48,861 nt of DNA from Dehalococcoidia bacterium UBA6808 (lineage in GTDB: Bacteria > Chloroflexota > Dehalococcoidia > GIF9 > UBA5629), in the NCBI GenBank assembly GCA_002452695.1, contig DKFA01000112.1, positions 50,832-99,692 of the forward strand. The letters run 5' to 3'. Each line of letters begins with the position of its first letter. Position 1 is the stretch's first letter. The translations under genes and the position numbers were made by a program. This document shows positions 1 to 48,861 of this stretch, piece by piece. The notes below the pieces were generated by a model. It was not told the DNA's origin, searched no databases, and saw only the letters and a list, made by a program, of their open reading frames with translations.

Positions 1-472
1 CCGTGGTGGCGCCGATAAAGGTAACATCCCCATTCTCAACGTAGGGCAGGATGGCATCCTGCTGGCCCTTGTTGAAACGGTGGATTTCGTCGATGAATAA
101 GATCGTCCGTTGCCCGCTGGCCTTTCTCCTGCGCGCGGCTTCATCAATAACCCTGCGCAGGTCGGCCACACCCGCCGTAACTGCGCTGAGCGGCACAAAG
201 TACGATCTGGAGACATTGGCAATGACACGAGCCAGCGTGGTCTTGCCGCTGCCAGGAGGTCCCCATAATATGATGGAGGGGAGCTGGTCTGATTCAATGG
301 CTTTACGCAAGACCTTGCCTTCGCCGATGATATGCCGCTGTCCGACATATTCGTTGAAATTCTGCGGGCGCAGGCGCGCCGCCAGGGGCATGGAAGCGGT
401 TGCCTGCTCCGGCTTTGCCCCGGCGCCCTTGTCACCCTGCAACTCGGGCGAACCGAGGTCGAAAAGTGTCAT
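1..472 (-). CDS. rarA: Replication-associated recombination protein A (RarA/MgsA AAA+ ATPase), N-terminal 157 codons; the 3' end runs off the window
   Basis: Absent from the ORF track because there is no stop in the window. Reverse-complement translation from ATG 472-470 reads MTLFDLG...DQLPSIILWGPPGSGKTTLARVIA (Walker A)...RTILFIDEIHRFNKGQQDAILPYVENGDVTFIGATT (Walker B and the RarA-typical block). The ATG overlaps the stop of the upstream gene (ATGA at 469-472). Confidence 0.9.
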   Translation of the reverse strand, partial: MTLFDLGSPELQGDKGAGAKPEQATASMPLAARLRPQNFNEYVGQRHIIGEGKVLRKAIESDQLPSIILWGPPGSGKTTLARVIANVSRSYFVPLSAVTAGVADLRRVIDEAARRRKASGQRTILFIDEIHRFNKGQQDAILPYVENGDVTFIGATT

Positions 473-1578
473 GGCGTGGGGTTCTCGCGTTTATTAATCT
501 GGGCAGCCACGTTAGAGGCCCGCTCGTAATAGTCTTTGATCTTATCCAGGTAGGTAATGCGGGATGCTATCAGCGTGACAGTAGCAATATCATTGACACC
601 GTAAAAATCGCCCCCTCTGACCTCGCCGTTATTGGTCAGCTCGCGCAGACGGTTGCCCACTGAGCGCGTCATGTTGATATTGGCATTCTTGCTGGGAACA
701 CACAGCAGATACAATGCCTTGCGGGCGTCTTCCAGCCTGCATTCAATGGAAAAATGCGCCAGGGCGGCGCTCATGGCCTCCATGACCTTGACGGTCTCCT
801 CGCCCTTGCTCTCAAAATTGTCGCCCTTCTTGAACAGCGAGAAGCCGGACGAGGGTATCTGCGCCGTACCGTAGCCGATGGCGCTCCAACCGCTGAGCGA
901 CTGGACGATATCGCCAACGCCAATATTCCTGGTTCCCAGGAACCTGGGGTCCACTTTCTCGCTGGCGCGCAGCAAGTCGAAGAACGGCGACACTATCTCG
1001 CGGTTGACCATGTCATTAGAGGCAGCCGACTTGATGCTGGCTTCAGACATCACCTTTTCATTATCGAACAGAAAGACCGCATCGGCCGTCTTGTCGATCG
1101 ATTTCAGACACAGTGCGGTATTATAGACACAAAGCGGTATATTGACCTCCGCCTGTAACGGCAGGACGATAAGAGCATAGAGCGGCTTGTTGACATACCT
1201 GTCCTTGAGTTTGCGGGCCAGGATCGATACGCCGCCGGAGCCGATGCAGCCCGCGCTGGATGACACCAGCAGAAAGGCGTCCGTCTCGAAGAACTCGCCG
1301 GCTTTCATAGTGGCAATGATACGGTCGCCGTTGGCCTTCATCAGTTCAGCGCCGGCTTCAATCTGCTTATTCCCGACGGCGGAAGCGGGGAGCTGGATGG
1401 TCAGCAGCTTTTCGCCGACCTTGCGTAACGCAGACAGAGAAGCCTGGTCATCATTGATGGCATAGGACCTTACCAGCACATCAACGCCGGTCTCAGCTTT
1501 GGCTTTACTTCCCAGTCGCACAAACTCAGCAGCAATATTGCTCCCACAGTCACCGATCCCAATTACTACAAGTTTCAT
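469..1578 (-). CDS. Tubulin/FtsZ-superfamily protein, CetZ-like, with a degenerate tubulin signature motif
   Basis: 369-aa ORF with GGAGG 8 nt upstream of ATG 1578. Family-typical segments are MKLVVIGIGDCGSNIAAEF (T1-loop region), DAFLLVSSSAGCIGSGGVSILARKLKDRY (aligns with GGGTGSG), FLFDNE and C-terminal GEVRGGDF. The family call comes from remembered CetZ/tubulin motifs and has not been searched. Confidence 0.7.
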   Translation of the reverse strand: MKLVVIGIGDCGSNIAAEFVRLGSKAKAETGVDVLVRSYAINDDQASLSALRKVGEKLLTIQLPASAVGNKQIEAGAELMKANGDRIIATMKAGEFFETDAFLLVSSSAGCIGSGGVSILARKLKDRYVNKPLYALIVLPLQAEVNIPLCVYNTALCLKSIDKTADAVFLFDNEKVMSEASIKSAASNDMVNREIVSPFFDLLRASEKVDPRFLGTRNIGVGDIVQSLSGWSAIGYGTAQIPSSGFSLFKKGDNFESKGEETVKVMEAMSAALAHFSIECRLEDARKALYLLCVPSKNANINMTRSVGNRLRELTNNGEVRGGDFYGVNDIATVTLIASRITYLDKIKDYYERASNVAAQINKRENPTP

Positions 1579-1710
1579 TAACTGGACCTCCCGTGGAATA
1601 TCTTAATCTGGGAGACAGTCGCTAAAACTTTACTGACTGAACGATCGCCTGGTCTCATTGAACCTGATATATACCATAACAGATAGGAGGGACTATGGCA
1701 ACCGCCTCTG

Positions 1711-2226
1711 CTACTTATATCTCTTCACCTCAAAACGGTACAGTTGGACCGGCTCAGAACTCATTATTCCTGCCTTTTGCCTGCAGATGGCAATCTGTGT
1801 TTCAACATCGTCCACCCCTTCCAGATCGGGCAGAAGCAGCCCGCGGCGGAAGCCTGCCTGTACGATAACCCCGTACTTCCTGGGATCAAGCAATGCTTGA
1901 TCCTTGATCGGCTCGGGGTGTGTCAGCACATCGACACTATATTCGAGGTCTTGCAGTTCTGATGGTTTGACCGGCGGAAAACGCGGGTCTCCCACAGCAG
2001 ACGCGATGGCGTTTCGCACTATCTCGTCAGCAATATTAGCTTCCATCGGTTCGAAGGTACCAATGCAGCCGCGCAGCTGGCCGCGCTTTTTTAAAGAGAC
2101 GAACACTCCTGCCCTTTCTTTCATCTCGGGTGTCAGGTCTGACGGGTGCAGGACTTTGCCCTCGTTAACAAAGGCCTCAACAGCCTGTTTGGCAAGCTGC
2201 GCCAGTGGATGCATATCTTTTTTCAT
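1711..2226 (-). CDS. AMMECR1-domain protein (AmmeMemoRadiSam system protein A)
   Basis: 171-aa ORF with the hallmark [18 protein letters not shown] and later PDLEGVD...Y. It lies 13 nt downstream of the Memo-like gene. Confidence 0.9.
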
Positions 2227-2239
2227 AAGCGCACCACCA

Positions 2240-3046
2240 TCATTTGCTGATAATTATTCCAGCATAGCCGACCACACTGGAATAATCACCTGACGTATCG
2301 CCGCTGGTCTGGTACTTGACCAGCTCCGCCCTTTCTGCCCCCATTTCTTTAGCTGCCGTGATCAGGCTGATCACAGGAGCATAACCACACATGGTGATCC
2401 CATACCTGGCGATGCGTTTGACCAGCTCGTCGGCATCCAGATCGAGGATAGCATCTATGGCCTGTCTGTCTTTGCTTTTGGCGCTCTCATGCGGCTCATA
2501 GTGCGTCATATCGCTGCTGGCCAGTATCACGGCATCCGATCCGGTCTTTTTCAAAGCCCGCGAAAGCGCAAGCCCGATCTCATTGTAGACTGAGGGATCG
2601 GCCTGCGCCAGTATGATGGGGACGATGGATACATCAGGCTTGAAATACTGCAGAAACGGCAGTTGCACCTCCAGGGAATGCTCATAGAGGTGGGCCACAT
2701 GATCTGCTTCCAGATAGCGGGACTCTCCCAGTATCTCAGAGGCCAAGGCCACATCGATGGGTGTCTCTCCCAGGGGCGTTTTCCACCGGCCGTCCTTCAT
2801 CAGACTGAAAGGTTTGCCCATGCCATGGTGATTTGGGCCAATCAGGATAAATGTGGAAGGAAACTTCAGGATGGAAAATACGGCGCCGGCCACCGGCCCC
2901 GAGTAGACATAGCCGGCGTGAGGACAGACCAGTCCTATGGCCTCTCGTTTTACCTCACCTTTGGGAGTCATGTATTCGATTATTTTACGTAACTCGCCAG
3001 GCCGGTTCGGGTAGAATTGGCCTGCTACTGCTGCTTCCCTGATCAT
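2240..3046 (-). CDS. MEMO1-family protein (AmmeMemoRadiSam system protein B)
   Basis: 268-aa ORF with [23 protein letters not shown] and SSDMTHYE, the His/Asp/Cys metal-site pattern of Memo. Its ATG overlaps the radical SAM stop (ATGA at 3043-3046). Confidence 0.9.
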
Positions 3047-4086
3047 TTCCGCACCTGCGTATTCAGTGTATTCCGGATATTCAATTCAGCGCCACAAACA
3101 GCGCAATTTGCGCCTTTAAGGGCCTTTATCCTGGTATGGTAGCCGGTCCTTTCAATTACCTGCGTGCCACAATTGTAGCACACCGTGTTCTCATAAGAAT
3201 GGCCGGGCACATTGCCCAGGTAGACAAAGCGCAACCCTGCCTCTTTACCCAGCGAGACAGCCTTCTCAAGCGTTGCAATGGGAGTGGGCGGCAAATGACT
3301 GAACTCATGGTGTGGATAGAATCGCGTGACATGCCAGGGCGTCAGTTCGCCCAGCTTTTCTCTGATCCACATGGCGATGTCCGAAAGCTGGGCATCATCA
3401 TCGTTAACCGATGGAATAACGTTGGTGACAACCTCGACATGCATATTCCACTTATGCCTGGCCCGTTCCGCTGTTTCCAGTATTCCCCTCCAGCCCTTGA
3501 CCTTCGCCAGCTTACGGTACACCCCGTCGGTAAAGCCCTTGATATCCACCCGCCAGGCATCCAGGTAAGGCCCAATTACATCAAGGGCTTCCGCTGTCAT
3601 AAAGCCGTTGGTAACATAAACGGTATATAGCCCCTGGCGGCGCGCCAGTTTGGCAGTATCCAATGTATATTCGAACCAGACGGTCGGTTCATTGTACGTC
3701 CAGGCCAGCCCGGCGCAATGCTGCTGCTCTGCCAGCTTGACCGCCTGCTCCGGGCTGATAATATCCAAGCTGCGCTGTATTTCAGCCGGATTTTCCACAC
3801 AGGCGATCTGCCAGTTCTGGCAATGGGCACAATGGAAATTGCAGCCGACCGTGCCAAAAGACAACACTGTAGTGCCGGGGAAAAAGTGAAATAACGGTTT
3901 TTTCTCGATCGGGTCCGCAGCCAGCGAGGAAACCCTGGCGTAGTTGAGCGGGATTACGCGGCCATCTTCGTTGCCCCGGACACCGCATACGCCGGTCTTG
4001 CCCGGGTTTATCACACAGCGCCACAGGCAGACATTGCAGCGTACCCGGTTACCAGATAGTTTATCGTAAAGAAGCGCCTCCTCCAT
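3043..4086 (-). CDS. AmmeMemoRadiSam system radical SAM enzyme (PFL-activase-like)
   Basis: Carries the CNFHCAHCQNW (CX3CX2C) radical SAM cluster motif. Extra Cys pairs occur at the N-terminus (CNVCLWRC) and C-terminus (CYNCG...CAVCG). I prefer ATG 4086 (MEEALLYDK), preceded by GGAGAGGGG, over the track's TTG at 4104. Confidence 0.88.
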   Translation of the reverse strand: MEEALLYDKLSGNRVRCNVCLWRCVINPGKTGVCGVRGNEDGRVIPLNYARVSSLAADPIEKKPLFHFFPGTTVLSFGTVGCNFHCAHCQNWQIACVENPAEIQRSLDIISPEQAVKLAEQQHCAGLAWTYNEPTVWFEYTLDTAKLARRQGLYTVYVTNGFMTAEALDVIGPYLDAWRVDIKGFTDGVYRKLAKVKGWRGILETAERARHKWNMHVEVVTNVIPSVNDDDAQLSDIAMWIREKLGELTPWHVTRFYPHHEFSHLPPTPIATLEKAVSLGKEAGLRFVYLGNVPGHSYENTVCYNCGTQVIERTGYHTRIKALKGANCAVCGAELNIRNTLNTQVRK

Positions 4087-4264
4087 ATAAGCCCCTCTCC
4101 ACAATTATAACACGCCAAAGACAACGGGGTACTGACAACCTGAAAAACCGCTCCACCATCACTTATGAATAATAGTCCCGGATAGACAGCGCTTTAATTA
4201 TTCTGTGAAATATAAAAGCATGGCAGTTCGAGCCGCTTCAAACAAGAAAATATGTCTTTTAGCT

Positions 4265-4294
4265 TTGACATAAAATTCGTCATTCTGTTACAAT
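4265..4294 (+). promoter_or_regulatory. Sigma-70-type promoter for fbp: TTGACA, 18 nt, TACAAT
   Basis: TTGACA at 4265-4270 and TACAAT at 4289-4294, in an AT-rich 315-bp divergent intergenic region. This implies a 5' leader of roughly 120 nt before ATG 4420. Confidence 0.55.
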
Positions 4295-4419
4295 TTAACG
4301 CTGACGTATCAGTAAATTTTAGCGCCTGATCAATTGATTTGGACTTCTCATGCCGAATAGCGATTCATATATTCCGGGTACAGGCAGGGTACTGAAATAT
4401 TCATTAGCAAGGAGGTATT

Positions 4420-5514
4420 ATGAAAGTCACACTAAGCGTTATCAAAGCTGACGTCGGCGGTTGGGTCGGTCATTGCAGCATGCATCCCGACCTGATTGCT
4501 GCCGGCGACTCCGCACTGGCCAAGGCCAAGAAAGCCGGCCTGATCATCGATTACCACGTAACCCGCTGTGGCGATGATCTGCAGTTTATCATGACCCATA
4601 CCAATGGTACAGATAATAGAGAGATCCACGAGCTGGCCTGGAATACATTCAAAACCTGCACCGGGATAGCTAAGAAACTTAAGCTGCACGGAGCCGGACA
4701 GGACCTGCTCGCCGACGCCTTTTCGGGCAACGTAAAGGGACAGGGACCCGGCGTGGCTGAGATGGATATCGACGAGCGGGAAGCCGAGCCTGTTGTCATC
4801 TTCATGGCTGACAAGACGGCCTCCGGCGCCTGGAACCTGCCTCTCTACCACATATTCAGCGATCCCTTTAACACGATCGGCCTGGTTATTTCATCCAACA
4901 TGCACAAAGGCTTTCTGTTCGAGGTTCATGATGTAAAAGAAAGCAAGAAGATCATATTTAAATGTCCCGAGGAAACCTATGACATGCTGGTCTTCATCGG
5001 CGCCCCATCCAGGTATACGGTCAAGGCTGTTTATTCCCGCGAGACCGGTGAGATCGCCGCCAGTTCATCGACGCAAAAGCTATCCCTGATAGCAGGCCGC
5101 TATGTAGGCAAGGATGACCCTGTTTGCATCGTCAGGGCCCAGGGTATTTTCCCCGCCGTGGGTGAAGTGCTTGAACCATTTGCAAGGCCCCATATTGTGG
5201 AAGGCTGGATGCGCGGCTCGCACAACGGCCCGCTCATGCCGGTAGCAGTCAAGGAAAGCAATCCAACACGTTTCGACGGCCCGCCCAGGGTTATAGCAGC
5301 TGGTTTCCAACTGGCTGAAGGTCGCCTGGTCGGCCCGGTGGACATGTTCGACGATCCTGCCTTTAACAACGCCAGACAGGCCGCCCTCAACATGGCCGAC
5401 ATGCTCAGGCGGCACGGCCCCTTCGAACCACACAGGCTGCCTCTGGAAGAGATGGAATACACTACCATGCCGCAGGTCATGCAAAAGCTGCGCCGCAGGT
5501 TCGAGAAGATATAG
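4420..5514 (+). CDS. fbp: Fructose-1,6-bisphosphate aldolase/phosphatase (class V FBPase, archaeal type)
   Basis: 364-aa ORF with AGGAGG upstream. The N-terminus MKVTLSVIKADVGGWVGHCSMHPD matches the family N-terminus (..SVIKADIGS.aGH...HP), and the length is typical. Confidence 0.9.
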   Translation: MKVTLSVIKADVGGWVGHCSMHPDLIAAGDSALAKAKKAGLIIDYHVTRCGDDLQFIMTHTNGTDNREIHELAWNTFKTCTGIAKKLKLHGAGQDLLADAFSGNVKGQGPGVAEMDIDEREAEPVVIFMADKTASGAWNLPLYHIFSDPFNTIGLVISSNMHKGFLFEVHDVKESKKIIFKCPEETYDMLVFIGAPSRYTVKAVYSRETGEIAASSSTQKLSLIAGRYVGKDDPVCIVRAQGIFPAVGEVLEPFARPHIVEGWMRGSHNGPLMPVAVKESNPTRFDGPPRVIAAGFQLAEGRLVGPVDMFDDPAFNNARQAALNMADMLRRHGPFEPHRLPLEEMEYTTMPQVMQKLRRRFEKI

Positions 5515-5521
5515 TCGGATT

Positions 5522-6127
5522 ATGTCCGGGTTACTGGTTGCCACAACCAATCGCGGCAAGGTCGCCGAATACAGGCATCTGCTGGAAGGATTGAAGGTTG
5601 ATCTTATAACCCTGGATGAGGCAGGCATCAGCCAGGAAGCTGACGAGAGCTTCCAAACATTTGAGGAGAATGCGCGCTCCAAGGCCATGTTCTATGCCGG
5701 CCTGAGCGGGCTTCCGACTTTGGCCGACGATTCGGGCCTGGAAGTTGATGCGCTGGGTGGGGAGCCGGGTGTCAGATCTTCACGTTATGCAGGCGATCAT
5801 GCCACCGACAGCGACCGGGTCAATTTCCTGCTTGAAAAGCTGAAGGGCGTCCCCCTGGAAAAAAGACAGGCCAGGTTCAAATGCGTTATTGCTATCGCAT
5901 CCCCCGGCGGAGATGTCAAAACTGTCAGCGGTGAATGTGAGGGTATCATAGATGTGGAGCCTCGCGGAAATAACGGCTTCGGCTATGATCCCATCTTTTA
6001 TCTGCCTCAATATGGCAGGACCATCGCAGAGCTCAGCCCAGAGCTTAAGAACGAGATCAGCCATCGCGGCCGGGCGGCACATAAAGCACGTGAGGTGCTG
6101 GCCGCGCTGCTGGCTGGAAAAAGTTAG
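5522..6127 (+). CDS. rdgB: Non-canonical purine NTP pyrophosphatase (RdgB/HAM1 family)
   Basis: Carries VATTNRGKVAEY, ADDSGLEVDALGGEPGVRSSRY, FGYDPIF and KNEISHRGRA. It starts 7 nt after the fbp stop. Confidence 0.92.
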   Translation: MSGLLVATTNRGKVAEYRHLLEGLKVDLITLDEAGISQEADESFQTFEENARSKAMFYAGLSGLPTLADDSGLEVDALGGEPGVRSSRYAGDHATDSDRVNFLLEKLKGVPLEKRQARFKCVIAIASPGGDVKTVSGECEGIIDVEPRGNNGFGYDPIFYLPQYGRTIAELSPELKNEISHRGRAAHKAREVLAALLAGKS

Positions 6128-6145
6128 AACACAACTTTTTCGGCC

Positions 6146-7528
6146 ATGATACAACTGCTGATTATCGCCCTCTACTTTGTCATCGTCATAGTTATCGGTC
6201 TGTTCAGCCGCCGAAAACGCTGGAGCGCCGACGATTTCTTTGTTTCCGGCCGCCGGTATACCACATTCTTCATCACGGGATCGCTGCTGGCCACTATGAT
6301 CGGCGGATCGGCCACGGTCGGCCTGGCCGGGCTGGGTTACAGCCGGGGCCTGACGGGAGCATGGTGGCTGCTGGTCGGCAGCATCGGCCTGACAGCGCTC
6401 GGCATCTTTTTCGCCGGTAAAATACGTGAACGGGGTCTCTATACTCTACCCGAGCTGGCTGAGAAGCAGTACGGCAAAACGGTCGCCCTGGCTGTATCCA
6501 TACTGGTGGTAGTCTCGTGGCTGGGTGTGATAGCCGGGCAGATTATCGCAGCCGGCAAAATACTGTCCACGCTGGGGATGGGCAGCCCTGAGCTCTGGAT
6601 GGCCGGTTTCACCTTCACCTTCCTGGTTTACCTGGTCATCGGCGGCCAGGATGCCGTCATCCGCACCGATATGATCCAGATCGGAATCATCATCATAGGC
6701 GTCCTGGTTGGACTGGGAGCACTTGTCTGGCAGACAGGCGGGCCGGGCTACCTGCTGAATGCGCTGACGCCCGATAAACTCAACTTCCCGCTCAGCTCCA
6801 GCTTCAACGCGCTCGACCTGGCCAGCTACGTATTTTTGATCGGTTCGACATATGCAGTCGGTCCCGATATATACTCCCGTTTGTTTTGCGCCCGTGATGA
6901 GTCGACGGCCAGGAAATCGGCTATCTGGTCGGCAGTTCTGATCATACCGGTTGCCTTCGCTATAACGCTGCTGGGGATGTACGCCTCGGCGCTGTTCCCC
7001 AACATCTCTCCGGAACAGGCCCTTCCGGCAATTATTAAAGATGTATTTCATCCCCTGCTGAGCGGCGTAATCCTTGCAGCCATGGTGGCGGCCATCCTGC
7101 CTTCAGCAACCATGATGAGCGCCAGCACCATTTTAACTGTAGATATAGTGGGCAAACTAATCAAGGACCGGCCTGAAAAGAGAATGCTTGCACTGGCGCG
7201 TATTAATACGGTAATTATTGGAGCGGCGTCACTGGCTCTGGCCCTGATTCTCAGCGGCGTTATCAACGCACTGCTTTTTGCTTACACCATCTATACCTGC
7301 GGAGTGATCGTCCCCATCGGGCTTGGTTTCTATAAGGCCAAACTCAAAGTCACAGCCACCGGGGCCATGGCATCCATCGTCGGCGGCGGCCTGGCCGGTC
7401 TGGCCAGCAAGGTCTGGGGTATAAAATATATGGATCTTGCTGCTCTCGGTATCAGCCTGGTCCTGCTTTTCGCCGTCAGCTATATACAAAACAGATATAA
7501 GGCCGGGAGGGCACAACATAAAGCCTAA
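6146..7528 (+). CDS. Sodium:solute symporter (SSF) family transporter, substrate unknown
   Basis: 460-aa polytopic membrane protein with about 12-13 hydrophobic spans. Its N-terminal pattern (FFVSGRR...GGSATVG) is SSF-like. Confidence 0.75.
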   Translation: MIQLLIIALYFVIVIVIGLFSRRKRWSADDFFVSGRRYTTFFITGSLLATMIGGSATVGLAGLGYSRGLTGAWWLLVGSIGLTALGIFFAGKIRERGLYTLPELAEKQYGKTVALAVSILVVVSWLGVIAGQIIAAGKILSTLGMGSPELWMAGFTFTFLVYLVIGGQDAVIRTDMIQIGIIIIGVLVGLGALVWQTGGPGYLLNALTPDKLNFPLSSSFNALDLASYVFLIGSTYAVGPDIYSRLFCARDESTARKSAIWSAVLIIPVAFAITLLGMYASALFPNISPEQALPAIIKDVFHPLLSGVILAAMVAAILPSATMMSASTILTVDIVGKLIKDRPEKRMLALARINTVIIGAASLALALILSGVINALLFAYTIYTCGVIVPIGLGFYKAKLKVTATGAMASIVGGGLAGLASKVWGIKYMDLAALGISLVLLFAVSYIQNRYKAGRAQHKA

Positions 7529-7557
7529 CATCCCAGCCAAAATGCTGCCACATTCAT

Positions 7558-7586
7558 TTGACAATATGTGCTCCAGTTGATAAAGT
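7558..7586 (+). promoter_or_regulatory. Candidate promoter: TTGACA, 17 nt, TAAAGT
   Basis: TTGACA at 7558-7563 and TAAAGT at 7581-7586, upstream of the flavin oxidoreductase gene. An AGGGGG SD lies 7 nt before ATG 7642. Confidence 0.4.
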
Positions 7587-7641
7587 GCACACCGGTATCT
7601 TGCGCACAAATTAAACGCGTGAAGACCGCAAGGGGGCTACC

Positions 7642-9579
7642 ATGACTGATCATTATCCTGCGCTTTTTCAACCCGTTAAAATACATAATCTGGAGATTAA
7701 AAACCGCCTTTCGGTGCCACCGATGGGCACGGGGTTTTGCGCCGACGACGGCGGCGTATCGCAAAGGCTGATCAAATATCATGAACAACGCGCCAGGGGC
7801 GGCTTCGGTCTGATCATTACCGAAGTCACTTCCATTGATTCCGAGCGGGGTTTAGGCAGCAATCACCAGCTTTGCCTGCATGATGATAAGCTGATTGCTG
7901 GTTTCAGACAGCTCGCTGAGACCGTACACCAATACGGCACACGTTTGGCCGTCCAGCTTTACCATCCAGGACGCAGCACATTCCCCTTTTTACTGCAGAA
8001 TAAACCTCCCGTAGCGCCATCTGAAGTCCCCGACCCCATCATGCGCCAGACTCCACATGCTTTAACCATAGAAGAGATCAGGGACCTGGTGGAGAAATTT
8101 GCCCAGGGCGCGCGGCGCGCCAGGGAAGCGGGCTGCGATGCTGTGGAGTTCCATGGCGCCCATGGCTACCTCATCGCCCAATTTATGTCAGCCTATGCCA
8201 ACAAACGCACGGACGAATACGGCGGGGGGTTCGAAGGTTTCCTGCGTTTCCCCCTGGAGATAATCAAAAGGACCCGTGAGCTGGTCGGGCTGGACTTCCC
8301 TTTGCTGTTCCGCATCAGCGCCGATGAAGCCGTGCCGCTGGGCCGTACCGTGCCGGAAAGCGTCGAGATGATGAAAAGGCTGATCGCCGCCGGCATCAAC
8401 GCTGTCGACATATCGATCGGCGTGCCGGAATCCAGCCATTACACCAGCGCACCACCCGATATGCCGGAGGGTTTCAACTCGGATACTTCCGTTAAATTCA
8501 AGGCTCTGGATGTGCCCGTACTGGTCGCCGGGCGCATCAACCACGCTAAAACCGCCGAAGATATCATCAAAGCGGGCAAGGCCGACATCGTGCACATCGG
8601 ACGGCAATCGCTGGCCGACCCCGAATGGCCGGCCAAGATCAGGGAAGGACGGGAAAACGATATCGTCCAGTGCCTGTCCTGCAACGAGGGCTGCATCGAG
8701 GGCCTGGCTATCTGGCGGCGCCCGTCCATCACATGTGTGCAGAACCTCGCCCTGGGCAGGGAAGAAGCGTATGCACAACCCAGAACGGACAAACCGAAGA
8801 AAGTATTGATCGCCGGCGGCGGCCCGGCCGGACTGGAAGCGGCACGCACCGCAGCGCTGCGCGGCCATAAAGTGACAATTTTTGAACAGGACAGTTACCT
8901 GGGCGGTCAGATCAAGCTGGCCACCATTCCCCCTTCCAAGGCTGTTTACCAGGAAGTGGCGCGGTCAAGGATCGATGCCATCAGGCAATTGGGAGTGGAT
9001 ATCAGAATGGGGCAGCGCCTTACCGCCGATATGGTAAAAGAGATTAAACCTGATGTATTGATCATAGCTACCGGTTCCTCCCCCGCCATCCTTAATATAC
9101 CAGGCGCCAACTTGCACAAGGTCATGACCGCCCGCAAAGCGCTGACTTCGAACGAAGTTGGTGACAAGGTGCTGGTGATCGGCGGAGGCCTGGTGGGCTG
9201 CGAAACGGCGGATTACCTGGCAGGACAGGGTAAAAATGTTACCATTGTGGAGATGCTCAAGAGCACGGCCAAGGATATCGGCCCGGCAGCGCGCTTTTTC
9301 CTGATGAGGAGGCTCAAGGATAAACAGGTTAAAATCATGACACTGGCCAAAGTCAAGAGCCTGGCAGATGACAGCGTGACCATTGAAACATCCAGCGGTG
9401 AAGAAAAGATCGGCCACTTCGATACAATAGTAATGGCTGCCGGCGCCACCCCGGTCAATGACCTTGAGGAAAAGCTTAAAGGAGCTGTGCCAGAGATCTA
9501 TGTCATAGGTGACGCTGCTTCCCCGGGCAAGATACTGGCAGCAGTGGAGAAGGGCGCAGAGCTGGCCTTGAAGCTTTAA
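7642..9579 (+). CDS. OYE-like NADH:flavin oxidoreductase fused to an FAD/NAD(P)-binding domain (2,4-dienoyl-CoA reductase / 2-enoate reductase family)
   Basis: 645 aa. The N-terminal TIM-barrel carries OYE motifs (HGAHGYLIAQFMS). A 4Fe-4S motif CLSCNEGCIEG...C follows. Two dinucleotide-binding motifs are present, GGGPAGLEAA and GGGLVGCETA. Confidence 0.85.
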   Translation: MTDHYPALFQPVKIHNLEIKNRLSVPPMGTGFCADDGGVSQRLIKYHEQRARGGFGLIITEVTSIDSERGLGSNHQLCLHDDKLIAGFRQLAETVHQYGTRLAVQLYHPGRSTFPFLLQNKPPVAPSEVPDPIMRQTPHALTIEEIRDLVEKFAQGARRAREAGCDAVEFHGAHGYLIAQFMSAYANKRTDEYGGGFEGFLRFPLEIIKRTRELVGLDFPLLFRISADEAVPLGRTVPESVEMMKRLIAAGINAVDISIGVPESSHYTSAPPDMPEGFNSDTSVKFKALDVPVLVAGRINHAKTAEDIIKAGKADIVHIGRQSLADPEWPAKIREGRENDIVQCLSCNEGCIEGLAIWRRPSITCVQNLALGREEAYAQPRTDKPKKVLIAGGGPAGLEAARTAALRGHKVTIFEQDSYLGGQIKLATIPPSKAVYQEVARSRIDAIRQLGVDIRMGQRLTADMVKEIKPDVLIIATGSSPAILNIPGANLHKVMTARKALTSNEVGDKVLVIGGGLVGCETADYLAGQGKNVTIVEMLKSTAKDIGPAARFFLMRRLKDKQVKIMTLAKVKSLADDSVTIETSSGEEKIGHFDTIVMAAGATPVNDLEEKLKGAVPEIYVIGDAASPGKILAAVEKGAELALKL

Positions 9580-9647
9580 GATTGAATTTTTCAGCTAAAG
9601 TGCTAAAATAATCGTCTATTACTATTAAGGCAAAGCAAAGAAATTAA

Positions 9648-9857
9648 TCAATGGAATACTCGGCCAGTCCTGAAAAAATTCAAAATGCATCCGGCAGGTG
9701 GTTCATGGTAGTCAGCCAGATCGACGGTGGTTATCTTGTGCGTGATGAGGTTACCAGCGACCTGGTATATATGAAACACTGCGATATAGCCGGCAATAAA
9801 CAAGAAGAAACCAGCCCGTAAAGGGGCTGACCTGCTTTCTTCCTGTCCCGTCATCAC
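9648..9857 (-). CDS. Hypothetical small protein (one hydrophobic helix); weakly supported
   Basis: 69-aa ORF and the only ORF in a 380-bp gap. It has no convincing SD and no recognisable motif. Confidence 0.25.
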   Translation of the reverse strand: MMTGQEESRSAPLRAGFFLFIAGYIAVFHIYQVAGNLITHKITTVDLADYHEPPAGCILNFFRTGRVFH

Positions 9858-9900
9858 AGGCAGCCGACTGGTTGCAGGTGTACTTTAGCTGTCAGGAGAT

Positions 9901-9929
9901 TTGACACGAGATCAAACTGCTGATATATT
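9901..9929 (+). promoter_or_regulatory. Promoter for rplU-rpmA-rpmE: TTGACA, 17 nt, TATATT
   Basis: TTGACA at 9901-9906 and TATATT at 9924-9929, about 30 nt upstream of ATG 9962. Confidence 0.6.
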
Positions 9930-9961
9930 TATACGGTTATTGCTTCTCACGGGAAAGGAAA

Positions 9962-10351
9962 ATGAACAACTCTTACGCTATAATATCAACCGGCGGTAAA
10001 CAGTACAGGGTCAGGAGCGGCCAGGTCATCAACACCGAGCTAATGCACATCGAAAAAGGCAAGGACGTTGAGCTTGGCGATGTCCTGCTTATTTCAGACG
10101 GGGAAGAGATGATAATCGGAAACCCCCGGGTCGACGGCGCCAAGGTCGTCGCCACTTGCCTGGAAGAAGGCAAGGCTCGCAAAATCATCGTATTCCGTTA
10201 TAAGAATAAGGTCCGCTCCCGCAGGAAGACGGGCCACAGGCAACCCTATACCAGGCTGCTGATCAAAGAGATTGTAAAACCGGGCGGCGAAGTTAGCACA
10301 AGGCCACCAAATCCAGGGCCGCTACCGGAGGTGATAACTAATGGCTCATAA
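9962..10351 (+). CDS. rplU: 50S ribosomal protein L21 with a C-terminal extension of about 26 aa
   Basis: [19 protein letters not shown]...[26 protein letters not shown] is the classic L21 core. The Pro-rich tail overlaps the rpmA start. Confidence 0.95.
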
Positions 10352-10601
10352 AAAGGGCGGCGGCAGCACACGTTGCGGTCGCGACAGCAAATCCAAAAGA
10401 TTAGGAGTTAAACGCTTCGGCGGTCAGGCAGTCAGGGCCGGGACGATCATTGTCAGACAACGCGGCACCAGGATTCACCCCGGCCTCAACGTTGGGGTCG
10501 GCCGAGATTATACCCTTTATGCCATCATTGACGGCACAGTGAAATTTGAACCTGCCGCCAAAGATAAGAAAAAAGTCAGCGTTTACCCAGGACAGGAATA
10601 A
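10341..10601 (+). CDS. rpmA: 50S ribosomal protein L27
   Basis: The product begins [43 protein letters not shown]. Confidence 0.97.
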
Positions 10602-10831
10602 TGAAAGAGAAGATTCATCCAAAATATTATCCCGATGCCAAGGTCATTTGCTCCTGCGGCAACACCTTTATCACCGGTTCCACCAGGCAGACTCTGAAGG
10701 TTGAGCTTTGCAACAAGTGTCATCCCTTCTTCACTGGTGAGCAGAAAATAATCGACACCGCAGGGCGTGTTGAACGCTTCAATAAGAAATACAGGAGAGA
10801 CAAGAAAGTCAGCCCACCGGTTCCCCGCTAA
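10601..10831 (+). CDS. rpmE: 50S ribosomal protein L31 (Zn-ribbon, type A)
   Basis: [10 protein letters not shown]...CSCGN...[10 protein letters not shown], with all four Cys ligands present. The start overlaps the rpmA stop (TAATG). Confidence 0.95.
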
Positions 10832-10838
10832 ACCGCAG

Positions 10839-10868
10839 GGGGCGGCCGCAAGCGCCGCCCCTTTTTAT
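10839..10868 (+). terminator. Rho-independent terminator after rpmE
   Basis: GGGGCGGC (10839-10846), a 7-nt loop, then GCCGCCCC (10854-10861), followed by TTTTTATT. Confidence 0.75.
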
Positions 10869-10875
10869 TAACACG

Positions 10876-11793
10876 ATGAAAAAGGAAACCCCTTTCAGCT
10901 ACGGCGGCCAGGCGGTGATGAGCGGGGTAATGATCAGGGGCCGCAACAGCATGGCTTTAGCCGTGCGCAGAACGGACGGCGGTATTGAAGTAAGCAGCCA
11001 GCCGCTGGCAAGCCTCTACACAGGACGCTGGAGACAAATACCTTTTATCAGGGGAGTAATCGCCCTGATAGAATCGGCTGTGCTCGGCACGAGGGCGCTG
11101 ATGCATTCCGCCCAAATCATTGCCGAAAACGAAGATGAAAAGATAACACCTGCCATGATGTGGCTTAGTATGGCGCTGGGAGTCGTGCTGGCTGTAGCGC
11201 TGTTTTTCATACTGCCTTTACTAATCATCCGCTTTTTCGATCCCTTTATCACGTCCTCATTCCTGAGTAACCTGCTGGAAGGCGTCATACGCATCATATT
11301 ATTCATCATTTACCTCGTGCTGATCGGATTCATGCAGGATATCCGCGAGGTCTTTGCCTACCACGGTGCCGAACACATGTCGGTCAATGCCTATGAAGTC
11401 GGCGCACCGTTGGAGGTTGTCTCAGTCAAGCATTACTCGACAGCGCATACGCGCTGCGGCACCAGTTTTCTATTAGTGGTGCTGGTCCTATCCGTCCTGG
11501 TCTTTGCCCTGCTGGGGCGGCCCGACATCTGGCTCAGCATTCTTTCGCGTATCCTGCTGATTCCCGTCATAGCCGGCCTCAGTTACGAATTAATCAAGTT
11601 CGAGGCAAGGTACAGCGGCAATATCCTTGTGCACTGGCTGCTCCTGCCGGGTCTGTGGCTGCAGGCTCTTACCACCAGAGAACCATCCGACAGCCAGCTT
11701 GAAGTTGCCATCGAAGCCATGAAAAAGGCGCTGGCCATCGATGGAGTCGCTGTCGCAGTACAGTCGGTCCCCATAACTCCCGCCGCCCCCTGA
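10876..11793 (+). CDS. DUF1385-family membrane protein (YqhQ-like)
   Basis: The N-terminus YGGQAVMSGVMIRG is typical of DUF1385, with several TM segments and YHGAEH. The family is commonly found next to rpmE. Confidence 0.8.
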   Translation: MKKETPFSYGGQAVMSGVMIRGRNSMALAVRRTDGGIEVSSQPLASLYTGRWRQIPFIRGVIALIESAVLGTRALMHSAQIIAENEDEKITPAMMWLSMALGVVLAVALFFILPLLIIRFFDPFITSSFLSNLLEGVIRIILFIIYLVLIGFMQDIREVFAYHGAEHMSVNAYEVGAPLEVVSVKHYSTAHTRCGTSFLLVVLVLSVLVFALLGRPDIWLSILSRILLIPVIAGLSYELIKFEARYSGNILVHWLLLPGLWLQALTTREPSDSQLEVAIEAMKKALAIDGVAVAVQSVPITPAAP

Positions 11794-11881
11794 CTGCGCC
11801 GTCCTTGACATTACAAGTGCCTACAACCTATTATCAGGGTACATTTGCATCTGTAAATAATTCTTGCAAGGGAGGTTTGTC

Positions 11882-12799
11882 ATGTTCCTCAAGATACTCG
11901 TACCGCTGGATGGCTCCGACACCGCTGAATGCGTCCTGCCGCACGTCAAGCTGCTGGCCTCAGCCGATAAGAATGTCACCATTGATTTTATTTATGTCGT
12001 CGCTCCGCTGGACGCACCCATGATCGATGCCAAATACAGAAAAAAGATCGAGACAGAATCGAGGCAAGCTGCGGCAGATTACCTGAAAAGACTGATCACC
12101 AAGTCGGGTTTGAAAGAAATAGCCAGGCCCATAGTAGCGCCCGGTAAAGTTGCGGATACGATCTCGGACTACGCTGCCAGGAACAAGCAAGACTTGATCA
12201 TCATGGCCACACATGGCCGCTCCGGGGTGAGCCGCTGGTTCTATGGCAGTGTAGCCGACAAGGTAGTACACGAATCCCACACGCCTGTCTGGCTGGTCAA
12301 GGCCGACAGCAGTTGTAAATCATCTTATTCTGCTAACCGCAGGCTGCGCATACTGGTCCCGTTGGACGGATCTACTGTCGCGGAGTCGGTGCTCAAGCAA
12401 CTCAAGGAAATCAACAGGCAGCTTCCTGCCAGCAAACTGGATATCATTCTGGCGCGGGTCTGCGAGATATTCTCAACCCCGGTCGGCTACCCTCCTCCAC
12501 TTTCCATGAACTGGGAAGAGTACCTGGCCTACGAGAAGAAGCGCTGCCGTTCCATTTGCCTTGATTATCTTTCCGGCATACAGGTCAAGCTGGCTAAAGC
12601 AGGCATCAAAGCCCGCATCGAAATACTCGAAGGCAATCCTGCAGAAGTGCTGATTGATTACATTGATAAAAATGCCATTGACCTGGTCATTATTTCTACA
12701 CACGGGCGCACCGGTTTCAGCCGTTGGGCCTTCGGCAGTATCGCGGAAAAGGTGCTCAAGGGTTCAAACAGTCCCGTACTGCTGATACGCGCCAAATAG
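11882..12799 (+). CDS. Universal stress protein, tandem USP domains
   Basis: MFLKILVPLDGS, with two ATP-binding-type motifs ATHGRSGVSRWFYGSVADKV and STHGRTGFSRWAFGSIAEKV. I prefer ATG 11882, which has AGGGAGG 7 nt upstream, over the track's TTG 11864. Confidence 0.88.
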   Translation: MFLKILVPLDGSDTAECVLPHVKLLASADKNVTIDFIYVVAPLDAPMIDAKYRKKIETESRQAAADYLKRLITKSGLKEIARPIVAPGKVADTISDYAARNKQDLIIMATHGRSGVSRWFYGSVADKVVHESHTPVWLVKADSSCKSSYSANRRLRILVPLDGSTVAESVLKQLKEINRQLPASKLDIILARVCEIFSTPVGYPPPLSMNWEEYLAYEKKRCRSICLDYLSGIQVKLAKAGIKARIEILEGNPAEVLIDYIDKNAIDLVIISTHGRTGFSRWAFGSIAEKVLKGSNSPVLLIRAK

Positions 12800-12880
12800 C
12801 ATAGCTTCTGCAGGTGGCATATACGCCGGTTAGAAGATATAATTATCTCCAAAATCGGTTGAGCAGGAGGTAATCTGGAT

Positions 12881-13633
12881 ATGGAAGTTTCATTAAGAGG
12901 CAAGGTAGCCCTGGTTACAGGCGCGAGCAGGGGTATCGGAAGGGCCATTGCGCTGGAGATGGCCCACTCCGGAGCGGACCTGGTTATAGCCAGCCGCAAG
13001 CTGCCGGACTTGGAAAAGGTGGCAGCGGAGATTAAAGCCGCAGGCGGGAAGGCCCTGCCTGTTGCAGCCCATATCGGCCGCATGGAGGATATTCAGGCGC
13101 TCGTCAGCCAGGCAGTCAAGGAATTCGGCAGGATAGATATCCTGGTTAATGACGCTGCCACCAATCCCACCATGGACCCTGCCATCAACGTCTCTGAACG
13201 GGCCTGGGATTCCATAATGAACCTGAACCTGAAAGGGCTGTTTTTCCTGAGCCAGGCCGTTGCGCGCATTATGAAAGAACAGGGCGGCGGCGCAATAATC
13301 AATATCGCCTCCATCGCAGGCGTACAACCTGATATACTTCCCGTTTACTCTATCAGCAAGGCCGCCGTCATCATGGCCACCAAGGTCATGGCCAAAGAAT
13401 GGGCGCCTTTCGGCATCCGGGTCAATACGCTTTCTCCGGGTCAAACCAAAACGCAGTTCAGCGAAGCGCTGTGGGGAAACCCTGAGATACTCAAATATAT
13501 CCTTGAGCGGACGCCCATGAAACGGATTGCGGAGCCGGAGGAAATGGCCTGCACTGCCGTCTTTCTCGCATCGGATCAGGCCGGCTACATTACGGGGCAA
13601 AACGTGATGGTGGACGGCGGCATGACCATCTGA
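12881..13633 (+). CDS. Short-chain dehydrogenase/reductase (FabG-like SDR)
   Basis: Carries TGASRGIGRAIA (TGxxxGxG), NAA and YSISKAA (YxxxK). Confidence 0.9.
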   Translation: MEVSLRGKVALVTGASRGIGRAIALEMAHSGADLVIASRKLPDLEKVAAEIKAAGGKALPVAAHIGRMEDIQALVSQAVKEFGRIDILVNDAATNPTMDPAINVSERAWDSIMNLNLKGLFFLSQAVARIMKEQGGGAIINIASIAGVQPDILPVYSISKAAVIMATKVMAKEWAPFGIRVNTLSPGQTKTQFSEALWGNPEILKYILERTPMKRIAEPEEMACTAVFLASDQAGYITGQNVMVDGGMTI

Positions 13634-13673
13634 TCAACATAATAGTATGCACTTGTCAGCAATGCAAGTTAAA

Positions 13674-13694
13674 GGCCGGGAGCGTTGCCCGGCC
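13674..13694 (+). terminator. Weak hairpin after the SDR gene
   Basis: GGCCGGG, a 7-nt loop, then CCCGGCC. There is no following T-tract, so terminator function is uncertain. Confidence 0.3.
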
Positions 13695-13763
13695 GTTAAC
13701 CCGCCGGCATAACTAATTGACATCGTATGTTATAATTAATGCTATCAAGGTAAGGAGGTGTAA

Positions 13764-15122
13764 ATGAGGTCCAAGAGCGCTATCTTATCATTATTCGCAG
13801 TTCTCACACTTGTAGTCGTCATTCTTGTTGCAGGTTGCGGGCAGGCGCAACCATCTACTTCAGCCGGCAAGGAGCCGATCGTCATCGGCTATGTCGGCCA
13901 GGCGGCCGGTCCCGGCACAAAACCATGTATCGATATCCAGATGATGGCAGTTGAGGAGATCAACGCAGCCGGCGGTATTCTGGGAAGACCGGTCAAATAC
14001 GTGGTTGAGGACGGCAAGGGCGAGACCTCGCTGTCGGTGGCCGGTGTTACCAGGATGGTGATGGGCAATAAAGCAGTATTCTATTCTGTTGAAGGCCGCA
14101 CCGAGATATGTATGGCCGCCAAGCAGAAGACCCTCGAGCTTTACAAAGACTTCCCGCATATTATGAGCGCCAACGGCGCCAGCGGAGTGGAAGTCACGGA
14201 ATCAGTGCTTGCCAACTATGAAAAGGAAAAGATGATCTTCCGCGGTTTCAATCCCGAACCGGGGCACTATGCCTGGGCCACCCTGATCTTCTCTATGTCT
14301 GATCCCAACAGCAATATAGCCCCGAAAGGCTTCTCTCCCAAGAAATGGGCGCTTCTGTATGAAAACATGGCCTGGACATTACTATTCCGCAACGGCTATC
14401 CCGTGTTGAACCTGCCCACTTGGGACAAAATGGCCACGGACGACTGGGGCATCGATGTAGTTTACAGTAAGCCTGTAGCCGCCAGAACGGGCATGTGGCT
14501 GCCTATCCTCGACGCTGTAGCCCAGAGCGGCGCCGAGATGATCTTCTGCGTCTCGAGCTGGTTCACTGATACAGAGGTGCTGACCAAGCAGTGGGCTGAT
14601 TCCCCCGCCAAAGATATTCAGCTATACCTTTACGGCGGCGTTGGCCAGACACACGACTTCTGGCAGATGACCGGCGGTAAGGCGCTCGGCGTTCTGACCG
14701 CTTCCTATGAAACCCCGATTACAGAGAAGACCATGCCATTCGTCGACAAGGCACGTGCGAGGGGCATCCCCACGCAGATGCATGTACACTGTGCGTACGA
14801 TGATGTCTATCTTTTTAAGAAAGCTGTTGAAGTGGCAGGCGGCACCGATGACATCGATAAACTGATCGCCGCTTACGAAACCAGCGAGATCGAAGGCCCC
14901 ATCGGCCCGTGCAAGGTTGAGATGACCAAGCTGCCCGGTTTCTTCCATTCCCGTGTAGCTGCCGACCCCAACAATCCCAGGAAATTAGCTGATAATGGGA
15001 TGCGGATCGCTATGGCTCAGTTCCAGGCCAATGGGGAAATGGTGCCCATGTATCCTGAGAAATATGCCCAGCTGGATAAATACAAGACCCCGGCTGAGCT
15101 GCGCGCTGCGGCTGGTAAATAG
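13764..15122 (+). CDS. ABC transporter substrate-binding lipoprotein, LivJ/Peripla_BP_6-like
   Basis: GGAGG SD. The signal peptide ends in the lipobox LVAGC. IVIGYVGQ...EEINAAGGILGRPVKYVVEDGKG is typical of Liv-type binding proteins. Confidence 0.85.
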   Translation: MRSKSAILSLFAVLTLVVVILVAGCGQAQPSTSAGKEPIVIGYVGQAAGPGTKPCIDIQMMAVEEINAAGGILGRPVKYVVEDGKGETSLSVAGVTRMVMGNKAVFYSVEGRTEICMAAKQKTLELYKDFPHIMSANGASGVEVTESVLANYEKEKMIFRGFNPEPGHYAWATLIFSMSDPNSNIAPKGFSPKKWALLYENMAWTLLFRNGYPVLNLPTWDKMATDDWGIDVVYSKPVAARTGMWLPILDAVAQSGAEMIFCVSSWFTDTEVLTKQWADSPAKDIQLYLYGGVGQTHDFWQMTGGKALGVLTASYETPITEKTMPFVDKARARGIPTQMHVHCAYDDVYLFKKAVEVAGGTDDIDKLIAAYETSEIEGPIGPCKVEMTKLPGFFHSRVAADPNNPRKLADNGMRIAMAQFQANGEMVPMYPEKYAQLDKYKTPAELRAAAGK

Positions 15123-15146
15123 AGATCTGATAAGGAGGTGTATATT

Positions 15147-15857
15147 TTGAAAAAAATTTATCCGCCAATAGCTGTTTTGATGATCGCGGTCCTGCTGGGT
15201 GCGCTGGCCTGTGCGGCAGCAGCCCCCTCGGAGCTCCAACCCTGCACCGTCGAGCTCGGCTACGTGACAAATGAATGGGCCGGCGAAGAAGTCATTGCGG
15301 CCAACGTCTTACTCACCGTCAAAAACCCCAACCCGGTCCCTGTTACTCTCGATGCGGTTGACTATAAGATCACAGTCAACCAGACCGAAGTCGGCATGAA
15401 GACGCTGGTACCCAGGCTGATCATCCCCGCCAACGGCTCCGTCGACCTTTCCAACATCAGCATCATCGATTACTCGTCCTCCCTCGCTGTCCAGCGCCTC
15501 TATATCGGCCAGGGCAAGGACTATGTCACTGCTCATGTGATGGCCGCCGGCCTCTGGAAGGTGTTGGGCGGCAAGAAGCCACCGTTCTGGTCCTACCCGG
15601 CCGTGGGCGTCCTTGCCACCATCAAGAGCGGCCCCACCGTAGCAGATATCCAGGCAGGCAAAGCCGACATGGCCGCCACTATCGGCCTTTATGCCAAGGC
15701 CCGGGGCACAGTGGACCTTGTCCAGGGCAACCTGGACAAGGCCTGGGATGCGGCTCCGGCAGGCCCGTGCATTTACAATGTCACAGGCAAGGCTACCATC
15801 AGCTACGGCAGCATGTCGAAGGACACTGCTTTCGACCTCAAGTACGAGCGCACATAG
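15147..15857 (+). CDS. Secreted/membrane-anchored LEA type 2 (LEA14/WHy-like) domain protein
   Basis: N-terminal hydrophobic anchor. LLTVKNPNPVPVTLDAVDYKITVNQTEV...IIPANGSVDL matches the LEA_2 NPN pattern. I prefer TTG 15147, 8 nt after GGAGG, because the track's GTG 15138 sits inside the SD. The gene follows the binding-protein gene after a 24-nt gap. Confidence 0.5.
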   Translation: MKKIYPPIAVLMIAVLLGALACAAAAPSELQPCTVELGYVTNEWAGEEVIAANVLLTVKNPNPVPVTLDAVDYKITVNQTEVGMKTLVPRLIIPANGSVDLSNISIIDYSSSLAVQRLYIGQGKDYVTAHVMAAGLWKVLGGKKPPFWSYPAVGVLATIKSGPTVADIQAGKADMAATIGLYAKARGTVDLVQGNLDKAWDAAPAGPCIYNVTGKATISYGSMSKDTAFDLKYERT

Positions 15858-15875
15858 TCTTGTCAATCCAAAGTC

Positions 15876-15910
15876 AAAGGCCCCGGCTGCACAGCCGGGG
15901 CCTTTCTTTA
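15876..15910 (+). terminator. Strong rho-independent terminator (A-tract, stem, T-tract; possibly bidirectional)
   Basis: AAAGGCCCCGGCTG pairs with CAGCCGGGGCCTTT (15876-15905), followed by TCTTTA. Confidence 0.75.
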
Positions 15911-15950
15911 TGCCTTCAGGTTTCTTGAGCACTAATAATGCTGCATATAA

Positions 15951-15980
15951 GAGAGGGGGCTATATTCATAGCCCCCTCTC
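15951..15980 (-). terminator. Perfect 13-bp hairpin 21 nt downstream of the minus-strand operon
   Basis: GAGAGGGGGCTAT, loop ATTC, ATAGCCCCCTCTC. On the minus strand it is followed by TTATAT, a weak U-tract. Confidence 0.5.
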
Positions 15981-16001
15981 AATTGATTATAAGCTGATTT
16001 T

Positions 16002-17318
16002 TTATTGCAGGTACTTCTTACGGATATAATCATTGTCCTGACCGATAGCGCACCTGACCCATTTTACGCGCGGTGGTGACTCCGACATCTTTATAAAGTT
16101 CACCGGCAGCTTGACTTTGCCGATGCCCGACTCATCGAATTCCTTGAAAGAGTTGCGCACTGCCCAGTGCGGGTTCTGCATGGTAGTGCTCGGGTTCTGG
16201 ACTTTCATGATGATCGGCACGCCGCCGCCGCGCCATTTTGAACGGGCGGACTTGATGCTGTAGTCCAGCGCCATCTTGACAAGCTCATCGGAAGTATACT
16301 TCTTCGTCTCATTACCGATCAGGCCATACAGCTCTTCCACTAAGGTTAGCATGTCTGGTATCCGGTCAAACGTGAAACGCCAGTCGTCCTCGTGCTTCCA
16401 TATCTTGAGTATCTTGAGCAGCGCTCTGAAATCATGGTCCCTTGAGGCTGCAATTGCCACCATGCCGTCCCTGCTTTTCCAGAATCCATAGGGGTACAGG
16501 CAGAAATCATGTATACCGATCCTGGGCCTGGCTTTATCCCAGGTAAAAGCAACCATCACCGGATATCCCACCAGCGAGGAATATGCATCGGCAGTGGCTA
16601 CGTCAACCATCTGCCCCTCGCCTGTTGCGCGGGCGTAATAGCGGGCGATTGCGCCACCCTGCGCCGCAAGTATTCCGCTGGTATGCCAGCCCAGCCAAAC
16701 TCCGGCTCTCAGAGGCCAGTTGTACGGCTCCTCCGCCGTGGCTACATCTCCGATATTGGCTGCCGCTCCGGATACAGCCTGCGCCGTAATATCCGAATCC
16801 GGTACATCGATCATCTCCTGCGCCTTTTTACCATATTGCCCATAGCTGCTGATGGCAATATAGACCAGGCCGGGATTCAGTTCACTCAGTTGCCTGTAGC
16901 CGATTCCCCAGGCATCCATCTGCCCCGGTTCGTAAGTATCAATCACTACATGAGCCTTCCTGGCAAGCTTTTTAAAATCCTCGCGGTCGCTTTCCTTGCG
17001 AAGATCCAGCGTAATATAGCGTTTATTGCGCGCTTCCATGATAAAAGGAACACCGGTGCCGTTGCGATTTACGCCATAGTGAGTTATCTTTCGTGACGGA
17101 TCACCTTCCGGAGGCTCTATTTTGATTACTTCTGCGCCGAACTCGGCGTAAATGCTCGAGCAGATATCCCCGCTCATATTGGCATAGCTGGCATCGAGTA
17201 TAACGTCGTCATCAAGAACCTCAGGTTTACCATCAGGGCTCATCATGGATTTAAGAAATATCTCGCGTTCTTTGCGGCTTCCGCCGTATCTGACCAGAAT
17301 CTGTTCTTTTTCGCTCAT
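16002..17318 (-). CDS. Family III CoA-transferase (CaiB/BaiF family), paralogue B
   Basis: 438 aa with DASYANMSGDICSSIYAEFGAEVIKIEPPEGDPSR (the family N-terminal Rossmann block) and DITAQAVSG, which retains the catalytic-Asp block. Confidence 0.85.
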   Translation of the reverse strand: MSEKEQILVRYGGSRKEREIFLKSMMSPDGKPEVLDDDVILDASYANMSGDICSSIYAEFGAEVIKIEPPEGDPSRKITHYGVNRNGTGVPFIMEARNKRYITLDLRKESDREDFKKLARKAHVVIDTYEPGQMDAWGIGYRQLSELNPGLVYIAISSYGQYGKKAQEMIDVPDSDITAQAVSGAAANIGDVATAEEPYNWPLRAGVWLGWHTSGILAAQGGAIARYYARATGEGQMVDVATADAYSSLVGYPVMVAFTWDKARPRIGIHDFCLYPYGFWKSRDGMVAIAASRDHDFRALLKILKIWKHEDDWRFTFDRIPDMLTLVEELYGLIGNETKKYTSDELVKMALDYSIKSARSKWRGGGVPIIMKVQNPSTTMQNPHWAVRNSFKEFDESGIGKVKLPVNFIKMSESPPRVKWVRCAIGQDNDYIRKKYLQ

Positions 17319-17332
17319 ATATTTACCCTAAT

Positions 17333-18673
17333 TCATTCTCCCCTGTAATTAAACATGGGATCACTTTTAATATCGTAATATACCGGTGGTTTGATGCCGG
17401 GTTTGTCGTCCCAGTAACCCACAACTCTTTCTTTTTCAAGTTGCCTGATTTCCTCGTCCGAGTAACCCAGCAACTTTTTCAGGATATAACGGTTGTGGTA
17501 TCCCAGCGGCCTGGCCAGCCATTTTATCCTCCCGGGGGTCTTGCTAAGCATGTCATGCGGCCCGGGCATCAGCAGGCGCTGATAGATATCGTCCGTAACC
17601 ATTACCACGCTGCCCCTTTCCCTACGCCACTCATCATTGGCGATATCATAGTCATCTTCGACCTGGGCAATGGCAAAATGGTGCTTTTTGGCCAGCTCAA
17701 CCAGGTTATCCACGGTACTCTCCGCAACCCATTTTTTGGCCGTCTCATAAAGCTCTTTAGCATTCTCAGGTTTAAGCCTTTCGAATGTATCAGTATACTT
17801 ATTCGCCAGATCGGGATGCCCCATGGCTTGGCAGACGCCTTTATACTGCTCATCTGTAGCGGCGGCAACAGCCACAAATTTCCCTTCGCTGGATTTAAAG
17901 ATGCCGGAGGGCGCCATGGTTGGATCGGTGTTGCCTGCACGCCCCAGCTCCTCACCCGTAATGCTTTCATAGGTAAAGTTGGGCATAATCCTCATCAGGG
18001 CTTCGGTCTGGGCCAGATCGATATACTGCCCCTTGCCTGTCTTCTTGCGGTAGTTAAGCGCCATGATAACCGCCAGGGCGCCGATATTGCCGGGCAGGAA
18101 ATCGCCTACATAGTCAGGCAGCTTGTAGTATTTATCGGTGCCGGGATAGCCTGTCAGGGAGATCGCTCCCGAAGCCGCCTGCGCCAGCAAGTCCCAGCCT
18201 GGGAAAAAGCGCATAGGGCCATACTGGCCATAGGTTGCGCAGCTCAGGTAAATGATGCCGGGATTGATCTTGCTCAACTGGCTGTAGCCGATGCCCCATG
18301 TTTCAGCCGTGCCGGAGGCGAAGTTCTCCATCACTACGTCGGCATTCTGGGCCAGCTTGTAAATGATCTCTTTGGCCTTGGGCAGTTTCAGGTTGAGGGA
18401 GAAGAAATACTTGCCGTACTGCACAAAGTGAAAACAGATGCTGGAATGTCTCCAAAAACTGCCCCACAGAACGCCGAAGCGCCAGAGGTCGCCCGTCCAG
18501 GGCAATTCAAACTTGATAACTTCGGCGCCGTACGATCCAAGCACTTTGGCCGCAGTCGGCCCATAAATCACGTGGGTAAAATCAAGCACACGAAGGCCTT
18601 TAAAAACTTCCGGTTTTTCCTTGACCTGTGAAGGATCGAACAGTTTTTTCGTATAGTCAAAATAATTTTCCAT
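17333..18673 (-). CDS. Family III CoA-transferase (CaiB/BaiF family), paralogue A
   Basis: 446 aa with LRVLDFTHVIYGPTAAKVLGSYGAEVIKFE and GWDLLAQAASGAISLTG (catalytic Asp block). Confidence 0.87.
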   Translation of the reverse strand: MENYFDYTKKLFDPSQVKEKPEVFKGLRVLDFTHVIYGPTAAKVLGSYGAEVIKFELPWTGDLWRFGVLWGSFWRHSSICFHFVQYGKYFFSLNLKLPKAKEIIYKLAQNADVVMENFASGTAETWGIGYSQLSKINPGIIYLSCATYGQYGPMRFFPGWDLLAQAASGAISLTGYPGTDKYYKLPDYVGDFLPGNIGALAVIMALNYRKKTGKGQYIDLAQTEALMRIMPNFTYESITGEELGRAGNTDPTMAPSGIFKSSEGKFVAVAAATDEQYKGVCQAMGHPDLANKYTDTFERLKPENAKELYETAKKWVAESTVDNLVELAKKHHFAIAQVEDDYDIANDEWRRERGSVVMVTDDIYQRLLMPGPHDMLSKTPGRIKWLARPLGYHNRYILKKLLGYSDEEIRQLEKERVVGYWDDKPGIKPPVYYDIKSDPMFNYRGE

Positions 18674-18676
18674 ATT

Positions 18677-19381
18677 CTAAATCCCCAGGTATGCTTTCTT
18701 TACTGCATCGCTGTTGAGCAACACATCGCTTCTATCCGACAGCACGATCTTGCCGTTTTCCATGATGTAGCCGCGATTGGCTATCATCAGCGCCTGCCGC
18801 GCATTTTGCTCAGACAGTATGATAGTGATTTTCTCATCCTTCAGTTTGGCCAGCGTTTCATAGACAATTTCCAATACCTTGGGCGCAAGACCAAGAGAAG
18901 GCTCATCGACCATCAATAATTTAGGATTGGACATCAGGCCGCGGCCGATCACCAGCATCTGCTGTTCGCCGCCGCTTAATGTGCCGGCCGACTGGGTTTT
19001 CCTTTCCAGCAAGATGGGGAACATGTTGTAAACACGCACCAGCGTCTTCTTTCTGAATTTCCAGGCGGATGTATTATATGAACCCACCAGCAGGTTGTCC
19101 TCTACACTCATATAGGGGAAAATCCTGCGCGCTTCAGGCACCTGGGCAATGCCGCGTTTCACGATCTCGTGAGGCGGCAGCTTTTCGATCTTCTTACCCT
19201 CGAACAGTATCTCGCCCCTGGTGGGTTTGATCATGCCCAGGATTGTATTGATCAGGGTCGATTTGCCCGCTCCGTTGGAACCGAGCAGGGCTACCGTCTC
19301 GCGGTTATCTACCTTAAGGCTAACACCATAGAGTACCGGGGTAATACCATAAGCTACATATAAATCTTTTACTTCAAACAT
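18677..19381 (-). CDS. ABC transporter ATP-binding protein, LivF-like
   Basis: Walker A GSNGAGKST, signature LSGGEQQML and Walker B LLMVDEPS. It overlaps the upstream ATPase gene by 8 nt. Confidence 0.92.
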   Translation of the reverse strand: MFEVKDLYVAYGITPVLYGVSLKVDNRETVALLGSNGAGKSTLINTILGMIKPTRGEILFEGKKIEKLPPHEIVKRGIAQVPEARRIFPYMSVEDNLLVGSYNTSAWKFRKKTLVRVYNMFPILLERKTQSAGTLSGGEQQMLVIGRGLMSNPKLLMVDEPSLGLAPKVLEIVYETLAKLKDEKITIILSEQNARQALMIANRGYIMENGKIVLSDRSDVLLNSDAVKKAYLGI

Positions 19382-20111
19382 GGCACGATCCTAAGTAGCA
19401 TTCGATCACGAGCGGGTCATTGGCAATTTCCTGCGGCAGACCCTCGGCAATCTTTTTGCCGTAATGCAGCACTACGACCCTGTTGGCTGCTTTCATCAGC
19501 GCCGCCATCACGTGCTCGATCCAGAGTATGGTGACGCCAAACTCTTCCTTGGCACGCTCCAGCAGCCTGACTGCTTTCGTTGCTTCAGCCGGGTTCAATC
19601 CGGCCATGACCTCATCGACAAAGATCAGTTTAGGGGTTGTCGCCAGCGCCCTGGCCAGCTCCAGACCGCGCAGTTCATACAATGTCAGATCCTTGCACAA
19701 CACGTTGCGCTTGCTGAACAGGCCGCAGAACTCCAGGTAATGGGTGGCTTCATAGCCCGCATCATCAAGGCTCTGGTTACTGCGGTCTTTGCCATAAAGA
19801 GCGCTGACAATGACGCTCGAAAGGGCCGTTAGTTCGGGGAAAGGACGCGGTATCTGGTAAGTACGGCTGATGCCCAGTTTGCACCTCTTGTAAGGCGCCA
19901 TCCTGGTGATATCCTTGCCCATGAACTGTATACTGCCGGTATCTGTAAAATATTTACCTGTGATCAGGTTGACTAACGTAGTCTTGCCGGCGCCGTTGGG
20001 CCCCATCAGACCCAGCGTCTCGCCTTCGTAGATGGAGAAGCTGACATCATCAATGGCCATCAGGCCGCCGAAATGCTTGGAAAGATTACTTGCTTTCAAT
20101 ATCTCGTTCAC
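19374..20111 (-). CDS. ABC transporter ATP-binding protein, LivG-like
   Basis: Walker A GPNGAGKTT, Walker B LIFVDEVMAGL and a C-terminal LivG-type extension. Confidence 0.92.
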   Translation of the reverse strand: MNEILKASNLSKHFGGLMAIDDVSFSIYEGETLGLMGPNGAGKTTLVNLITGKYFTDTGSIQFMGKDITRMAPYKRCKLGISRTYQIPRPFPELTALSSVIVSALYGKDRSNQSLDDAGYEATHYLEFCGLFSKRNVLCKDLTLYELRGLELARALATTPKLIFVDEVMAGLNPAEATKAVRLLERAKEEFGVTILWIEHVMAALMKAANRVVVLHYGKKIAEGLPQEIANDPLVIECYLGSCHV

Positions 20112-20115
20112 TTAA

Positions 20116-21153
20116 CTATCTCCTCACATGCAGGGTCGGAAGGTATTCCCGGTAGTGGCGCTTCCTGTAAAGGCCGAACAGGCCTTCCGGCAGTGTGAGC
20201 AACAGTATCAGCAGGATGATGGGGAACAAAACCGGCGAGTAATCGCCTATCACCTGGATGAGCAGAAGTTCCAGGAAGGCGATAAAGTAACCGCCGACCA
20301 CGTTACCGTATATCTGCACGCGGCCGCCGATCATGTTTACCATTAGCACTTTCAACATGAAGGTCAGCGGCAGATAAGTGACACCGGCAAAAGTGCCGTA
20401 GTAATGCGCATAGAACCATCCGACAACTGCGATCATTACCGCCGGGATGGTGAAACTGATGATTTTCATCTTATTGACATTCACACCCATCGCTGCCGCG
20501 ACCTCCTCATCGTCATTGATCGCAGCCAGCGAAGTGGAGAACCTGGAGCGCATGACCTTGTCCACGATAAACATGTACAGCAGCATCATTAGCAGGGCGC
20601 CAAGGCCGATAATCAGCTGGTTGAGCGTGAATGATCCCACGTTGATCAGAGGCGCAATGCCGGACAGGCCGACCTCACCCCTGAATATATCCGTGTAGAT
20701 AAATGTGATCTCCAGGAAGACCAGCGGGAAAAGCAGTGTCAGCAATGTGTAATAAAGACCGCCGGAGAGGATGGCCAGCGGGCTCATTAACAACCCGAAG
20801 AACAGCCCGACAATCAGCGCCGCAAGTAGCGTTACCTGGGGCGGCCAGTGTAGATGAATGCTGCAAAGTGCAGCAGCGTAGCCGCCGGCGCCGATATAAA
20901 ACTGCGGCCCGAAATTCATGCGGCCCGTGCCCAGTGTCATCCAACTCAACGGTATGGCTATGGCTGCCAGCAGGTTGGCATCAATCAATGTCGGCAGCAG
21001 TGTAGGGTAAAAGAAATATGCCAGTATCGGCAACACAATCAATAGCCCGACATAAATTAACGGGTTGCGCCAGTAGCGGGGTTCGATATTCCATTCAAAT
21101 TTTTGTGCGCCAAACCTGAACACCAGTTTTTCGCGTTTTACTTCTAATTCCAT
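20116..21153 (-). CDS. ABC transporter permease, LivM-like
   Basis: 345-aa polytopic membrane protein, 4 nt from each neighbouring gene. It occupies the position and has the architecture of LivM. Confidence 0.85.
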   Translation of the reverse strand: MELEVKREKLVFRFGAQKFEWNIEPRYWRNPLIYVGLLIVLPILAYFFYPTLLPTLIDANLLAAIAIPLSWMTLGTGRMNFGPQFYIGAGGYAAALCSIHLHWPPQVTLLAALIVGLFFGLLMSPLAILSGGLYYTLLTLLFPLVFLEITFIYTDIFRGEVGLSGIAPLINVGSFTLNQLIIGLGALLMMLLYMFIVDKVMRSRFSTSLAAINDDEEVAAAMGVNVNKMKIISFTIPAVMIAVVGWFYAHYYGTFAGVTYLPLTFMLKVLMVNMIGGRVQIYGNVVGGYFIAFLELLLIQVIGDYSPVLFPIILLILLLTLPEGLFGLYRKRHYREYLPTLHVRR

Positions 21154-21157
21154 CGTT

Positions 21158-22033
21158 TCACCACAAGCTTTCCGTCTTGGCGATACCCTGCGGCCTGACC
21201 ATTAACATGACTACGACCACGGCCAGACCAGCAAGGTTCATCAGACGAGGTTCATTCAGCGTGAAGGAGGCTACGGCGTGCGTAAAACCTATTATATAAC
21301 TGGCAATAATCGTGCCCCGGATATTGCCCAGACCTCCCATCACCGAGATCAGGATAGCCGTTATCATGTAACCCCACCCCATACTTGGGTCCACCGCCCA
21401 GACTGGCGCGATCAACAACATGGCGATAATCACAGGAATCACGACGAGGATCATAATGAACATGTAGATGCTCTCGACTTCAATGCCCATGATCTTGGCG
21501 GCGTCGGTATCAAACGAAATGGCCCTCACCGCCAGCCCTGTCTTCGTTTTAAGGAAGAACAGGATAAACAGAACCGTCACTACGATACCGACCGCTGCGG
21601 CAATAATCATCTGAATCGGGATAGTGGTTGCCCCGATCTCGACATTGCCGGGGATGATCGTGGTGGGAAGGAAGACCGCGGTCTGGATCGGATACCATTC
21701 GAGGGCTGCCTGCTCTGCGATCATAGCGATCAGCAACAGGCCCGTGATGATCTTCTCTTCCATTTCCAGATATCTGGCTACTATCCCTTTATATATCAGG
21801 ATTGAGATCACCGCCTGCACAATCACCATCAGCGTGATAGATAACCAGAGCGGCAACCCCAGGGTATGGAAAAACAACCAGGTCAAGTAGATGGTGGCTA
21901 CGAATATGTATGCGTAGCCAAGATGGAAAATGCGCAGGACGCCACAGATGAGAGAAAAGCCAAGTGAAACGAGCAGGTACAGGGAACCGAGCAACACAGT
22001 GTAGATAAGCGTAGTCTCAATAGTTGTCAGCAC
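21158..22033 (-). CDS. ABC transporter permease, LivH-like
   Basis: 291-aa polytopic membrane protein with a GTG start preceded by GAAAGG. It is the first gene of the operon. Confidence 0.85.
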   Translation of the reverse strand: MLTTIETTLIYTVLLGSLYLLVSLGFSLICGVLRIFHLGYAYIFVATIYLTWLFFHTLGLPLWLSITLMVIVQAVISILIYKGIVARYLEMEEKIITGLLLIAMIAEQAALEWYPIQTAVFLPTTIIPGNVEIGATTIPIQMIIAAAVGIVVTVLFILFFLKTKTGLAVRAISFDTDAAKIMGIEVESIYMFIMILVVIPVIIAMLLIAPVWAVDPSMGWGYMITAILISVMGGLGNIRGTIIASYIIGFTHAVASFTLNEPRLMNLAGLAVVVVMLMVRPQGIAKTESLW

Positions 22034-22083
22034 GTTCTACCTTTCTCTATTTTATTTTTTCCTCCCGTCAAACACCGAAGCAA

Positions 22084-22112
22084 ATAGTAACAGGAAATTA
22101 TCAGGCTGTCAA
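22084..22112 (-). promoter_or_regulatory. Promoter for the ABC/CoA-transferase operon: TTGACA, 17 nt, TACTAT (minus strand)
   Basis: The reverse complement gives TTGACA from 22107-22112 and TACTAT from 22084-22089. Confidence 0.55.
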
Positions 22113-22158
22113 TACATCGTATGCAAATAAACGAATATGTTACTTAGTAGTGTCTATA

Positions 22159-22188
22159 TTGACTTTTCACCCTGCAACGCATTACTAT
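22159..22188 (+). promoter_or_regulatory. Divergent promoter for the glmM cluster: TTGACT, 18 nt, TACTAT
   Basis: TTGACT at 22159-22164 and TACTAT at 22183-22188, about 27 nt before ATG 22215. Confidence 0.5.
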
Positions 22189-22214
22189 CAGGTAAAAATT
22201 TTCTTGTTCGCAAC

Positions 22215-23585
22215 ATGAGTATGATAAACAAACGGTTGTTTGGCACCAGCGGCATACGTGGGGTAGTAAACCGTGACCTGACCCCTTCGTTATGCAGTGA
22301 CATAGGCAGGGCATTGGGCACTATGCTGCCGGCTGGATCATCTGTATGTATGGGGACTGATTCACGGTTGAGCCGCGAAATGGTCAAGCAGGCGGTATCG
22401 GACGGATTGATTGACGCGGGCATCAATGTGGCACATCTCGGTATTGTCCCCACACCGGCCCTGGCCCTGCTGACCAGGGAAATCGGTTTCGATGCCGGGG
22501 TGATGATCACGGCCTCGCATAACCCGCCTGAATACAACGGGATCAAACTGTTTAACAGGGACGGCATCGGGTACAGCAGGGACCAGGAAGAGGTCCTGGA
22601 AAACATCTATTACGAGGGAAAATTCAGAATCAGCAAAACAGGCGCCGCTGAAACGCTCATGCGCGCCCGGCTGAGATATATGGAAGCCATCAAGCCGCTG
22701 ATCAAGGATTTCAAATTTAACACCGATCTGAAGCTCCTCGTAGACCCCGGCGGCGGGGCGGCTGCCGGCTTCGCCAGCTATATTTTGGAGAGCCTCGGTT
22801 TCAAGGTTATATCGTTTAACGATGTGCCTGACGGGCGTTTCCCCGGGCGCAATCCGGAACCCCGTGAAGACACTCTCCTGGAAACAATGCGCTTCCTGCG
22901 GCAGAAGAATGCGGACCTGGCTGTCTGTTTCGACGGCGATGCCGACCGCGTCGTTTTCTGTGACCAGACTGGATTTCTCGGCTTTAATGAAATGCTGGCC
23001 TACATTTCGCGCCTGGTCGTTAAAATGACCGGCCGTAAAACGGTCGCCGCCACTGTTGAAACCGGTATCCTGCTCGATTGCGCCATAGAAGACCTCGGAG
23101 CCAGTGTGATTCGCGGTAAGGTCGGTGATGTTTATACCGCCTATCTGGCACGCGATAACAACTCCGCGCTCGGGGTTGAGCCGGCCGGAGTATACATCAT
23201 ACCGGAAGCAGGCTACTATCCCGACAGCATCTACGCAACTTTATTACTCCTTTCCTCTCTCAGCAATGTTGCTGAGATCAGGCAGTTTTTCAGGACATTG
23301 CCTCCGCTTTTTTTCAGCAAGGACAGGGTGGATTGCCCTGATGACCGTAAACAAGCGGTGATGGAAAAAATAAGGCAAAAGGCAGCCTTTCTCAAACCGG
23401 TTGCCATTAATGACCTGGACGGCCTCAGGCTGGAGTTCGGGGGATCCTGGATGTTAATCAGGGCATCCGGCACAGAGCCCGTCATAAGAATAATGGCAGA
23501 ATCGAAATCACAGGTTTATACGCATGACCTGCTGACTGGCGGTGTCGCGATTGTGCGTGATTCGATCAAAGAGGTAGGCGCTTGA
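22215..23585 (+). CDS. glmM: Phosphoglucosamine mutase / phosphohexomutase (archaeal-type GlmM)
   Basis: LFGTSGIRG, the active-site loop ITASHNPPEYNGIK, FDGDADR, and a C-terminal RASGTEP phosphate-binding loop. I prefer ATG 22215 (MSMINKRLFGTSGIRG) because the track's ATG 22137 lies upstream of the predicted promoter elements. No clear SD is present. Confidence 0.88.
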   Translation: MSMINKRLFGTSGIRGVVNRDLTPSLCSDIGRALGTMLPAGSSVCMGTDSRLSREMVKQAVSDGLIDAGINVAHLGIVPTPALALLTREIGFDAGVMITASHNPPEYNGIKLFNRDGIGYSRDQEEVLENIYYEGKFRISKTGAAETLMRARLRYMEAIKPLIKDFKFNTDLKLLVDPGGGAAAGFASYILESLGFKVISFNDVPDGRFPGRNPEPREDTLLETMRFLRQKNADLAVCFDGDADRVVFCDQTGFLGFNEMLAYISRLVVKMTGRKTVAATVETGILLDCAIEDLGASVIRGKVGDVYTAYLARDNNSALGVEPAGVYIIPEAGYYPDSIYATLLLLSSLSNVAEIRQFFRTLPPLFFSKDRVDCPDDRKQAVMEKIRQKAAFLKPVAINDLDGLRLEFGGSWMLIRASGTEPVIRIMAESKSQVYTHDLLTGGVAIVRDSIKEVGA

Positions 23586-24925
23586 AGGTAGTATTCCTGT
23601 GCGGCGGTGTCGGCAAGAGGATGTTCCCCATCACCGAAGACAAGTTCCTCATCAATTTCATGGGGTGTACGCTGCTCGAACGCCAGATTATCCTGGCGCG
23701 CGATGCGGGACTGACTGATTTTGTCATTATCAGCAATCCGGCCAATATCGACCGCATTAAACGGGCCGTTTCTGCTATCAGCGGCGCCAATTTCGCCTTT
23801 ACCATACAGCAGCAGCCCCTGGGAATAGCCGACGCTTTGAAAAGCGCAGCCTCATTACTTGACGAAGCAATACTGGTCGTCAACCCCAACGATGCTTTTG
23901 AGCAGTCCGCTTACAAAGCATTACTGGCTGCCTCAACCAGGGAGAAAGCAGTTTCATACATGCTGGGCTATGAGGTCAATCAGTATTTCCCCGGTGGTTA
24001 CCTGGCTGTTGACAGCCACAATCTCCTTACCCGAATAGTGGAGAAGCCTGCGCCCGGAACAGAACCGGGCAACCTGGTCAACATCCTGCTTCACCTGCAT
24101 ACCGACACGGATAGGCTGTTCAAATATATGGCAGCCGCCAAAACGAACCGTGATGACGTCTACGAATGCGCCATGGACAGAATGGTCAAAGACGGTTACA
24201 GCATTGAGGTAGTACCCTACAGCGGAGCCTGGGCGCCGATCAAATACCCCTGGCACATACTGGATGCTGTTAAACTATTGCTGGACTTAAGCGAACGGAG
24301 TATAGCTCCATCAGTCAGCATCTCTGAACGCGCCACTGTAGCCGGCAAAGTAATTATCGGTGAAAATGTGCGGATACTGGAAAACGCTGTAATACGCGGC
24401 CCGGCTTACATCGGCCCGAACACGATCGTAGGCAACAATGCCTTGATCAGGGAATACAGTCACATAGGCGCCGGCTGCGTGGTCGGTTTTTCTACGGAGA
24501 TCAAAGGATCTTACATAGGCAACAATTGCTGGTTCCACTCCAACTATATCGGCGATTCTATCATTGGCAACAATTGCTCGTTTGGATCCGGCATGGTCAC
24601 AGCAAATTTCCGCTTAGATGAAAAAGAGGTTAAAGTTAAAGTAGGCGGCGATGTGCTTTCCACAGGCAGGGACCATTTCGGCGTCATTATCGGTGATAAT
24701 TGCAAAATGGGCATCAATTCTGGAATACTGCCGGGCCGGCGCGTGGGGCCTAACTCGATCGTGGGTCCGCATGTATGCCTGGATAATGACCTGGGCCCAG
24801 GCCAGATGGCGCTCGGTCGGCAGGAGTATAAGCTTGTCAAACACGGCATCGAGTTGGCTGCAGCAAAAAAAACAGGGACAGAAAAAACACCCCCGGTAAA
24901 TAATGCCTTCAATAGACAGAGATAG
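23582..24925 (+). CDS. Bifunctional sugar-1-phosphate nucleotidylyltransferase / hexapeptide-repeat acetyltransferase (GlmU-like, archaeal architecture)
   Basis: The N-terminus MKVVFLCGGVGKRM carries the GxGxR nucleotidyltransferase loop. The C-terminal half is made of left-handed beta-helix hexapeptide repeats (IGENVRI, IGPNTIV, IGAGCVV, IGNNCWF, IGNNCSF, IGDNCKM). The TTG start overlaps the glmM stop (TTGA). Confidence 0.82.
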   Translation: MKVVFLCGGVGKRMFPITEDKFLINFMGCTLLERQIILARDAGLTDFVIISNPANIDRIKRAVSAISGANFAFTIQQQPLGIADALKSAASLLDEAILVVNPNDAFEQSAYKALLAASTREKAVSYMLGYEVNQYFPGGYLAVDSHNLLTRIVEKPAPGTEPGNLVNILLHLHTDTDRLFKYMAAAKTNRDDVYECAMDRMVKDGYSIEVVPYSGAWAPIKYPWHILDAVKLLLDLSERSIAPSVSISERATVAGKVIIGENVRILENAVIRGPAYIGPNTIVGNNALIREYSHIGAGCVVGFSTEIKGSYIGNNCWFHSNYIGDSIIGNNCSFGSGMVTANFRLDEKEVKVKVGGDVLSTGRDHFGVIIGDNCKMGINSGILPGRRVGPNSIVGPHVCLDNDLGPGQMALGRQEYKLVKHGIELAAAKKTGTEKTPPVNNAFNRQR

Positions 24926-25607
24926 ATTACCCCGTCATGTTGCCATCGTTATGGATGGCAATGGCAGATGGGCTAAAAAGAGACGAAAACCGCGTCTGTA
25001 TGGACATCATCAGGGAGCGCTGCATGTCCGCGATTTCATCGAGATGTTCTCTGTTTACGGAATCCCTTATCTGACGCTATATGCCTTTTCCACCGAAAAC
25101 TGGAACCGCCCCGAAGCTGAGGTACAGGGTATCATGTCGCTCATTTCTGAAAATTTTGATGAGACCATTGAGTTCGCCCGTAACGGCAACATCAGGTTTA
25201 ACCATCTGGGCACGCTCGACCGCCTGCCTCCCGCCATCCAGCAAAAGGCTGCCCAGGCTGTCGAAATGACGCGCAATAACACCGGTTTGACGGTCAATGT
25301 CGCCTTTAATTACGGCGGCAGGAGCGAGATCATACGCGCGGTGCAGAACATCATCAAAGCAGGCATTGCCGCAGGTGACGTCACTGAAGAGTTGTTCTCG
25401 CAGCACCTCTATACCGCAGGCATGCCTGACCCCGACCTGTTTATCCGCACCGGCAATGAATTACGCATCAGCAATCTGCTGATCTGGCAAACGGCCTATA
25501 GCGAGCTCTATTTTACGCCTGTACTCTGGCCTGATTTTGGGAAAAAAGATTTCGAAAAAGCTCTGCAGAACTACAGTAAACGGCAAAGGAGGTTTGGCGG
25601 ACTCTGA
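24903..25607 (+). CDS. uppS: Isoprenyl transferase (undecaprenyl-diphosphate synthase family, cis-prenyltransferase)
   Basis: HVAIVMDGNGRWAKKR, FSTENWNRP and IRTGNELRISNLLIWQTAYSELYF. It overlaps the upstream gene by 23 nt. Confidence 0.93.
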   Translation: MPSIDRDRLPRHVAIVMDGNGRWAKKRRKPRLYGHHQGALHVRDFIEMFSVYGIPYLTLYAFSTENWNRPEAEVQGIMSLISENFDETIEFARNGNIRFNHLGTLDRLPPAIQQKAAQAVEMTRNNTGLTVNVAFNYGGRSEIIRAVQNIIKAGIAAGDVTEELFSQHLYTAGMPDPDLFIRTGNELRISNLLIWQTAYSELYFTPVLWPDFGKKDFEKALQNYSKRQRRFGGL

Positions 25608-25638
25608 AGTTTCGGGCTTACCTTCTTGAAAGGCGCCT

Positions 25639-26859
25639 GTGCATTACCCTGCCGACTGTTGCATGTTTGACATCGTTGTTATAGGCGCAGGCATTACCGG
25701 TAGCTTCACTGCCAGCCTCCTGGCCAAACTGGGCTACCGTGTTTGCGTGCTGGATAAACAGGTTGCCGGGCACAAGACCAGTTGTACGGGCATCGTGAGC
25801 AAAGAGTGCCTTGAATTGCTGCAGGCAAATCCGGCGGTAATCCAGCAGGAAGCGCACTCAGCCCGCATATTTTCCCCGTCAGGATCTTTCATCCGCGTGG
25901 ATCGCGAAAGCCCGCAGGCTTATGTGCTCGATAGACCCGGCCTTGATAGTTTCATGGCCGCTAGGGCGCAATCCTGCGGCGCCGAATACAGGCCGCACAC
26001 TCTGGTTAAATCGATCGACCTGCATGACAACTACATCACAGCGGTCTGTCGCCATGCTCGGCAGGATTACGAAATGCAGGCAGGCGCAGTGGTTATTGCG
26101 ACAGGTTTCGGCAGCAACCTGACAGAACAGCTCGGATTGGGCCGCATCAACCATTATGCGCATGGAGCACAGGCCGAGGTTACCTGCAGAGGTATCGATG
26201 AGACAGAGGTCTATTGCGGGTCTGCTGTTGCGCCCGGTTTTTTCGCCTGGCTGGTGCCTGTCGGCAAATCACAGGCCAAAGCAGGATTGCTCTGCCGCAA
26301 CAACCCGCGTGAATACATGTCCTCGCTGCTGAAAAAACTGGCCGATGAAGGTAAAATAGTCCGGGATGACTATCCTGTCAACTACGGCAACATCCCGCTC
26401 AAAACCCTTGGGAAAACGTACGGCAAACGCTTTGTGGTGATAGGGGACGCAGCCGGCCAGGCCAAACCGACCACAGGCGGCGGCATCTACTTCGGCTTGC
26501 TTTCAGCCAGTGAGGCAGTGGATGTGCTGGATGCGTCTTTCAAAGCCGGCGACCTGTCCGCCAGGCGGCTTTTCCGCTACCAGCAACGCTGGCAAAAGAT
26601 ACTGCGTGAGGAACTTACCATCGGCTACTGGGCGCACCGCTTCTACCAGAAACTGGATGACCGCCAGATCTGTCATATTTTCGACGTTATTGAACGTCAC
26701 GGCATACATGAGTCCTTCCTTACCTCCCCCGATATCACTTTCGACTGGCACGGTAAAATCATTATCGAAGCCATCAAACACCGTTCTCTGCAAAGGTCCC
26801 TTGCGGGATTTAATCGCGGCATGCTGGCCCGCATCAGGCAGGGGGGACGGCCGAAATAA
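25639..26859 (+). CDS. Geranylgeranyl reductase family FAD-dependent oxidoreductase
   Basis: FDIVVIGAGITGS (Rossmann motif) and GDAAGQAKPTTGGGIYFG (GGR-family motif). GTG 25639 has GAAAGG 5 nt upstream. ATG 25663 (MFDIVVIGAG) is an alternative start. Confidence 0.82.
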   Translation: MHYPADCCMFDIVVIGAGITGSFTASLLAKLGYRVCVLDKQVAGHKTSCTGIVSKECLELLQANPAVIQQEAHSARIFSPSGSFIRVDRESPQAYVLDRPGLDSFMAARAQSCGAEYRPHTLVKSIDLHDNYITAVCRHARQDYEMQAGAVVIATGFGSNLTEQLGLGRINHYAHGAQAEVTCRGIDETEVYCGSAVAPGFFAWLVPVGKSQAKAGLLCRNNPREYMSSLLKKLADEGKIVRDDYPVNYGNIPLKTLGKTYGKRFVVIGDAAGQAKPTTGGGIYFGLLSASEAVDVLDASFKAGDLSARRLFRYQQRWQKILREELTIGYWAHRFYQKLDDRQICHIFDVIERHGIHESFLTSPDITFDWHGKIIIEAIKHRSLQRSLAGFNRGMLARIRQGGRPK

Positions 26860-26883
26860 AGCTGTCCAGCCGTATGCGTCAAT

Positions 26884-26910
26884 TTGCATTTTCAATAAAC
26901 CTGTGATAAT
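26884..26910 (+). promoter_or_regulatory. Candidate extended -10 promoter upstream of nusA: TTGCAT, 15 nt, (TGt)GATAAT
   Basis: TTGCAT at 26884-26889, TG at 26902-26903 and GATAAT at 26905-26910. The spacer is shorter than optimal. Confidence 0.35.
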
Positions 26911-26936
26911 ATTTCCTTGAATTCAATACTAGACTG

Positions 26937-26966
26937 AAAGTGGGTCCGTGCACCCACTTTTTTATT
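26937..26966 (+). terminator. Rho-independent terminator 34 nt upstream of the nusA ATG; ends the glmM-GGR operon and/or acts as a nusA leader attenuator
   Basis: AAAGTGGGT (26937-26945), loop CCGTGC, ACCCACTTT (26952-26960). The T-run continues as TTTTTTATT. Confidence 0.75.
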
Positions 26967-27000
26967 GAAGAAAAATGCATGGTGAGGGAGACTGATTTCG

Positions 27001-28413
27001 ATGGCGAAGACTGAGTTCATGAATGCCCTCATGCAACTTGCGGCTGAAAAGAACCTGCCCAAGGAAATAGTCCTTACGGCGCTGGAATCTGCTATGGTTT
27101 CGGCTTATCGCAAGGAATCCTACACGCATGGAGAGGACATTTCGGTTAAAATTCACCCTATATCCGGCGAGGTCAAGCTCACTCTCAGGAAAACCGTAGT
27201 TGAAACACCCGAGGATGAGTACCGCGAGATTTCACTAAAAGACGCCAATAAAATAGATAAAACGCTTAAAACCGGAGATACGGTAACGTTCGAGCTGGCT
27301 CCTCCCAATGCGGGACGCATCCCGGCCCAAATAGCCAAGCAGGTCATCCTGCAGAAATTGCACGACGCCGAACGTGGCGCCATCTATGAGGAGTTCGTCG
27401 GCAAAGAAGGTGAGATCGTCACCGGGACGGTACAGCGGATAACGCCTGAGCATGTGGTAGTTGATATCGGCAAGACCGAAGCCGTCATCCCGCAGAACGA
27501 AAAGGTACCCACTGAACGCTACCGTCAGGGGCAGCGCCTGAAGCTGTACATCGTTGAGGTAGCCCGTACTACCAAGGGGCCGCAGATCATAGCTTCGCGG
27601 GCACACCGTAATCTGCTCAGGGATATGCTGATACTGGAAATTCCCGAGATCGCCAGCGGCGTAGTTGAAATCAAGGCCATTGCCAGGGAAGCCGGTTATC
27701 GCAGCAAGGTCGCTGTTAATACGCGCCAAACTGGAATCGATCCGGTCGGCTGCTGTGTCGGCCTGCGTGGAATCAGGATACAGAATGTAGTCAATGAGCT
27801 GAGCGGTGAGAAGATCGATGTGGTGCAATGGTCAGATGACCCCCGTATCTTCATCGCAAATGCGCTCAGTCCCGCACAGGTATTAAGCGTTACACTTAAC
27901 GAGCCTGAGACCACGGCCCTGGTCAAGGTACCGGATAAGCATCTTTCGCTGGCCATCGGCAAGGAAGGACAGAATGTGCGTCTGGCTGCCAAGCTTACAG
28001 GTTGGCGCATTGACATCAAGAGCGCTTCCGAGCTCGAGGCGGAAAAAGCCACTGCCAAAGCAGCCGAGGAAGCCGTTGAAGAAAAAGCAGCTATTGAGAC
28101 CCCGGTTGAAGCGGGAGCAGAAATTGAGGCGCATGTCGCAGAGGGAATGCCCGAACTCGTTGCTGCTGAGGCAGCAGAAGAAAAGGCTACTCCCGCCGGC
28201 ATCGAAATCCTTCTGCCGGTAGAGATGTCATCGCCTTCGAAGCCTTCCAAGATACGGTTCGCCGAGGAGATCCTGGCAGGGCGAGAAGGCAAATCCAGGA
28301 AGAAAGACGCATCGAAAAAAGATTCAGACGGCAAGGATGCTGGCACTAAAGCCAACAAATTCAAAGCCAAAAAGAAACCGGCCTATTATGAAGATGAAGA
28401 TTTCGAAGAATAA
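27001..28413 (+). CDS. nusA: Transcription termination/antitermination factor NusA with a charged C-terminal tail
   Basis: N-terminal LMQLAAEKNLPKEIVLTALESAMVSAYRK, an S1 region (GEIVTGTVQRI...) and two KH regions (GIDPVGCCVGLRGIRIQ; LSLAIGKEGQNVRLAAKLTGWRIDI). The exact start is uncertain, either ATG 27001 or ATG 27019. Confidence 0.93.
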   Translation: MAKTEFMNALMQLAAEKNLPKEIVLTALESAMVSAYRKESYTHGEDISVKIHPISGEVKLTLRKTVVETPEDEYREISLKDANKIDKTLKTGDTVTFELAPPNAGRIPAQIAKQVILQKLHDAERGAIYEEFVGKEGEIVTGTVQRITPEHVVVDIGKTEAVIPQNEKVPTERYRQGQRLKLYIVEVARTTKGPQIIASRAHRNLLRDMLILEIPEIASGVVEIKAIAREAGYRSKVAVNTRQTGIDPVGCCVGLRGIRIQNVVNELSGEKIDVVQWSDDPRIFIANALSPAQVLSVTLNEPETTALVKVPDKHLSLAIGKEGQNVRLAAKLTGWRIDIKSASELEAEKATAKAAEEAVEEKAAIETPVEAGAEIEAHVAEGMPELVAAEAAEEKATPAGIEILLPVEMSSPSKPSKIRFAEEILAGREGKSRKKDASKKDSDGKDAGTKANKFKAKKKPAYYEDEDFEE

Positions 28414-28711
28414 TAATATTTCACAACCTTTGAAACTGAAACATGTGCCGCTGCGTACCTGCATCGCTTGCAGGCAGACAGCCGGTAAAAGAGAGCTTAT
28501 CAGGCTTGTTTGCAGCGACGCCGGTGTAGAAGTCGACATCAAGGGCAGGAAGCCCGGCAGGGGCGTTTATCTTTGCGCCAAACGGAAATGCTGGGAAAAC
28601 GGATTGAAAGGTAACAGGATCGAGTTCGGCCTGCGGACCAAACTATCCGCAGATAACAGGCAGTCATTGCTCGAATACGGCAAGGCTCTGCCAGAAAAGG
28701 AAGAGCAGTAA
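28388..28711 (+). CDS. ylxR: YlxR/RnpM-family (DUF448) RNA-binding protein
   Basis: PLRTCIACRQTAGKRELIRLV...GRGVYLC is the DUF448 signature. The start is uncertain (ATG 28388 or GTG 28445), and the track's 28337 start lies deep inside nusA. Confidence 0.85.
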   Translation: MKMKISKNNNISQPLKLKHVPLRTCIACRQTAGKRELIRLVCSDAGVEVDIKGRKPGRGVYLCAKRKCWENGLKGNRIEFGLRTKLSADNRQSLLEYGKALPEKEEQ

Positions 28712-30495
28712 TGAATAATAAGGAACAGGCTGGCGTTGGGGAAACCGGAGCAAAACAGGGTCCCCCTTCCCTGGGATTGCCCCCTGTCATCACGGTCAAA
28801 CAGCTTGCCGACCAGATCGGCGTAAGCGGCATTGAAATCATCAAGCAGCTTATGCGCAACGGGGTTATGGCCAACATCAACCAGGCCCTCGAATATGACG
28901 TTGCTGCCAAAATCGTTGCTGACTTCGGTTATACTGCCAGGAAACTGCCTGTTGTGACACAAACCAAACAGGCTGTCAGCGCCAAGGGCGCCAGGCTGCG
29001 CCCGAGGCCGCCTGTAATCACCATTATGGGACATGTCGACCACGGCAAGACCAGCCTCCTTGATGCAATCAGACAGACCAATGTGGCAGCCGGAGAAGCA
29101 GGGGCCATCACACAGCATATAGGCGCCTATCAAATCGAGATGGGCGGACGTAAGATTACCTTCCTTGATACACCCGGTCACGAGGCATTTACGGCCATGA
29201 GGGCGCGCGGCGCCCGCGCTACCGACATTGCGGTACTGGTAGTCGCAGCGGATGACGGTGTCATGCCCCAGACTATCGAAGCCCTTGACCATGCCAGGGC
29301 AGCCGGCGTGAGCATCGTTATCGCCCTGAATAAGATAGACAAGGCCAACGCTGCTCCCGATAAGGTTAAGCAGCAGCTTGCCGATCTGGGCGTGCTGATT
29401 GAGGAATGGGGCGGCGACACAATCTGTGTCCCCGTATCGGCCAAGAAGAAACAGGGTATCGATGATCTGCTGGAAAACGTGCTGCTGGTAGCCGATATGC
29501 TGGAGCTAAAAGCCGAATGGGACTGCCCTGCCGAAGGCATCGTAATTGAAGCTAAGCTCGATAAAAATCGCGGTCCGGTGGCCACGTTGCTGGTCCAGAA
29601 AGGCGTCCTAAAGCCAGGAGACAACCTTGTCATCGGCGCCATTTCAGGCAAAGTCAAGGCCATGTTTAACGATTCCGGCAAGAATATCCGCAAGGCAGAA
29701 CCTGCCACTCCGGTTGAGATACTCGGCATGAATTCCGTGCCTGTCGCCGGTGAGGTTTTCCAGGTGGTAGCCGACGAAAAAGAAGCACGTGCCCTTGTTG
29801 AAAAGAATCGAGCCGCGGCCGGTGCAGCAGCCAACACATCCCGCAGCCTCAGCCTGTCATCCGTGGCAGCCCAGGCCGGAAGCGGGGCAATAAAAGAACT
29901 TAATATTATCCTCAAGACCGATGTCCACGGCAGCATCGAACCGATCAAGGACTCGCTGGAACGCCTCAGCGACGACAAAACCCGCGTCAAGGTGATACAT
30001 ACCGGCACCGGCAGTATTACAGAAGGCGATATCCTGCTGGCAATGGCCTCCAAGGCCGTTATAATAGGTTTCAACAGCAGGCCGGAAGCCGGCGCCGGCA
30101 GGCTGGCTGAACAGGAGAAAATCAGCATCCGGCAGTATAACGTCATTTACAAATTAATCGAGGACGTTGAAAAAGCTCTCAAAGGTATGCTCGAACCGGA
30201 ATATGCCGAGGTGGTCGCCGGCCAGGCAGAGATCAAGGCTATTTTCGAAGCCGGCAAGAAGGGGAAGATCGCAGGCGCATGGATGAAAGAAGGAAAAGCA
30301 ACCAGAGATTCTCAGGTGAGGGTCTTCCGCGACGGTAAGGTAATCGCTGAATCACGTTTAACAGGATTGCGCCGGTTTAAGGATGATGTGAAGGAGGTGA
30401 CTACAGGTATGGAGTTCGGCGTTAAACTTGAGAACTTCGTCGATTTCCAGGTAGGTGATATTTTGCAGTTCATAAAGCAGGAACGCATAGACTGA
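28711..30495 (+). CDS. infB: Translation initiation factor IF-2 (short N-terminal form)
   Basis: PPVITIMGHVDHGKTSLLD, DTPGHEAF and NKID make up the G domain. The C-terminal domains are typical. The start overlaps the ylxR stop (TAATG). Confidence 0.96.
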   Translation: MNNKEQAGVGETGAKQGPPSLGLPPVITVKQLADQIGVSGIEIIKQLMRNGVMANINQALEYDVAAKIVADFGYTARKLPVVTQTKQAVSAKGARLRPRPPVITIMGHVDHGKTSLLDAIRQTNVAAGEAGAITQHIGAYQIEMGGRKITFLDTPGHEAFTAMRARGARATDIAVLVVAADDGVMPQTIEALDHARAAGVSIVIALNKIDKANAAPDKVKQQLADLGVLIEEWGGDTICVPVSAKKKQGIDDLLENVLLVADMLELKAEWDCPAEGIVIEAKLDKNRGPVATLLVQKGVLKPGDNLVIGAISGKVKAMFNDSGKNIRKAEPATPVEILGMNSVPVAGEVFQVVADEKEARALVEKNRAAAGAAANTSRSLSLSSVAAQAGSGAIKELNIILKTDVHGSIEPIKDSLERLSDDKTRVKVIHTGTGSITEGDILLAMASKAVIIGFNSRPEAGAGRLAEQEKISIRQYNVIYKLIEDVEKALKGMLEPEYAEVVAGQAEIKAIFEAGKKGKIAGAWMKEGKATRDSQVRVFRDGKVIAESRLTGLRRFKDDVKEVTTGMEFGVKLENFVDFQVGDILQFIKQERID

Positions 30496-30556
30496 TAGCT
30501 CCTTGCGAATCGGACCGCTGCAATTGAATACCTCATCTTTCTTTAGGGAGAATGCT

Positions 30557-30949
30557 ATGACCCGACGCACAGAACGTTTAAATCATCTTATCCAGATCGA
30601 GCTCAGCGATTTGCTGCGCAAGCATATCAACGATCCAAGACTCACCAGCCTGATCAGCATAACGGGTGTCTCCATTTCCAATGACCTGAAAAATGCCACG
30701 GTCCTGATCAGCGCTCTCGGCGATCATCATGACAGGGATGAGATACTAAATGGGTTTCATTCGGCCTCAGGTTTTTTGCGCCGAGAGCTTGCGCACCGGC
30801 TTGATATAAGGGTTACTCCTGAACTGAAATTTGAATTTGATGATTCCATCGAAAAGGGCGTCAGTCTCGTCAGCCTGATCGACAGAGTCGTAGCAGAAGA
30901 CAAGCAGGCGGGAACGGATGGGCGTAAACGGAATCCTAAACATAAATAA
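30557..30949 (+). CDS. rbfA: Ribosome-binding factor A
   Basis: MTRRTERLNHLIQIELSDLLRKHINDPRL with AGGGAG 6 nt upstream of ATG 30557. The track's start at 30503 is probably too early. Confidence 0.9.
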   Translation: MTRRTERLNHLIQIELSDLLRKHINDPRLTSLISITGVSISNDLKNATVLISALGDHHDRDEILNGFHSASGFLRRELAHRLDIRVTPELKFEFDDSIEKGVSLVSLIDRVVAEDKQAGTDGRKRNPKHK

Positions 30950-31811
30950 ACCCTGCGGCCCCACTTCCTTCAGCATGGTTGCAACTGTCCGCCGTCTGAG
31001 CGGGGAAAAGCGCGTCGGACATGCCGGCACCCTGGACCCCGGCGCTTCGGGTGTGCTGCCAATCTGCCTGGGGCAGGCCGTCCGGCTGATCGAGTATATG
31101 CATAACTTTCCCAAGGAATACGTTGCCGGCATTATGCTCGGCGCCACCACAGATACGCTGGATGCCCAGGGCAGTCTCATTTCCCGCGGTGATGCGACAG
31201 CTATCAGCGAAAAACAGGTTCGGCAAGAGCTTCAGCGCTTCATCGGCGATATCAGTCAAGCTCCCCCTGCTTACAGCGCAAAGAAAATTGGAGGCAAGAA
31301 ATCATACAGGTTGGCCAGAAAAGGCGCCAGCATTCCACTTGAACCGCATAGTGTGACAATCGATGCTATTAATATGCTTTCTTTTGAAAACCCCTATCTC
31401 AAGGTAAGGGTACGCTGCTCTACCGGCACTTATATACGCGCCCTTGCCCGCGATCTTGGCGAGGCCCTGGGCTGCGGCGCTTACCTGCAGGATCTCCTTC
31501 GCACAGCTTACGGCCCCTACAATCTCGATAATGCGCTGGCCCCGGATGAGCTTGCCCGCCAGGCCCAAGCAGCAGGCTTGCCCGGCCTTCTTTTCCCGGT
31601 CGATCACCCCCTGCAATCCTGGCAGAAACACGTGCTCGATGTCAGGGTTGCCGCCCTGGTTCTCAGCGGCACAGCTATACACCTCAATGATGACACGTTC
31701 GATACCGGACAGCTTCTTTGCAGTTACGATAGTAGCGGTAAATTTCTGGGCATCCTTAAATATTCTGCTGCAAACGGATTATGGTGGCCAGAAAAGATTT
31801 TCAACCTTTAA
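30918..31811 (+). CDS. truB: tRNA pseudouridine(55) synthase TruB
   Basis: GILNINKPCGPTSFS and VGHAGTLDPGASGVLPICLGQA (catalytic Asp block). It overlaps the rbfA 3' end by 32 nt. Confidence 0.94.
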   Translation: MGVNGILNINKPCGPTSFSMVATVRRLSGEKRVGHAGTLDPGASGVLPICLGQAVRLIEYMHNFPKEYVAGIMLGATTDTLDAQGSLISRGDATAISEKQVRQELQRFIGDISQAPPAYSAKKIGGKKSYRLARKGASIPLEPHSVTIDAINMLSFENPYLKVRVRCSTGTYIRALARDLGEALGCGAYLQDLLRTAYGPYNLDNALAPDELARQAQAAGLPGLLFPVDHPLQSWQKHVLDVRVAALVLSGTAIHLNDDTFDTGQLLCSYDSSGKFLGILKYSAANGLWWPEKIFNL

Positions 31812-31847
31812 AATCGAGGGAGCTTTTCATCTTCATCGAAAAAACGC

Positions 31848-31876
31848 TTGACAGAGATATTCGTATTGGCTATATT
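31848..31876 (+). promoter_or_regulatory. Near-consensus promoter: TTGACA, 17 nt, TATATT
   Basis: TTGACA at 31848-31853 and TATATT at 31871-31876, followed by GGAGG and ATG 31914. Confidence 0.65.
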
Positions 31877-31913
31877 AGCCTTAAGAGCTTTAAACAGCTT
31901 CAGGAGGTGCCCA

Positions 31914-32057
31914 ATGACAGAGGCTTACTGCTTCAAAGACAGGAAGATGGTGGAAATCAAGAACGCACAGAAGGTTACCCTGAAGAATGGCAGGCCGGCG
32001 ATCAAGGGGGTGTGCCCCCTCTGCGGGACCAAGGTTTACAGGATCGGTAAGAGCTAA
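31914..32057 (+). CDS. Small Zn-ribbon protein (DUF5679-like), 47 aa
   Basis: MTEAYCFKDRKMVEIKNAQKVTLKNGRPAIKGVCPLCGTKVYRIGKS, with C6 and CPLC as ligand candidates. A strong SD (CAGGAGG) is present. The track ORF start at 31848 lies inside the promoter. Confidence 0.7.
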   Translation: MTEAYCFKDRKMVEIKNAQKVTLKNGRPAIKGVCPLCGTKVYRIGKS

Positions 32058-32080
32058 ACAACAACCAATCTGCGCAAATC

Positions 32081-32746
32081 TCACGAGATTTTCTTGATTC
32101 TCTGAAGCAATTTCAGGGGATTATCTTCTAGTATAGCTTTAAATTGGAGGGGGGGAATACCGGCCTCTGCGAGTGTGGACCTGGCCAATTCTTCGCTGAG
32201 CAGATCATCTTCACAGTGAGAATCGGTATTCAGCAGCAGCAACGCTCCTGCTTCAGTGGCTGTTTTAGCAACATGCGGGTTGGTTACGCAGTGGCTTCTC
32301 CGGGTGGTAATCTCAATAAAAACCCCGTTTTCAGCTGCTATCCTGGCTGTTTCCAGCGTAATATTTCCGGGATGCGCCAGGATATCCACATAGTGCGATT
32401 TCACGGCGGCCAGATTGGTTCCCTCCTCCACCGGCTCGGCAGTTGTTTCACCATGAACAACCACCAGCCAGGCGCCCAACTCCTTGGCCTTGCGTGCCGC
32501 ACCATCGATTGCAGCGGGCGGCAGGTGGGTAAGCTCCACTCCCGGCATAGCCAGGATATTCCAGTATGACCTTGCCAGCCTGCAATCGTCACTGACTTCC
32601 TCGATCAGCCTCTTCAACGAACCTACACCGACATGGTCGGTAATACCCAGTGTGCAGTAGCCTTTCACCGCGGCACGCCTGATCAATTCGATCGGGGAAA
32701 GTACTCCATCACTGTGAAATGTATGCGAATGGAAATCATATAGCAC
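32081..32746 (-). CDS. PHP-domain metal-dependent phosphoesterase (histidinol-phosphatase-like)
   Basis: MLYDFHSHTFHSDGV...GITDH...HGE...DSH shows the PHP His/Asp ligand pattern. Confidence 0.82.
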   Translation of the reverse strand: MLYDFHSHTFHSDGVLSPIELIRRAAVKGYCTLGITDHVGVGSLKRLIEEVSDDCRLARSYWNILAMPGVELTHLPPAAIDGAARKAKELGAWLVVVHGETTAEPVEEGTNLAAVKSHYVDILAHPGNITLETARIAAENGVFIEITTRRSHCVTNPHVAKTATEAGALLLLNTDSHCEDDLLSEELARSTLAEAGIPPLQFKAILEDNPLKLLQRIKKIS

Positions 32747-32797
32747 GTAATAAATTTATATAAAAATCCTGAATAATACAAGGGCGCTGTAATAATC

Positions 32798-32806
32798 TGG
32801 TATAAT
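32798..32806 (+). promoter_or_regulatory. Extended -10 element TGgTATAAT upstream of the second USP gene
   Basis: TG at 32798-32799 and TATAAT at 32801-32806, 20 nt before ATG 32827. There is no good -35. Confidence 0.4.
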
Positions 32807-32826
32807 AGAGCGGATTTAAATCTGAA

Positions 32827-33813
32827 ATGTTTAAAAAGATACTCGTTCCGCTTGATGGTTCGGTTGAGGCGGAGACCGTTTTACCTTTCGTCCGGGACAT
32901 CGCAGTCAGGTTCAACTCGGAAGTGGATATCCTGAGTGTGGGGCTCGGCAGTAAAACGCGTCGCGTTAATCAATTGCTGGAAGACTACGTGCATCATGCT
33001 ATTGAACATCTGCAGGAAAATGCGATAACCTGCCGTGCCGTTTTGCTCTACAGCGACGCGCAGAAGGAAACACTGGATTTCGCCGAAGTCGTCACCCGGC
33101 AGCGCAAACTCAAGGCCAAAGGCAAAGTGACCTACGGAGGACCAGCCGAGAATATCCTGCTGTACGCGCAGCAGAACCACGTCAACCTCATTATCATGGC
33201 TACTCACGGACACAGCGGACTGCGCCGTTGGTGGCTGGGCAGTGTATTTGAGAAGGTTGTCTCCAAATGTGCAGTACCCGTGCTGGTCATCCACAGCAAA
33301 CACGTCAAGGAGATCGATCGCGACCGCCGCTCTACTTTTAAATGCATACTTACGCCGCTTGACGGTTCGGAAACGGGGGAGTCCGCCTTGCGCGATGCCG
33401 AAGCTCTGGCGCTCAAAACCGGCGCATCCATGGTCCTGTTGCATGTGATACCAACGCCACATGCGGTGGAAGCCCGGCTGCTCGGGCCCGAGTTTGCCAA
33501 TTTCGTTAAAGCCACGCATGATGCAGGTGAAAAATATTTAAACCGGGTTAGCAACAGGCTGAGCGAAAAAGGGATAGCCGCCACAACCAGGATAGTATCG
33601 GGCGACCCGGCACAGCAAATCATCAACGCGGCTGCACATGAGAAAGCCGACCTGATCGCCATGTCGACCCACGGCAGGAGCGGCATTGCCCGTTTCGTCA
33701 TGGGCAGCGTAGCTGACAAGATCCTGCATGCCTCCAACCTGCCGATGTGGTTGGTCAGACCGCGTCGGATAATACAGCAGATGGATCAGGCTGAAGAGCG
33801 CAAAGACAATTGA
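32827..33813 (+). CDS. Universal stress protein, tandem USP domains (paralogue of 11882-12799)
   Basis: MFKKILVPLDGS, ATHGHSGLRRWWLGSVFEKV and STHGRSGIARFVMGSVADKI. Confidence 0.88.
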   Translation: MFKKILVPLDGSVEAETVLPFVRDIAVRFNSEVDILSVGLGSKTRRVNQLLEDYVHHAIEHLQENAITCRAVLLYSDAQKETLDFAEVVTRQRKLKAKGKVTYGGPAENILLYAQQNHVNLIIMATHGHSGLRRWWLGSVFEKVVSKCAVPVLVIHSKHVKEIDRDRRSTFKCILTPLDGSETGESALRDAEALALKTGASMVLLHVIPTPHAVEARLLGPEFANFVKATHDAGEKYLNRVSNRLSEKGIAATTRIVSGDPAQQIINAAAHEKADLIAMSTHGRSGIARFVMGSVADKILHASNLPMWLVRPRRIIQQMDQAEERKDN

Positions 33814-33853
33814 GCCTATCACATAATCGCTATCAGTAAAGGAGTATGTCAAA

Positions 33854-34960
33854 ATGGGAAAAATTAACGTAGCCATAATAGGAGTTGGGAACTGCGCTTC
33901 TTCCTTCGTACAGGGAGTGCATTATTACAAGAAAGCTAAAGAGGATGAGTTCGTGCCCGGCCTGATGCACGTCAACCTGGGCGGTTATCACATCAAAGAT
34001 ATTAACTTTGTGGCCGCTATCGATATCGACAAGAACAAGGTCGGCAAAGACCTGGCAGAGGCCATTTTTACACCCCCCAACAACACCTACAAATTTTGCG
34101 ATGTTCCGACAACCGGCGTCAAAGTCGTACGAGGCATGACGCATGACGGATTGGGTAAATACCTGGGCAAGATCATTGAAAAGGCCCCCGGCCCCACGGC
34201 CAACATCGTTAACATCCTCAAAGAGGCCAAGGCCGATGTGGCCATTAACTACCTGCCCGTGGGCAGCGAGGAAGCGACCAAATGGTATGTTGAGCAGCTA
34301 TTGCACGCAAACATTGGCCTGGTGAACTGCATCCCCGTGTTTATAGGCAGAGAACCCTACTGGCACAACCGCTTCCTGGAAGCCGGCCTTCCTGTAATTG
34401 GGGACGATATAAAATCACAGGTCGGCGCCACCATCGTACACCGCGTGCTGACCAGGCTTTTCCGCGATCGCGGCGTCAAGCTTGAGCGCACCTACCAGTT
34501 GAACTTCGGCGGCAATACCGATTTCTACAATATGCTTGAGCGCGAGCGTCTCGAATCGAAAAAAATTTCCAAGACTAACGCTGTTACCTCCCAGCTTGAT
34601 TTTGAAATGAATCCCGACAATATCCATGTAGGCCCCAGTGATTATGTGCCCTGGCTGCTCGACCGCAAATTTTGCCATATCAGGATGGAAGGCCGCACTT
34701 TCGGCGACGTACCGCTCAACCTGGAATGCAAACTCGAAGTCTGGGATAGCCCCAACTCGGCCGGCGTGGTTATTGATGCTGTACGCTGCCTCAAAATAGC
34801 CAGAGACCGCGGGCTGGCCGGGGCCATTGTCGCTCCCAGTTCCTATTTCATGAAATCGCCCCCCATCCAGTATTCAGACGACGAAGCCCGCAGGCGCGTT
34901 GAGCAGTTTATCAGCGGCAAGGATCAGCAACACCCGATCAGCTTGCCGGAATCGGCATAG
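33854..34960 (+). CDS. ino1: myo-Inositol-3-phosphate synthase (MIPS)
   Basis: [32 protein letters not shown] is the hallmark N-terminus of prokaryotic MIPS, and 368 aa is the typical length. Confidence 0.88.
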
Positions 34961-35002
34961 CTGCAGGGAAGTTATCATAGATACGAGTTTCACATCTGAA
35001 TA

Positions 35003-36133
35003 ATGAAGATCGGGATTGTCTCCGCTTATGACTATTCTCACCCGGGCGGTGTTATCAACCACGTGTCCTATCTCGGCTATTATCTGCAGGCCAGAGGACA
35101 TGAGGTAAAAATCATCGCCCCCATGCACCGTAAGAACGCACGTTATTTCGGTGAGGATGTCTTGCCGGTCGGGAGACCCATACCCATCCCTTATGGTGGC
35201 ACTACTGCGCGCATACCGCTCTCGCCCTGGCTGCCTTATCAGGTCAACCACGTGCTGGAACGTGAGAAGTTCGACATCATCCATCTGCACGAACCTTTCA
35301 TCCCCATGCTTTGTCTGAGCATCCTGACGAAGTCCCAAACCGTCAACATCGGCACTTTTCATGCCTGCCATGACCATTCCGTCATGTACTGGCTGGGACA
35401 GCCCATTATGCACAAGCTTGGCAGGAAATTGCATGGCAAGATTGCCGTCTCAAAGCCGGCCCTCGACTATATCTCGAAATATCTGCCTGGTGAATACAAC
35501 ATTATTCCCAATGGCGTAGACACCAGGCACTACCGTCAGGATGGCCCTGTTCGCCAGGAGCTCAAGGATGGAAAGTTGAATATACTTTTCGTCGGCAGGC
35601 TGGAAGAGCGCAAGGGCGTCGGCGACCTGATACGCGCCTGCGCCTATGTGAAAAAGGAATACCCCAACTTCCGCCTGATCATAGCCGGCCCCGGTATCAG
35701 GCTGCGCACCTACTATGAAATGCTGGCCCGAACATTATTGGGCGACCAGGTGGTTTTCACCAGGTTTGTCCCATTCGATCAATTGCCCCAGTATTACCGT
35801 ACAGCCGATATCTTCTGCTCGCCTGCTAACAGCGGAGAAAGCTTCGGTATTGTGCTGCTGGAAGCCATGGCCAGCGGCACCCCTGTAGTTGCCACCAATA
35901 TCCCCGGTTATGCCAGTGTGATCACGCACGGTGAAGATGGGTTGCTGGCCACACCTTCGGATGAGCGTGCCATTGCCGATGCCCTGCTCACCATGATACA
36001 TGACAGCAAGCTGAGGCAGCGTATCATCGACAGGGGTCTGGTCACCGCGGAGAAATATAGCTGGGAAAACGTCAGCAGGCAGGTTGACGAATATTACAGG
36101 ACTATCAGCGACGGCTATAAAGAGGGTATTTGA
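35003..36133 (+). CDS. GT4-family glycosyltransferase, PimA-like
   Basis: MKIGIVSAYDYSHPGGVINHV and ESFGIVLLEAMASGTPVVATN (the GT4 EX7E region). Confidence 0.82.
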   Translation: MKIGIVSAYDYSHPGGVINHVSYLGYYLQARGHEVKIIAPMHRKNARYFGEDVLPVGRPIPIPYGGTTARIPLSPWLPYQVNHVLEREKFDIIHLHEPFIPMLCLSILTKSQTVNIGTFHACHDHSVMYWLGQPIMHKLGRKLHGKIAVSKPALDYISKYLPGEYNIIPNGVDTRHYRQDGPVRQELKDGKLNILFVGRLEERKGVGDLIRACAYVKKEYPNFRLIIAGPGIRLRTYYEMLARTLLGDQVVFTRFVPFDQLPQYYRTADIFCSPANSGESFGIVLLEAMASGTPVVATNIPGYASVITHGEDGLLATPSDERAIADALLTMIHDSKLRQRIIDRGLVTAEKYSWENVSRQVDEYYRTISDGYKEGI

Positions 36134-36733
36134 TTGTCAACTTTTCAGGATTTCCGTAAGAAACTGCAGCGTGGCATTACCGCTCCCCTGGTGCCTCTGA
36201 TCAGCAAGCTTAAACTGACCCCCGATGCCATGACGGTCGCAGGCATCTTGCTTAATCTGATAGCTGCCGCTGTCATAGGTTTCGGCCATGTGTTTACAGG
36301 TGGTCTAGTGTTCCTGCTGGCCGGGCTGTTCGATATGCTGGATGGCGCGTTGGCGCGTTACATGGACAAAACCAGCAAGTTCGGCGCCCTTTTCGATTCC
36401 GTTTCCGACCGCCTGACCGAAGCTGCAATTTTCATCAGCTTCATTTTCATTACCAGTGCCGGTGTTTGGCCCTACAATATCACCTGGGAGCTTGTACTGA
36501 TCATGCTGGCACTGACAGGATCATTCCTGACCAGCTATATCCGGTCCCGGGCCGAAGGACTGAATATAGAATGCACCGTCGGCATTTTCACCCGTCCTGA
36601 GAGAGTGATCGTGCTGACGCTGGGGCTGCTGCTCAACCTGGTCTTCGTTGCTGTGGCCATAGTGGTCGTTTTCTCCTGGATTACCGTTGGCCAACGTTTT
36701 TTTCACGTCTGGCAAAACACGCGGAAAGTATAA
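36134..36733 (+). CDS. CDP-alcohol phosphatidyltransferase (phosphatidylinositol-phosphate synthase-like)
   Basis: DMLDGALARYMDKTSKFGALFDSVSDRLTE matches D-x2-DG-x2-AR...G-x3-D-x3-D. The protein has 5-6 TM segments. The TTG start directly abuts the GT4 stop. Confidence 0.82.
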   Translation: MSTFQDFRKKLQRGITAPLVPLISKLKLTPDAMTVAGILLNLIAAAVIGFGHVFTGGLVFLLAGLFDMLDGALARYMDKTSKFGALFDSVSDRLTEAAIFISFIFITSAGVWPYNITWELVLIMLALTGSFLTSYIRSRAEGLNIECTVGIFTRPERVIVLTLGLLLNLVFVAVAIVVVFSWITVGQRFFHVWQNTRKV

Positions 36734-36848
36734 TGAGCAGTAGTCTATTTAAATTCAGCCTTCTTTTCTGATCAGCATGATAGTACTCATACTGGGCGGA
36801 GGCGCCCTGACTTACATTTGGAGCAAATGTTACCTGCGGAAGGCATAG

Positions 36849-36877
36849 TTGACAGTCCGTCAATACTATTTTATCAT
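36849..36877 (+). promoter_or_regulatory. Promoter for purA: TTGACA, 17 nt, TATCAT
   Basis: TTGACA at 36849-36854 and TATCAT at 36872-36877. The -35 is embedded in the small palindrome TTGAC-N5-GTCAA. Confidence 0.5.
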
Positions 36878-36924
36878 TAGCGTTTGTTTGCAAAATACAG
36901 GTATGCCCATTTCAAGAAAATAAG

Positions 36925-38208
36925 ATGTCAGTTGTAGCAGTTATCGGAGCCCAGTGGGGTGACGAAGGAAAGGGGAAGATCGTAGACCTTCTCGCGGAGA
37001 AGGCGGATGCCGTCATACGTTATTCCGGCGGAGATAATGCCGGCCACACTGTCATCAACTCCAACGGCGAGTTTAAACTGCATATTGTCCCTTCCGGCAT
37101 TTGCTACCCCCACGCCGCCTGCATCATAGGCAACGGTGTGGTTGTCAACCCCAGGGTGCTGCTGGAGGAAATGGACAGCTTGAAAAACAGAGGGGTTGAT
37201 ATCACAAATCTGCATATCAGCGATCGCGCCCACGTCATCATGCCCTGGCACATTCTGCTGGACGGACTGGAAGAAGAAGCCCGCGGGCAGAGCGCCATAG
37301 GCACGACCAGGAAAGGCATTGGGCCAGCCTTCGCCGACAAGGCCGCTCGGAAGGGCATACGCATGTGCGATATGCTCGATGCAGACACGCTCAAAAGCCG
37401 CATCCAGAACGTACTGGCCGCCAAGAACGATCTGTTGACCAAGATTTATAATAAACCCGCGCTGGACTTGCAGCTTGTTTTTGATGAATACAACGGCTAT
37501 GCTCAAAGATTGAGAGCCTTTATCAAAGACACGACTTCGATGATCAGCGACCTGGTATCCAGGGGCAGTAATATCGTCCTGGAAGGCGCCCAGGGAACGA
37601 TGCTGGACCCCGATTTTGGTTCCTATCCGTTTGTTACATCATCATCCCCGCTTGCTGCTGGTGCTTGCCTGGGGTCGGGCATCAATCCCCGCAGAATCGA
37701 CCGCGTGGTGGGCATTTTTAAGGCCTACACCACCAGGGTCGGCGGCGGCCCCATGCCTACCGAGCTAAAAGACAAGGTCGGTGAGTATATACGTGAACGC
37801 GCCCACGAATACGGCGCCACAACAGGCAGGGCACGACGCTGTGGCTGGTTCGACGCCGTGGTGGGACGTTACAGCACCGAGCTTAACGGGTTCACCAGCG
37901 GAATCCTTACCCGGCTTGACGTGCTGGATGAAATGGAGACCGTCAAGGTGTGTGTTGGTTACCAGATCGGCAGCAGGATAGTCGACCGCTTCCCGGCCGA
38001 TGTTGAGGCTCTGGAAGGCTGCCAGCCCATCTACGAGGAACTGCCCGGCTGGAAGTCTCCCACCAGCGATATAAGAGATGCTAAAAAACTGCCCGGCAAC
38101 GCCATGCGCTACGTTAAGAAGCTGGAATCGCTCATCGGCTGCCCGTTCCACATCATCTCCATCGGACCCCGCCGCGAGCAGAGCATCACGGTGAAAAAGA
38201 TCATCTAA
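36925..38208 (+). CDS. purA: Adenylosuccinate synthase
   Basis: VIGAQWGDEGKGKIVD, GGDNAGHT and GTTRKGIGPAF. Confidence 0.96.
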   Translation: MSVVAVIGAQWGDEGKGKIVDLLAEKADAVIRYSGGDNAGHTVINSNGEFKLHIVPSGICYPHAACIIGNGVVVNPRVLLEEMDSLKNRGVDITNLHISDRAHVIMPWHILLDGLEEEARGQSAIGTTRKGIGPAFADKAARKGIRMCDMLDADTLKSRIQNVLAAKNDLLTKIYNKPALDLQLVFDEYNGYAQRLRAFIKDTTSMISDLVSRGSNIVLEGAQGTMLDPDFGSYPFVTSSSPLAAGACLGSGINPRRIDRVVGIFKAYTTRVGGGPMPTELKDKVGEYIRERAHEYGATTGRARRCGWFDAVVGRYSTELNGFTSGILTRLDVLDEMETVKVCVGYQIGSRIVDRFPADVEALEGCQPIYEELPGWKSPTSDIRDAKKLPGNAMRYVKKLESLIGCPFHIISIGPRREQSITVKKII

Positions 38209-38244
38209 AGATTGATGTCCCTATTGACTCTGCAGATCAATCTT
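38208..38244. other. 9-bp inverted repeat spanning the 12-bp convergent purA/dapA junction
   Basis: AAGATTGAT (38208-38216) pairs with ATCAATCTT (38236-38244) around a 19-nt loop. The right arm lies inside the dapA 3' coding end. Confidence 0.3.
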
Positions 38245-39114
38245 ATATTTTTTCAAGGTCGCTTCGATAACCTCACGGGTCTTCTCATCCGGCTCAGTCA
38301 ACGGCAGACGGGGCTTGCCTACCCTGAATCCAATATAATTTAATGCATATTTGATCGGCATGGGATTGCCCACCATGAACATGGCATTGACCAGCGGTAT
38401 GAAGCTGCGATGCAGCCCGGCCGCCTCTACGCTCTTTCCCGTCATCATGCAGTCGATCATTCGGTGGTACTGTCTGCCGATCAGATGCGTGATTACGCCG
38501 ATCACACCATAACCACCCAAGCCCATCACGCCGAGTGTATCGCCATCATTTCCGCTGTAAACGATGAAGTCCGTGTCTACTCCATCAATAATCCTGGCAA
38601 TCTGCGTGAAATCGCCGCTGGCCTCTTTTACCCCGACGATGTTATCGATCTTACTCAGCTTGATCGTGGTTTCGGCCGACATATTGGTTACCGTGCGGGA
38701 AGGCACATTATATAAGATGCATGGCAGCTTGGTTTTGACGGCAATGGCTTTAAAATGCTGGTAAAGGCCGTCCTGCGTGGGTTTACTATAATAAGGCACC
38801 GTCAACAGGCAGGCATCAACGCCGGTCTTCTCTGCCTCGCGTGTCAGCTCAATGCTTTCAAGTGTATTGTAGTTGCCGGTTCCGGCTACTATGGTGGCCT
38901 TTTTATCCACGGCCGACCTGATCTCGGCAAACAGGCGCAGCTTCTCAGCAGTGGAAAGGGTAGGGCTTTCCCCTGTAGTACCGCTCACCACCAGGCCGTC
39001 GCTGCCTGCAGCCAGCAGCGCTTGAGCCAGCTTCCTGGCCTGTGCATAATCCACCTGCCCCTTCGCATCAAAGGGTGTGACCATAGCTGTCAGTAAACGT
39101 CCGAACTTCTTCAT
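38221..39114 (-). CDS. dapA: 4-hydroxy-tetrahydrodipicolinate synthase
   Basis: FGRLLTAMVTPF...GSDGLVVSGTTGESPTLS...YNVPSRT. I prefer ATG 39114, 9 nt after GGAGAGG, because the track's GTG 39123 is part of the SD. Confidence 0.93.
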   Translation of the reverse strand: MKKFGRLLTAMVTPFDAKGQVDYAQARKLAQALLAAGSDGLVVSGTTGESPTLSTAEKLRLFAEIRSAVDKKATIVAGTGNYNTLESIELTREAEKTGVDACLLTVPYYSKPTQDGLYQHFKAIAVKTKLPCILYNVPSRTVTNMSAETTIKLSKIDNIVGVKEASGDFTQIARIIDGVDTDFIVYSGNDGDTLGVMGLGGYGVIGVITHLIGRQYHRMIDCMMTGKSVEAAGLHRSFIPLVNAMFMVGNPMPIKYALNYIGFRVGKPRLPLTEPDEKTREVIEATLKKYKIDLQSQ

Positions 39115-39128
39115 CGCTATCACCTCTC

Positions 39129-40157
39129 CTATTTTGCCTGCTTGACCCAGTCGTTTTTTATAGCTTCCTCAGCAATCTGCACAGCATTAAGGGCAGCTCC
39201 CTTGCGGATATTATCCGCAACCACCCACATTACCAGGCCGTTGAGATAGGATGCATCTGACCTGATCCTGCCGACATAGACGTCATCCGTTCCGGCAGCC
39301 AGCCAGGGCTGCGGGTAAAGGCTCACATTAGGATCATCCAGCACTTTTATGCCCGGTGACTTGCTGAGAATAGCACGAGCATCTTCCGGCGACATATATT
39401 CTGTAAATTCGACCTGCACGACTTCGCTGTGGCTGACAAAGACCGGCACTCTGACGCAGGTGGCTGATATGGCGATGCTCTCGGCGTGCATGATCTTGCG
39501 GGTCTCTTCGACCATCTTCCATTCTTCCTTGGTATAGCCATTCTCCAGGAAAACGTCGATCTCAGGCAGGAGATTGAAGGCAATCTGGTGGGCATAAACG
39601 TGCGGGACCACGTTACCTCCCTCCAGCACTGTCCTGGTCTGCTTGGTCAGCTCCTCCACTGCAGCCAGTCCGGTTCCTGACACGGACTGATACGTAGCAA
39701 CCACGACGCGTTTGATCTGGTTAATCTTGTGAAGCGGGTTAAGGGCAACCACCATCTGGATAGTAGAGCAGTTGGGATTGGCAATGATACCCCTGTGTTT
39801 TTTAATATCTTCCACGTTAATCTCGGGCACTACCAGCGGCACACGCGGATCCATACGCCAGGCTGCGCTGTTGTCGATGACCAGTGCGCCCGCCTTGGCT
39901 GCAATAGGTGCGAAGTGCTTGCTGATATCCGCGCCGGCGGAGAACAGGGCAATATCCACGTTATCGAAAGAATCGTTGGCGGTTTCTTTAACCACAATCT
40001 CCTGATGGCCCACGAACAGCTTCCTGCCCGCCGACCTGTCAGAGGCGTATAAGAGGATATTTTTTGCCGGGAATTTCCTCTGCAGGAGAACTTTTATGAA
40101 CTCCTGCCCCACCATGCCGGTGGCGCCAACGATAGCTACATTGTAACCATTGCTCAT
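39129..40157 (-). CDS. asd: Aspartate-semialdehyde dehydrogenase
   Basis: VAIVGATGMVGQEF, IIANPNCSTIQ (active-site Cys) and SGTG. Confidence 0.94.
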   Translation of the reverse strand: MSNGYNVAIVGATGMVGQEFIKVLLQRKFPAKNILLYASDRSAGRKLFVGHQEIVVKETANDSFDNVDIALFSAGADISKHFAPIAAKAGALVIDNSAAWRMDPRVPLVVPEINVEDIKKHRGIIANPNCSTIQMVVALNPLHKINQIKRVVVATYQSVSGTGLAAVEELTKQTRTVLEGGNVVPHVYAHQIAFNLLPEIDVFLENGYTKEEWKMVEETRKIMHAESIAISATCVRVPVFVSHSEVVQVEFTEYMSPEDARAILSKSPGIKVLDDPNVSLYPQPWLAAGTDDVYVGRIRSDASYLNGLVMWVVADNIRKGAALNAVQIAEEAIKNDWVKQAK

Positions 40158-40159
40158 AA

Positions 40160-40963
40160 TCAGTCTCCCAAATCTAGAAGTGTTTCCAAACCTACAACCA
40201 GCCCGCGACGCTTGACAACCTCTTTAATGGCAAGCATTACGCCCGGCATGAAGCTCTCCCTATTGATCGTATCGTGCCGTAGCACCAGCGTCTGCCCCAG
40301 GGCGCCGAAAATTACTTCCTGGCTGGCAACCATCCCCGGCACACGCACGCTGTGAATGGATATGCCGTCCTTCTGCCCGCCTCGTGTGCCTTTGAGCGTT
40401 TCTTTCTCGGTCGGTGGGATTATAAACGGCCTGCCCCTTGCTTTCAGCATGGCCTCAGCCGTGGCCAGCGCTGTGCCTGAAGGGGCATCGATCTTCTTAT
40501 CGTGGTGTAGCTCGATAATCTCAGCGTTATCAAAATATTTGGCCGCTATTTTCGCAAGGTGTATCAGTATGACAGCCCCTATAGAGAAGTTGGCTGCAAC
40601 GATGGCCCCTTTCTGATATCTGATAGCCAGTTGACCGATCTCCTTGATCTCGGCAGCAGTCACGCCCGTGGTGCCGATCACCATATTCGAACCGTTCTTA
40701 AGGGCCAGCCTGGCTGAATTTATGGCAGCTCCGGCTACTGTAAAATCAACCACCACGTCGGGATGATACATCTCGATTAGAGCAGTCAGGTTGGAATGCA
40801 GGGGTATTTTTTGGGCATGCCCGGGCAAGACTACATATTCCTTGTCCGCCTTTATGTCAGAGGCACAGGTCAAGCTGAAAGAGGGATCAGCAATTACAGC
40901 GCTCATCACCTGCTGTCCCATTCTGCCTAGCGCTCCGTTGACTGCTACTGTGATCTGAGACAT
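40160..40963 (-). CDS. dapB: 4-hydroxy-tetrahydrodipicolinate reductase
   Basis: ITVAVNGALGRMGQQV and ELHHDKKIDAPSGTA (the DapB E-x-HH-x-K-x-DAPSGTA motif). Confidence 0.94.
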   Translation of the reverse strand: MSQITVAVNGALGRMGQQVMSAVIADPSFSLTCASDIKADKEYVVLPGHAQKIPLHSNLTALIEMYHPDVVVDFTVAGAAINSARLALKNGSNMVIGTTGVTAAEIKEIGQLAIRYQKGAIVAANFSIGAVILIHLAKIAAKYFDNAEIIELHHDKKIDAPSGTALATAEAMLKARGRPFIIPPTEKETLKGTRGGQKDGISIHSVRVPGMVASQEVIFGALGQTLVLRHDTINRESFMPGVMLAIKEVVKRRGLVVGLETLLDLGD

Positions 40964-40993
40964 GCTTATACCTCGATGGGTGATTGGGCAGCT

Positions 40994-43213
40994 TTAATCA
41001 TGCTTGCGCGGCGGCCTGCTGCGATGCTCGTCCCGCGGCCCCCTGCTATGCCCGCCGCTGAAACCGCCGGGACGCCTGGGTGGACTGGAAGATCTATCAT
41101 CTCCAATTCTGGCTGGCGTTGAGCCGCCAGAGTCTCCTGTGAAAACGACCTTACGCGATAGATTGATGCGTCCGAGCCGATCGATTTCAGTCACCTTGAC
41201 CATGATCTCATCACCTACCTTGACCACATCTTCCACCTTGGCCACATGGTGCTCTGCCAGCTCGCTGATATGTACGAGCCCTTCCTTGCCGGGAAGGACT
41301 TCCACAAACGCTCCGAAATTCTGCAGGCGGGTCACCTTACCGGTATAGATCGCGCCAACTTCCACGTCCTGCGTCAAGCCTTCCACTTTGTGTATAGCTG
41401 CTTGCGCCTGTTCCTCATTAGCCGAACCTATCACGACAGTGCCGTCGTTGGAGACCTCGATGGTCGTTTTGGTCTCTTCAATAATGGCTTTGATGTTCTT
41501 GCCGCCGGGGCCGATCAATGCGCCTATCTTACCTGGGTCGATGGTAATGCGATACATCCTGGGCGCATACTTGCTCAGGTTGGGCCTTACTTCAGCGATA
41601 GTCCCCTTGATCACTTCCATAATTATTTTATGGGCTTCCAGCGCCTGCATGGTCGCTTTGGCCAGTATTTCCTGCCGGATACCCTTCAACTTGATATCAA
41701 GCTGTATGGCCGTGATGCCGTCCAGAGTACCGGCAACCTTGTAATCCATATCGCCGTAAAAATCTTCCATGCCCTCGATGTCAGTGAGCACGATATAGTT
41801 ATCGGGGTTATTATTGTCGGTGACCAGGCCCATGGCGATGCCCACCACCGGCGCCTTAATCGGCACGCCGGCATCCATCAACGATAGCGTAGAAGCGCAG
41901 ACACTGGCCATAGAAGTACTGCCGTTGGAGCCGATCACCTCAGAAACCAGCCTGATAGCATAGGAAAAAACAGCTTCATCCGGAATAACCGGAGTCAATG
42001 CCTTGTGCACCAGTGCCCCATGACCGATCTCCCTGCGCCCGACGGATCCCAGCCTCTTGACCTCGCCGGTCGAATAGGGAGGGAAGTTGTAGTGGTGCAT
42101 GAAGCGGCGTGTTTCCTCCAGTCCCAGGTCGTCTACAGTTTGACCCTGGCCTATTGAGCCAAGGGTGGTAATGGTCAGCACCTGCGTCTGGCCGCGCTGG
42201 AAAAGCCCTGAGCCGTGTGTACGGGGTAGCAGCCCTACCTCGGCGCTCAGGGGACGTATCTGCGTTATCTCACGCCCGTCCAGGTGTTTGCGGGTGGCCA
42301 GTATCTTTTTACGGGCAACTTTTTTCTGCACTTCGTCCAACGCAGCATGAATATCCGCCTCGGCATAAGTTTCCTTGAACTTCGCTTTGGCCTCAGCTTC
42401 TATCGCAGCCAGATCAGCCTGGCGTTTGCTTCTATCGGAAGTATCCATGGCCGCGTAAATTTTTTCGTTGAAATCGTTATACAGGGCAACTAACAGGTCC
42501 TGATTGAAGCCTGCGCCGGCATTCTCGCGCTTGGGCTTGCCGATGGCGGCCTTCATATCATCCTGCAGCTTGATGATCTTCTGGTTTTCCTCATGAGCCA
42601 GCTTAACAGCTTCGAGATAAATCTCCGGAGCGATTTCTTTGCATCCTGCCTCGACCATCACGATGTTATCTCGGCTGCTGGCGACCACCAGATCGAGCTG
42701 GCTGTCGTTCATCTGCGGCAGTAGAGGGTTGAGCACGTACTTACCGTCGAGGTAGCCGACCCTGGTGGCGCCGATAGGTCCGTCGAAAGGAATGGAGGAC
42801 ACAGTCAGGGCTGCTGACGCGCCGATCACAGCCACAACATCCGGATCGTTTTCCTGGTCGGTGGATAGGATGGTAACGACGATCTGAATATCGTTGGGCA
42901 GGCTCTTTGAAAAGAGCGGCCTGATCGAGCGGTCGCACAGGCGGGCGGCCAGAATGGCCTGTTCGCCGGGACGGCCCTCGCGCCTCATGAAACTTCCGGG
43001 GATTTTACCTACAGCATAGTGCCGTTCTTCGTAATCAACGGTAAGGCGGACAAAATCGCTGCCCTCCTTGATTTCCTCGCTAATGCATGCGGTGACCAGT
43101 ACAACAGTATCACCGTACCGTACAACAACAGAGCTATCTGCCTGTTGGGCGAGCTTGCCGGTCTCGATGATAAGGTCTCTGTCCCCGATATTTGCCTTAA
43201 AAACTTGGGGCAT
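40994..43213 (-). CDS. pnp: Polyribonucleotide nucleotidyltransferase (PNPase) with an Arg/Gly/Pro-rich C-terminal tail
   Basis: Two RNase PH-like halves, a KH domain (IGPGGKNIKAI) and an S1 domain (IYTGKVTRLQNFGAFVE). These are followed by about 50 aa of GGS..RRPGGFSGGHSRGPRDEHRSRPPRKHD. Confidence 0.96.
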   Translation of the reverse strand: MPQVFKANIGDRDLIIETGKLAQQADSSVVVRYGDTVVLVTACISEEIKEGSDFVRLTVDYEERHYAVGKIPGSFMRREGRPGEQAILAARLCDRSIRPLFSKSLPNDIQIVVTILSTDQENDPDVVAVIGASAALTVSSIPFDGPIGATRVGYLDGKYVLNPLLPQMNDSQLDLVVASSRDNIVMVEAGCKEIAPEIYLEAVKLAHEENQKIIKLQDDMKAAIGKPKRENAGAGFNQDLLVALYNDFNEKIYAAMDTSDRSKRQADLAAIEAEAKAKFKETYAEADIHAALDEVQKKVARKKILATRKHLDGREITQIRPLSAEVGLLPRTHGSGLFQRGQTQVLTITTLGSIGQGQTVDDLGLEETRRFMHHYNFPPYSTGEVKRLGSVGRREIGHGALVHKALTPVIPDEAVFSYAIRLVSEVIGSNGSTSMASVCASTLSLMDAGVPIKAPVVGIAMGLVTDNNNPDNYIVLTDIEGMEDFYGDMDYKVAGTLDGITAIQLDIKLKGIRQEILAKATMQALEAHKIIMEVIKGTIAEVRPNLSKYAPRMYRITIDPGKIGALIGPGGKNIKAIIEETKTTIEVSNDGTVVIGSANEEQAQAAIHKVEGLTQDVEVGAIYTGKVTRLQNFGAFVEVLPGKEGLVHISELAEHHVAKVEDVVKVGDEIMVKVTEIDRLGRINLSRKVVFTGDSGGSTPARIGDDRSSSPPRRPGGFSGGHSRGPRDEHRSRPPRKHD

Positions 43214-43237
43214 ATTAAAACCTTCTATATTTATTTC

Positions 43238-43501
43238 TTATTTGCGCAAACCGAGCTTGCTGATAAGATCCCTGTAACGGTTGATGTCTTCTCTGCTCAG
43301 ATAGGCCAGTAAACGCCTGCGCCTGCCGATAATCTTGAGAAGAGAACGACGGGTGTTCTGGTCATGTGAATGGGCTTTCAGATGGCTGGATAACTGGTTT
43401 ATCCTTTCGGTCAGCACGGCTATCTGCACATCAGAGGAACCGGTGTCTTTCTCATGCAGCGCATATGTTTTCATTATTGTGGCTTTTTTCTCAGTGTCCA
43501 A
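43238..43501 (-). CDS. rpsO: 30S ribosomal protein S15
   Basis: [53 protein letters not shown]. The TTG start has AGGAG 7 nt upstream, and the gene ends 24 nt upstream of pnp. Confidence 0.94.
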
Positions 43502-43547
43502 CGCCTTACTCCTGTTGTGTATAAAACTCTCTCAATTATAACGCATG

Positions 43548-43577
43548 ATTATATCACAGCACGGTAATCTTGTGTAA
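43548..43577 (-). promoter_or_regulatory. Candidate rpsO-pnp promoter (minus strand): TTACAC, 18 nt, (TGa)TATAAT
   Basis: The reverse complement gives TATAAT from 43548-43553, with TG from 43555-43556, and TTACAC from 43572-43577. Confidence 0.45.
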
Positions 43578-43580
43578 TAC

Positions 43581-43611
43581 AAAGGGTAAAGCTTCCGGCC
43601 ACGTACCCTTT
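43581..43611 (+). other. Orphan terminator-like hairpin in the rpsO/dnaX divergent region
   Basis: AAAGGGTA (43581-43588), a 15-nt loop, then TACCCTTT (43604-43611), followed by TAC. No plus-strand gene lies upstream. Confidence 0.3.
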
Positions 43612-43634
43612 TACTACCCCCTGCGGTGTTGGGG

Positions 43635-43640
43635 TATAAT
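43635..43640 (+). promoter_or_regulatory. TATAAT -10 box 9 nt upstream of the dnaX ATG (implies a leaderless or near-leaderless mRNA)
   Basis: TATAAT at 43635-43640 and ATG at 43650. There is no SD between them, and the -35 is only weak (TTACTA with an 18-nt spacer). Confidence 0.4.
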
Positions 43641-43649
43641 TAGTGCGCT

Positions 43650-45323
43650 ATGACTTCACAGGTCTTCTACCGCAAATGGCGGCCTCAGACATTCTCAGAA
43701 GTAGCCGGCCAGGAACATGTTGTGCAGACCCTGCGCAATGCCGTTAAGAGCAACCGCATTGCTCATGCCTACCTGTTCTGCGGCCCGCGCGGCTCAGGCA
43801 AAACATCCACTGCACGCATCCTCGCCAAGGCAGTCAACTGCCAGTCTCCCATCGAGGGTGAGCCCTGCAATAATTGCGATTCCTGCCTGGCCATCAACAG
43901 GGGCAACGCCATTGATATCATTGAGATCGACGAGGCCAGCAACCGCGGCATCGATGATATGAACGACCTTAAGGAGCGTGTCAACTACGCCCCCAACATC
44001 CTGCGTTACAAGGTCTACATCATCGACGAGGTACATATGATTACCAGGGAGGGCGCCAACGCCTTCCTGAAGACCCTGGAAGAACCCCCTCCGCATGTTA
44101 TTTTCATACTGGCTACCACTGACCCGCACAAGATCATTTCGACCATCACTTCGCGCTGCCAGCGTTTCGATTTCCACCGCCTTTCCTCGGCTGCCGTCAT
44201 CTCCCGCCTGTCGCACATCTGCAGCCAGGAAGGAGTGAAGGTCGATCCCGAAGCCCTTAAACTGATCGCCAAGGTGACCACCGGCAGCCTGCGTGACGCC
44301 ACCAACCTGCTTGAGCAGCTCATTACATATTACGGCGCAGATATCCAGATGGCACAGGCGCAGGCTATGCTGGGCATCAGCGGGGACCTGCGCATCCGCG
44401 AGCTGGCCGGCCATATCATCAACAGGGATGTTTCCTCCGGACTCAAGGTGATCAATGCCGTGGCATCCGAGGGACTCGACCTGCGGCAGTTCAACAGGGA
44501 ACTGGTGGACTACCTGCGCCAGTTGCTCCTGGCCAGGTCCGGCTCAGCCGATATGATCGATGCCACGGCCGACGACCTCGCTGAGATGCAAAGGGCAGCG
44601 GGCGGCGCCACGCTTGATTACCTGCTTAACACGGTCAAGCTTTTCAGCGCTGTGGACATGCGCATGGATACCTACTCGTCACTGCCGCTGGAGCTCGCCC
44701 TGGTCGAGAGCGTCATCTCCGCCAATGGCAAAGAAAAGGCGACCGAACCGGCGCCGCGCAGCGACTGGGGCACACGCAGCGCTTCCACCCCCTATAAGGC
44801 CACCAGGCCGGCAGAAGCAGCACGCCCGGCCAGCCTGGTAAGCAAACCTGCCGTAAATCAGTCCAGTTTAGCGCCTGCACAGCAAGCCGAACTGGCAGAA
44901 CCTGCTGAAGAAGGTGAGACCACTCTTGGCGCTCCGCTCAAGATGGAAAACCCCGCCGACCTGGATTATATCAAGCAGCACTGGAAGTTCTTTATTAACT
45001 CTATGCGCGGCGAGGGTTCGGGCGGTAACCTGGATGCCCGCCTGCGCCATGCCTGCGAACCGGTTGAGATCAAAGAAGGCGTTCTGGTGCTGGGCTTTTT
45101 TCACGAGTTCCACAAGAACTATATAGATAACCGCAAATACCTTCATCTGATTGAAAAAAAGCTTAAGGAAGTCTTCGGGCATTCCTATACAGTCAACTGC
45201 GTATTGATTCCGCAGGGGCAGAAAACGGAGCTTAAACCGACCAGCAGCAACCATCTGGTCGAAGCTGCCCTGAGCATGGGCGCGCGGATTGTCGAAGAAA
45301 ACGCTGATACGGAGGAAAAATGA
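43650..45323 (+). CDS. dnaX: DNA polymerase III subunit gamma/tau
   Basis: YRKWRPQTFSEVAGQEHV, GPRGSGKTSTARILAKAVNC, Zn-module cysteines (CNNCDSC), IIDEVHM and SRCQRF. Confidence 0.96.
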   Translation: MTSQVFYRKWRPQTFSEVAGQEHVVQTLRNAVKSNRIAHAYLFCGPRGSGKTSTARILAKAVNCQSPIEGEPCNNCDSCLAINRGNAIDIIEIDEASNRGIDDMNDLKERVNYAPNILRYKVYIIDEVHMITREGANAFLKTLEEPPPHVIFILATTDPHKIISTITSRCQRFDFHRLSSAAVISRLSHICSQEGVKVDPEALKLIAKVTTGSLRDATNLLEQLITYYGADIQMAQAQAMLGISGDLRIRELAGHIINRDVSSGLKVINAVASEGLDLRQFNRELVDYLRQLLLARSGSADMIDATADDLAEMQRAAGGATLDYLLNTVKLFSAVDMRMDTYSSLPLELALVESVISANGKEKATEPAPRSDWGTRSASTPYKATRPAEAARPASLVSKPAVNQSSLAPAQQAELAEPAEEGETTLGAPLKMENPADLDYIKQHWKFFINSMRGEGSGGNLDARLRHACEPVEIKEGVLVLGFFHEFHKNYIDNRKYLHLIEKKLKEVFGHSYTVNCVLIPQGQKTELKPTSSNHLVEAALSMGARIVEENADTEEK

Positions 45324-45625
45324 GCCAGTTTAACATGCGTCAGATACAGGAACTGCAGGCAAAGATGATGAAAGCCCAAGAGGAGTTGGGCAAAGCTACT
45401 GTAGAAGTAACCGCCGGGGGCGGCGTCATTAAGATCGTGATCAACGGCCACCAGCAATTCCAGTCCGTCCAGATCTCTCCCGAGGTGGTCAATCCCGAAG
45501 AAGTTGAGTTCCTGCAGGACCTGGTGCTGGCTGCCTGCAATGAAGCTGTACAGAAATCGCAGGAGATGACCGCCCAGAGCATGAGCAAGCTGACCGGTGG
45601 ATTGAAAATACCCGGACTTATGTAG
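45320..45625 (+). CDS. ybaB: YbaB/EbfC-family nucleoid-associated protein
   Basis: 101 aa, MRQIQELQAKMMKAQEEL...GGGVIKIVING...MSKLTGGLKIPGL. ATGA overlap with the dnaX stop. Confidence 0.92.
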   Translation: MSQFNMRQIQELQAKMMKAQEELGKATVEVTAGGGVIKIVINGHQQFQSVQISPEVVNPEEVEFLQDLVLAACNEAVQKSQEMTAQSMSKLTGGLKIPGLM

Positions 45626-45634
45626 GAGGCCCGT

Positions 45635-46246
45635 TTGAACCCCGATTTCCTGCCCGCCGCCAAGCCGATCTCACGCCTGATCCAGGAATTTAACAAGCTG
45701 CCAGGCATTGGGCCCAAGAGCGCACAGCGCCTGGCCTATCACCTTTTACAATCGCCGCCCGAAAAAGCGCGCGACCTGGCCGAAGCTATCATCGGCATCA
45801 AGGAAAACCTCAAGCTCTGCTCGACCTGCCTGAATATCACCGACACCGACCCCTGCTTCATCTGCGCTGATGATTCGCGCGACACCACGCGCATCTGCGT
45901 GGTGGAAGAGCCCATCGATATCATGCCCCTCGAACGCACCAGGAAATACCGCGGCCTTTACCACGTGCTGCATGGAGTCATCTCCCCCGGCGACGGCATT
46001 AAGCCGGAGGATCTGCATATCCGCGAACTGCTGGACCGCCTCAGCAGCGGCAACGTGGTCGAGGTAATCATGGCTACCAACCCCAACGCCGAGGGAGAAG
46101 CCACCTCGCTTTACATCCAGCGCCTGCTGGCGCCCCTGGGCGTCAAGGTCACGCGCCTGGCCAGAGGCCTGCCCTTTGGCGGCGACCTTGAATACGCTGA
46201 CGACGTTACTCTCAGCCGTGCTCTTGATGGCCGGCAGGAGATGTAA
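45635..46246 (+). CDS. recR: Recombination protein RecR
   Basis: LIQEFNKLPGIGPKSAQRLAYHLL (HhH), CSTCLNITDTDPCFIC (Zn finger) and a Toprim region. The TTG start lies 6 nt after TAGGAGG. Confidence 0.94.
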   Translation: MNPDFLPAAKPISRLIQEFNKLPGIGPKSAQRLAYHLLQSPPEKARDLAEAIIGIKENLKLCSTCLNITDTDPCFICADDSRDTTRICVVEEPIDIMPLERTRKYRGLYHVLHGVISPGDGIKPEDLHIRELLDRLSSGNVVEVIMATNPNAEGEATSLYIQRLLAPLGVKVTRLARGLPFGGDLEYADDVTLSRALDGRQEM

Positions 46247-46258
46247 TAAGCTTATCTT

Positions 46259-47026
46259 ATGGCTTCGCGTGTCTATCAGACAGACGCCATCATTATCAAA
46301 AAGCACAAGTTTGCGGAAGCTGATCGGCTGCTCACGCTTTTCACCGCGGACCACGGCAAGGTGAGGGCTATAGCCAAGGGCGCCATGCGGCCCGGCAGCA
46401 AGCTGGGAGGCAATGTCGAATTGCTCACCCACAGCCGCCTCATGCTGGCGCGCGGCCGCAACCTGGATATCATTACCCAGGCACAGGCCATAGAAACCTT
46501 CCTGACCCTGCGCGATAACCTGGAGCTGATGTCCTGCGGTTTCTATCTGTCCGAGCTGGTCGACACCTTTACCGAAGACGGAGTCGAGGACAACGAGCTT
46601 TTCAACCTCTTTCTCAGCATGTTGCGGGAGCTGGCAGCCGCTGAGGATGGGGAGCGTATCGCGCGTTACTTCGAGTTGCGTCTGCTGGACAGGGAGGGCT
46701 ACCGCCCCCAGCTGCAGAGATGCGCCAACTGTAACTGTGAACTGCCAGCTGAGGTTAACTACTACAGCCCGGCGCAGGGTGGGGTGCTGTGCCGTTCCTG
46801 CGGCTATCCGGACATGGCTGCCCGCACCATCTCGGTCAATGCCCTCAAGGTGCTGCGCTTCTGGCTCAATAGCGATTTCGCCAATGCCAGCCGTGTCAAA
46901 ATCAACAGTGAGCTTTCACGTGAGCTTAAGGCTCTCCTGCGCGACAACGTGAAATACATACTGGAAAAGCAGCTTAAATCAATTGAATGGATGGACAGAC
47001 TGGGCAACGGGGATTTGGTACCGTAA
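46259..47026 (+). CDS. recO: DNA repair protein RecO
   Basis: An N-terminal OB-fold region (AIIIKKHKFAEADRLLTLFT..GKVRAIAKG) and a C-terminal Zn motif CANCNCE...LCRSCG. Confidence 0.9.
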   Translation: MASRVYQTDAIIIKKHKFAEADRLLTLFTADHGKVRAIAKGAMRPGSKLGGNVELLTHSRLMLARGRNLDIITQAQAIETFLTLRDNLELMSCGFYLSELVDTFTEDGVEDNELFNLFLSMLRELAAAEDGERIARYFELRLLDREGYRPQLQRCANCNCELPAEVNYYSPAQGGVLCRSCGYPDMAARTISVNALKVLRFWLNSDFANASRVKINSELSRELKALLRDNVKYILEKQLKSIEWMDRLGNGDLVP

Positions 47027-47035
47027 GCTATTTTC

Positions 47036-47064
47036 ATGACATAACGTATCAAAACTGCTACAAT
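47036..47064 (+). promoter_or_regulatory. Promoter ATGACA, 17 nt, TACAAT placed 8 nt from the ATG (leaderless transcript predicted)
   Basis: ATGACA at 47036-47041, TACAAT at 47059-47064 and ATG at 47073. No SD is present. Confidence 0.5.
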
Positions 47065-47072
47065 ATCGCATC

Positions 47073-48861
<1,789 letters not shown>

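Follow-up and report, generated by a model that had tools for sequence, protein, structure and literature searches.

A CetZ-like paralog of Dehalococcoidia with altered nucleotide-pocket loops, encoded immediately upstream of rarA

Introduction

Most descriptions of CetZ proteins, which belong to the tubulin superfamily, still treat them as specific to archaea. Pseudo-GTPases are rare in this superfamily, and the pairing of catalytic with non-catalytic subunits is an organizing principle of eukaryotic microtubules: the GTP of α-tubulin is non-exchangeable and is not turned over, and its E254 is the catalytic T7 residue given to the partner subunit. Dehalococcoidia are disc-shaped bacteria without peptidoglycan that carry S-layers.

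Proteins related to CetZ in Chloroflexota-Dehalococcoidia were noted in a 2023 survey, in which they form paraphyletic groups and are termed ‘CetZ-like’ (PMC9871819). An ‘FtsZ/Tubulin GTPase’ has also been detected in the proteomes of Dehalococcoides mccartyi, where the link between this tubulin-like protein and morphology is indirect, being a proteome/morphology correlation only (PMC8163811). In view of that survey and those proteomes, finding CetZ in a bacterium is not in itself novel. D. mccartyi additionally has a separate FtsZ-FtsA (ftsZ-ftsA) pair (PMC5102406). What appears to be undescribed so far is the division of the Dehalococcoidia proteins into two paralog types, the loop decay of one of them (type B), and the fixed operon in which type B resides. 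In the literature we found no description of degenerate CetZ paralogs and no report that connects tubulin-like genes with AmmeMemoRadiSam and RarA.

Results

A tubulin/CetZ-type protein in a bacterial chromosome

The window, by which we mean the whole 48.9-kb stretch of DNA analyzed, belongs to a Dehalococcoidia (Chloroflexota) bacterium, and its informational genes are bacterial, as a first-pass annotation of the sequence had stated (NusA, IF-2, TruB, PNPase, DnaX, and ribosomal proteins L21, L27, and L31). The minus strand carries, at 469..1578, a 369-residue open reading frame that starts with ATG (1578-1576). The good Shine-Dalgarno sequence attributed to it is present as GGGAGG at 1592-1587, 8 nt 5′ of the start codon on the same strand. 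The first-pass annotation had also proposed that the product is a divergent member of the tubulin superfamily with CetZ as its nearest relative, and profile searches agree: residues 3-177 match Pfam Tubulin (PF00091; E = 1e-21; score 78.6 bits, cut-off 33) and residues 188-355 match CetZ_C (PF21011; E = 2.9e-11; score 43.6 bits, cut-off 21.6), which is the domain architecture of archaeal CetZ1 and CetZ2. The best phmmer match in the PDB is CetZ1 of Haloferax volcanii (4b46; E = 1.1e-27, residues 1-355), with CetZ2 (4b45; E = 1.7e-14), 3zid (1e-7), and tubulins (E values of at least 3e-7) at lower ranks. All four segments that had been singled out as CetZ-like align with H. volcanii CetZ1, namely MKLVVIGIGDCG with MKLAMIGFGQAG, ETDAFLLVSSSAGCIGSGG with EVDAFLVVSGLGGGTGSGG, FLFDNE with LVFDND, and GEVRGGDF with MEVRGGDY.

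Structure prediction gave the same answer. An AlphaFold2 model from a 145-sequence alignment (pLDDT 92.2, pTM 0.91), used instead of a single-sequence model (pLDDT 35), predicts the two-domain tubulin/FtsZ fold, with a Rossmann-like N domain, the H7 helix, and a C-terminal domain. A Foldseek comparison of this model with the PDB yielded 1138 matches at E ≤ 0.001; all 50 listed belong to the tubulin superfamily (CetZ, TubZ, FtsZ). CetZ2 (TM 0.80/0.88) and CetZ1 (0.77/0.86) rank first and second, above FtsZ and above TubZ, the third-best structure (4ei7, TM 0.75). The acidic catalytic T7 residue of CetZ is also present, as Asp223 aligns with E218 of CetZ1 and D212 of FtsZ.

Although FtsZ shares the superfamily and the fold, the window protein lacks the GGGGxN T1 loop and the FtsA/SepF-binding tail and scores only 17.2 bits in a profile search with the FtsZ equivalog model TIGR00065 (cut-off 295.2); it is not FtsZ. 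In the source databases, relatives are labeled ‘cell division protein FtsZ’, and the type A proteins described below carry either this label or ‘tubulin/FtsZ family protein’. The window gene is a real, well-conserved gene for a tubulin/CetZ-type protein of Dehalococcoidia. Its product differs from archaeal CetZ1 and CetZ2, however, in that it comes from a bacterial host, is only 23-28% identical to them, and has neither the T1 Gln, the T3 GHGVG, the T4 Gly-Thr, nor an acidic or hydrophobic C-terminal tail motif. In a neighbor-joining distance tree, which carries no support values, the window protein and type B as a whole fall outside the archaeal CetZ1/2 clade, in a group that comprises types A and B together with uncharacterized intermediates.

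Two paralog types in Dehalococcoidia

Relatives were sought by a genome scan with a 24-sequence alignment as the query, and the paralog comparison set comprises 92 distinct proteins from 85 loci, divided equally into type A (n = 46) and type B (n = 46). Type A proteins, of ≈392 residues, keep all GTPase motifs (GQCG, GHGVG, AGGTGSG, and DAGD), and 45 of the 46 have an LPSL-type C-terminal tail that is found in none of the type B proteins. At E ≤ 1e-30 the relatives of type A number more than 5,600, and there are 563 matches in species-representative genomes. All 46 proteins encoded between AMMECR1 and rarA are without the tubulin signature and the tail. The window gene shows every mark of type B: the position between AMMECR1 and rarA, decayed T1, T3, and T4 loops, and no LPSL tail. 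The two types are 37-42% identical, adopt the same fold, and have in common the tubulin-like Cys in T1 and the motifs YNTAxCLK, DN, GDIxQ (in T7-H8), GWTAIG, and IRGGDF. A Lys/Arg-rich C-terminal tail is present in several of the distant type B proteins.

Type B is monophyletic and sister to type A, with long branches, in the neighbor-joining tree (no support values). Across the same genome pairs, identity is 84.7% between type A proteins and 59.6% between type B proteins, so that type B evolves ≈3.3 times faster. It is nevertheless under strong purifying selection, with a dN/dS of 0.03-0.07 among close relatives, and therefore is not a pseudogene. Among 41 distinct close relatives of the window protein, 140 residues are invariant, and no locus has a disrupted reading frame.

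Relaxed constraint on the phosphate-handling loops of type B

The positions that separate the two types lie largely in the nucleotide pocket. In the T1 loop of the window protein (GIGDCGSNIA, residues 7-16; 1531..1560, minus strand), Asp takes the place of the invariant Gln of GQCG; position 10 is Gln in 46/46 type A proteins and Asp, Asn, or Lys in 42, 2, and 2 type B proteins, respectively. T1 is strongly conserved within the close clade, with a mean entropy of 0.23 bits. The former T3 region (residues 62-73; 1360..1395, minus strand) corresponds to the loop that serves as γ-phosphate sensor. It has lost GHGVG, carries a four-residue deletion, and is hypervariable: GHGVG is invariant in type A, whereas type B has a gap and 2.6-3.1 bits of entropy. 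Even within the close clade this region is among the most variable parts of the protein (mean 1.38 bits versus 0.50 overall; C-terminal tail 1.40).

The T4 signature (AGCIGSG, residues 109-115; 1234..1254, minus strand) had been read as GGGTGSG with three substitutions. Two of these, G→C and T→I, are indeed specific to the lineage, but G→A also occurs in the canonical type A sequence AGGTGSG, and Ala is allowed at the first position of the PROSITE-type tubulin signature, [SAG]-G-G-T-G-[SA]-G. This signature is matched by 46/46 type A proteins and 0/46 type B proteins, the window protein included. In type B, position 111 is variable (C/S/N/F/Y/R and others; C/F/Y/R/V within the close clade) and position 112 is always hydrophobic (L/V/I/F). 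The T7 loop (NIGVGD, residues 218-223; 910..927, minus strand) has lost its first Asp through D220G, a position that is Gly, Asp, or Ser in 31, 13, and 2 type B proteins versus Asp in all 46 of type A, and has kept the catalytic-position Asp223 (Asp in 44 and Glu in 2 type B proteins). T7-H8 is conserved within the close clade.

Overall, type A shows no variation at Q10, GHGVG, G111, T112, or D220, all of which are replaced or hypervariable in type B. There are 26 sites that are at least 90% conserved in type A and less than 50% conserved in type B, 18 of them in the T2/T3, T4, and T5 loops, versus only 2 in the reverse direction. The ribose- and base-contact residues E144, N153, D172-N173, and N192 are retained in type B, as is half of T4 (G110 and G113-S114-G115). 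As judged from these alignments, constraint on the phosphate-handling elements T1, T3, and T4 is lost in type B, and the coordinated losses, which partly extend to T7, define the whole paralog lineage, not one gene. Because its GTP-phosphate-binding loops have decayed, type B is probably without normal GTPase function, in keeping with the GTPase impairment that the first-pass annotation had considered possible. Some ligand may still bind, as is suggested by the retained G110 and G113-S114-G115, the base contacts, and the strongly conserved Asp10.

A conserved gene block that includes rarA

The neighboring genes are all on the minus strand. Directly upstream of the cetZ-like gene lies AMMECR1 (1711..2226), assigned by Pfam on an identical gene in locus L001 and by synteny in all type B loci. 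It is preceded by a Memo-family gene (2240..3046; annotation and synteny) and a radical SAM gene (3043..4104), the three forming an AmmeMemoRadiSam-type trio. Downstream is the 5′ part of rarA/mgsA (AAA+; 1..472), which runs off the window and whose counterpart in L001 encodes RuvB_N, AAA, AAA_assoc_2, and MgsA_C domains. The ATGA overlap with rarA reported earlier is real: at 469..472 the TGA stop codon (471-469) overlaps the rarA ATG (472-470). A survey of relatives found both this overlap and the signature variant to be conserved. The overlap is identical in 25/25 close relatives, and at distant type B loci the spacing is mostly −4 to +13 nt. A six-gene order, radical-SAM–Memo–AMMECR1–B–rarA–hydrolase, is kept across type B loci at 43-100% identity, with the exception of locus L056, where no rarA adjoins type B. 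The physical coupling of type B to rarA is real and conserved. Archaeal cetZ genes, unlike the type B locus, neighbor pili, cofactor, and sugar-epimerase genes (PMC9856176).

The gap between AMMECR1 and the cetZ-like gene is 132 nt in the window and 46-147 nt among the 25 close relatives. It contains a weak, putative σ70-like promoter match (TTGCCA-17-TATGGT with TG; 1673..1701, minus strand) that agrees with 9 of 12 consensus positions. An Rfam scan of the whole window returned no RNA family, and hence none in this gap.

Genomic contexts of type A

At 14 loci, whose type B proteins are 43-54% identical to that of the window, type B has a type A gene 2-9 kb (mostly ≈5 kb) away, and nine further metagenome loci have the same arrangement. 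None of the ≈15 loci of the window’s own clade (74-100% identity) that have enough flanking sequence shows a type A gene within ≈10 kb, and a 295-kb contig likewise shows none within 10 kb. When metagenomes were scanned for type A, none of the contigs recovered came from the samples in which this clade occurs. Searches of the 48.9-kb window by tblastn with type A and Bacillus subtilis FtsZ revealed neither a further tubulin gene nor an ftsZ, and an FtsZ search against the first 85 loci gave no match.

Type A genes occur in contexts other than that of type B, namely envelope-glycan, Rho/Big_13, or dnaX contexts. Their neighborhoods include two STT3/AglB genes, glycosyltransferases, an ABC2 exporter, and a Big_13/TIG protein, and in another Dehalococcoidales group type A lies directly upstream of dnaX-ybaB-recR. 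From its annotation as ‘FtsZ/Tubulin GTPase’, D. mccartyi btf_0551 is probably a type A protein.

Discussion

In the explanation that we consider best, and to which we give about an even chance, type B arose by duplication of a canonical Dehalococcoidia type A gene and is a non-hydrolyzing CetZ-like subunit, docked on canonical type A filaments or capping them. Its nucleotide site would not support normal GTP sensing or hydrolysis, and the protein’s role in a CetZ-type cytoskeleton would be structural or regulatory, not catalytic. The intact T7 face would dock on the GTP face of a type A subunit and the decayed upper face would be unfit for normal GTP-dependent addition, so that type B would co-assemble with type A filaments or cap them. 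By analogy with archaeal CetZ, and in view of the type A neighborhoods, such filaments may organize both the shape of these wall-less, S-layer-bearing cells and their envelope. Within the six-gene block, type B and rarA presumably share a transcript and are coupled in translation. The resemblance to the α/β-tubulin and BtubA/B heterodimers lies in a possible mode of working and not in family membership. In tubulin the non-hydrolyzing site still binds GTP through intact loops, and hydrolysis fails there because the β subunit lacks the T7 acid, whereas in type B the protein’s own phosphate loops have decayed and the heterodimer is putative. For the window’s clade, the loss of the first T7 Asp and the lack of a nearby type A gene count against a partner of this kind.

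That lack of a type A neighbor would suit a possible, if somewhat unlikely, alternative in which type B alone forms a nucleotide-dependent homopolymer, binding GTP or another nucleotide in an altered manner through unorthodox T1, T3, and T4 loops and using the conserved T7 Asp. Conservation of Asp223 makes most sense if the nucleotide of some subunit is hydrolyzed, and the high conservation of T1 GIGDCG in the close clade and the retention of G110, G113, S114, G115, E144, N153, N173, and N192 also speak for this alternative. However, the T3 γ-phosphate sensor is deleted and its remnant is free to vary despite an overall dN/dS of ≈0.05, the third signature Gly can be replaced by Phe, Tyr, or Arg, the signature Thr position is always hydrophobic, and a negatively charged Asp stands in place of the phosphate-contacting Gln. 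To our knowledge, no tubulin-family GTPase tolerates all of these T1, T3, and T4 changes together.

The gene block itself invites a different reading, in which type B would form a DNA-associated filament resembling TubZ and would function alongside RarA, and possibly the AmmeMemoRadiSam proteins, in replication, repair, or segregation of the chromosome and not in cell shape. The invariant ATGA junction in the close relatives, the persistence of the block down to 43% identity, the Lys/Arg-rich tails of several distant type B proteins, and the type A gene upstream of dnaX-ybaB-recR would all fit. We nonetheless regard this reading as distinctly unlikely. Because all loci belong to a single bacterial class, shared ancestry alone may account for the gene order, and L056 has type B without a neighboring rarA. 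The tail of the window protein is non-basic (2 Lys/Arg among the last 15 residues), neither centromere-like repeats nor an adaptor gene came to light, and a partnership between RarA and a tubulin has no known precedent. TubZ, known from plasmid and phage segregation, ranks high in structural similarity and shares the possible link to DNA-handling genes, but it is only 15% identical to the window protein, whose gene has no TubR/tubC-like partner nearby, is chromosomal, and is vertically inherited across a class. Finally, a decaying duplicate without a function of its own or a misannotated FtsZ is very improbable: the fast evolution relative to type A and the ‘cell division protein FtsZ’ labels of relatives are outweighed, for the former, by the low dN/dS, the 140 invariant residues, and the intact frames and, for the latter, by the TIGR00065 score, the CetZ_C domain, and CetZ as the closest structures.

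A more elaborate form of the subunit model, which we think rather unlikely, is a two-component Dehalococcoidia cytoskeleton that evolved independently of α/β-tubulin. Here the GTPase A would be joined by a non-hydrolyzing partner or end-cap B that keeps only the catalytic T7 face and is translationally locked to the replication-fork protein RarA, coupling filament control to the state of replication in wall-less bacteria.

A practical consequence of this analysis concerns annotation, as the genes in question are now labeled ‘cell division protein FtsZ’ or ‘hypothetical’. Beyond this, they represent a large, vertically inherited bacterial branch of CetZ-like proteins, one that contains a paralog specifically shorn of its phosphate-binding loops yet under strong purifying selection. 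In the setting of Dehalococcoidia cell shape, these CetZ-like proteins are the obvious candidates. A bacterial pair of catalytic and non-catalytic subunits, if true, would provide a tractable and independent example of how division of labor evolves.

Identity of the window gene

The window gene (469..1578, minus strand) opens with an ATG, preceded by a Shine-Dalgarno sequence (GGGAGG) 8 nt upstream, and encodes 369 residues; its TGA stop and the ATG of the next gene share ATGA, as the first-pass annotation had read. That next gene encodes RarA/MgsA, and the identical gene at locus L001 contains the RuvB_N, AAA, AAA_assoc_2, and MgsA_C domains (Pfam). Residues 1–355 match Haloferax volcanii CetZ1 in phmmer (E=1.1e-27), and the four segments originally paired with CetZ all align with this protein. 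In Pfam, the product scores above the gathering threshold for two domains, the Tubulin/FtsZ GTPase domain (E=1e-21) and a C-terminal domain specific to CetZ (E=2.9e-11). FtsZ identity was rejected, as the NCBIfam FtsZ equivalog model reaches only 17 bits against a cut-off of 295. The AlphaFold2 model, built from a 145-sequence alignment, is confident (pLDDT 92.2, pTM 0.91), and among PDB structures Foldseek ranks CetZ2 (4b45, TM 0.80/0.88) first, with CetZ1 (4b46), followed by TubZ, Methanosaeta CetZ, and many FtsZs. Because these domain matches, model scores, and structural ranks agree, the assignment of a tubulin-type fold and CetZ-like family is solid.

The window also encodes NusA, IF-2, TruB, PNPase, DnaX, and ribosomal proteins L21, L27, and L31, and it is therefore bacterial. 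Thus, the initial observation is confirmed, and its interpretation as a divergent CetZ-like tubulin homologue in a bacterium is supported by the Pfam domains, the fold, and the bacterial neighbors. At least 563 stretches in species-representative genomes encode relatives, and all named homologues and all 76 loci from such genomes are Dehalococcoidia/Chloroflexota MAGs. One database homologue, P0187 (403 aa), is 76% identical to the window protein over its first 55 residues and unrelated thereafter, and is probably a frameshift or assembly chimera.

The bacterial CetZ-like family is known from the literature and hence not novel: Santana-Molina et al. report CetZ-like proteins in Chloroflexota-Dehalococcoidia (PMC9871819), and an 'FtsZ/Tubulin GTPase' distinct from FtsZ, btf_0551, has been quantified in D. 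mccartyi proteomes (PMC8163811). The canonical ftsZ-ftsA pair of D. mccartyi is DET0343/DET0342 (PMC5102406); ftsZ had no match in the window (tblastn) or in the first 85 loci (FtsZ query). In the literature we found no description of a split between canonical and pocket-decayed CetZ-like paralogues, nor of a fixed AmmeMemoRadiSam–B–rarA operon.

Two paralogue types

Alignment of the homologues resolves two classes. Type A proteins (390–395 aa) carry GQCG in loop T1, GHGVG in T3, AGGTGSG in T4, and DAGD in T7, and end in a (L/I)P(S/T)L(L/I) tail. Type B proteins (354–386 aa), the window protein among them, read G(D/N/K)CG in T1, lack GHGVG and have four residues deleted in T3, read AG-x-(I/L/V/F)-GSG in T4 and, in most, (L/I)G(I/V)GD in T7, and lack the tail motif. 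When 92 distinct proteins taken from the loci were classed by gene position alone, signature and tail were missing in all 46 encoded between AMMECR1 and rarA; at other positions, the signature is present in 46/46 and the tail in 45/46. In the window protein, T4 reads AGCIGSG. Two of its three reported substitutions, G to C and T to I, are type B-specific, but the third, G to A, is common to both types.

Column statistics (window protein numbering) give zero entropy in type A at Q10, the G-H-G-V-G residues, G111, T112, and D220. Among type B proteins, position 10 is D42/N2/K2, entropy is 2.6–3.1 bits across what was T3 and 2.4 bits at position 111 (C, S, N, F, among others), every residue at position 112 is hydrophobic, and position 220 is G31/D13/S2. 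Both types keep G110, G113, S114, E144, N153, D172, N173, N192, G222, and D223 (the equivalent of CetZ1 E218 and FtsZ D212), and the T7-H8 segment (GDIxQ) is common to them. Twenty-six sites are ≥90% conserved in type A but <50% in type B, and 18 of these map to loops of the nucleotide face (T2/T3, T4, and T5); the converse holds for two.

A basal type B subgroup (L054 10001-11104, L058 14444-15508; P0085-P0091, P0103) is further decayed, with GKSG/GKGG in T1 and A-W-G-N-F-G-S-V-L or GNFGSKM in T4, where the signature has lost even its GSG half. Lys/Arg-rich C-terminal tails such as GKKRKKKPS occur in several distant type B proteins (P0039, P0047, P0050, P0084; L042, L044, L043), and P0084 carries a K/S/T-rich extension of 80 residues; these tails, absent from the window protein, could bind DNA or acidic membranes.

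Evolution of type B

In a neighbor-joining tree without support values (369 trimmed columns, FtsZ outgroup), type B is monophyletic, long-branched, and sister to Dehalococcoidia type A; the two group with uncharacterised intermediates, and the HvCetZ1/HvCetZ2 clade excludes them. Across 91 pairs of genomes with both genes, mean identity is 84.7% for A-A versus 59.6% for B-B, with type B the more divergent in every pair (rate ratio ≈3.3). Type B is not decaying, because in the window's close clade (74-100% identical) dN/dS is 0.03-0.07 and 140/369 positions are invariant among 41 distinct sequences. At 1.38 bits, the T3 region matches the C-terminal tail (1.40) in variability within this clade (overall 0.50), and position 111 is C/F/Y/R/V; conservation is tight in T1 (GIGDCG), at the DNE motif, and in T7-H8.

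Genomic neighborhoods

At every locus type B lies in a block of radical SAM, Memo (or LigB-type), AMMECR1, B, rarA, and alpha/beta hydrolase genes, except that at L056 rarA does not adjoin it. The ATGA overlap with rarA is kept in 25/25 close relatives, and in distant ones the two genes are mostly spaced by -4 to +13 nt. The AMMECR1–type B distance is 0-3 nt in many distant relatives; the window's clade has a 46-147 nt gap 5' of type B, which in the window contains a weak predicted sigma-70-like match and no Rfam family. Usually 3' of the block, at nearly all type B loci, is a convergent gene for a 439-aa protein (L001 13121-14440, minus strand, just past the window's left end) whose N-terminus is of the lipoprotein type (…FILTACGD) and which matches no Pfam domain; it also occurs near type A at several loci.

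In genomes with distant type B (43-54% identity), type A lies 2-9 kb away, mostly ≈5 kb and on the opposite strand in most loci. This arrangement occurs at 14 loci from genomes and at nine more from metagenomes. The type A product (≈393 aa) has every GTPase motif in place and ends in an LPSL tail; loci with such a gene near type B are L008 (16480-17661, minus strand), L037, L044, L046-L049, L051, L053-L058, L076, and L084, and L116, L132, L134, L139, L152, L153, L156, L160, and L164. No type A was found within about 10 kb of type B at any of the roughly 15 loci of the window's clade with enough flanking sequence, or in the 48.9-kb window by tblastn.

The neighbors of type A are a Big_13/TIG protein and Rho, to which some genomes add two STT3/AglB oligosaccharyltransferases, glycosyltransferases, and an ABC2 exporter. 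At L088 (1-21182; JGI Ga0247841_10000215) it sits inside a cell-surface glycan cluster with two STT3/AglB-type oligosaccharyltransferases, CTP synthase, Rho, three GT2 glycosyltransferases, and an ABC2 exporter, directly downstream of a 600-aa TIG/Big_13 protein; a Big_13 protein is upstream of type A at L008 too. One Dehalococcoidales group (L077 9938-13270; also L066, L067, L072, L082, L083) has type A ≈150 nt upstream of dnaX, with ybaB and recR following dnaX, so that here too a CetZ-like gene borders an AAA+ gene of the clamp-loader type. Upstream of dnaX in the window (43650-45323) there is an empty gap of 436 nt and no tubulin remnant. Two type A copies ≈4 kb apart occur at L060, L069, L073, L078, and L080, labelled uncultured Dehalococcoidaceae (one Dehalococcoidales), and fall into separate subclades of the neighbor-joining tree, which carries no support values.

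Elsewhere in the window, a fructose-1,6-bisphosphatase gene of the FBPase_3 family (PF01950, the archaeal-type class V FBP aldolase/phosphatase; 4420-5514, plus strand) diverges from the operon. Consecutive genes for myo-inositol-1-phosphate synthase, a GT4 glycosyltransferase, and a CDP-alcohol phosphatidyltransferase (33854-36733, plus strand) suggest that a lipid or solute containing inositol is made. Clustered genes at 22137-25607 (plus strand), for a phosphoglucosamine-mutase-like protein, a GlmU-like nucleotidyl/acetyltransferase, and undecaprenyl-diphosphate synthase, constitute sugar-nucleotide and lipid-carrier supply; the host lineage is thought to lack peptidoglycan.

A possible role for type B

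The phosphates are bound in tubulin and FtsZ by loops T1, T3, and T4, of which T3 senses the gamma-phosphate, and the active site is complete only once the next subunit contributes its T7 loop. The elements that type B has lost are exactly those that handle the phosphates, and T7 is kept. The main competing explanation, that type B polymerises by itself and has kept a modified form of nucleotide binding, accords with the retention of the base contacts, the conservation of Asp10, and the lack of a nearby type A in the window's clade; we consider it unlikely, yet deserving of weight. A functional partnership with RarA, suggested by gene order within one class, is compatible with the other readings but seems improbable. 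From the loss of the phosphate-handling loops and the retention of T7, we therefore propose as the simplest reading, with roughly even confidence, that type B serves type A filaments as a non-catalytic co-subunit or end-cap. As such, its own site would no longer turn over GTP, and its T7 face would still insert into the GTP site of a canonical subunit.

Follow-up and report, generated by a model that had tools for sequence, protein, structure and literature searches.

A degenerate CetZ-like tubulin homologue between an AmmeMemoRadiSam triad and rarA in one clade of Dehalococcoidia

The 48,861-nucleotide stretch of DNA analysed here (the window) carries the first five genes of a co-oriented six-gene block, in the order radical SAM, Memo, AMMECR1, CetZ-like, RarA and alpha/beta hydrolase, and the host of the block is an uncultured Dehalococcoidia bacterium. 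The block is real, lineage-specific and apparently undescribed, and is probably an operon, in which the adjacency of a tubulin-superfamily gene to the triad is limited to one monophyletic Dehalococcoidia clade. We lean towards an account, pieced together from sequence comparisons, in which a CetZ duplicate became fixed in the slot between the triad and rarA and the six genes would be expressed as an operon under shared regulation.

Layout of the block and identity of its genes

An ORF check and direct reading of the sequence confirmed the five minus-strand open reading frames of the original prediction, with their order, coordinates and junctions (Table 1). The radical SAM and Memo-like genes are joined by an ATGA overlap (3046-3043), 13 nt separate Memo from AMMECR1, a 132-nt gap (1579-1710) precedes the CetZ-like gene, and a second ATGA overlap (472-469) joins the latter to rarA. 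The longest radical SAM ORF starts at TTG 4104. This codon, however, falls within a conserved TATAAT box, and the start of homologues corresponds to ATG 4086, so that 3043-4086 is the right extent of the gene. The sixth gene lies past the window edge; in relatives it encodes an alpha/beta hydrolase of 212-221 aa, in the same orientation and with a 4-nt overlap with the rarA stop.

Table 1 Features of the block within the window
Feature	Position	Strand	Support
Extended -10 promoter-like box TGtTATAAT	4104..4112	-	Conserved in 18/18 aligned loci
Radical SAM enzyme of AmmeMemoRadiSam system, 347 aa from ATG 4086	3043..4086	-	TIGR04337, PF04055, CxxxCxxC
Memo-like protein (AmmeMemoRadiSam protein B), 268 aa	2240..3046	-	PF01875, TIGR04336
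AMMECR1-like protein (AmmeMemoRadiSam protein A), 171 aa	1711..2226	-	PF01871, TIGR04335, LRGCIG
Promoter-like element TTGCCA-17 nt-TGtTATGGT, 5' end of 132-nt spacer	1673..1701	-	Conserved in 19 spacers
CetZ-like tubulin-superfamily protein, 369 aa, degenerate nucleotide pocket	469..1578	-	PF00091 + PF21011
RarA/MgsA AAA+ ATPase, N-terminal 157 residues, cut by window edge	1..472	-	PRK13341-type models, RuvB_N/AAA

The same prediction had taken the first three genes for an AmmeMemoRadiSam triad, the fourth for a CetZ homologue and the fifth for rarA, and profile searches bore out each assignment. All three triad proteins score above curated cut-offs: the radical SAM protein (309.9 bits to TIGR04337, cut-off 220, with PF04055 also matched), the Memo-like protein (321.7 bits to TIGR04336, cut-off 26; PF01875 at 1e-81) and the AMMECR1-like protein (144.3 bits to TIGR04335, cut-off 99; PF01871 at 2.5e-49). 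Their genes are adjacent and co-oriented, an arrangement whose order is kept in relatives, and the key motifs are present. The radical SAM translation carries the cluster motif as CNFHCAHC, with glycyl-radical-enzyme activases as its next-best profile matches, while the AMMECR1-like protein contains LRGCIG and has PH0010 and MM0484 as relatives in the PDB. Conserved residues of the Memo-like protein align with the MEMO1 stretches PHAGY, GPNHH, SSDxxH and CG, which we take to be the MEMO1 metal site (H49, H81, D189, H192, C244; human numbering). LigB–AMMECR1 and Memo–AMMECR1 fusions among relatives fit the known modularity of the system, which is here extended on the same strand by the tubulin-superfamily gene, rarA and the hydrolase. 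The literature searched gives no substrate or product for the triad and does not mention AMMECR1 together with CetZ.

At the other end of the block, the partial gene matched PRK13341-type models (8e-62) and RuvB_N/AAA domains, and its likeness to RarA/MgsA/WRNIP1 lies in an N-terminal AAA+ module whose translation shows GPPGSGKTT as Walker A motif and LFIDEIH as Walker B motif. From the window itself only these first 157 residues are known, the C-terminal part being outside; full-length proteins at orthologous loci (456-460 aa) comprise RuvB_N, AAA, AAA_assoc_2 and MgsA_C. In the RarA/MgsA/WRNIP1 literature found, there is no description of translational coupling to a tubulin homologue and no mention of AMMECR1.

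The embedded CetZ-like paralogue

The CetZ-like protein matched PF00091 (Tubulin, 78.6 bits) and PF21011 (CetZ_C, 43.6 bits), both above cut-offs. Its best PDB sequence match is Haloferax volcanii CetZ1 (4B46, 1e-27), and its AF2 model (pLDDT 83) returned 4B46 and 4B45 (CetZ1 and CetZ2) as top Foldseek matches, with TM values of 0.78-0.89. Unlike these archaeal proteins, it belongs to a bacterial host and its nucleotide pocket is degenerate: the G-box reads AGCIGSG instead of GGGTGSG (the tubulin signature GGGTG[ST]G of loop T4 is thus absent), T1 reads GDCG instead of GQCG, a Gln-to-Asp change, and T7 reads GVGD instead of DAGD, the first Asp (CetZ1 D215) being Gly throughout the triad-linked clade. 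The catalytic T7 residue E218 of CetZ1, by contrast, has an invariant equivalent in D223. The triad-linked proteins also lack a conserved C-terminal peptide, and a role in cell shape as in archaeal CetZ is putative here.

Canonical CetZ-like paralogues in Dehalococcoidia were noted previously (Santana-Molina et al. 2023, PMC9871819). They occur in the same class, share the domain architecture and are 35-42% identical to the embedded protein, and a neighbour-joining tree places them as the sister of a monophyletic triad-linked clade. They differ in retaining GGTGSG, GQCG and DAGD, in ending on a conserved C-terminal peptide (K-x-[LI]-P-[ST]-L-[LM]) and in lying away from the triad, frequently in tandem or next to rho and a gene for a TIG/Big-domain protein. 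The GGT of the G-box is absent from 34/34 triad-linked copies and from 82 database cluster representatives, whereas none of 81 unlinked paralogues shows motif degeneration. Purifying selection on the embedded paralogue is nevertheless strong and equal to that on RarA (dN/dS 0.066 and 0.067, respectively, values that are approximate because dS is saturated). From this pattern we infer that nucleotide handling is probably altered and that the protein may have specialised as a non-canonical cytoskeletal element or scaffold.

Conservation of the block and the AMMECR1–rarA slot

Scanning genomes with the CetZ-like protein as anchor yielded 80 loci. The same gene order recurs in all 28 orthologous loci whose upstream flank is long enough, and no orthologous locus found departs from it, across at least 29 species genomes; radical SAM, Memo or LigB, AMMECR1 and CetZ-like genes share one orientation in L001-L027, L042 and L080. 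Conservation extends well past very close relatives, as the original prediction needed: CetZ-like identity among orthologues ranges from 88% down to 44% with dS saturated, and the flanks are rearranged, consisting by subgroup of FBPase_3/Ham1, CoaE/HGD-D or Fer4/ABC genes. A LigB-type dioxygenase paralogue replaces Memo in the deep branches, about half of the clade's diversity, and in L027 the block has lost rarA while the CetZ-like gene still lies beside AMMECR1. Loci anchored on canonical paralogues had no triad gene within the flank in 50 of 51 cases; in the other, L078, one lies 3.6 kb away on the opposite strand.

A second survey used a metagenome sample anchored on AMMECR1, in which the taxonomy of loci was inferred by similarity and not from marker genes. 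A second class of triads, with a different gene order and a radical SAM protein only 34-43% identical, was taken to represent other lineages. A tubulin gene occupies the slot in 1/33 Dehalococcoidia-like triads and in 0/19 of the second class. None of the 150 best AMMECR1 representatives, seven of which were domain-scanned, showed a fusion to tubulin. The gene rarA lies within 3 kb in 13/17 Dehalococcoidia-like loci whose downstream flank reaches 3 kb or more, and it directly adjoins the triad in L078, L090, L119, L140, L150 and L151. The AMMECR1–rarA junction is a permissive slot: elsewhere it is empty or carries cargo such as RHH/ParE toxin–antitoxin genes, an N6_N4 methylase, DndB with GIY-YIG, a nitroreductase or a glyoxalase-family protein.

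The frequency of triad-then-rarA arrangements, together with the six cases of direct adjacency, would also be expected if the meaningful link joined the triad to RarA, coupling nucleic-acid base modification or repair to a replication-fork ATPase, with the CetZ-like gene a passenger in the slot; Memo–AMMECR1 contexts have reportedly been linked to nucleotide-base modification (Burroughs et al. 2019, J Biol Chem). Because no second-class locus (0/19) has rarA near the triad, mobile and defence-type cargo is tolerated between the two, and L027 gave up rarA and retained the CetZ-like gene, we consider this reading highly improbable. In the account that we prefer, the order triad then rarA would be ancestral for a broad Dehalococcoidia group, its junction would tolerate insertions, and a single lineage would have fixed there a copy of its chromosomal CetZ genes that arose by an old duplication. 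This embedded copy has lost the GGGTGSG signature, the glutamine of T1, the leading aspartate of T7 and the C-terminal peptide, and has kept the E218 equivalent.

Transcription and meaning of the adjacency

An extended -10 box, gTGcTATAATt, followed by a GAGGA Shine-Dalgarno sequence, sits approximately 18 nt ahead of the ATG that opens the radical SAM gene and is conserved in 18/18 aligned clade loci, the distant L020 and L026 included; we propose it as the primary promoter, which would drive the block. Co-orientation, short or overlapping junctions and conservation across divergent genomes all accord with an operon. In deep-branching members the CetZ-like gene follows AMMECR1 at a distance of just -4 to +15 nt, which makes co-transcription likely, and CetZ-like/RarA and RarA/hydrolase junctions in relatives are mostly 4-nt overlaps. 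With genes that abut or overlap in the deep branches behind a conserved extended -10 box, the block is likely an operon.

The original prediction had seen no obvious terminator in the 132-nt gap and had allowed for a separate promoter there. A sequence scan indeed detected no terminator-like hairpin in the gap or at the block junctions, and a consensus scan of the gap found a candidate promoter, TTGCCA-17-TGtTATGGT (1701-1673). In a subgroup of at least 77% identity, 19 non-identical spacers share this element while varying elsewhere; it is unique in the window, occurs within loci at the AMMECR1/CetZ-like junction only, and is absent from deep-branching members with their minimal gap. In the window's subgroup, CetZ-like, rarA and hydrolase genes could therefore form a separate unit, and with a promoter-like element immediately behind the stop codon of AMMECR1 and no terminator downstream of it, they would probably be transcribed both by read-through and independently.

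Such an element, together with the variable slot in related lineages and the lack of the association outside one clade, might instead mean that triad, CetZ-like gene and rarA have separate transcripts and no functional relation, being neighbours by historical accident and limited rearrangement within one order. We regard this as unlikely, since both flanks were reshuffled at least three times with the block intact, the short gaps and 4-nt overlaps of the deep-branching members offer no space between genes for promoters of their own, and no terminator-like site intervenes. The adjacency would, on our preferred account, most likely mean that housekeeping genes of a wall-less bacterium with an S-layer are regulated together, and an enzyme–substrate relation between triad and tubulin forms no part of it.

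The original interpretation, which had offered either action of the triad on a cytoskeletal filament or a partner of one, or a signal common to all five genes, is partly supported overall: the wide conservation of the neighbourhood, the likely co-transcription and the candidate promoter in the gap speak for it, the restriction of the tubulin adjacency to one clade and the permissive slot against it. Its analogy with animal Memo1 and microtubules is weakened, because the middle gene is a LigB-type dioxygenase homologue in so much of the clade, and modification of the tubulin homologue by the triad is speculative. A direct coupling, with the degenerate paralogue as a dedicated partner of the triad (substrate, scaffold or product-regulated filament), would nevertheless explain why this clade always lies immediately downstream of AMMECR1 (28/28 genome loci and L156, all with enough flank), a position held through rarA loss and LigB-for-Memo replacement. 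Glycyl-radical-enzyme activases, to which the radical SAM protein is closest among characterised enzymes, act on proteins, and loss of canonical GTP-pocket residues under strong constraint fits a new role. Against this, the triad is widespread without a tubulin neighbour in the loci sampled and without a tubulin fusion among the AMMECR1 representatives surveyed, the slot accepts unrelated cargo, the linked clade has no clade-specific residue or motif pointing to a modification site, and the paralogue may simply have stayed where it arose; we judge direct coupling quite improbable, and an obligate partnership, with the paralogue as substrate, scaffold or product-controlled filament in one Dehalococcoidia clade, very improbable.

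Shared regulation is our favoured reading, but as the paralogue stays by AMMECR1 despite rarA loss or Memo replacement, 'co-regulation only' may understate the link; strict retention next to AMMECR1 is also what direct functional dependence on the triad would predict. The permanent placement of the CetZ-like gene between triad and rarA makes a triad–tubulin link testable, and an obligate partnership, if true, would provide a first partner amenable to experiment for an enzyme trio that is conserved from archaea to humans.

Gene content and conservation of the block

Reading of the ORFs and their junctions recovered the five co-oriented minus-strand genes of the original prediction at the positions it had assigned to them (table below). 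Curated models identify the AmmeMemoRadiSam triad as radical SAM (TIGR04337, 309.9 bits against a cut-off of 220), Memo (TIGR04336, 321.7 bits, cut-off 26) and AMMECR1 (TIGR04335, 144.3 bits, cut-off 99), while the fourth protein carries the domains PF00091 Tubulin and PF21011 CetZ_C, and the fifth comprises the 157 N-terminal residues of a RarA/MgsA-type AAA+ ATPase whose orthologues span 456–460 amino acids (aa) with RuvB_N, AAA, AAA_assoc_2 and MgsA_C domains. In the databases, the closest relatives carry the label Dehalococcoidia bacterium, which assigns the window to an uncultured member of this class. The longest radical SAM ORF starts at TTG 4104; we place the start at ATG 4086 because homologues begin at the equivalent of 4086 and the TTG itself belongs to a conserved TATAAT box. 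Gene calls and precomputed Pfam annotations in relatives add a sixth gene, an alpha/beta hydrolase of 212–221 aa that overlaps the rarA stop by 4 nt, followed by a convergent gene that ends the block.

Features of the block and its promoter-like elements in the window
Feature	Position	Strand	Remarks
Upstream promoter-like box	4112-4104	minus	Window copy of the conserved gTGcTATAATt
Radical SAM	3043-4086	minus	ATGA overlap (3046-3043) with Memo
Memo	2240-3046	minus	13 nt to AMMECR1
AMMECR1	1711-2226	minus	132 nt (1579-1710) to CetZ-like
Promoter-like element	1701-1673	minus	TTGCCA-17-TGtTATGGT, in the AMMECR1/CetZ-like spacer
CetZ-like	469-1578	minus	ATGA overlap (472-469) with RarA
RarA N-terminus	1-472	minus	Truncated by the window edge

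A scan anchored on the CetZ-like protein, with one genome per species, returned 80 comparison loci (numbered L); almost all carry a Dehalococcoidia or other Chloroflexota label, and three a Deltaproteobacteria label. The order and strand of radical SAM, a Memo-superfamily gene, AMMECR1 and the CetZ-like gene are kept in all loci at 44–88% CetZ-like identity (L001-L027, L042 and L080; 29 species-level genomes), with AMMECR1 directly upstream of the CetZ-like gene in 28/28 loci with enough flank and rarA downstream wherever the downstream flank suffices, except in L027. The flanks themselves change: the window's subgroup has a divergent FBPase_3/Ham1 pair, L081 has CoaE/HGD-D, and L083 has ABC transporter genes together with a ferredoxin-like gene. 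Saturation of synonymous sites extends even to the close subgroup (dS about 1.8), and in the 44–54% identity group the genes still abut, with gaps of −4 to +15 nt between AMMECR1 and CetZ-like and mostly −14 to +12 nt between CetZ-like and RarA. Abutting genes whose order persists through such divergence and flank turnover are typical of operons. The neighbourhood is a conserved six-gene block that, as the original prediction needed, reaches past very close relatives, down to 44% CetZ-like identity, and we infer that its genes are co-transcribed.

Several further genes lie in or near these loci. For the hydrolase (L085:12486-13124), the best NCBIfam match was the type IV pili motility protein SglT, at 1e-16 and far under the cut-off; a hydrolase also follows rarA in the tubulin-free loci L101 and L154. 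An FBPase_3-family fructose-1,6-bisphosphate aldolase/phosphatase and a Ham1/RdgB NTP pyrophosphatase (4420-6127, plus strand) diverge from the block in the window, and the pair is retained beside it only in the window's close subgroup. A 557-aa ORF elsewhere in the window (43650-45323, plus strand), with a weak RarA-like AAA+ match (28% identity over 226 residues), is probably another clamp-loader-type ATPase; the remainder of the window holds no further tubulin-family genes.

The radical SAM start is preceded, at a distance of about 20 nt, by an extended −10 box, gTGcTATAATt, which is followed by GAGGA and kept in 18/18 aligned loci, the deep-branching L020 and L026 among them. A conserved element, GGTTGCCAta-N8-TATCTGTTAtGGTATATAtCA, opens the AMMECR1/CetZ-like spacer of the window's subgroup (at least 77% identity), the remainder of the spacer being variable or missing. 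In short-gap relatives, the gap element stops about 8 nt ahead of the ATG and a Shine-Dalgarno sequence is lacking, a layout suggestive of a near-leaderless transcript. A terminator scan found no terminator-like hairpin in any block junction, including the 132-nt gap, where the original prediction had seen no obvious one. No Rfam family matched positions 1-4600 at permissive thresholds or the whole window at gathering thresholds, and no tRNA genes were found; a riboswitch or attenuator in the 132-nt spacer was dropped as a candidate, its folding (z = −1.8) not being distinctive. Judging from these motifs, the most likely arrangement is a single promoter upstream of radical SAM that would drive the entire block, together with a secondary promoter for the CetZ-like gene, rarA and the hydrolase that would have arisen in the window's subgroup.

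The AMMECR1-rarA junction across triad loci

So as not to retrieve only the closest kin of the window, a metagenome scan was anchored on a consensus AMMECR1, yielding 80 loci that were probed by tblastn. A Dehalococcoidia-like class (33 loci; radical SAM 61–69% identical; order radical SAM, Memo/LigB, AMMECR1) has rarA nearby in 13 of the 17 loci with at least 3 kb downstream, and a tubulin gene between AMMECR1 and rarA in a single locus of the 33 (L156). A second class, taken as other lineages (19 loci; radical SAM 34–43% identical; order LigB, AMMECR1, radical SAM), has rarA nearby in 0/19 and a tubulin gene in this slot in 0/19; the other 28 loci, mostly short contigs or a lone AMMECR1, likewise contain no tubulin gene. 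Of the proposed neighbours, rarA accompanies the triad within the Dehalococcoidia-like class and not in the second class, and the tubulin link is restricted to one clade. We conclude that triad-then-rarA is an old synteny of the Dehalococcoidia-like class. This synteny could hint at nucleic-acid chemistry for the triad, a reading that agrees with what Burroughs et al. 2019 reportedly described, although it does not extend to the second class of loci.

The AMMECR1-rarA stretch of the Dehalococcoidia-like class is either about 30–150 nt long or filled with unrelated cargo, including RHH/ParE toxin-antitoxin pairs, an N6_N4 DNA methylase with a partner ORF, DndB plus a GIY-YIG protein, nitroreductases, a glyoxalase-family protein, a repeat protein and unknowns. 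The junction is permissive to insertion, and the tubulin gene is its stable occupant in one lineage only. In L078 and L090, rarA directly follows AMMECR1, and both Memo/LigB and a tubulin gene are missing. Cargo-bearing slots were seen in L099, L101, L154, L139, L102, L130, L147, L103 and L114, and an IS200-type Y1 transposase lies between radical SAM and AMMECR1 at L090:6350-6748.

The middle gene of the triad also varies, most deep-branching loci encoding, instead of Memo, a 268-aa LigB-type class III extradiol-dioxygenase homologue of the same superfamily. In L027, the LigB-type gene is fused to AMMECR1 (L027:7820-9136) and rarA is gone, with the CetZ-like gene and hydrolase still present. 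Among the best 150 AMMECR1 cluster representatives, the most frequent architecture joins LigB or Memo to AMMECR1; none showed a fusion to tubulin or RarA or had the length to accommodate such an extra domain, the lengths fitting either AMMECR1 on its own or fusions with LigB/Memo. Domain scans of seven of them returned LigB, Memo and AMMECR1 domains only. A LigB-type (PF02900) gene occupies Memo's place in L021-L024, L042 and L080-L084 (for example, L021:8315-9121). Because half of the clade carries the LigB-type protein, the analogy originally drawn with animal Memo1 and microtubules is weakened. Any link, chemical or physical, of the triad to the tubulin homologue is speculative: the linked paralogue is never found apart from AMMECR1, even where rarA is lost or Memo replaced, and the radical SAM enzyme's closest characterised relatives have proteins as their targets, but triads with no tubulin neighbour are widespread and the slot takes any cargo.

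A divergent CetZ-like clade

Haloferax CetZ1 and CetZ2 are the best solved relatives of the embedded protein in both sequence (1e-27) and fold (TM 0.78–0.89; AF2 model, pLDDT 83). In a neighbour-joining tree, the triad-linked copies form a single, longer-branched clade; its sister group is the canonical Dehalococcoidia paralogues. The two groups differ at all three loops compared (table below). The equivalent of CetZ1 E218 is retained as D223. Database cluster representatives split likewise, 82 with degenerate and 30 with canonical motifs.

Loop motifs of triad-linked and unlinked CetZ-like proteins
Loop	Linked (34/34)	Unlinked (81/81)	H. volcanii CetZ1
T1	GxGDCG	GxGQCG	GFGQAG
T4 (G-box)	[AS]xG[CFSNY][VILF]GSGG	GGTGSG	GGGTGSG
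T7	G[VI]GD	DAGD	DSSE

Comparison of C-termini (proteins P0087-P0120 versus P0001-P0086) further showed that the canonical end, K-x-[LI]-P-[ST]-L-[LM], which recalls the FtsZ C-terminal anchor peptide, is missing from the linked clade, some members of which have lysine-rich tails in its place (for example, KKRKKKPS). With a dN/dS of 0.066, compared with 0.067 for RarA, the CetZ-like gene is functional, and its motifs have degenerated under strong constraint. From these substitutions, we infer that nucleotide binding or hydrolysis has changed in the linked paralogue, which probably originated by duplication followed by fixation in the slot.

The low dN/dS and intact ORFs rule out a pseudogene. 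A mobile or plasmid origin (TubZ/PhuZ-like) is also ruled out, the nearest relatives being chromosomal Dehalococcoidia CetZ paralogues and archaeal CetZ. The gene is frameshifted in L025 and L080; we read these as assembly errors, as both assemblies are MFD-labelled and Ham1 and rarA are broken too in L025. A canonical CetZ paralogue of 393 aa lies in a conserved setting of its own (L081:15021-19577, L083:14903-19411 and L090:11367-14516), comprising a 455–457-aa protein with only a weak Terminase_6C match, a roughly 600-aa TIG/Big-domain protein and rho.

Novelty and meaning

Taken singly, none of the components is new: the triad, RarA and the CetZ-like proteins of Dehalococcoidia were all known. 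CetZ-like proteins were described in Dehalococcoidia by Santana-Molina et al. 2023 (PMC9871819), where Memo, AMMECR1 and radical SAM are unmentioned. In the literature found, AmmeMemoRadiSam appeared only as an annotation label, no paper treated AMMECR1 together with CetZ, and AMMECR1 was absent from the RarA/MgsA/WRNIP1 papers listed. New with respect to the literature searched are the probable operon joining the triad, CetZ-like and RarA, and the degenerate, triad-locked CetZ clade, a comparative result that is real and well defined but restricted to one lineage.

Human MEMO1 and AMMECR1 are related to the AmmeMemoRadiSam trio, an enzyme system with no known substrate. In one lineage, a constrained non-canonical tubulin gene never occurs apart from the trio and is translationally coupled to rarA downstream, which makes these proteins concrete candidates for co-expression. 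If the adjacency reflects shared regulation only, the result is tidy, modest comparative genomics. The linked clade, the trio aside, is a tubulin-superfamily protein that lacks the canonical GTP signature and is still strongly selected. Dehalococcoidales keep ftsA and ftsZ and lack peptidoglycan genes (PMC10608941), making an archaeal-style CetZ cytoskeleton plausible, and the presence of this clade in wall-less bacteria with several CetZ-like genes bears on the diversification of the bacterial cytoskeleton.
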